IMG/VR virus record: IMGVR_UViG_2671181134_000013
Length of the DNA: 6,152 nt
Source of the DNA: a virus
Taxonomy: Duplodnaviria > Heunggongvirae > Uroviricota > Caudoviricetes
Reading direction: 5' to 3' (one strand)
The notes under the pieces: generated by a model
Database searches by the model: none
Told to the model about the DNA's origin: nothing
The model's input: only the letters and a program-made list of their open reading frames with translations
Made by a program: the position numbers and the translations under genes
Part shown: positions 1-6,152 of the stretch, in pieces
How the letters are laid out: the number at the start of each line of letters is the position of its first letter
Position numbering within the stretch: the first letter of the stretch is position 1

Positions 1-1218
1 ATGAACAAACTGAGCGATACCTTGCTAAGGAAACTTCATGGTAAGCCAGCGGAGAAAAACACGTTTTATAGTGATGGCGGAAACCTGAGCGTGAAATATT
101 TAACATCAGGGAAATTGACCTGGTATTTCACATACAGGGCCGGAACGGGAAGGGAGACACGACCCGAACGCATTAAGCTGGGAAGTTATCCTGATCTGAG
201 CCTGAAAGCAGCCAGGGAAAAAGCCGCACAGTGTCGCACATGGCTGGCTGAGGGGAAAAATCCACGTCATGAGATGAATTACACCGTACAGGAAGCGTTA
301 AAGCCCGTAACGGTTGGCGATGCGCTCACCTACTGGCTTGAGTATTACGTAAAGGAAAACCGCGTGGATTATATCGCCCTGAAAAGGCGACTTAATAATC
401 ACGTAATACAGCAGATTGGTGCTATGCCGCTGGATAAATGCGAGCTACGGCACTGGCTGGCCTGTTTTGACCAGGTGGCAAAGCGAACGCCTGTTACTGC
501 CGGATTCGTGCTACAGGCGTGCAAACAGGCGCTTAAGTTCTGCCGTAGGCGGCGCTATGCAATCAGCAACGTTCTGGACGATCTGAACGTGGCGGACGTT
601 GGGAAAAAACCGGATATAAGCGAACGTGTCTTAAGTAACAAAGAACTTGGCGAATTATTGCAGGCACTGGACAAAAAAATATTCTCCCCTTACTACGTCG
701 CGTTAATCCGCCTCCTGATTGTCTTCGGAGCCAGAACGGTAGAACTGAGGTTATCGGAGATCGGGGAGTGGGATTTTACGGAAATGCTATGGACCGTTCC
801 GAAGGAGCACAGCAAAACGAAGGTCGCAATATTCCGGCCCATACCGGAAGCGATCCTGCCGTTCGTCACGCAGCTGGTGGAGCAGAACAGGCACACGGGC
901 TTATTGCTGGGGGAAGTGAAACAGGAGGCCAGCGTATCGCAGTATGGAAGATTAGCGCACAGGAGGCTTAATCATCCTCACTGGTCACTACATGACATCC
1001 GGCGCACCTTTACAACGATGCTGAACGATTTAGGCGTGGATCCTCACGTCGTGGAGCAGCTTACAGGCCACCAGATGCCAGGAATGCAGCGAGTTTATAA
1101 TCATTCCCGTTATCTGGATGCTAAACGCAATGCGCTGGATATGTGGACGGAGCGGTTAGGGATACTGGCGGGAACACATGAAAACGTAACCACGCTACCA
1201 GTAGCCAGAAGAAAATAA
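1..1218 (+). CDS. int: Tyrosine-type site-specific recombinase (P4 / CP4-57-family integrase), 405 aa
   Basis: N-terminus (LSDTLLRKL..GKP....FYSDGGNLSVKY...GKLTWYFTYR...IKLGSYPDLSLKAAREKA) matches the arm-binding domain pattern of P4-type integrases; C-terminus carries the catalytic box HDIRRTF and the tyrosine-containing RVYNHSRYLDAKRNALDMW. ATG is at window position 1, so the promoter, upstream start alternatives and any att/tRNA site are not visible. Stop TAA at 1216-1218. Confidence 0.9.
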   Translation: MNKLSDTLLRKLHGKPAEKNTFYSDGGNLSVKYLTSGKLTWYFTYRAGTGRETRPERIKLGSYPDLSLKAAREKAAQCRTWLAEGKNPRHEMNYTVQEALKPVTVGDALTYWLEYYVKENRVDYIALKRRLNNHVIQQIGAMPLDKCELRHWLACFDQVAKRTPVTAGFVLQACKQALKFCRRRRYAISNVLDDLNVADVGKKPDISERVLSNKELGELLQALDKKIFSPYYVALIRLLIVFGARTVELRLSEIGEWDFTEMLWTVPKEHSKTKVAIFRPIPEAILPFVTQLVEQNRHTGLLLGEVKQEASVSQYGRLAHRRLNHPHWSLHDIRRTFTTMLNDLGVDPHVVEQLTGHQMPGMQRVYNHSRYLDAKRNALDMWTERLGILAGTHENVTTLPVARRK

Positions 1219-1260
1219 TTTTTTTCGTGTTTTTTCAGTATGCACATACTGGATATGCGA

Positions 1261-1320
1261 ACAGATACAACGTGCAACAATGAGCAACAATGTGGAACAA
1301 CCACGAACAAGAGGCGAAAA
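1261..1320. repeat. Five to six tandem 10-bp units each ending in ACAA (consensus G-N-A-A-C-A-A), exactly helically phased
   Basis: Consecutive 10-mers acagatACAA / cgtgcaACAA / tgagcaACAA / tgtggaACAA / ccacgaACAA / gaggcgAAAA; ACAA recurs at 1267, 1277, 1287, 1297, 1307. Lies 43 bp after the int stop in the int-alpA intergenic region. Confidence 0.55.
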
Positions 1321-1582
1321 AGTGTACGGATTTATAAGTAGCTGATTTTTAATGCGTTACTGGTTTTTTATACACTAGCGAATCACTCTTTAACGAGCGA
1401 GAAAAAAGGCATGAAACAATATTTTATGCCTTTGTATTAACATGAATTTAAAAGATTTTATTCTTACTGTTTCATTTTCTGTAAATCATACATCCTCAGT
1501 ATTTGCCATTCATCACTCTAGCGGGAACAATACGACACAATAAGACACCTGATGACTCTTTAAGAAACGAAAGGGGGCAATA

Positions 1583-1771
1583 GTGTTAAGCACTGATCGG
1601 TTTATACGTGAAAAAGAATGCGAAAAACTAACCGGCCTTAGCCGTACGTGTCGCTACCGCCTGGAAAAGGCCGGACAATTCCCATCACGTCGTAAACTTG
1701 GCGGTCGTTCCGTTGGCTGGTCTTTATCCGAGGTTCTGGCCTGGAAGGATAGCTGCAAGGCAGTTCATTAA
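1583..1771 (+). CDS. alpA: AlpA / Vis-family (Phage_AlpA, MerR-like HTH) transcriptional regulator or excisionase, 62 aa
   Basis: Translation RFIREKECEKLTGLSRTCRYRLEKAGQFPSRRKLGGRSVGWSLSEVLAW fits the AlpA signature (TGLSRst.Yrl...G.FP.p.klg.rsvgW...E...W). GTG start at 1583 preceded by AAGGGGG (1571-1577). Confidence 0.85.
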   Translation: MLSTDRFIREKECEKLTGLSRTCRYRLEKAGQFPSRRKLGGRSVGWSLSEVLAWKDSCKAVH

Positions 1772-1917
1772 TCACGCTGGCGGCACGCAGCCGCCACACA
1801 TCAATCATCTGAACACAGAGCTATAACCATGAAGATTGAATATACGCCAGAACGTAGGCGGGGATTCGTTCGCCCTGGTGAAACTGAAAAACAACAAAAT
1901 TGGGGTTTTTCAGGCAT

Positions 1918-1945
1918 AACAAAAAGCGCCCAGTTACCTGAGCGC
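1918..1945 (-). terminator. Candidate rho-independent terminator for the minus-strand cassette (weaker on the plus strand)
   Basis: Stem 1926-1933 / 1938-1945 (GCGCCCAG / CTGAGCGC) with loop TTAC. On the minus strand the single mismatch becomes a G-U wobble and the stem is followed by UUUUUGUU (plus A-run 1921-1925). On the plus strand it is followed only by CTTTG. Confidence 0.4.
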
Positions 1946-2148
1946 CTTTGTGAACGATTAACCTGCTGCGAAAAAATTGGATCAGTGCAGGGGAATTATA
2001 TCAACTGTGTGAAGAAGCGCCACTATTGCCGGATAACAGGCAAAGAAAAGGCCACCAGTCACGGTGGCCCTGCGACACAAATTTCGCGTTATCCCCAACG
2101 CATGAGCATCGCCAACAATGCCACATTTGCGGCTGGTGGGCAATGCTA

Positions 2149-2322
2149 TCAGTCTGGTTCAGTTCGTTGCCATACCTGCAATGAGCGCTTTTCCCTGTAC
2201 TCTTTAAGGAATTGCTCAAGGGCAAAAGCACATGGCGCGAATCTTTCTGATTCATGCTCTATCTTTCTGCGCCGTCTTTTCCGTGCCGGTGATAATGTTT
2301 TGGTCAATTCTTTATCGGTCAT
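2149..2322 (-). CDS. Hypothetical small basic protein (57 aa from second ATG; 62 aa if ATG at 2337)
   Basis: Minus-strand ORF MTDKELTKTLSPARKRRRRKIEHESERF...; AGGA lies 7 nt upstream of the ATG at 2322. Lies 58 nt downstream of the RHH-like gene on the same strand. No recognisable domain. Confidence 0.25.
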   Translation of the reverse strand: MTDKELTKTLSPARKRRRRKIEHESERFAPCAFALEQFLKEYREKRSLQVWQRTEPD

Positions 2323-2379
2323 TGTGTTGTCCTGCATAGCAATGCGCCGTAATACCTCACACCACGGCGCTGATAGTGA

Positions 2380-2559
2380 TTATTCTGATTCTTTGGCCTT
2401 GCGGCGCTGGCGGCGTTTGATCTCGCCTTCAAGTGCCGAAACGATAAATTGCCCTGTACTTTCGCCATCTTCCTTTAAATTTTCTACAGCATCAGCTATT
2501 GCGTGTGGTACTCGAGCCTCAAGCTTTTTGGATTTTGCATTAACTGCTTTTGTTGCCAT
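2380..2559 (-). CDS. Small ribbon-helix-helix (Arc/CopG/MetJ-like) DNA-binding protein, 59 aa; candidate repressor
   Basis: Internal ATG at 2559 of the 106-aa minus ORF has GAGGAAA 8 nt upstream. Product MATKAVNAKSKKLEARVPHAIADAVENLKEDGESTGQFIVSALEGEIKRRQRRKAKESE aligns by eye with Arc (FNLRWP-REVLDLVRKVAEENGRS-VNSEIYQRVMESFKK): beta-strand LEARVP, helix A, G-x-S turn, helix B. Divergent from the plus-strand operon. Confidence 0.55.
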   Translation of the reverse strand: MATKAVNAKSKKLEARVPHAIADAVENLKEDGESTGQFIVSALEGEIKRRQRRKAKESE

Positions 2560-2580
2560 ATCTGATTTCCTCGTTATTAG

Positions 2581-2662
2581 GTGGCTGACAGTATACACAC
2601 AAGAAAACGGAAAAACACTATTGACGTGGCTGACACCCGTTACTAATATAGTGGCTGACACC
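2581..2662. repeat. Three direct repeats GTGGCTGACA(CC) in the divergent control region; putative operator sites
   Basis: Exact 10-mer at 2581-2590, 2626-2635 and 2651-2660; copies 2 and 3 share the 12-mer GTGGCTGACACC. Copy 1 is 21 bp upstream of the RHH start, copy 2 overlaps the -35/spacer of the plus promoter, copy 3 sits just downstream of the -10. Confidence 0.5.
2621..2649 (+). promoter_or_regulatory. Sigma70-like promoter for the plus-strand operon (P4 PLE-like position)
   Basis: TTGACG (2621-2626), 17-bp spacer, TAATAT (2644-2649). Located about 100 bp upstream of the first operon ORF. Confidence 0.35.
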
Positions 2663-2690
2663 TTTATCAAGGTAATCGATGAAAAGACAA

Positions 2691-2723
2691 AGCCCCGCAA
2701 GTGTCGTTACCACTCGCAGGGCT
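2691..2723. other. 13-bp-arm imperfect inverted repeat (hairpin) in the operon leader
   Basis: AGCCCCGCAAGTG-tcgttac-CACTCGCAGGGCT; 11 of 13 Watson-Crick pairs on the plus-strand RNA. Both mismatches become G-U wobbles on the minus-strand RNA, giving a 13-bp stem. No U-tract follows on either strand. Confidence 0.4.
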
Positions 2724-2753
2724 TCTAACCAACAACGTAAACTAGGAGCCGTT

Positions 2754-2954
2754 ATGGTTGCTGTAAATCATATACCACACCTTGTACACACACAAACGGC
2801 CTTTGTGTGGCGTTTTCTGGCACTGAGTGCCGGAGAATCTCAAATCATCCACGTAACCGCCTGGACGGAACGCGAAGCGCGTAGCCGTTGCCCGTCCGGT
2901 TGTGTTGCTGTATTCGCCGCCCGTATTCGTCAGGAGGTGTGCCATGTGCAATAA
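2754..2954 (+). CDS. Small protein, 66 aa, tentatively Icd-like (P4 host cell-division inhibitor family)
   Basis: ATG at 2754 with AGGAG (2744-2748) 5 nt upstream. Motif FVWRFLALS....TAWTEREARSR....VFAARIR resembles, from memory, the F.W.F.A...ER.AR...FAAR pattern of Icd-like proteins. Alternative start ATG 2679 (91 aa) with a weaker AAGGT. The 3' end overlaps the next ORF by 11 nt. Confidence 0.45.
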   Translation: MVAVNHIPHLVHTQTAFVWRFLALSAGESQIIHVTAWTEREARSRCPSGCVAVFAARIRQEVCHVQ

Positions 2955-3165
2955 AACCACACCGGACGCAGCCGCCGCCGCACTCACTACGCTGATGCAC
3001 GCGCTTATTGATATTGAATGCACGGCAGAGCTTGCGCAGGGAGAAGAACAGAAAGACCGGACACAGTTCGCCCTGGAATGTATCAGATACACCGCCACGC
3101 GGTCGCTGAATGAGGCTAAAAATATTCTTATTGCTGATTGTGAAAATGGGGGGGGGTATGCGTGA
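2944..3165 (+). CDS. Hypothetical protein, 73 aa
   Basis: ATG at 2944 preceded by AGGAGG (2933-2938, 5-nt spacing). Last codons before the stop read through the G9 tract (GGG-GGG-GGG-TAT-GCG-TGA). No recognisable domain. Confidence 0.55.
   Translation: MCNKTTPDAAAAALTTLMHALIDIECTAELAQGEEQKDRTQFALECIRYTATRSLNEAKNILIADCENGGGYA
3148..3156. repeat. G9 homopolymer at the junction of two small ORFs
   Basis: Nine consecutive G at 3148-3156, inside the last codons of ORF 2944-3165 and immediately upstream of ATG 3158 of the next ORF. Confidence 0.9.
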
Positions 3166-3379
3166 TGATCGTTTTAATTCCCTGAAACAGGAATTTTCCG
3201 GCGTTCCTGATGATGCGGCTGATGCGCTTTCGTCAATATCTGAAATTATGCGGGTGGCTTTTTTCTTTCTTTGCACTGATGAGCACAGGGATACAGGGCT
3301 AAATATTCTTGATATTGCCGCTAACTATGCTGATTTCGTGACAGAAGTTGTTTTAAGAAAAACGACGGACGGGGATTAA
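3158..3379 (+). CDS. Hypothetical protein, 73 aa (77 aa if ATG 3146; frame open back to 3110)
   Basis: ATG 3158 directly follows the G-run, which could act as a Shine-Dalgarno. Overlaps the upstream stop (TGA 3163-3165) by 8 nt. No recognisable domain. Confidence 0.5.
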   Translation: MRDDRFNSLKQEFSGVPDDAADALSSISEIMRVAFFFLCTDEHRDTGLNILDIAANYADFVTEVVLRKTTDGD

Positions 3380-3380
3380 T

Positions 3381-3614
3381 ATGCGTGATATTTACCTTGA
3401 AACAATAGACCGCGCATTTCTTGCACTTTCTCACAGTGAAAACATGCTGGAAATATTGCGCATATGGCTTGACACGCTTGGAGATAATGAACGCGACAAA
3501 CAAAAATCAAGAATTGCCACGGCATTAATAACGCTACTTGAGCCTGTAATAATGGAACTGCAAAAAATAGATCTATTGCACGACAGATATAAAGAACAGC
3601 ACACCGGAGAATAA
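3381..3614 (+). CDS. Hypothetical protein, 77 aa
   Basis: ATG 3381 is 1 nt after the upstream stop; GGGGA at 3371-3375. No recognisable domain. Confidence 0.55.
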   Translation: MRDIYLETIDRAFLALSHSENMLEILRIWLDTLGDNERDKQKSRIATALITLLEPVIMELQKIDLLHDRYKEQHTGE

Positions 3615-3619
3615 AAATA

Positions 3620-3919
3620 ATGAAACTTAAATATTCTGGCTTAACTGCCAGTGGCAACACTCACCCTAAATTTACGCGCGGTGATATTTACCGCGACCAG
3701 TACGGCGGCACGGTAATGATTAAGGGCGTGGCGGGACGGTGCGTAACTTACCGCCGTGAAGGTTACGAATATGATTGCGTGATGCCTGTTTATCAGTTCC
3801 GGCGTGATTTTTCTCTGGTACAGACCGCGCCGCATAACGTGCCCACCAGCAACGCCAGGGCACGGGCAAACATCCAGAAGCTGAAAACAATGATTAACGG
3901 ATTCAGGGGTAAAAAATGA
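3620..3919 (+). CDS. Hypothetical protein, 99 aa
   Basis: ATG 3620 with GGAGA at 3606-3610. Its stop overlaps the primase start (ATGA at 3916-3919), indicating translational coupling. No recognisable domain. Confidence 0.6.
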   Translation: MKLKYSGLTASGNTHPKFTRGDIYRDQYGGTVMIKGVAGRCVTYRREGYEYDCVMPVYQFRRDFSLVQTAPHNVPTSNARARANIQKLKTMINGFRGKK

Positions 3920-5670
3920 AACTGGCACCGAACGTAAAACAGCAGTCACGCGGCATAAAACACAAAGAAACAGAAGTCATTATTTTTGCGGGTAGTGATG
4001 CCTGGTCACACGCAAAACAATGGCAGGAACATGACGCGCGTATGGCCGGAGATAATGAGCCTCCTGTGTGGCTTGGGGAGCAGCAGTTATCAGAACTGGA
4101 TAAGCTGCAAATTGTGCCGGAAGGCAGAAAATCCGTGCGCATATTCAGGGCCGGATATCTTGCGCCAGTAATGATAAAGGCGATTGGTCAGAAGCTGGCG
4201 GCGGCAGGCGTACAGGATGCAAATTTTTACCCTGATGGTATGCACGGTCAGAAGGTGGAGAACTGGCGCGAATATCTGGCCAGTGAGCGCCAGAATCTTT
4301 CTGATGGGCTGGTTATTGAGCTTCCTGTAAAGCAAAAGGCGCAACTTTCGCAGATGGCGGACAGTGAGCGCGCTCAACTTCTTGCCGGACGATTTGATGG
4401 CGTTTGCGTGCATCCTGAAAGTGAAATCGTTCACGTATGGCGCGGCGGGGTATGGTGTCCGGTCAGCACAATGGAACTTAGCCGCGAAATGGTGGCGATC
4501 TATTCAGAGCACAGGGCCACTTTCAGCAAGCGCGTAATCAATAACGCCGTGGAAGCGTTAAAAGTTATTGCCGAACCAATGGGCGAGCCGTCCGGCGATT
4601 TGCTGCCGTTCGCCAATGGTGCGCTTGACCTGAAAACGGGGGAATTTTCCCCGCACACGCCGGAGAACTGGATCACCACGCACAACGGCATTGAGTACAC
4701 GCCACCAGCACCAGGGGAGAACATCCGCGATAACGCGCCAAACTTTCATAAATGGCTTGAGCACGCAGCCGGAAAAGACCCGCGCAAGATGATGCGTATA
4801 TGTGCCGCGCTGTACATGATTATAGCGAACCGGTACGACTGGCAGATGTTTATTGAGGCCACCGGAGATGGCGGGAGCGGTAAAAGTACATTCACGCACA
4901 TAGCCAGCCTTCTGGCAGGGAAACAGAACACGGTAAGCGCTGAAATGACGTCGCTTGATGATGCTGGTGGACGTGCGCAGGTTGTCGGGAGTCGTCTTAT
5001 CGTCCTGGCTGACCAGCCGAAATATACAGGCGAAGGAACGGGCATCAAGAAAATCACGGGCGGTGACCCCGTGGAAATTAACCCGAAATACGAAAAGCGT
5101 TTCACGGCTGTAATCAGGGCGGTGGTGCTGGCGACCAACAATAACCCGATGATATTCACCGAACGGGCCGGAGGTGTGGCACGTCGTCGCGTGATTTTCC
5201 GTTTCGACAATATCGTCAGTGAGGCCGAAAAAGACAGGGAGCTACCGGAAAAGATTGCGGCTGAAATCCCTGTCATTATCCGCCGATTGCTGGCGAACTT
5301 TACCGACTCTGAGAAAGCACGGGCTTTACTACTGGAACAGCGTGACGGTGATGAAGCTCTGGCAATAAAGCAACAGACGGATCCGGTTATTGAGTTTTGC
5401 CAGTTCCTGAATTTTCTGGAGGAAGCACGCGGCCTGATGATGGGCGGCGGTGGCGATTCAGTGAAGTACACGACCAGAAACAGCCTTTACCGCGTCTATC
5501 TGGCGTTTATGGCGTACGCAGGCAGGAGCAAACCGCTAAACGTAAATGACTTTGGCAAGGCTATGAAGCCAGCCGCGAAAGTTTACGGACATGAATATAT
5601 TACGCGGAAAGTTAAGGGAGTAACGCAGACTAACGCAATAACAACAGACGAGTGCGACGCGTTTTTATAA
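3916..5670 (+). CDS. Replication initiation protein: P4 alpha-like primase-helicase (D5_N / primase-C-terminal region plus SF3-type NTPase), 584 aa
   Basis: Walker A GDGGSGKST (about 4864-4890), Walker B-like hydrophobic strand LIVLADQ (about 4996-5016), and upstream PFANGALDLKTGEF...HTPENWITT typical of the D5_N/P4-primase C-terminal family. GGGG Shine-Dalgarno 6 nt before the ATG. The N-terminal 300 aa has no CxxC zinc motif that I can see. Confidence 0.88.
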   Translation: MKLAPNVKQQSRGIKHKETEVIIFAGSDAWSHAKQWQEHDARMAGDNEPPVWLGEQQLSELDKLQIVPEGRKSVRIFRAGYLAPVMIKAIGQKLAAAGVQDANFYPDGMHGQKVENWREYLASERQNLSDGLVIELPVKQKAQLSQMADSERAQLLAGRFDGVCVHPESEIVHVWRGGVWCPVSTMELSREMVAIYSEHRATFSKRVINNAVEALKVIAEPMGEPSGDLLPFANGALDLKTGEFSPHTPENWITTHNGIEYTPPAPGENIRDNAPNFHKWLEHAAGKDPRKMMRICAALYMIIANRYDWQMFIEATGDGGSGKSTFTHIASLLAGKQNTVSAEMTSLDDAGGRAQVVGSRLIVLADQPKYTGEGTGIKKITGGDPVEINPKYEKRFTAVIRAVVLATNNNPMIFTERAGGVARRRVIFRFDNIVSEAEKDRELPEKIAAEIPVIIRRLLANFTDSEKARALLLEQRDGDEALAIKQQTDPVIEFCQFLNFLEEARGLMMGGGGDSVKYTTRNSLYRVYLAFMAYAGRSKPLNVNDFGKAMKPAAKVYGHEYITRKVKGVTQTNAITTDECDAFL

Positions 5671-5683
5671 TTTTTTGTAATTG

Positions 5684-5910
5684 CTGTCTACCCTGTCTAC
5701 CTGAATAAAGAAAGATACATTTAATTCAGTGCATTAAGTTAGGTAGATAGCCTTTTTTTACTGTCTACCCACTATCTACCCTCTCTACCTGATTTTACCT
5801 GAATCAGACAGGGAGGTAGACACGGGGTAGATAGCGGATAAAAGCACTCTACCCCGCTGAAAGCCGCGCCATTACTGGCATGAGGGCCACTAAGGTAGAT
5901 AAGGTAGACA
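5684..5910. repeat. Iteron array, putative origin of replication: 11 copies of octamer T(G/A)TCTACC in both orientations around an AT-rich spacer
   Basis: Forward copies at 5685, 5694, 5762, 5773 (TATCTACC), 5782 (TCTCTACC) and 5848 (core TCTACC). Reverse copies GGTAGA(C/T)A at 5742, 5815, 5826, 5894, 5903. AT-rich segment 5703-5740. Lies immediately 3' of the primase-helicase gene. Confidence 0.6.
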
Positions 5911-5958
5911 AGGGGAGGCACAACTCAAAACTTTTTAAACGAGGGGGTAAAAATAAAT

Positions 5959-6152
5959 ATGCACACTTCAGGGAAATTTAATAAATCACTCAAAAAACGC
6001 AGAGACAGAACAGAACCGAAATATCGCGCGTTAGACATGACAGAGCACGCTTTAAAGGTGGCAATCAGAACGATAGACCGCCACGCGGGGGAAGGATACG
6101 CGAAAGCACATCCCGAACTGATAAGCGCATTCATGACCACGACGGCGGCAAA
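5959..6152 (+). CDS. Hypothetical protein, 5' part only (runs off the window end)
   Basis: ATG 5959 with GAGGGGG at 5941-5947 (11-nt spacing, slightly long). Frame is open to the last base; translation starts MHTSGKFNKSLKKRRDRTEPKYRALDMTEHALKVAIRTIDRHAGEGYAKAHPELISAF. Absent from the supplied ORF track, presumably because it has no stop. Confidence 0.4.
   Translation, partial: MHTSGKFNKSLKKRRDRTEPKYRALDMTEHALKVAIRTIDRHAGEGYAKAHPELISAFMTTTAA

Follow-up and report, generated by a model that had tools for sequence, protein, structure and literature searches.

Introduction

Recombination directionality factors (RDFs) bind direct repeats that are spaced by one helical turn; their binding is cooperative, in head-to-tail order, and bends the DNA (PMC7498355; PMC11963761). 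Arrays of such repeats have been reported for Apl, Cox, and RdfS both at att sites and at promoters. Apl of 186 has five repeats at att and seven between pR and pL, Cox of P2 has cox boxes at att and at Pe-Pc, and RdfS of ICEMlSymR7A has sites at attP and at its own promoter (PMC7498355; PMC11963761). A further set of sites was defined by mutagenesis for TorI of KplE1/CPS-53 as GTTCG, GATCG, and GTCCG (PMC2951348). By this site definition, block I3-5 of KplE1 reads GTTCGtcatgGTTCGcttcaGATCG and holds three GTTCG words at 10-bp spacing, placed directly against the -35 element of PintS. The torI gene lies at the far end of the prophage, and no third array at the RDF gene has been described for KplE1.

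Among satellites, P4 is annotated with "attP arm sequence repeats" (TGGGGGCAYA), which are present as two adjacent 12-bp copies per arm, and its vis gene encodes a PF05930-type excisionase and regulator. Three 10-bp repeats (GCTTTAAGTG) are located approximately 110–140 bp upstream of vis; they are cox-box-like and are absent from the P4 att arms. These 10-bp repeats upstream of PLL/vis are bound by Cox of the helper phage P2 (reference 41 in PMC7498355).

Phage-inducible chromosomal islands (PICIs) and capsid-forming PICIs are widespread and mobilise virulence and defence genes, and AlpA is their switch. Gene content and organisation set PICIs apart from P4 (PMC6092414). In the PICI EcCICFT073, overexpression of AlpA alone led to excision and replication, and AlpA activated a PalpA-lacZ fusion and left a Pint-lacZ fusion unchanged (PMC6092414). 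No description of the DNA targets or cis sites of AlpA in PICIs, or of the mode by which helper phages induce alpA, was found in the literature searched. The repeat array analyzed here, between int and alpA, is probably of a known kind, that of the operator arrays of dual-function excisionases, which for PICIs is not described in the searchable literature.

The Analyzed Region Is the Left End of a PICI

The whole stretch of DNA analyzed (6,152 nt; hereafter, the window) is the left end of a PICI of the EcCIEDL933/EcCICFT073 type, with int, alpA, a primase gene, and an origin. The island is approximately 11.5–11.6 kb long and inserted in tqsA, and a 99.8% identical copy is present in E. coli STEC17-183 (locus L001). 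The genes are arranged in the order int (1–1218, plus strand), alpA (1583–1771, plus strand; PF05930), an icd-like operon, a DUF4222 gene, a D5-type primase gene (3916–5670), and iterons. Further to the right, L001 contains ssb, perC, and genes for a major capsid protein, a head decoration protein, and a small terminase; the island is a capsid-forming PICI resembling EcCIEDL933. The first-pass annotation of this DNA had drawn its parallels from P2/P4-type systems; the element is a PICI, of the capsid-forming type, instead. The supplement of PMC6092414 counts the O157:H7 EC4115 copy among the PICIs.

The int gene encodes a tyrosine recombinase with an N-terminal Arm-DNA-bind_3 domain, and the window is immediately preceded by the attL arm (L001 12750–12815). 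A homologous int-alpA spacer was found in 788 of 5426 complete E. coli genomes, with identities of 73–99.8%, and a similarity search placed the experimentally studied classical PICI EcCICFT073 (L021) among the islands that carry it.

A Helically Phased 10-bp Array Lies Between int and alpA

The array occupies positions 1261–1320, is assigned to neither strand, and reads ACAGATACAA CGTGCAACAA TGAGCAACAA TGTGGAACAA CCACGAACAA GAGGCGAAAA. Five head-to-tail 10-bp units end in ACAA, and the sixth 10-mer, GAGGCGAAAA, is degenerate and ends in AAAA. The ACAA words start at 1267, 1277, 1287, 1297, and 1307, so that the run spans 1267–1310 with a period of exactly 10 bp; AACAA occurs four times within 1276–1306. 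All five ACAA units have the same orientation and are thus direct repeats. On the minus strand, the units become TTGTTCGTGG TTGTTCCACA TTGTTGCTCA TTGTTGCACG TTGTATCTGT, with the consensus TTGTTnCACG. The array (hereafter, the distal array) starts 43 bp past the int stop codon (1218), and the GTG start codon of alpA (1583) is 263–322 bp downstream of it.

A run test that admitted any 4-mer at periods of 8–12 bp and scored the longest run was applied. Dinucleotide-preserving shuffles of the window (n = 300) gave runs of at most 3 against the observed 5, and shuffles of the intergenic region (n = 3000) reached at most 4, in five cases, against the same 5. Tandem Repeats Finder reported only 1274–1300 (period 10, 2.7 copies) because the six bases between the motifs differ. 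The phased 10-bp array in the int-alpA spacer is therefore real and beyond chance. The coordinates and shuffles confirm what the first-pass annotation had read, namely five 10-mers ending in ACAA at exact 10-bp spacing and a sixth ending in AAAA, and the position between int and alpA was also given correctly. The motif had been written as GNAACAA, which fits units 2–4 but not unit 1 (GATACAA) or unit 5 (CGAACAA).

Several other uses of this DNA were considered and rejected. A minus-strand ORF at 1110–1310 overlaps the array, but an 11-bp indel in relatives breaks it and a 10-bp period is incompatible with codons; together with the conservation of ACAA only (see below), the indel excludes a coding explanation. 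A DnaA box is not indicated, as the match of TGTGGAACA (7 of 9 positions) is confined to a single unit and is not conserved. No Rfam match was obtained for 1150–1900 even at E = 1, and the whole int-alpA spacer, taken as RNA, folds no better than its shuffles (z = -0.76). The ori iterons, at 5685–5910 after the primase gene, have the form GGTAGAYA/TRTCTACC and contain no phased ACAA. The array is unrelated to this iteron, and neither a replication iteron or P4-type crr nor the proposed second cis replication region is supported.

The ACAA Word and Its Spacing Are Conserved

To assess conservation, nine E. coli spacers from three integration sites (73–100% identity) were aligned. The ACAA columns were invariant (20 of 20), in comparison with 6 of 30 columns between the motifs and 159 of the 304 spacer columns elsewhere (Fisher's test: 5e-9 against the between-motif columns and 6e-6 against the remaining spacer columns). 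Neither the window nor any relative examined departs from the exact 10-bp spacing. The relatives carry five to six ACAA units, and the more diverged islands, including EcCICFT073, have six. Since ACAA is invariant and the bases between the words drift, selection acts on a 4–5-bp word and on the 10-bp register rather than on the intervening sequence. This pattern indicates that ACAA and its phasing are under purifying selection, and conservation in related elements, which had been proposed as a check on the array, was thereby found.

The att Arms Contain the Same Unit and a Separate 12-bp Repeat

The common core in the split tqsA gene is ATAACAGCA, and units of the distal array were found beside it at both ends of the island. 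In the attL arm, upstream of int, L001 12750–12789 reads TTGTTCCAGC TTGTTTCACG TTGTAGCCCT TTGTGCAACG (four TTGT units), and in the attR arm, at the other island end, L001 24048–24077 reads TTGTGTCTAT TTGTTCCACG TTGTTTCATA (three TTGT units). The sequence GGTGTAGTCACTGGTGTAGTCA follows the TTGT array in both arms. Across the 11.6-kb island, phased TTGT/ACAA arrays of at least three units occur only in the attL arm (four units), the attR arm (three), and the distal array (five), whereas shuffles of the island gave 0.02 such arrays. The distal array consists of the unit of the att arms (TTGTTnCACG) in the opposite orientation, with the same preferences at unit positions 5–8, and units of the TTGTGTC form are present in the arm arrays, the distal array, and a proximal array near the alpA promoter candidates (described below). 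Judging from these shared units, the distal array repeats the att-arm arrays a third time, inverted. Arrays on both att arms are atypical, most RDFs binding only one arm, and this counts against an excisionase operator.

The att arms hold two kinds of repeats side by side, the 10-bp phased units and a 12-bp repeat, GGTGTAGTNA. In L001, two copies of GGTGTAGTCACT lie next to the TTGT array in each arm. Islands of the tqsA and ilv types have GGTGTAGTCAC(T) as their 12-bp repeat and SVKYLTSGK in the Int N-terminus; those of the roxA and cspD types have GGTGTAGTTAAT or GGTGTAGTCAAT as the repeat and SVRHSTSGL in Int. The repeat thus switches between GGTGTAGTCACT and GGTGTAGTTAAT (two copies per arm) together with KYLTSGK or RHSTSGL in Int, while AlpA stays 94–100% identical, and it differs even where AlpA is 100% identical (L009 in comparison with the window). 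In other words, the choice of GGTGTAGTCAC or GTAGTTAA tracks the Int N-terminus but the TTGT units do not: the latter stay the same between Int N-termini with only 78% identity and differ when AlpA differs.

Two adjacent 12-bp copies per arm is also the layout of the annotated arm repeats of P4, and on this ground the 12-bp repeats (GGTGTAGTNA) are likely the arm sites of Int. Their covariation with the Int N-terminus means that Int is accounted for by a site other than the ACAA array. The distal array lies approximately 1.45 kb from the attL core, ATAACAGCA, far outside the 150 bp or so within which an att-arm site would be expected, and no GGTGTAGT repeat was found beside it in the window sequence.

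AlpA Is a Predicted Excisionase, and the Motif Changes With It

The alpA gene encodes a 62-aa winged-helix protein, which is proposed here as the binder of the arrays. It matches Pfam PF05930 (E = 5e-17) and PHROG 2790/66, "excisionase and transcriptional regulator," and no other protein of the window has an excisionase-type PHROG annotation. A sequence match to PDB 8c3t was obtained, and an AlphaFold model (pLDDT 86) had as its best PDB matches the excisionases 8c3t, 8dgl, 4j2n, and 1z4h. The structures matched by the model were GIsul2 Xis (TM 0.83/0.90), RdfS, Pukovnik Xis, and TorI, and also BldC. AlpA is thus predicted to fold like solved excisionases. The literature on the GIsul2 excisionase yielded no information on its DNA sites.

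TTGT/ACAA units are present in all islands whose AlpA is 89–100% identical. In cspD-type islands, AlpA is only 54–59% identical, the Int N-terminus being no more distant than between the other types, and the word that is conserved there becomes GTTCG in the arms and, in three copies, CGAAC upstream of alpA. Across all loci collected, alpA genes encoding the helix SR(S/T)CRYR(L/M)EK had a phased ACAA triple in 61 of their 63 distinct upstream regions, and those encoding RTTRY had none in 19; of these 19, 14 have CGAAC-N5-CGAAC or GTTCG-N5-GTTCG instead. These counts take in islands of other genera in which alpA does not adjoin int; in a contig scan, the AlpA relatives of other genera showed a different architecture without int upstream, so that the array could not be aligned with them directly. 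The motif upstream of alpA accordingly follows the AlpA allele, as represented by its putative recognition helix, and not the Int N-terminus. This covariation comprises few independent events because there are essentially two AlpA clades, and the two words overlap (TTGTTCG fits both).

The name AlpA is shared with a protein of P. aeruginosa, which has eight helices and a Q-like fold, uses a single GGGACG element between the -35 and -10 elements, and enters the RNA exit channel (PMC9371919). Antitermination in this manner was rejected as an explanation of the array, the Q-like protein being unrelated. The 62-aa AlpA of the PICI lacks such an N-terminal part and therefore does not belong to the P. 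aeruginosa AlpA family; it has a predicted excisionase fold, the array is not located inside a promoter, and what the two proteins have in common is the name and the positive control of downstream genes.

Elements Between the Distal Array and alpA

A site resembling the IHF consensus, AATCAGCTACTTA (WATCAANNNNTTR, one mismatch), is present at 1335–1347 on the minus strand, 24–37 bp from the last ACAA. It was found at the same position with 0–1 mismatch in all nine relatives, its NNNN positions being variable. Matches of this type within one sequence are not above chance (4 against 6.2 expected), and the evidence for the site is its conservation pattern. By our reading, an IHF-like site in the attL arm lies on the same side of the array as at the distal array.

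A conserved stem-loop, AAAGGCATGAAA-CAATA-TTTTATGCCTTT, is located on the plus strand within 1405–1440 (stem-loop proper, 1405–1433), with an A-run before it and GTATT after it. In single-sequence folds, it forms in all eight relatives (-11 to -17 kcal/mol), and a compensatory change from A-T to G-C was observed (GGCAT/ATGCC to GGCGT/ACGCC). The structure is terminator-like in both directions and is probably the int terminator. It sits between the distal array and the candidate promoters of alpA.

The best alpA promoter candidate, at 1503–1531 on the plus strand, has the -35 element TTGCCA, a 17-bp spacer, and the -10 element AACAAT. By our reading, ATTTGCCA is invariant in the nine relatives, and each variant has (A/C)ACAAT 17 bp downstream. 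An alternative sigma-70-like candidate on the same strand (1437–1464; TTAACA, 16-bp spacer, TATTCT) matches at 9 of 12 positions and is partly conserved in the alignment. A promoter immediately 3' of the distal array was rejected, as TATAAG and TATACA lack the conserved last T or are wrongly spaced, and none was called by the scan. The distal array is approximately 190 bp from the best -35 candidate and approximately 120 bp from the alternative, with the terminator-like hairpin in between, an arrangement that is unusual for a simple activator site and thus speaks against an AlpA operator.

A second, degenerate array, also assigned to neither strand, is found at 1526–1551 (AACAATACG ACACAATAAG ACACC) and has two ACAA units 10 bp apart. 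The pair at 1527 is the only ACAA-N6-ACAA in the window besides the distal array. Relatives have two to four such proximal units, for example two to three copies of GACACAATCC. The segment next to the promoter comes in discrete variants, and these recombine independently of the distal one. The proximal array overlaps the predicted -10 element and the predicted transcript start. Overlap with a -10 element is normally a repressing position, which is a further point against an AlpA operator.

AlpA as the Candidate Binder of the Array

The reading that we favor, with a probability of roughly 0.6, is that AlpA uses the distal array, next to which a conserved IHF-like site lies, as an operator for the autoregulation of alpA. 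From the sequence, we infer that AlpA binds the array, bends the DNA, and has an activating effect on the promoter. The array would offer AlpA five head-to-tail sites and one degenerate site, one per helical turn, along which AlpA monomers may line up cooperatively on one DNA face and introduce a bend, in the manner of other RDFs. AlpA on the att-arm arrays would promote Int-mediated excision, and an AlpA filament at the distal array, aided by the IHF-like site, would act on the alpA promoter region 120–200 bp downstream. The resulting bent nucleoprotein segment of AlpA and IHF could give the positive autoregulation of alpA that was measured for EcCICFT073. The features expected of an excisionase array were found here: at least three head-to-tail repeats at 10-bp spacing, a repeat that is also present in the att arms beside putative Int arm sites, a small predicted winged-helix RDF encoded in the element, and a site sequence that changes with the recognition helix (two clades).

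Two suggestions of the first-pass annotation, namely that same-face sites serve the cooperative binding of a small DNA-binding protein and that the array has a recombination-directionality or alpA-regulatory role, gain support from the phased unit in both att arms, the tracking of the AlpA allele by the motif, and the predicted excisionase fold of AlpA. The central idea of that annotation thus holds in its broad lines. When the published PalpA primers were mapped, the cloned fragment (L021 2603–3058) was found to hold the distal six-unit array as well as the proximal repeats; the primers of the Pint reporter (PMC6092414) were not found in L021. The Pint-lacZ fusion was unaffected by AlpA in EcCICFT073 although an array abuts int, which speaks against an AlpA operator.

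A helper-phage protein, such as the phage's own Xis-like RDF, might instead land on the array and switch on alpA, as P2 Cox does on P4 PLL/vis. We consider this unlikely, although the three 10-bp repeats (GCTTTAAGTG) upstream of P4 vis offer a model for it. Helper phages do induce alpA transcription (PMC6092414), an alpA reporter of EcCIMP1 was still induced by the helper in a ΔalpA mutant, and an AlpA paralogue partly substituted for phage Xis (PMC11773190). Against this stand the presence of array units in the island's own att arms, the covariation of the motif with the AlpA helix, and the finding that AlpA alone suffices for excision with no phage needed (PMC6092414). Moreover, EcCICFT073-type and EcCIEDL933-type islands, whose helpers are reportedly different, have nearly identical distal arrays, and the promoter-proximal segment, with its discrete variants, is therefore a better candidate for helper specificity than the distal array. 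In a mixed scheme, to which we give an equally low probability, a Xis/Cox-type early protein of the helper would bind the phased units of AlpA and turn alpA on, with positive feedback by AlpA and excision through the att arms to follow. Were this so, the induction of Gram-negative PICIs would be RDF cross-talk, a second independent case of the logic linking P2 Cox to P4 PLL, and the long-sought phage inducer of these islands would be identified.

It is quite improbable that the array is intrinsically curved AT-rich DNA that recruits H-NS and Fis and silences alpA without a sequence-specific partner. Its phased AA steps give approximately 35 degrees per 31 bp in a rough wedge model, which is the 96th percentile of the window, and H-NS represses alpA in the Shewanella CP4So prophage (PMC5148205). 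However, several other peaks in the window are higher, an A5 tract is present only in the last unit, and selection is on ACAA, including its C, and not on A-tracts, while G+C-rich bases between the units drift; the unit also recurs at the att arms beside the Int sites and switches with the AlpA allele. Curvature alone, which had been offered as one reason for the phasing, is thus a weak explanation. Integrase arm sites, another earlier suggestion, or an accessory intasome arm fit the data very poorly. It is true that Int has an arm-binding domain, that arm sites are short direct repeats, and that the units adjoin the att cores in attL and attR, but the distance of the distal array from the core, its lack of the GGTGTAGT repeat, the covariation of GGTGTAGTNA (12-bp period, two per arm in the P4 arm-repeat layout) with the Int N-terminus, and the constancy of the TTGT units across 78%-identical Int N-termini all speak against this reading. 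We give as little credence to an inert relic, produced when the IHF-site and array portion of the attL arm was duplicated in inverted orientation. The IHF-like site does lie on the same side of the array in both places, but ACAA is invariant where the flanks have diverged to 73% identity, and five to six copies are kept throughout hundreds of islands.

Comparison With the Described Systems

If the distal array is an AlpA operator, the PICI resembles the systems of Apl, Cox, and RdfS in having short direct repeats one helical turn apart at att and in a promoter region, with a small winged-helix RDF encoded nearby. Apl, Cox, and RdfS repress the promoters that they bind, RdfS coordinating the expression of rdfS and intS, whereas AlpA of PICIs activates its own expression (PMC6092414). 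That the known dual-function RDFs Apl, Cox, and TorI repress promoters while AlpA activates is itself an observation against an AlpA operator. Unlike Apl, Cox, and RdfS, the PICI has arrays on both att arms, and its candidate promoter array lies approximately 120–190 bp upstream, behind a terminator-like hairpin.

The TorI sites and the attL arm of the PICI share a 10-bp spacing just upstream of int and nearly the same word (TTGTTCG/CAGTTCG in the PICI), and both IntS of KplE1 and Int of the PICI have an Arm-DNA-bind_3 domain. TorI and AlpA are only 29% identical over 42 residues, and TorI has no PF05930 match. P4, like the PICI, is a satellite with a P4-type Int, 12-bp arm repeats in two copies per arm, a gene of the AlpA/Vis family, and 10-bp direct repeats upstream of this gene. 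In P4 those repeats are missing from the att arms, whereas the PICI units are present in both.

An AlpA operator would not be surprising in principle, and the value of the present data is a precise cis map for the switch of a very common satellite family. The map is testable and comprises putative AlpA arrays in the attL and attR arms, a third one next to an IHF-like site upstream of alpA, a degenerate promoter array, and separate 12-bp repeats as likely Int arm sites. With it, point mutations could tell autoactivation, helper induction, and excision apart. Other capsid-forming PICIs whose AlpA is of the same type have an additional array (3 + 2 units) between the perC-like and capsid genes, in front of the packaging module.

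Putative AlpA sites in related islands

In islands from other genera, in which alpA does not follow int, a G+C-rich hairpin with a T-run was found immediately 5′ of alpA (loci L011–L015, L216, L219, and L226; approximately 10–50 bp upstream of the gene). The hairpin includes the pair CGAAC-N5-CGAAC or GTTCG-N5-GTTCG, for example, GCCCTCGAACtgtaaCGAACGAGGGC, and the putative AlpA sites are therefore embedded in a terminator-like structure. Other capsid-forming PICIs (L025, L107, and L119), which have the same AlpA type as the window, carry an extra phased array of three ACAA units, to which a fourth and a fifth are added at spacings of 11 and 10 bp (L025 7650–7720). This array is located between the perC-like and major capsid genes, upstream of the packaging module.

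Organization of the int–alpA spacer

Downstream of the int stop codon, the array of ACAA units is preceded by an inverted repeat, CAGTATG-CA-CATACTG (window 1236–1251). The inverted repeat is kept in relatives with five units, and its place is taken by a sixth ACAA unit in those with six. The array is separated from the alpA promoter candidates by a conserved stem-loop with a flanking A-run and T-run (window 1405–1440), which is terminator-like in both directions and in which an A-T pair has changed to G-C in a compensatory manner among the relatives. The promoter-proximal segment (window 1503–1560; columns 300–390 of A1, the alignment of nine spacers) falls into at least three or four discrete variants, which carry insertions of 10 or 20 bp and are reassorted without regard to the distal segment; locus L004, for example, combines the diverged distal part with the proximal variant present in the window. 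Helper specificity is a candidate function for this promoter-proximal segment to determine.

Repeats in the att arms and at the presumed origin

Outside the window, a 12-bp direct repeat is present twice in each att arm of L001, the 99.8% identical full island copy (12793–12815 in attL and 24081–24103 in attR), and was also found in the attL arms of L002–L009 and L021–L024. Its sequence is GGTGTAGTCACT in tqsA- and ilv-type islands and GGTGTAGTTAAT or GGTGTAGTCAAT in roxA- and cspD-type islands, and it covaries with the N-terminal motif of Int (SVKYLTSGK or SVRHSTSGL). The annotated attP arm repeats of satellite phage P4 share the same layout. The 12-bp repeats are the likely Int arm-type sites.

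Directly 3′ of the primase gene, the region 5685–5910 contains TRTCTACC iterons (5685, 5694, 5762, and 5773) and their complement GGTAGAYA (5742, 5815, 5826, 5894, and 5903), and is presumed to be the origin of replication. The iterons bear no relation to the ACAA units.

Region downstream of alpA and a second AlpA-like ORF

A G+C-rich hairpin without a T-run, TGGCGGC-ACGCA-GCCGCCA (1778–1796), lies 7 bp past the alpA stop codon. The following 299-aa ORF (1829–2728, plus strand; hypothetical protein in RefSeq) had zero matches in Pfam and PHROG searches, and overlaps an opposite-strand YlcI/YnfO-like gene. Different or truncated genes occupy this position in relatives, and the ORF may be spurious. 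Three copies of GTGGCTGACA (2581–2590, 2626–2635, and 2651–2660) sit where the YlcI/YnfO-like gene (2380–2559, minus strand) and the icd-like operon (from 2754) diverge, in the region separating the two, and look like an operator set for a different regulator. CTGACAC also occurs in the alpA-proximal repeats of some relatives.

Near their right end, cspD-type islands have a second, longer ORF (approximately 128 aa) with an AlpA-like segment (L063 8208–8592; L055 6014–6398), which brings to mind the two AlpA paralogues reported for the PICI EcCIMP1.

Follow-up and report, generated by a model that had tools for sequence, protein, structure and literature searches.

Candidate ribbon-helix-helix repressor, three putative operators and a predicted SymR-like antisense RNA in the control region of an EcCICFT073-like island of Escherichia coli

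The window analyzed here is a stretch of 6,152 nucleotides which, judged from the order and lengths of its genes, is a phage-inducible chromosomal island (PICI) of E. coli resembling EcCICFT073. The order int, alpA and, further on, primase matches that of EcCICFT073, gene lengths are mostly equal, and an alignment of the two control regions gives 79% identity; by this sequence comparison, the presence of the same control module in the prototype EcCICFT073 is established, its counterpart lying at 1380650 to 1381060 of the CFT073 record NC_004431. EcCICFT073 itself is induced and packaged by a helper phage, and AlpA is the known activator of its induction (PMC6092414). Islands encoding an identical ribbon-helix-helix (RHH) protein continue into genes for SSB, PerC, capsid and small terminase. 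The relevant genes of the window, with the signals next to them, are the following.

1583 to 1771, plus strand: alpA (Pfam PF05930, E value of 5e-17), convergent with the RHH gene
2071 to 2048, minus strand: predicted terminator beyond the 57-aa ORF
2149 to 2322, minus strand: basic 57-aa ORF downstream of the RHH gene (phrog_21027), identical to an annotated EcCICFT073 coding sequence
2380 to 2559, minus strand: RHH gene, encoding the proposed repressor, a YlcI/YnfO family protein of 59 aa
2744 to 2748, plus strand: Shine-Dalgarno sequence AGGAG of the icd-like gene
2754 to 2954, plus strand: icd-like gene (66-aa ORF, NCBIfam NF033153), first gene of the presumed regulated operon
2944 to 5670, plus strand: remainder of the presumed operon, from overlapping small ORFs onward, in the same order as in EcCICFT073
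3620 to 3919, plus strand: DUF4222 ORF
3916 to 5670, plus strand: D5/P4-type primase, last ORF of the overlapping plus-strand run

An earlier, sequence-only reading of the window had described overlapping plus-strand ORFs up to a D5/P4-type primase, and this account of the neighboring genes holds. The Icd-like protein scores 64.6 bits against NF033153 (cutoff, 25), and in a tblastn search of 50,697 phage records it matched a single entry, an "induced prophage" of 16.5 kb. A terminator-like hairpin on the plus strand within the icd-like gene (2789 to 2809) was considered as an attenuator and rejected for lack of conservation in EcCICFT073 and because the T run codes for a conserved RFL motif. 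On the minus strand, the 57-aa ORF and the RHH gene probably share one transcript. A role for this ORF as a toxin partner of the RHH protein was rejected because it is missing from all 77 loci of our comparison set, which comprises non-E. coli Enterobacterales loci of many genera gathered via homologues of the RHH protein. Convergence of alpA and the RHH gene is seen in at least 46 of these 77 loci.

The 59-aa RHH protein matches the NCBIfam model NF041551 (YlcI/YnfO) over residues 9 to 50 with 60.6 bits (cutoff, 30), and the identical protein is annotated as a YlcI/YnfO family member in RefSeq. An RHH fold of the Arc/MetJ/CopG type is supported by a monomer model with an N-terminal β-strand followed by two helices. 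Pfam contained no family matching at an E value of ≤0.01, a PDB profile search gave no sequence match at an E value of ≤10, and tblastn against the 50,697 phage records gave no match to this protein.

The region between the RHH and icd-like genes contains three short repeats and the elements of two divergent promoters.

2581 to 2591: candidate operator 1, GTGGCTGACAG, covering the start and -10 of the leftward promoter, that of the RHH gene, where autoregulation is proposed to act
2590 to 2595, minus strand: predicted -10 (TATACT) of the RHH gene promoter, at a position conserved in relatives
2621 to 2626, plus strand: -35 (TTGACG) of the rightward promoter, a sigma70-like match at a conserved offset
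2626 to 2636: candidate operator 2, GTGGCTGACAC, abutting the -35 and occupying the upstream half of the spacer
2644 to 2649, plus strand: -10 (TAATAT) of the rightward promoter, a sigma70-like match with 17-bp spacing
2651 to 2661: candidate operator 3, GTGGCTGACAC, over the predicted rightward transcription start

Three exact plus-strand copies of GTGGCTGACA had been noted, and they are indeed found at 2581 to 2590, 2626 to 2635, and 2651 to 2660, against 0.02 expected by chance; none of 200 shuffles reached three, and the window holds no further exact copy. The real repeat unit is 11 bp long, with the form GTG-GCTGA-CA(C/G), and copies 2 and 3 are embedded in a longer repeat of 21 nt. The distance of 21 bp claimed between copy 1 and the RHH start codon (2557 to 2559) is correct, as is the claimed overlap of copy 2 with the -35, the last base of which is the first base of the copy. 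Copy 3, previously assigned to +2 to +13, begins 2 bp past the -10, which places it at about -5 to +6 relative to the predicted start. TTGACG-17 bp-TAATAT is the sole sigma70-like match between 2300 and 3000, and no -35 is recognizable for the leftward RHH promoter in the window.

The proposal that the repeats are operators over a sigma70-type promoter gains support from the relatives, in which both the promoter and the layout are conserved. In 71 of the 77 loci, site 1 lies over the RHH -10 and start, site 2 abuts the rightward -35, site 3 is located at or just past the rightward -10, and a TTGA(C/A/G)N -35 occurs at an identical offset. Operator 1 keeps a constant offset to the RHH start codon and a distance of 45 bp to operator 2 in the large majority of these 71 loci, its spacing being off by 1 to 2 bp in a few. 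When promoter hexamers were counted over the 69 distinct control regions, a TAnnnT -10 at 17- to 18-bp spacing was present in 66 and a leftward TATACT -10 at the same position as in the window in 52, with TATAAT-like hexamers in most of the others. In the relatives, operator 3 adjoins the -10 or lies some 11 bp downstream of that position, and its orientation, direct or inverted, depends on the class. A GTG-N5-CAC frame is kept throughout, and the 5-bp core varies in all three sites together.

This variation follows the β-strand of the RHH protein. Sites within one locus differ by 0.6 to 0.7 nt; between loci, sites differ by 0.46 nt per 10 when the β hexapeptide is the same and by 4.27 when it is different. 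Overall, 25 β hexapeptides correspond to 27 site variants, and in a subset of 62 loci with 23 hexapeptides the relationship is nearly one-to-one [H(site|β) = 0.22 bit; H(β|site) = 0.25 bit]. Mutual information with the site class is highest at RHH residues 14, 12, and 13 (z = 17.5, 15.6, and 12.6, respectively), and Arg16 is invariant across loci; taken together, the peaks and the invariant residue indirectly indicate that alternate β-strand residues may read bases. The partial Mantel correlation of site and β-strand, given the rest of the protein, is 0.40, a value reached in 0 of 2,000 permutations; the site correlates with the remainder of the RHH protein too (partial r = 0.28), and shared ancestry thus partly confounds the covariation. 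Specific pairings can be read from single loci: GTGGCTGACA is confined to the control regions of loci with a (K/R)KLEAR RHH protein, among them six 16-kb E. coli island loci, and the EcCICFT073 strand QALKAR goes with GTGGGCCACA, the same site that accompanies QSLKSR in Dryocola (locus L019). The same operators co-occur with differing first genes, replicases and excisionase-type neighbors. The operator core thus tracks RHH residues 12 and 14 almost one-to-one and not AlpA, the Icd-like gene or the replicase, which makes the RHH protein very probably the autoregulated repressor of the icd-like-to-primase operon. Conditional entropies were uninformative for the Icd N terminus and the hairpin described below because their classes are nearly as numerous as the loci. 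The suggestion that the divergently encoded RHH protein is the ligand of the repeats is supported by covariation of core and β-strand over about 25 putative specificity classes.

Downstream of operator 3, the minus strand carries a further element, overlooked in the sequence-only reading.

2676 to 2759 (about), minus strand: SymR-like cis-antisense small RNA (sRNA; covariance model R1), covering the icd-like 5' untranslated region, ribosome binding site and first two codons
2680 to 2725, minus strand: intrinsic terminator of the antisense RNA (stem, 2725 to 2689; U tract, 2688 to 2680)
2767 to 2772, minus strand: predicted -10 (TATGAT) of the antisense promoter, inside icd-like codons 5 to 7
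2795 to 2790, minus strand: possible -35 (TTGTGT) of the antisense promoter

By its structure and strand, the hairpin at 2689 to 2725 is the terminator of a predicted minus-strand antisense sRNA. It has 15 pairs, 8 of them G-C, and the tail GTCTTTTCAT. Model R1, built from the relatives with the window excluded, scores 39.7 bits on the window (minus strand, 2758 to 2676; E value of about 1e-8), finds EcCICFT073 at 58.7 bits, and finds the annotated symR of E. coli K-12 at 28.4 bits (E value of about 9e-6). The sRNA strand folds at -35.4 kcal/mol (z = -6.1) and the opposite strand at -20.6 kcal/mol (z = -1.8). In the RNA family, 18 of 26 pairs show compensatory changes, and 96.6% of cells are paired, compared with 37 to 48% in slid controls. 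Most relatives have TAGACT, TATGCT or TATGAT at the position of the antisense -10.

In the reverse direction, the Rfam SymR model (RF01809) matches four relatives (L010, L032, L052, and L024) with 30.5 to 40.4 bits, all under the Rfam gathering score of 61 bits. Rfam searches with the whole window (E value of ≤1) and with 2600 to 2900 (E value of ≤10) returned nothing, be it C4, isrK, SymR or int-alpA RNA, and the link to SymR derives from the Rfam matches of the relatives and our own model R1. The likeness to the symE/SymR locus of E. coli K-12, described by Kawano et al. in 2007 (PMC1891008), is nevertheless reciprocal and extends to structure and geometry. Both have an antisense RNA of about 77 to 80 nt with two hairpins, supported by covariation in our family, and a U tail on the strand antisense to the target; in both, the RNA starts a few nucleotides inside the target ORF, from a promoter placed there by sequence in our case, and covers the start codon and Shine-Dalgarno sequence. 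The -10 lies at nucleotides 14 to 19 of the ORF in the icd-like gene as well as in symE, where it was located by mapping the mutated sequence from PMC1891008 onto the K-12 sequence. Furthermore, a DNA-binding repressor holds off the target promoter, as we propose for the window. The two differ in the target, which is not symE but an Icd-like gene heading a satellite replication operon, SymE being an AbrB-fold protein, and in the repressor, which is LexA for symE and an island-encoded RHH candidate in the window.

We consider it very likely that 2560 to 2800 is the control region of the island, in which the RHH protein with its three operators would be complemented by a SymR-like antisense RNA as a second lock. 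The comparative data cover the sites, their conservation, their covariation with the protein, and the structure and strand of the RNA; from these, we infer binding, repression, start sites, sRNA expression in the window's element, polarity and the opening of the lock. The 59-aa protein would bind three 11-bp operators of the form GTG-GCTGA-CAC; its β-strand side chains 12 and 14 would recognize the 5 variable base pairs of the core, and Arg16, which is invariant, the constant GTG/CAC frame. With operators 2 and 3 bracketing spacer and start site in the rightward promoter (TTGACG-17-TAATAT), bound RHH protein would exclude RNA polymerase from the icd-like-to-primase operon. Binding to operator 1, on the RHH gene's own -10 (TATACT) and start, would result in negative autoregulation. 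The RNA of about 80 nt would start from a promoter within the icd-like gene, end at the hairpin and U tract (2725 to 2680), and pair with the ribosome binding site and start codon, so that translation of the icd-like gene is blocked; through the overlap of the ORFs, it would probably also lower the expression of the genes behind. The lock could be opened by AlpA-driven transcription that converges on and reads through the RHH gene or, alternatively, by a helper-phage antirepressor. In EcCICFT073, overexpressed AlpA alone triggers replication with the RHH gene present (PMC6092414), and hence repression by the RHH protein can presumably be bypassed or overridden.

This last observation can also be counted for a different role, in which the RHH protein binds the sites but chiefly for toxin control or addiction, the cassette silencing a harmful Icd-like protein rather than switching induction. 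In sequence, structure and geometry alike, the antisense RNA is similar to SymR, the symE antitoxin RNA, and the first gene belongs to a family named for the cell division inhibitor Icd of P1. However, the primase needed for island replication sits in the operon behind the promoter, and there are loci in which these operators stand before a Phage_ASH first gene in place of the Icd-like gene. We regard this role as unlikely, though by no means negligible, and it is compatible with a role of the RHH protein as repressor of the replication operon.

It is far less probable that the hairpin at 2689 to 2725 has its function on the plus strand, in the leader of the icd-like mRNA, as an attenuator, a C4/CI-like RNA or a protein-binding element. 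The hairpin is located in the 5' untranslated region, the immunity RNAs of P1 and P4 reside in leaders of this kind, and C4 or isrK matches are found in some Gram-negative PICIs (PMC10111431). Against this stand the absence of Rfam C4 or isrK matches in the window, the lack of a U tract following the hairpin on the plus strand, and the many G-U pairs of the minus-strand stem that become C-A or A-C mismatches on the plus strand. The alifold energy is -8.6 on the plus strand versus -33.5 on the sRNA strand, and model R1 gives 10 bits versus 39.7.

Binding of the repeats by AlpA or another island protein instead of the RHH protein seems to us highly improbable. AlpA, which the sequence-only reading had also put forward for binding, is an activator that binds DNA and is required for PICI induction, and its gene is about 800 bp away. 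However, Xenorhabdus loci share the identical GTGGCTGACA and KKLEAR with the window, yet their AlpA and that of the window share only about 45% identity, and E. coli islands with identical RHH protein and sites have a 68-aa neighbor with no match to the AlpA Pfam family. Similarly, an identical Icd-like N terminus occurs with three different site classes, and a one-to-one mapping to the site is obtained for the RHH β-strand only. That the direct repeats are replication origin iterons bound by the primase or an initiator can scarcely be maintained: they do lie in a satellite close to replication genes, and P4 and PICIs use repeated initiator sites, but the replicases that accompany identical sites are of three unrelated kinds (D5 primase, DUF927, and AAA_25 RepA), the sites are locked to promoter hexamers and not to an AT-rich unwinding region, and one site is inverted in several classes.

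The proposed repression by the RHH protein and antisense RNA can be compared with other known systems. The immI region of phage P22 combines the RHH repressors Mnt and Arc, Pant and the antisense RNA sar, with Mnt acting as a tetramer on a single symmetric operator. No sequence relationship to P22 is known; the window has three separate asymmetric 11-bp sites, and the regulated genes are icd-like to primase instead of the antirepressor. Omega of pSM19035 and CopG-type RHH regulators belong to a different sequence family, and Omega takes contiguous 7-bp heptads, whereas the 11-bp sites of the window lie 25 and 45 bp apart and are tied to promoter elements. In position, between int and the replication operon and divergent from the latter, the RHH gene resembles those of Stl and Rpr in Gram-positive PICIs (SaPIs), and it would have the same role if our reading of it as a repressor is right. 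Stl, however, is a larger helix-turn-helix protein that is freed by binding a helper-phage protein, and the established trigger of Gram-negative PICIs is AlpA. The suggestion that the region is a counterpart of the PICI master repressor or of the P4 immunity region thus stands for its position between int/alpA and the replication operon, and the likeness to P4 is positional only. In place of a P4-type immunity RNA, for which no C4/CI-type match was found by Rfam, the window has a predicted cis-antisense RNA resembling SymR. RNA control of an icd-type gene at the head of an operon is also seen in P1 immI (c4 RNA-icd-ant), and the CI RNA of P4 is likewise promoter proximal in an operon leading to primase, but both C4 and CI arise by processing of the sense leader and have repeated target sites.

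With the repeats as probable RHH sites and the antisense RNA as a second lock, the RHH protein becomes a candidate for the repressor missing in Gram-negative satellites. No RHH repressor or antisense RNA of PICIs was described in the literature searched, which was mostly without subscription journals and in which absence is not proof; YlcI/YnfO and Icd-like genes are listed merely as accessory or prophage-associated genes (PMC13612085). Tentatively, and as a possibility to which we give less than even weight, YlcI/YnfO RHH proteins might be the master repressor that has been missing for Gram-negative PICIs and cf-PICIs, and might also determine their immunity. More than 20 operator specificities might then constitute immunity groups, induction might consist in removal of the RHH protein, by AlpA-driven convergent transcription or a helper antirepressor, and a SymR-family RNA might provide a second, posttranscriptional lock; chromosomal symE/symR might share ancestry with this cassette, LexA replacing the RHH protein. 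If so, distinct operator specificities would let several islands cohabit one cell without cross talk. A function is hereby proposed for an uncharacterized and very common protein family, and the SymR family, so far tied to one chromosomal toxin locus, would come to include RNAs in the early operon of a large satellite group. In addition, the covariation yields a putative residue-to-base recognition table for RHH proteins; if the table is true, changing K11/K12/E14 to Q/A/K, as in the EcCICFT073-type QALKAR, would shift the preference from GTGGCTGACAC to GTGGGCCACAC.

The module is widespread. The identical 59-aa protein is indexed in >5,000 blocks of an assembly collection, and the control region DNA from 2300 to 3000, with the RHH gene, operators and icd-like gene, has at least a partial match in 1,538 of 5,426 complete E. 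coli genomes, 153 of which match over ≥80% of its length.

Judged from its genes, the window is an EcCICFT073-like satellite, because gene order and gene lengths match those of this prototype Gram-negative phage-inducible chromosomal island (PICI). Order is the same and lengths are nearly equal, with int slightly different; EcCICFT073 carries an annotated YlcI/YnfO gene and an Icd-like gene, and islands with the identical ribbon-helix-helix (RHH) protein run on into SSB, PerC, capsid, head-decoration and small-terminase genes. Among 5,426 complete E. coli genomes, 1,538 contain at least a partial match to the 2300-3000 region, and in 153 the match extends over 80% or more of the region. The window's features are:

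1-1218, plus strand, ORF for a tyrosine integrase
1583-1771, plus strand, ORF for AlpA
2380-2559, minus strand, ORF for the 59-aa RHH protein
2754-2954, plus strand, Icd-like protein (NCBIfam NF033153)
between the icd-like gene and the primase gene, plus strand, overlapping small ORFs, then DUF4222
3916-5670, plus strand, ORF for a D5/P4-type primase

Ahead of the RHH gene, GTGGCTGACA occurs in three exact copies on the plus strand, at 2581, 2626 and 2651, and no further exact copy is present in the window's 6,152 bases. By chance, 0.02 copies would be expected on average, and none of 200 dinucleotide-preserving shuffles reached three; two-mismatch copies elsewhere in the window are at chance level (7 found versus 4.8 expected). 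A repeat finder reported a longer, 21-nt repeat enclosing copies 2 and 3, and once comparative data are added, the repeat unit is read as 11 bp, GTG-GCTGA-CA(C/G). A scan of both strands of 2300-3000 gave a single sigma70-like match, TTGACG (2621-2626), a 17-bp spacer and TAATAT (2644-2649). Copy 2 shares one base with this -35, copy 1 lies 21 bp from the RHH start codon, and copy 3 begins two bases past the -10, thus spanning about -5 to +6. On these counts, shuffles and spacings, the sequence-only reading of three direct repeats, one overlapping the -35 and one 21 bp from the RHH start, is confirmed with a single correction, as it had placed the third repeat at +2 to +13. A short stem-loop (2663-2675, ACCUU-UAUC-AAGGU) starts two bases past operator 3, close to where the 5' end of the operon transcript is predicted; classes with operator 3 abutting the -10 have counterparts of the form CCTTGA...TCAAGG in which bases have changed, and other classes lack them.

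To place these sites in a wider context, 77 loci were gathered with an alignment of RHH homologs from one-genome-per-species contigs, the genera including Xenorhabdus, Pectobacterium, Yersinia, Serratia, Proteus, Dryocola, Kluyvera and Klebsiella. A common architecture was found upstream of the RHH gene in 71 of them: a first site about 24 nt from the start codon, followed immediately by GTATAC; a second site 45 bp beyond, directly abutting a TTGA(C/A/G)N hexamer; and a third site 20-36 bp past the second. The GTG...CAC frame is constant, while the five central bases vary between loci and change jointly in all three sites. Each of the 69 distinct regions kept has TTGAnn as its rightward -35, and 66 have a TAnnnT hexamer at a spacing of 17-18 bp, which bears out the proposal that the repeats overlap a sigma70-like promoter. 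Site 3 starts within 2 bp of the -10 in 41 regions and about 11 bp later in 24, and several classes have it in inverted orientation. Read on the opposite strand, the GTATAC that is conserved beside site 1 gives TATACT in 52 of the 69 regions, a sequence well suited as a -10; site 1 would therefore cover the predicted -10 and start of the promoter that serves the RHH gene itself, for which the window holds no convincing -35. The geometry of the sites argues for repression of the rightward operon combined with negative autoregulation. Two Xenorhabdus loci (L016 and L075, both at about 2453-2480) have lost everything between operators 1 and 3, leaving one hybrid site and no rightward promoter, and a further locus (L006, about 2408-2480) lacks operator 3; these losses look like deletions by recombination between direct repeats.

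The divergent RHH protein had been named as the likely ligand, and co-variation supports this. Sites within one locus differ by 0.6-0.7 nt; between loci, the difference per 10 nt is 0.46 when the RHH beta-strand hexapeptide is the same and 4.27 when it is different. In total, 25 hexapeptides and 27 site variants were found, and in a 62-locus subset the mapping is nearly one-to-one (conditional entropies of 0.22 and 0.25 bit).

Examples of RHH beta-strand hexapeptides and the operators paired with them.
KKLEAR, GTGGCTGACA
KRFDVR, GTGTCCGACA
QTLAAR, GTGTTCAACA
QQLNAR, GTGCGATTCA
QMTTVR, GTGTATTTCA
LQVSVR, GTGGTGTTCA
QSVTAR, GTGTAAGACA

Mutual information between protein columns and site class is highest at residues 14, 12 and 13, equaling the column entropy at 12 and 14, and Arg16 is invariant among the homologs compared; alternate beta-strand residues that point into the major groove would be expected to give such a pattern. 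In a partial Mantel test of site against beta-strand with the rest of the protein removed, r was 0.40, a value reached in 0 of 2000 permutations. A smaller correlation with the site (0.28) persists for the remaining parts of the protein, and shared ancestry therefore contributes. The window and EcCICFT073 align well along the whole control region except in the cores of all three sites; EcCICFT073 pairs QALKAR with GTGGGCCACAC at sites 2 and 3, and the only other locus with GTGGGCCACAC, from Dryocola (L019), has QSLKSR. These data point to the RHH protein as the reader of the three putative operators.

Other candidates for the specificity partner were rejected, because each varies independently of the sites. 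GTGGCTGACA is confined to control regions of loci with a (K/R)KLEAR protein, and none was found outside the control region in six 16-kb E. coli loci covering islands. The replicase is ruled out, as the identical RHH protein and sites occur with a D5 primase, a DUF927 primase or an AAA_25 RepA helicase. The same holds for the Icd-like protein, one identical N-terminus of which was found with three site classes; the identical RHH protein and sites also stand before a 186-aa Phage_ASH gene instead. AlpA, which had been suggested as a second binder of the repeats, is likewise not upheld: Xenorhabdus loci with the same sites have an AlpA only about 45% identical to that of the window, and the identical RHH protein and sites are accompanied either by AlpA or by a 68-aa protein without an AlpA match.

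A hairpin at 2689-2725 appears from its sequence to be part of a second control element, overlooked in the sequence-only reading. It was scored as a minus-strand intrinsic terminator with 15 pairs and the tail GTCTTTTCAT, and its plus strand has C-A mismatches and no U tract. While an Rfam search of the window gave no match, relatives have full-length, sub-threshold SymR matches on the RHH strand (30-40 bits versus a gathering threshold of 61; local E = 2e-6), extending from the icd-like start codon to the hairpin. Sixty distinct sequences from other loci align as two hairpins of 26 pairs, many of them G-U and 18 with compensatory changes; 96.6% of cells are paired, versus 37-48% with partners slid, the covariation score is 0.38 versus 0.17 in shuffles, and the alignment folds at -33.5 kcal/mol on the RNA strand versus only -8.6 for the reverse complement. 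A covariance model, R1, built from these sequences with the window excluded, scored 39.7 bits (E about 1e-8) at window 2758-2676 on the minus strand, 10 bits on the plus strand, 58.7 bits in EcCICFT073 and 28.4 bits (E about 9e-6) at the annotated symR of K-12. For the window RNA, the folding energy is -35.4 kcal/mol (z = -6.1), and for the opposite strand -20.6 (z = -1.8). In the work of Kawano et al. (PMC1891008), mutation of CATTCT in symE eliminated SymR; read against the K-12 sequence, this places the symR -10 (TAGAAT) at nt 14-19 of the symE ORF. At nt 14-19 of the window's icd-like ORF, the minus strand reads TATGAT (2772-2767), a candidate -10 with a possible -35, TTGTGT, 17 bp upstream and a predicted RNA 5' end of AACCAU at 2759; relatives have TAGACT, TATGCT or TATGAT at this place across four different coding contexts. 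Because SymR matches, covariation, strand-specific folding, R1 scores and -10 position agree, the region is predicted to encode a SymR-like cis-antisense RNA, fully complementary to the icd-like Shine-Dalgarno sequence (2744-2748) and start codon. The K-12 symE leader (L079 5836-5990; …GCTAATCACAATCACTATTCCTGGAGAATAGCAGTTATGAC) resembles the satellite leaders (…TCTAACCACAATGTTATTGGAGCTAACACTATGGC), which suggests that the satellite cassette and the symE/symR control region of the chromosome have a common ancestor. Rfam placed int-alpA RNA (RF02996) above threshold in two related islands (L052 347-413 and L029 4961-5029, both minus strand) and did not detect it in the window.

It is probable that in the resting island, the RHH protein on operators 2 and 3 blocks the rightward promoter and, through operator 1, limits its own synthesis, and that the antisense RNA keeps any escaping transcript untranslated at the first cistron. 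Since the ORFs overlap (2944 versus 2954, and so on), this block may also lower downstream expression. In P1, C4 acting on icd reduces expression of the downstream ant gene, and by analogy the first-cistron block may act similarly here. Regarding induction, a helper phage induces AlpA, which activates its own promoter, and over-expressed AlpA suffices for EcCICFT073 excision and primase-dependent replication (PMC6092414). The alpA and RHH genes converge in the window, as they do in at least 46 of the 77 loci, and the gap between them ranges from about 220 nt in Xenorhabdus to about 600 nt in the window. This arrangement would allow transcriptional interference or read-through, and alpA read-through might therefore interfere with RHH synthesis and enter the operon. 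Alternatively, a helper-encoded anti-repressor could open the lock.

Both parts of this module belong to known types, one being an RHH repressor and the other a cis-antisense RNA. The closest system is symE/SymR: reciprocal searches place its RNA in the same family, and the geometry is shared, but the repressor is LexA and the target gene is a different one. P22 immI, in which a divergent RHH repressor is combined with an antisense RNA covering the ribosome-binding site, is a close functional analogue without sequence relationship, and the RHH proteins Omega and CopG can use short direct or inverted repeats. The suggested likeness to a PICI master repressor or the P4 immunity region stands in part: the RHH gene occupies the position of Stl/Rpr of Gram-positive PICIs, although the protein is of another kind, and Rfam found neither P1 nor P4 immunity RNAs in the window. 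Our literature search, of incomplete coverage, found no description of the module, and an earlier one is possible; a 2026 survey gives YlcI/YnfO simply as a prophage-associated protein. The CFT073 genes of the module bear late-added locus tags and were therefore probably unannotated in 2018. Apparently new are the assignment of these parts to the YlcI/YnfO family, the recognition table, the SymR link and the finding that the model PICI carries the module.

Several features of the islands are of note. Just downstream of the RHH gene, a 57-aa basic ORF (2149-2322, minus strand) is identical to an annotated EcCICFT073 CDS, matches phrog_21027 (function unknown) and does not occur in the 77 non-E. 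coli loci; behind it, at 2048-2071, lies a good minus-strand terminator. Between alpA and the RHH operon, window 1829-2276 (plus strand) corresponds to an annotated truncated hypothetical gene in a 99.7% identical island (L001 8638-9085) and is possibly what decay has left of the 'Bro zone', a variable segment reported from Gram-negative PICIs. In the near-identical island of E. coli ESDR8, ISEc20 and an IS21-family element interrupt the regulated operon (L001 9880-11076 and 12284-14591). Database names for the putative Icd-like protein (2754-2954) conflict, PHROGs labeling two families that match it (phrog_1743 and phrog_6196) 'transcriptional repressor' and NCBIfam 'cell division inhibitor Icd-like'. 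Finally, E. coli CP028381 (L080 8001-9125) carries tandem 59-aa RHH genes (8001-8180 and 8685-8864) with a small ORF behind each one but a single set of three GTGGCTGACA sites, and a match among the complete E. coli genomes (H2) also shows YlcI/YnfO twice.

Follow-up and report, generated by a model that had tools for sequence, protein, structure and literature searches.

The early operon of a phage-inducible chromosomal island related to EcCICFT073 and a poly-G tract at its ORF2/ORF3 junction

Introduction

The 6,152-nucleotide stretch of viral DNA analysed here (the window) carries five small reading frames directly upstream of a replicase gene, and on the strength of protein identity and gene order we assign it to a phage-inducible chromosomal island (PICI) of the EcCICFT073 type, very near to EcCICFT073 itself. 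The satellite family is well known from E. coli, its early operon is found here in a further copy, and the window does not represent a new kind of system; within this mostly known arrangement one detail has so far gone undescribed, namely a run of nine G residues (G9) at the junction between ORF2 and ORF3. The interpretation that we favour and consider probable, if not assured, is that the five ORFs form an early, translationally coupled operon that would deliver small effectors alongside the replicase. Below we set out the identity of the element, the layout and conservation of the operon and what can be said of the individual proteins, and we discuss the G tract in the context of several competing explanations.

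The element and its relatives

Two arrangements that characterise Gram-negative PICIs of the EcCICFT073 type are present in the window. The first is an integrase at one end of the element (Int, 1-1218; Pfam Phage_integrase and Arm-DNA-bind_3) with an adjoining, co-oriented alpA-type regulator (AlpA, 1583-1771; PF05930, 5e-17). The second is a replicase of the Pri-Rep type with an iteron origin behind it, which we recognise from the identity of the replicase and from GTCTACC/GGTAGA iteron-type repeats read from the sequence at 5680-5920 that mark the putative origin. The replicase (3916..5670, plus strand, 584 aa), annotated as a 'DNA primase family protein', closes the coupled block; it comprises D5_N and P-loop helicase domains and matches the Pfam families D5_N, DUF5906 and Pox_D5.

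The early operon of the prototypical E. coli PICI, EcCICFT073 (NC_004431, about 1380852-1383995), has the same gene order as the window: Icd-like, ORF2, ORF3, ORF4, DUF4222/RgdR and a 584-aa replicase. Its ORF2 and ORF3 are likewise split and share the identical 8-nt overlap. The proteins are 92% (Int), 94% (AlpA), 96% (ORF2), 78% (ORF3), 86% (ORF4), 91% (ORF5) and 98.8% (replicase) identical to those of the window, whereas the Icd-like alleles are only 46% and the YlcI alleles 66% identical, and in CFT073 a further gene of 76 aa, not present in the window, separates ORF2 from the Icd-like gene. Gram-negative PICIs are about 10-15 kb long, possess a packaging or redirecting module and no tail or lysis genes, and are induced by helper phages, as has been shown experimentally; the helpers of the E. 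coli PICI relatives are lambdoid (PMC6092414). The window stops at 6152, and relatives that extend further (L001, L002 and L089) measure about 11-12 kb and include capsid or small-terminase genes. The relatives occupy chromosomal attachment sites and their capsid and terminase genes are of the lambdoid type.

The sequence-only reading had taken P4 as its frame of reference, and the layout does invite the comparison: as in the left (early) operon of P4, small ORFs precede an alpha-related replicase, and an AlpA/Vis-type regulator is present. On such a view the ORFs would correspond to P4 kil/icd, eta, epsilon and orf151 and would target the host and a P2-type helper. In a tblastn search of the whole P4 genome (NC_001609) AlpA matched ORF88/Vis (8e-14) and residues 141-579 of the replicase aligned to alpha (2e-105), whereas the five ORFs found nothing better than E = 0.086 in any P4 reading frame. 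This agrees with a published comparison in which the distant P4 homologues of E. coli PICIs are limited to Int, AlpA and Pri-Rep, and in which helper type and element family both differ from those of P4; the lambdoid helpers and the lambdoid-type capsid and terminase genes of the relatives likewise speak against the P4 reading (PMC6092414). For the leader of the operon an immunity RNA of the CI/C4 type, or another known RNA, was considered and rejected, as Rfam yielded no match at E up to 1 in the whole window. The classification of the element as a P4-like satellite was rejected as well, since homologues of the early genes epsilon, orf151 and orf106 and of the cI region were not found in the window, a comparison that covers the early genes, the late region with sid, delta and psu lying outside the window. 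The P4 counterpart reading is already at odds with the homology data and we give it next to no weight; an EcCICFT073-type PICI is the appropriate frame.

Layout and control region of the operon

The five ORFs (66, 73, 73, 77 and 99 aa) lie on the same strand and were recovered with the coordinates and the overlapping or 1-5 nt junctions originally described. ORF1 and ORF2 overlap by 11 nt and ORF2 and ORF3 by 8 nt (ATGCGTGA), gaps of 1 and 5 nt separate ORF3 from ORF4 and ORF4 from ORF5, and the stop codon of ORF5 overlaps the replicase start in an ATGA at 3916. Shine-Dalgarno-like motifs can be read from the sequence upstream of ORF1 (AGGAG, 2744-2748), ORF2 (AGGAGG, 2932-2937), ORF4 (GGGGA, 3371-3375), ORF5 (GGAGA, 3606-3610) and the replicase (AGGGG, 3905-3909); for ORF3 the G9 run (3148-3156) is the sole such sequence.

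The probable control region of the operon (2581..2660, plus strand) is placed between a divergent gene of the YlcI/YnfO family (2380-2559, minus strand) and ORF1, its function being suggested by a promoter scan and by repeat boxes. The scan returned a sigma-70-like promoter at 2621-2649 (TTGACG, 17 nt, TAATAT), which is flanked or overlapped by three direct GTGGCTGACA boxes (2581-2590, 2626-2635 and 2651-2660). The triple boxes are confined to loci with the same YlcI allele (98-100% identical), regardless of the ORF1 allele that they accompany. A hairpin segment at 2689-2725 was discarded as a leader structure, its stability not exceeding that of shuffled sequences (z = -0.72).

Conservation and distribution

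All five ORFs are conserved coding genes under purifying selection. Pooled pN/pS lies between 0.32 and 0.38 for every one of them (25-50 distinct alleles each), with values of 0.34 for ORF1, 0.38 for ORF2, 0.33 for ORF3 and 0.37 for ORF4, and ORF5 within the same range. The order ORF1-ORF2-ORF3-ORF4-ORF5-rep is preserved in nearly all of about 80 fetched loci, a few of which are without one ORF or are truncated by contig ends, and RefSeq annotation of the relatives calls the same genes. The earlier view that these are real and tightly coupled genes is borne out, and the lack of conservation that would have spoken against it is not observed for any of the five.

The region is matched in 1514 of 5426 complete E. 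coli genomes. A scan of species-representative genomes, whose reach is limited by the peptide patterns used, found a single locus in Shigella flexneri. Searches of phage genomes with ORF1, ORF2/ORF3 and ORF5 returned one weak match each for ORF1 (in a 16.5-kb cf-PICI-like record) and ORF5 (in an 8.6-kb record), both records being of satellite size, and no homologue of ORF2/ORF3 in 50,697 phage records. Among 1.84 billion representative proteins the ORF2-ORF3 profile recovers just 52 clusters. A role in helper interference or against phages, as suggested in the sequence-only reading, would be putative, and none of ORF1-ORF5 matched a family of the PADLOC defence-system models at E up to 1. The description of the ORFs as almost all devoid of recognisable domains needs correction: all five match PHROG families and ORF5 additionally matches a Pfam domain.

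ORF1 belongs to the Icd-like family

ORF1 (2754..2954, plus strand, 66 aa) matches the NCBIfam model NF033153 over residues 17-60 (6e-18, 64.6 bits against a cut-off of 25) as well as phrog_29966/1743/6196, which places it in the Icd-like family and turns the tentative label of the sequence-only reading into a family assignment by profile. It is 98% identical to ECs_1577 from prophage Sp7 of the Sakai strain. 'Icd-like' denotes the family, and inhibition of cell division by this member is putative; to our knowledge such inhibition has been demonstrated for phage P1 Icd alone. As with icd in the immI operon of P1, ORF1 is the first small ORF of its operon and overlaps the next gene. Unlike immI, however, the window has no c4-type antisense RNA upstream by Rfam and its genes downstream of ORF1 are unrelated to ant. 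The likeness to P1 Icd is visible at the profile level only, a direct tblastn from ORF1 having missed P1.

ORF5 as an orthologue of RgdR

The last small ORF (ORF5, 3620..3919, plus strand, 99 aa, basic with a pI of 10.2) had been regarded as not assignable, a view that has to be abandoned. It matches Pfam DUF4222 (PF13973) across all 53 model positions (2.1e-23, 82.1 bits against a cut-off of 27), is identical without gaps to ECs1581 (RgdR) at 78% over 99 of 99 residues and to C1493 of CFT073 at 91%, and carries an RGD at residues 20-22 as well as K35. Among 78 homologues the RGD is kept in 76, and K35 and the ATGA junction in all. By these measures ORF5 is an RgdR orthologue, RgdR having been reported in every E. 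coli PICI analysed, and clear homology to a characterised protein holds for ORF5 and not for ORF2, ORF3 or ORF4.

RgdR activates LEE1 and type III secretion and represses motility, as demonstrated for both ECs1581 and C1493; it binds DNA without sequence specificity in EMSA, and its RGD and K35 residues are important (PMC3378721). The same activation and repression are predicted for ORF5 of the window. In our view the phenotypes on record for RgdR (LEE up, motility down, Congo-red binding up) are like those of an hns mutant. ECs1581 resides in the O157:H7 Sakai prophage Sp7 (O-island 51, CP-933C), which is the same kind of island as the window element, and resembles ORF5 in its length of 99 aa, its DUF4222 domain, its position and its ATGA onto the replicase. 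ORF5 differs from the Sp7 protein in possessing A10 and R45, as do the CFT073 and ED1a variants. Sp7 itself has other small ORFs (ECs_1578-1580) between its Icd-like gene and RgdR, and ORF2 and ORF3 are missing from it.

The AF2 model of ORF5 (pLDDT about 90 at residues 20-70) predicts an SH3/Tudor/KOW-like barrel with a C-terminal helix. Fold matches were set aside as a clue to mechanism because they are generic SH3/Tudor/KOW folds with Z of at most 7.3, and the viral ones are uncharacterised or DUF1653 proteins.

The position of RgdR could also be read as that of a replication accessory, whereby RgdR and perhaps ORF2-ORF4 would help the replicase to bind the origin, to load or to prime, and changes in host gene expression would be secondary consequences of a basic DNA-binding protein. 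The invariable ATGA coupling in the 78 homologues fits such a role equally well, ORF5 precedes replicases of both the 'primase' and the 'RepA helicase' type, which have their first ~125 residues in common, its non-specific DNA binding would suit it (PMC3378721), and the nearest compact structural matches include Tudor domains joined to UvrD/PcrA helicases. These matches are weak (Z of at most 7.3) for a fold that is generic, though, and nothing ties the acidic ORF2-ORF4 to DNA. Moreover, deletion of rgdR alters type III secretion and motility of the host in the uninduced, integrated state, with residue R20 tuning the outcome (PMC3378721). We regard a replication module as unlikely and retain the delivery of effectors as the preferred interpretation. 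The location of RgdR within the core operon and its coupling to the replicase suggest that it serves the cycle of the satellite itself and influences virulence and motility as a by-product of that role.

ORF2 and ORF3 as two modules of one unit

ORF2 (2944..3165, plus strand, 73 aa, pI 4.6) and ORF3 (3158..3379, plus strand, 73 aa with its own ATG, pI 4.3) are both acidic and correspond to the N- and C-terminal halves of a single family: within the 154 positions of phrog_2512, ORF2 covers 1-76 and ORF3 covers 78-146, and ORF3 also matches phrog_24341. Fused homologues of 144-145 aa occur in hundreds of E. coli contigs, three such proteins alone being found in 258 (P0006), 152 (P0007) and 212 (P0019). 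In more distant relatives the two halves are overlapping genes. Where separate halves occur in nature without a G tract, the N-terminal half ends in ..HA* or ..YA*, as specified by the xATGCGTGA overlap that is also present in the window, and free-standing ORF3 homologues exist (P0385, P0392 and P0402). Each half has further partners, as in P0397, a fusion of an Icd-like domain with the N half, and P0376, a fusion of another domain with the C half. Judged by profile and homologues, ORF2 and ORF3 make up a single, often fused, unit of two modules; the original separation into two genes stands insofar as both are real and falls insofar as they were taken to be independent.

AF2 models ORF2 with helices at residues 9-31 and 37-67 (pLDDT about 72), so that ORF2 is probably a helical hairpin and the ORF2/ORF3 unit probably all-helical. 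The model of the fusion (49 sequences) is too poor for a fold search, with a mean pLDDT of 55.7 and values below 50 in the C half. N-half and C-half alleles reassort freely among loci, which leaves no co-variation to point to a specific contact between ORF2 and ORF3.

ORF4 (3381..3614, plus strand, 77 aa, acidic with a pI of 5.1) matches phrog_2196 (1.5e-40) and has 521 homologues, all of them from E. coli among the named matches listed; it is 27% identical to ECs_1580 of Sakai Sp7. The notion that ORF2, ORF3 and ORF4 are paralogous repeats was rejected, BLASTP having found nothing and hhalign giving a probability of 13.5% for ORF3-ORF4 and below 1% for ORF2 against either. A natural ORF3/ORF4 chimera (P0373) and a common ATGCGTGAT start exist nonetheless. 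Profiles of ORF2-ORF3, ORF4 and ORF5 found nothing credible among PDB sequences (best E of 1.3 and 0.19, and no match, respectively). The profile searches and structure predictions proposed in the sequence-only reading delivered RgdR, the Icd-like family and phrog_2512, and neither a usable fold for the fusion nor a credible PDB match. The statement that ORF2-ORF4 lack an assignable function stands, as profile, PDB and PADLOC searches gave none, and we found no functional data for them in the EcCICFT073 and PICI papers that we searched.

The poly-G tract at the ORF2/ORF3 junction

The G9 homopolymer (3148..3156, plus strand) at the ORF2/ORF3 junction is the one run of this length observed against 0.02 expected by chance. 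Between near-identical elements the tract varies from G7 to G11 in an otherwise invariant context. G7 and G10 fuse the two frames, G8, G9 and G11 split them with both ORFs intact in each case, and fused and split forms therefore alternate between near-identical elements. CFT073 has G8 followed by TT where the window has G9 followed by T, with reading frame and protein unchanged. An approximate census of 650 complete genomes counted G7 in 358, G8 in 179, G9 in 167 and G10 in 20, the G7 figure being inflated by clonal O157:H7 genomes, across the sampled members of which G7 seems stable. Two G8 entries that we take to be of the ATCC 25922 lineage are in concord. More than one tract length occurs in 6 of 10 haplotypes with identical flanks, and two assemblies of strain 97-3250 differ solely by G9 versus G10; in both instances sequencing error in the homopolymer is possible.

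The split could be damage or artefact, the true gene being the 144-145 aa fusion and the window containing a frameshift pseudogene or a homopolymer miscall. Fused forms are indeed abundant, G7 is the commonest exact allele (about 358 of 650 complete genomes), and the lone difference between the 97-3250 assemblies resembles a miscall. Against this, the G7 total is swollen by the O157:H7 clones, and split alleles are far from rare, with about 179 G8 and about 167 G9 among the 650 genomes, including the reference CFT073. In almost every split allele ORF3 is of full length and retains its ATG, and its pN/pS is that of a gene under constraint (0.33). Tract-less distant relatives have separate halves with the ..HA*/..YA* endings that fit the xATGCGTGA overlap, and G7 and G10 are three bases apart, which is atypical for a miscall. 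We judge an artefact improbable; the two-gene state of the window is probably the ancestral, functional arrangement and not a pseudogene.

Alternatively, the slippery G run might serve programmed recoding, with ribosomes or RNA polymerase changing frame on it, and allow split alleles to make a set share of the fusion, in the manner of IS-element transposases and phage tail-chaperone genes. A run of eight or nine G would permit tRNA-Gly to re-pair in either direction, and both tract and flanks stay constant in alleles whose proteins are only 58-70% identical. The conservation of the flanks is, however, also accounted for by the conserved peptide ADCENGG-MRDDRFNSLKQEF. G8 needs a +1 shift and G9 a -1 shift, so that one programmed event could not serve both; the 80 nt that follow are no more stably folded than shuffled sequences (z = -0.01), and in-frame alleles make recoding needless in about half of the genomes. 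The fixed frame relation and downstream stimulatory structure of programmed frameshift sites are both absent here, and we consider recoding highly unlikely.

A homopolymer at a frame junction with length alleles that alter the product is one mark of a contingency locus, and as in those of Neisseria, Campylobacter and Bordetella the tract comprises at least seven G and varies in length between otherwise identical sequences. It differs from them in that slippage toggles between fused and separate products and switches no gene off. A true contingency switch, by which the islands would keep both a fused and a two-piece acidic effector that differ in their action on helper or host as a form of bet-hedging, is a doubtful proposition. 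Switching of the tract may be adaptive, neutral or in part sequencing error, and some of the length differences could be homopolymer errors. We know of few homopolymer switches in E. coli, and our literature search found no description of this ORF2/ORF3 poly-G tract.

A proposed role for the operon

In our preferred interpretation, the operon has the replicase on one side and, on the other, a regulatory region made up of alpA and a divergent YlcI-family gene that has operator-like boxes of its own; a helper phage would trigger AlpA and thereby transcription from the promoter at about 2621-2649. The operon would then deliver RgdR, a basic DNA-binding regulator of host transcription, together with the replicase, ORF1 as a putative division inhibitor, and the three acidic proteins ORF2-ORF4 (pI 4.3-5.1 as opposed to 10.2 for ORF5), of which ORF2 and ORF3 are predicted to be helical. 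The acidic proteins would most likely bind host or helper proteins, and ORF2 and ORF3 most likely function in complex with each other; the tolerance of their covalent fusion would thereby be accounted for.

Implications

Annotation pipelines currently render ORF2/ORF3 as one or as two 'hypothetical proteins', a single G deciding between the two. Viewing them as a bipartite unit resolves this inconsistency and predicts that the halves act jointly. A substantial fraction of E. coli genomes, CFT073 among them, encode ORF2-ORF4, and the carriers presumably also include Nissle 1917, going by the strain name, and a strain that we believe to be ATCC 25922. Should the tract prove to switch in culture, this would provide a simple example of phase variation within a phage satellite.

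Relationship to EcCICFT073

The element carries, in order, a tyrosine integrase, an AlpA-family regulator, two small minus-strand genes (one of the YlcI/YnfO family) and the ORF1–ORF5 operon. The same order is found in EcCICFT073, the prototypical E. coli phage-inducible chromosomal island (PICI), at identities of 92% for Int, 94% for AlpA, 96% for ORF2, 78% for ORF3, 86% for ORF4, 91% for ORF5 and 98.8% for the replicase; judged by sequence and synteny, the element is a close relative of this island. Capsid, head-decoration and small-terminase genes are present in other relatives, and among islands the small-ORF block stands before either a ‘primase’-type or a ‘RepA helicase’-type replicase. 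The sequence-only reading had placed the small ORFs at positions equivalent to those of P4 kil/icd, eta, epsilon and orf151, a correspondence that fails at the level of homology: matches to the complete P4 genome were limited to Int, AlpA (ORF88, E = 8e-14) and the replicase (alpha, E = 2e-105), in agreement with the earlier observation that only these three proteins of E. coli PICIs are distantly common with P4 (PMC6092414), and nothing in ORF1–ORF5 scored better than E = 0.086. The element is not P4-like, and an Rfam search of the window, c4/CI RNA included, matched no family.

A conserved operon of five small genes

The plus-strand genes ORF1 (2754–2954, 66 aa), ORF2 (2944–3165, 73 aa), ORF3 (3158–3379, 73 aa), ORF4 (3381–3614, 77 aa) and ORF5 (3620–3919, 99 aa) are as tightly packed as had been proposed, with successive overlaps of 11 and 8 nt, gaps of 1 and 5 nt and an ATGA overlap between ORF5 and the 584-aa replicase gene that starts at 3916 on the same strand. 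That each has its own Shine–Dalgarno sequence holds for four of the five starts, which are preceded at 5–9 nt by purine-rich motifs; the sole candidate for ORF3 is a G9 run (3148–3156). The five ORFs are real genes, as first supposed: pooled pN/pS is 0.32–0.38 per ORF, nearly every one of about 80 related loci preserves their order, 1514 of 5426 complete E. coli genomes contain a match to the region, and RefSeq annotation of relatives includes the same genes. The block is a conserved, coupled operon, and direct searches with ORF1, ORF2/ORF3 and ORF5 did not find its genes in sequenced phage genomes: among 50,697 phage records ORF1 and ORF5 had a single match each, in small satellite-like records, and ORF2–ORF3 had no homologue. 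LR881103.1 (16.5 kb) and PV189483.1 (8.6 kb, Klebsiella, with a DUF4222 homologue) were deposited as ‘phages’ and look like satellites. The larger of the two, vB_KppS-Ant, encodes an integrase, a P4-type replicase and capsid, portal and terminase proteins; its Icd-like domain forms the C terminus of a 324-aa protein.

ORF1 and ORF5 belong to known families

The tentative assignment of ORF1 as Icd-like is upheld at family level by the NCBIfam model (64.6 bits, cut-off 25), and in the O157 Sakai island Sp7 the protein ECs_1577 shares 98% identity with ORF1. The last four ORFs had all been considered unassignable, which stands for ORF2–ORF4 and fails for ORF5: this protein matches Pfam DUF4222 (82 bits, cut-off 27) and is 91% identical to CFT073 C1493 and 78% identical, across all 99 residues, to ECs1581, which is RgdR, and on this homology it is assignable to the RgdR family. 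RgdR orthologues act on host transcription; RgdR switches on the LEE1 promoter and type III secretion, lowers motility and increases Congo-red binding, binds DNA non-specifically in vitro and is tuned by R20 (in the RGD motif) and K35, and C1493 is likewise active (PMC3378721). R20-G21-D22 and K35 are present in our ORF5, and among 78 homologues in the fetched loci RGD is retained in 76 and K35 in all. RgdR was previously noted to be encoded by every E. coli PICI analysed (PMC6092414), and its mechanism was listed as unknown in a 2024 review (PMC10877973). The ATGA overlap with the replicase gene is also found in 78/78; this invariable coupling speaks for the main alternative to an effector function, namely that the block plays an accessory role in replication.

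ORF2 and ORF3 form a bipartite unit

ORF2, ORF3 and ORF4 are acidic (pI 4.6, 4.3 and 5.1), the first two are predicted to be helical, and searches of Pfam, NCBIfam, PADLOC and PDB found no relative of any of the three. Sp7 encodes a distant relative of ORF4, ECs_1580 (27% identity), and has other small ORFs in place of ORF2/ORF3; the stretch between the Icd-like and RgdR genes is therefore a variable array of small proteins, for which we found no functional data in the EcCICFT073 and cf-PICI literature.

ORF2 and ORF3 match positions 1–76 and 78–146, respectively, of phrog_2512 (154 positions). A joined query retrieved 433 relatives, and every named one among the 120 matches listed was from E. 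coli; the corresponding profile found only 52 clusters among 1.84 billion representative proteins. Many homologues, on hundreds of contigs, are fusions with a length of 144 aa (..ENGGVMRDD..) or 145 aa (..ENGGGVMRDD..). In more distant clusters the N and C halves are encoded separately and the G tract is missing; here the N half ends ..HA* or ..YA*, as the xATGCGTGA overlap of the window would encode. Further clusters have the N half joined to the Icd-like domain (P0397), or the C half joined to a different domain (P0376). Since these distant halves are separate and both ORFs are intact in all split alleles examined, we interpret ORF2/ORF3 as a two-module unit whose two-gene form, seen here and in CFT073, is probably ancestral and functional. 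In-frame fusions arising by tract slippage would be tolerated, which is what joint action of the two products would lead one to expect (a Rosetta-stone argument).

ORF3 (3158–3166) and ORF4 (3381–3389) share the start ATGCGTGAT (MRD...), and one homologue, P0373, is a natural chimera that passes, in register, from the first ~50 residues of an ORF3 into the last ~27 of an ORF4. Homology between ORF3 and ORF4 was not significant in a profile comparison (13.5%), and recombination at the shared starts may instead serve to shuffle modules.

A length-polymorphic poly-G junction

The junction DNA reads GATTGTGAAAAT-G(n)-TTATGCGTGATGA, with flanks that are invariant even at 58–70% protein identity and n of 7 or 10 in the in-frame alleles and of 8, 9 or 11 in the split ones. 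The G9+T of the window reads the same as G8+TT, with ORF2 ending ..ENGGGYA* and overlapping the ORF3 ATG by 8 nt; 0.02 such G9 runs are expected in the window and one is observed. A census with 55–58-nt queries, covering 650 complete genomes with a full-length match, gave roughly 358 with a G7 copy, 179 with G8, 167 with G9 and 20 with G10, figures that rest on subtraction of 239 right-flank-only matches (100% identical partial alignments) and in which clonal O157:H7 genomes swell the G7 class. The junction is length-polymorphic: six of ten haplotypes sharing identical 215-nt flanks contain more than one tract length, and two assemblies of strain 97-3250 differ within 2.2 kb only by G9 versus G10. 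Programmed frameshifting at the G run is unlikely, because the G8 and G9 alleles would require opposite shifts and no structure lies downstream (folding z = -0.01). That the junction of this phage satellite acts as a genuine phase-variable switch is a further reading, of low probability. The element, the operon, the Icd-like protein and RgdR are all known already; the literature searched yielded no description of the bipartite ORF2/ORF3 or of the variable poly-G junction.

In relatives (the CFT073 locus L089 and 16 other loci) ORF2 is preceded by an additional gene of 76 aa (MSQEITLQQ...). Its junction (4245–4290 in L089) holds an A8 run in 16 of the 17 loci and A7 in L049, and proteins of 217–221 aa (P0053, P0092) join the 76-aa domain to ORF2–ORF3, as a one-base-shorter A run would predict; modules would thus meet at a homopolymer here too, although this one varies far less than the G tract.

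Candidate promoters, replicase and probable origin

Between the divergent YlcI/YnfO-family gene (2380–2559, minus strand; NCBIfam, 1e-16) and ORF1, three direct GTGGCTGACA repeats (2581, 2626 and 2651; span 2581–2660) bracket a promoter-like site at 2621–2649. The full set of three boxes is confined to loci that share this YlcI allele (98–100% identical), whatever the ORF1 allele; in L049, whose YlcI allele is very different, three TGTGCGCACA boxes are found in their place. This suggests that the YlcI-like ribbon–helix–helix protein represses the operon in an allele-specific manner. The second minus-strand gene (2149–2337) matches phrog_21027. Both are overlapped by a 299-aa plus-strand ORF (1829–2728) that is probably spurious; its homologue is called in the original Sakai annotation (ECs_1576), whereas RefSeq calls the minus-strand genes in CFT073.

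A GC-rich hairpin of 12–15 bp (2689–2725) in the leader of the operon, immediately 5' of the ORF1 ribosome-binding site, scores as a terminator on the minus strand, where a T run follows, and recurs in about 20 loci with differing YlcI alleles; its stability in context is no better than that of shuffles (z = -0.72) and it has no Rfam match. Inside ORF4, about 65 nt before ORF5, lies a sigma-70-like site (3525–3553; TTAATA, 17 nt, AATAAT, upstream TG) with a similar motif in 59 of 78 loci; transcription from such an internal promoter could explain the host phenotypes of RgdR in the uninduced state (PMC3378721).

About the first 125 replicase residues (3916–4290) recur at 60–66% identity in the ‘helicase RepA family’ replicases that lie behind this small-ORF block in other islands. 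The alignment with P4 alpha covers residues 141–579 only, in alpha's helicase/C-terminal part, and a Pfam search detected no primase catalytic domain; the ‘primase’ label may be a misnomer. Many copies of GTCTACC/GGTAGA(T/C)A in both orientations, just 3' of the replicase gene (5680–5920), are probably the iteron origin of the island.

A proposed role for the operon

We propose that the operon would be transcribed from the promoter-like site at 2621–2649 after helper-dependent AlpA activation (PMC6092414), with probable additional control by the divergent YlcI-family protein. It would thereby deliver small effectors along with the replicase: RgdR, a basic DNA binder, would reprogram host expression, the Icd-like protein is a putative division block, and the three acidic proteins ORF2–ORF4 most likely bind host or helper proteins.

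Follow-up and report, generated by a model that had tools for sequence, protein, structure and literature searches.

The stretch of DNA analysed here (the window, 6,152 bp) comes from an E. coli PICI, a phage satellite, and carries a tyrosine integrase gene, an alpA-like gene, a DUF4222 gene and pri-rep, the gene for a 584-residue protein that we call Pri-Rep. Over its full length the window matches E. coli chromosomes (up to 98.7%), and the annotations of the matching genomes place it in a 10-12 kb island with all genes rightward, in the order int, AlpA-like HTH gene, Icd-like genes, DUF4222, 'DNA primase family protein', hypothetical gene, SSB, PerC, capsid and head-decoration genes and, sometimes, terS. 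In the Gram-negative PICI layout, int, alpA and pri-rep are rightward and are followed downstream by phage-interference or capsid genes (Fillol-Salom et al. 2018, PMC6092414), and this is the arrangement that we find in the window and in near-identical islands, going by the Pfam domains of the window ORFs and by the island annotations. A near-identity search found the segment 3' of pri-rep, which is the subject of this analysis, in 522 of 5426 complete E. coli genomes, and a more distant search in 571 (~10%); it was always chromosomal.

Within that segment lies a dense array of short repeats (iterons) at 5685-5910, which starts 15 bp past the pri-rep stop codon and stops 48 bp short of the next ORF (ATG at 5959), a gene that is followed in annotated relatives by an SSB gene (Table 1). 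An exact search of both strands of the 6152-bp window returned nine copies of the octamer T(G/A)TCTACC (TRTCTACC), every one of them inside the array, against a chance expectation of 0.17 matches and with none of 200 shuffles reaching nine. The six-nucleotide core TCTACC occurs 11 times in the array, in both orientations, and once elsewhere in the window, at position 738 inside the integrase gene. A sequence-only reading of this locus had counted eleven copies of the octamer; that number is right for the core, but the octamer as stated accounts for nine, the other two being the variants that form iterons 6 and 9. We also observed a degenerate twelfth copy, ATTTTACC, at 5792-5799, where it would be the fourth member of the plus-strand group formed by iterons 4-6; Xenorhabdus japonica has an intact copy at the same place.

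Table 1. Features of the window, with positions counted from its first nucleotide
Feature	Position	Strand	Remarks
Tyrosine integrase ORF	1-1218		
DUF4222 protein ORF	3620-3919		
pri-rep (584 aa)	3916-5670	+	SF3 helicase-initiator of the P4-alpha / SaPI Rep kind
Pri-Rep C-terminal domain (aa 488-579)	5377-5652	+	phmmer match to PDB 1KA8 (P4 alpha C-terminal domain), E 6.9e-7
Iterons 1 and 2	5685-5692, 5694-5701	+	TGTCTACC both; direct repeats 9 bp apart, left flank of AT-rich spacer
AT-rich spacer	5702-5741		23% GC; candidate DNA-unwinding element; sequence varies between genera, AT-rich in most
Iteron 3	5742-5749	-	GGTAGATA on + strand, TATCTACC on - strand; faces iterons 1 and 2 across AT-rich spacer
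Iterons 4-6	5762-5769, 5773-5780, 5782-5789	+	TGTCTACC, TATCTACC and variant TCTCTACC; spacings 11 and 9 bp
Iterons 7 and 8	5815-5822, 5826-5833	-	TGTCTACC and TATCTACC
Iteron 9	5846-5853	+	variant ACTCTACC
GC-rich block, non-iteron	5856-5882		CTGAAAGCCGCGCCATTACTGGCATGA; contains small dyad GCCA-N4-TGGC
Iterons 10 and 11	5894-5901, 5903-5910	-	TATCTACC and TGTCTACC; 9 bp apart
Leader, ribosome-binding site and start codon (5959) of next gene	5925-5961	+	ribosome-binding site AAAACTTTTTAAACGAGGGGGTAAAAATAAAT; conserved in alignments

Along the plus strand the iteron orientations read ++ - +++ -- + --, adjacent iterons stand 9 or 11 bp apart from start to start, and the array has an internal periodicity of ~88 bp. 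The earlier description of two clusters flanking an AT-rich stretch was right about the stretch itself, which is 40 bp long, but the copies divide unevenly around it, with two on the left (both on the plus strand) and nine on the right, the first of which is on the minus strand. The array is better described as three convergent modules, whose spacers measure 40 bp (23% GC), 25 bp (40% GC) and 40 bp (60% GC). A search of 5660-5965 returned no DnaA box (allowing one mismatch), no IHF consensus, no GATC site and no 13-mer, and the absence of the first three fits a self-loading initiator. Rfam families had no match anywhere in the window.

Next, we examined the protein encoded immediately upstream. 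Pri-Rep carries the Pfam domains D5_N, DUF5906 and Pox_D5; its helicase core matches SaPI5 PriRep (PDB 7OLA, E 1.4e-14), and BLASTP aligns it to P4 alpha at 40% identity over alpha residues 324-762 only. By similarity to the C-terminal domain of P4 alpha, which we take to be an origin-binding winged helix, residues 488-579 are probably the origin-binding domain of Pri-Rep and the reader of the iterons. The N-terminal part is different: residues 1-140 gave no alignment to the N-terminal region of P4 alpha and no Pfam, NCBIfam or PDB sequence match, with weak matches to PHROG 'DNA primase' families only, while the NCBIfam model TIGR01613 ('primase_Cterm') falls on residues 229-495, in the helicase part, at 108.5 bits against a cut-off of 108.7. 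With the N-terminal profiles negative and TIGR01613 on the helicase part, a primase activity has no sequence support; no primase domain is detectable in Pri-Rep, and 'primase-helicase' is an annotation label only. The locus had been said to encode a P4-alpha-like primase-helicase, and the likeness holds for the helicase and origin-binding parts, which match alpha 324-762, but not for a recognisable primase domain.

We then compared the window with EcCICFT073, a published E. coli PICI that we located by the coordinates given in the supplement of PMC6092414 and took as our locus L004. The two Pri-Rep proteins are identical at 577 of 584 residues (99%), and the 288-bp EcCICFT073 intergenic region aligns to the window without a gap, with all 11 iterons kept and ~5% of bases differing (an ori ~95% identical). 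Just two iterons differ between the elements, each by no more than a G/A swap at octamer position 2, confirming the degeneracy of this position. In both elements the array lies directly 3' of pri-rep and its iterons agree in order, orientation and spacing; the AT-rich spacer and the GC-rich block are shared as well. The chromosomal site is another matter, EcCICFT073 being at ycfD-phoQ whereas the closest full-length match of the window, JNEC-KY179, has its island inside tqsA and differs in its accessory genes.

This near-identity matters because the EcCICFT073 origin was described and tested in 2018: a thermosensitive pKO3-blue carrying its pri-ori region gave colonies at 44 °C, the delta-pri derivative gave none, and with the delta-ori derivative colony numbers were 'significantly reduced' (PMC6092414). 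The same paper named the AT-rich region as a possible melting site. We mapped the cloning primers listed in the PMC6092414 supplement onto L004 and the window, which placed the pri-ori forward primer at L004 5198-5218, the end of the delta-ori reverse primer at L004 7000 (window 5674) and the pri-ori reverse primer at L004 7287 to ~7308 (~window 5980; as printed, this primer is one base off the genome, probably a PDF artefact). By this mapping, the segment deleted in delta-ori corresponds to window 5675 to ~5980 (~300 bp), so that the whole array, including its AT-rich spacer and GC-rich block, is lost in one piece with the next gene's leader.

Since a near-identical origin has been described and tested, the array is the already known EcCICFT073-type PICI origin, and its identification here is correct but not new. 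The earlier proposal of a satellite iteron origin is thereby borne out, through a pri-rep/ori module that sustained replication with an origin 95% identical and an initiator 99% identical to those of the window (PMC6092414), and through an array that lies, as in other Gram-negative PICIs, directly 3' of the pri-rep stop, which ends at 5670. We give a probability of about 0.9 to the reading that 5685-5910 is the vegetative replication origin of an EcCICFT073-type Gram-negative PICI and that it works along the following lines. Helper phage would induce AlpA, the rightward operon would be transcribed and Pri-Rep would be made. Its C-terminal domain would then bind the TCTACC-core octamers, which are set out convergently in pairs and triplets with helical-turn spacing, and Pri-Rep may oligomerise on the array, melt the AT-rich spacer and load itself, without DnaA, as the replicative 3'-5' SF3 helicase. 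Priming and elongation would fall to host enzymes, probably including the host primase, or else to an unrecognised activity of the N-terminal region. We infer octamer binding, the melting site, self-loading and the primer source from homology to P4 alpha and SaPI Rep; the literature searched gave no direct demonstration of octamer binding by an E. coli PICI Pri-Rep, and the lopsided distribution of iterons (two left, nine right) makes the melting site less than certain.

Repeats of this kind might also serve other steps of a satellite's life cycle. Satellites carry repeated cis sites for terminases and integrases, and a packaging (cos or pac) or recombination site could in principle look like this array. 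Integrase arm sites, however, are expected near the island ends by int, not 3' of pri-rep, and the EcCICFT073 cos sites (PMC6092414 supplement) map to L004 10559 and 11288, over 3 kb further downstream, and the window contains neither; we consider this assignment exceedingly improbable.

To place the origin in a wider context, we compared it with related loci, using E. coli genome matches and a related-locus scan as the diversity sample, as a protein homologue search gave ~99% identical proteins only. Seven diverged E. coli islands, 69-87% identical in nucleotide sequence across the 3' end of pri and the ori, each carry 9-12 CTACC cores, and six of the seven have the layout of the window, the rearranged one being ETEC1738. 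ETEC1738 also has a different gene downstream of the array. Lineages differ in the two bases 5' of the core, with T(G/A)TCTACC in the window, CFT073, BH100N, A0 34/86 and ETEC1738, and (C)CTCTACC in O157-type islands. We also considered whether co-resident PICIs always differ in iteron allele, and saw no strict exclusion: NZ_CP082775.1 carries both a TR-type and a CC-type ori, and NZ_CP032801.1 carries two CC-type-like oris.

Extending the scan to the Gammaproteobacteria, with one genome per species and the 400 bp 3' of the stop codon inspected, we obtained 80 related loci, most of which carry 6-13 copies of a short repeat whose sequence tracks the family of the C-terminal domain. The repeat is of the TCTACC class in Shigella, Rosenbergiella, several Xenorhabdus, Symbiopectobacterium, Raoultella, Pantoea and Yersinia; GGTGAACA (P4 type) in Klebsiella, Citrobacter, Raoultella, Pluralibacter, Kluyvera and Pectobacterium; ATGAACAC in Escherichia sp. 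ESNIH1 and Edwardsiella; GGTATACA in Pseudocitrobacter; ACTGTCCG in Serratia; and AGTGACC or CCCTACC in Aeromonas. Most TCTACC-class loci share the layout ++-+++--+-- at 45-60% protein identity, and in most of them iterons recur at offsets near 18, 27, 71, 95, 105 and 114 from the stop codon and at the final pair. The offsets of 18 and 27 nt (iterons 1 and 2) are kept in most TCTACC-class loci of other genera, and most E. coli and Shigella loci in the comparison have iterons 10 and 11 at the same 224 and 233.

Column-wise conservation showed the same pattern. In a 10-sequence alignment the majority frequency was 0.93 in core columns versus 0.61 in non-core columns (Mann-Whitney p ~1e-24), and 0.92 versus 0.62 when comparisons were limited to those between genera; this test is partly circular, the alignment being anchored on the repeats, whereas the stop-codon offsets are independent of any alignment. 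The core of iteron 3 is 100% conserved in the 10-sequence alignment, and that of iteron 9 is the least conserved of the array (0.70, alignment A3). The GC-rich block has columns at least 90% conserved across genera (5857-5858, 5860-5862, 5864-5865, 5868, 5876-5878 and 5881), while the other spacers diverge. A conserved single-stranded DNA hairpin in the 5854-5893 spacer was considered and rejected: clear stems are present in Rosenbergiella YN46 and CFT073 and absent in the window and in O157-type islands. By these comparisons, the array layout is conserved from E. coli to Xenorhabdus and Rosenbergiella, with a conserved GC-rich block inside it, and we found no report of either in the literature searched. 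Alignment to homologous islands had been proposed as a check on the origin, and it came out in its favour, both in the gapless retention of the 11 iterons in EcCICFT073 and in the layout kept by most TCTACC-class loci.

The repeats might instead serve transcriptional control. The array immediately precedes the conserved leader of the next ORF, and iteron-binding initiators often autoregulate, a habit that would suit repeats acting as operators or enhancers of the downstream operon (hypothetical protein, SSB, PerC, capsid), bound by Pri-Rep or by another island regulator, with a secondary role in replication. Our search of the array region for a sigma-70-like forward promoter and for a terminator-like site found neither, and these two negatives pull in opposite directions: the lack of a terminator between pri-rep and the downstream genes is in keeping with such control, but the lack of a forward promoter is not. 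Moreover, the array follows the helicase C-terminal domain across genera whatever gene lies downstream, as in ETEC1738, Gram-negative PICIs are described as transcribed unidirectionally from the alpA promoter, and deletion of the region impairs replication (PMC6092414 for the last two points). We therefore regard a primarily regulatory array as very improbable and retain the replication origin as the reading of this locus.

The scan also revealed that the bases flanking the iteron core vary together with the protein. E. coli Pri-Rep groups differ at residues 547, 548 and 550, with N-D/E-F-G in the group with TRTCTACC iterons versus A-E/D-F-S in the O157-type group. In the seven lineages whose octamers mostly have a purine at position 2, residue 550 is G or A; in those with mostly C there (the E. 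coli AEFS type, Symbiopectobacterium, Rosenbergiella epipactidis and Aeromonas allosaccharophila), it is S. The pairing has no exceptions in ~11 lineages, although part of this signal could come from co-inheritance alone, the C-terminal domain and the ori being physically linked. A comparable switch is seen between two further loci, L015 and L016, whose C-terminal 140 residues are 96% identical, with five substitutions that include N to T and M to V in RKNRGMVTNV, and whose iterons are GGTATACAC and GGTGTTCAT, respectively, in the same layout, with intermediate copies in L016. Together, the tracking of repeat sequence by domain family, the covariation and the L015/L016 switch lend indirect support to the view that the C-terminal domain itself reads the iterons. 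A single-sequence AlphaFold2 model of Pri-Rep residues 470-584, with a pLDDT of 57, was not good enough to show where residue 550 lies with respect to the recognition helix. Covariation of the iteron flank bases with residue 550, as seen in these comparisons, was not reported in the literature that we searched.

The residue 550 pairing and the iteron difference between L015 and L016 lead us to a more tentative reading, one that we would put at somewhat worse than even odds: that the E. coli PICI ori and the P4 crr and ori are branches of one homologous initiator-iteron module, whose specificity is re-tuned by changes in one to three residues of the C-terminal domain and a concerted change in every iteron. 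If this is true, satellites would fall into orthogonal replicon classes, so that several could be present in one cell without cross-activation or competition, and recognition would follow a simple code, open to engineering.

As the cis site for amplification of widespread E. coli phage satellites after helper-phage induction, satellites that interfere with phages and bear virulence regulators, PerC among them, the array has a significance beyond this one element. Recognising it is useful for annotation, given that the region is unannotated in RefSeq, and helps to define the minimal replicon. What remains of value beyond the published origin is comparative, namely the cross-genus layout, the covariation between iterons and C-terminal domain and the conserved GC-rich block, all of them modest additions; with the seeming lack of a primase domain, they bear on origin recognition and priming.

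Among known systems, we compared the window first with P4, drawing on the GenBank annotation of NC_001609 and on PDB 1KA8. Pri-Rep and P4 alpha are homologous in the helicase and in the C-terminal origin-binding domain (40% identity; 1KA8), and both elements have octamer iterons in both orientations, with neighbours 9-11 bp apart and a cluster directly 3' of the initiator gene. In P4, 'ori type 1 repeats' are annotated in crr (4291-4590), which lies directly 3' of alpha, and in ori (9310-9413) (NC_001609). We find that this type-1 repeat is TGTTCACC, present in 11 exact copies that all lie within crr or ori, much as the sequence-only reading had described it, a T-G-T-rich octamer ending in ACC; a literature text search for TGTTCACC returned unrelated primer sequences only. 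That reading had also suggested a specificity related to that of P4 but distinct from it, and this too is upheld: TGTCTACC agrees with TGTTCACC at six of eight positions, with positions 4 and 5 swapped, the window contains no exact copy of TGTTCACC (and two one-mismatch copies, below chance expectation), and P4 contains no TRTCTACC. At the level of sequence, then, the P4 and PICI iterons are orthogonal.

The position of the array raises the question of which P4 cluster it corresponds to. P4 crr is built of two 120-bp repeats, which the ~88-bp internal repeat of the array recalls, and it is crr that lies directly 3' of alpha, with the true ori ~4.5 kb away, so that the PICI array occupies the crr-equivalent place. 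On this analogy the array would be a crr-like cis enhancer, bound by the initiator, with unwinding and initiation taking place at another iteron cluster of the island. P4, however, needs its two separated clusters, whereas the whole EcCICFT073 island has a single TCTACC cluster, its one remaining TCTACC being in int; and for plasmid replication the pri-ori fragment (L004 5198 to ~7308) suffices on its own (PMC6092414). A single cluster and a sufficient pri-ori fragment make a P4-style division into ori and crr unlikely, and we give this alternative little credence beside an origin at the array itself. P4 differs further in that alpha has an N-terminal primase domain, which in Pri-Rep can be neither aligned nor detected, and in that a terminator stands between alpha and crr, of which we found no counterpart in the window.

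Classical iteron plasmids (RepA, pi and TrfA; pSC101, R6K, RK2, P1 and F) resemble the window in having initiator repeats beside an AT-rich unwinding element. Their iterons are 17-22 bp direct repeats, their Rep is not a helicase, and they use DnaA boxes and DnaB/DnaC; the window, unlike them, has 8-bp repeats in both orientations, no DnaA box nearby and an SF3 helicase as its initiator, and so does not have a classical iteron plasmid origin.

The SaPIs are nearer in plan. SaPI Reps are self-loading SF3 helicases with a C-terminal winged helix that binds iterons directly downstream of rep, and a SaPI ori comprises 6-12 iterons around an AT-rich region, at least two on each side and in opposite directions (PMC9371898). 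The iteron sequence of the window is unrelated to theirs, similarity to SaPI Rep is detected in the helicase core only, and the C-terminal domain of Pri-Rep is closer to that of P4 alpha than to that of SaPI Rep. In organisation, the window nevertheless has what a SaPI-type ori has: iterons just 3' of the initiator gene, 11 copies around an AT-rich region inside the array, two on its left, both on the plus strand, and nine on its right, the first of these on the minus strand, and an SF3 initiator with a homologous helicase core (7OLA).

In the window, iterons of the form T(G/A)TCTACC accompany a Pri-Rep (the 584-aa SF3 helicase-initiator) that carries N-D-F-G at residues 547-550; in the O157-type E. 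coli PICIs (L007-L010), the iterons are CCTCTACC and these residues read A-E/D-F-S. Symbiopectobacterium, Rosenbergiella epipactidis and Aeromonas likewise combine S550 with a C at the second octamer position. We also compared two related gammaproteobacterial loci, L015 and L016 (both 3264-3600), whose alpha-like proteins are 96% identical over their C-terminal 140 aa, with two of the five substitutions falling within RKNRGMVTNV. The array layout is identical at the two loci, with iterons GGTATACAC in L015 vs. GGTGTTCAT in L016, and L016 retains intermediate copies (GGTATACAT and GGTATTCAT). This pair looks like an iteron specificity switch caught mid-course.

Two PICIs of this family can reside in a single E. 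coli genome, such as NZ_CP082775.1 (at 1657654 and 2039886) and NZ_CP032801.1 (at 2317310 and 3702553). Their iteron alleles, named by the two bases 5' of the TCTACC core, are sometimes unlike (TR-type with CC-type) and sometimes alike; co-resident islands thus do not strictly exclude one another by ori type.

More divergent arrangements were also observed. The island of E. coli ETEC1738 (L012 2861-3176) has the same iterons in a rearranged, apparently permuted order, with a perfect hairpin of 12-bp stem (CTGAATCCCTTG...CAAGGGATTCAG) between iteron groups and a truncated RepA-family helicase pseudogene following the array. At many Xenorhabdus and Photorhabdus loci (L033-L067), alpha-like genes encode the C-terminal motif ERPLTLTKFGESLPKIM; the 400 bp downstream of these genes hold just 2-4 weak repeats (GATGTATA), and the origin of these loci may lie elsewhere or be differently organised.

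At the other end of Pri-Rep, residues 1-140 are the most variable among relatives, have no match in Pfam, NCBIfam or PDB sequences, and do not align with the P4 alpha primase domain. The protein is annotated as a 'DNA primase family protein', and the NCBIfam match fitting this name, TIGR01613 (primase_Cterm), lies in the helicase part.

Features of the window discussed here, by window position
Feature	Position	Detail
299-aa ORF	1829-2728	between alpA-like gene and Icd-like genes
Pri-Rep aa 1-140	3916-4335	
Pri-Rep aa 547-550	5554-5565	
Periodic stretch of the iteron array	5684-5915	
Similar pair in array	5684-5704 and 5772-5792	
Similar pair in array	5814-5827 and 5902-5915	
GC-rich non-iteron block	5856-5882	CTGAAAGCCGCGCCATTACTGGCATGA; contains dyad GCCA-N4-TGGC

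The 299-aa ORF, possibly a variable accessory gene, has no Pfam match and is missing from both EcCICFT073 (a published E. coli PICI) and 2012EL-2448; the closest genome carries it with the annotation 'hypothetical'.

Within the array, the adjoining spacers diverge among E. coli, Xenorhabdus and Rosenbergiella, but the GC-rich block is conserved across them. A search of this block for a hairpin found no consistent one, and the block may serve as a host-factor or priming site. The array as a whole has an internal period of ~88 bp, seen in its two similar pairs, which suggests an ancient tandem duplication; P4 crr, with its two repeats of 120 bp, offers a parallel.
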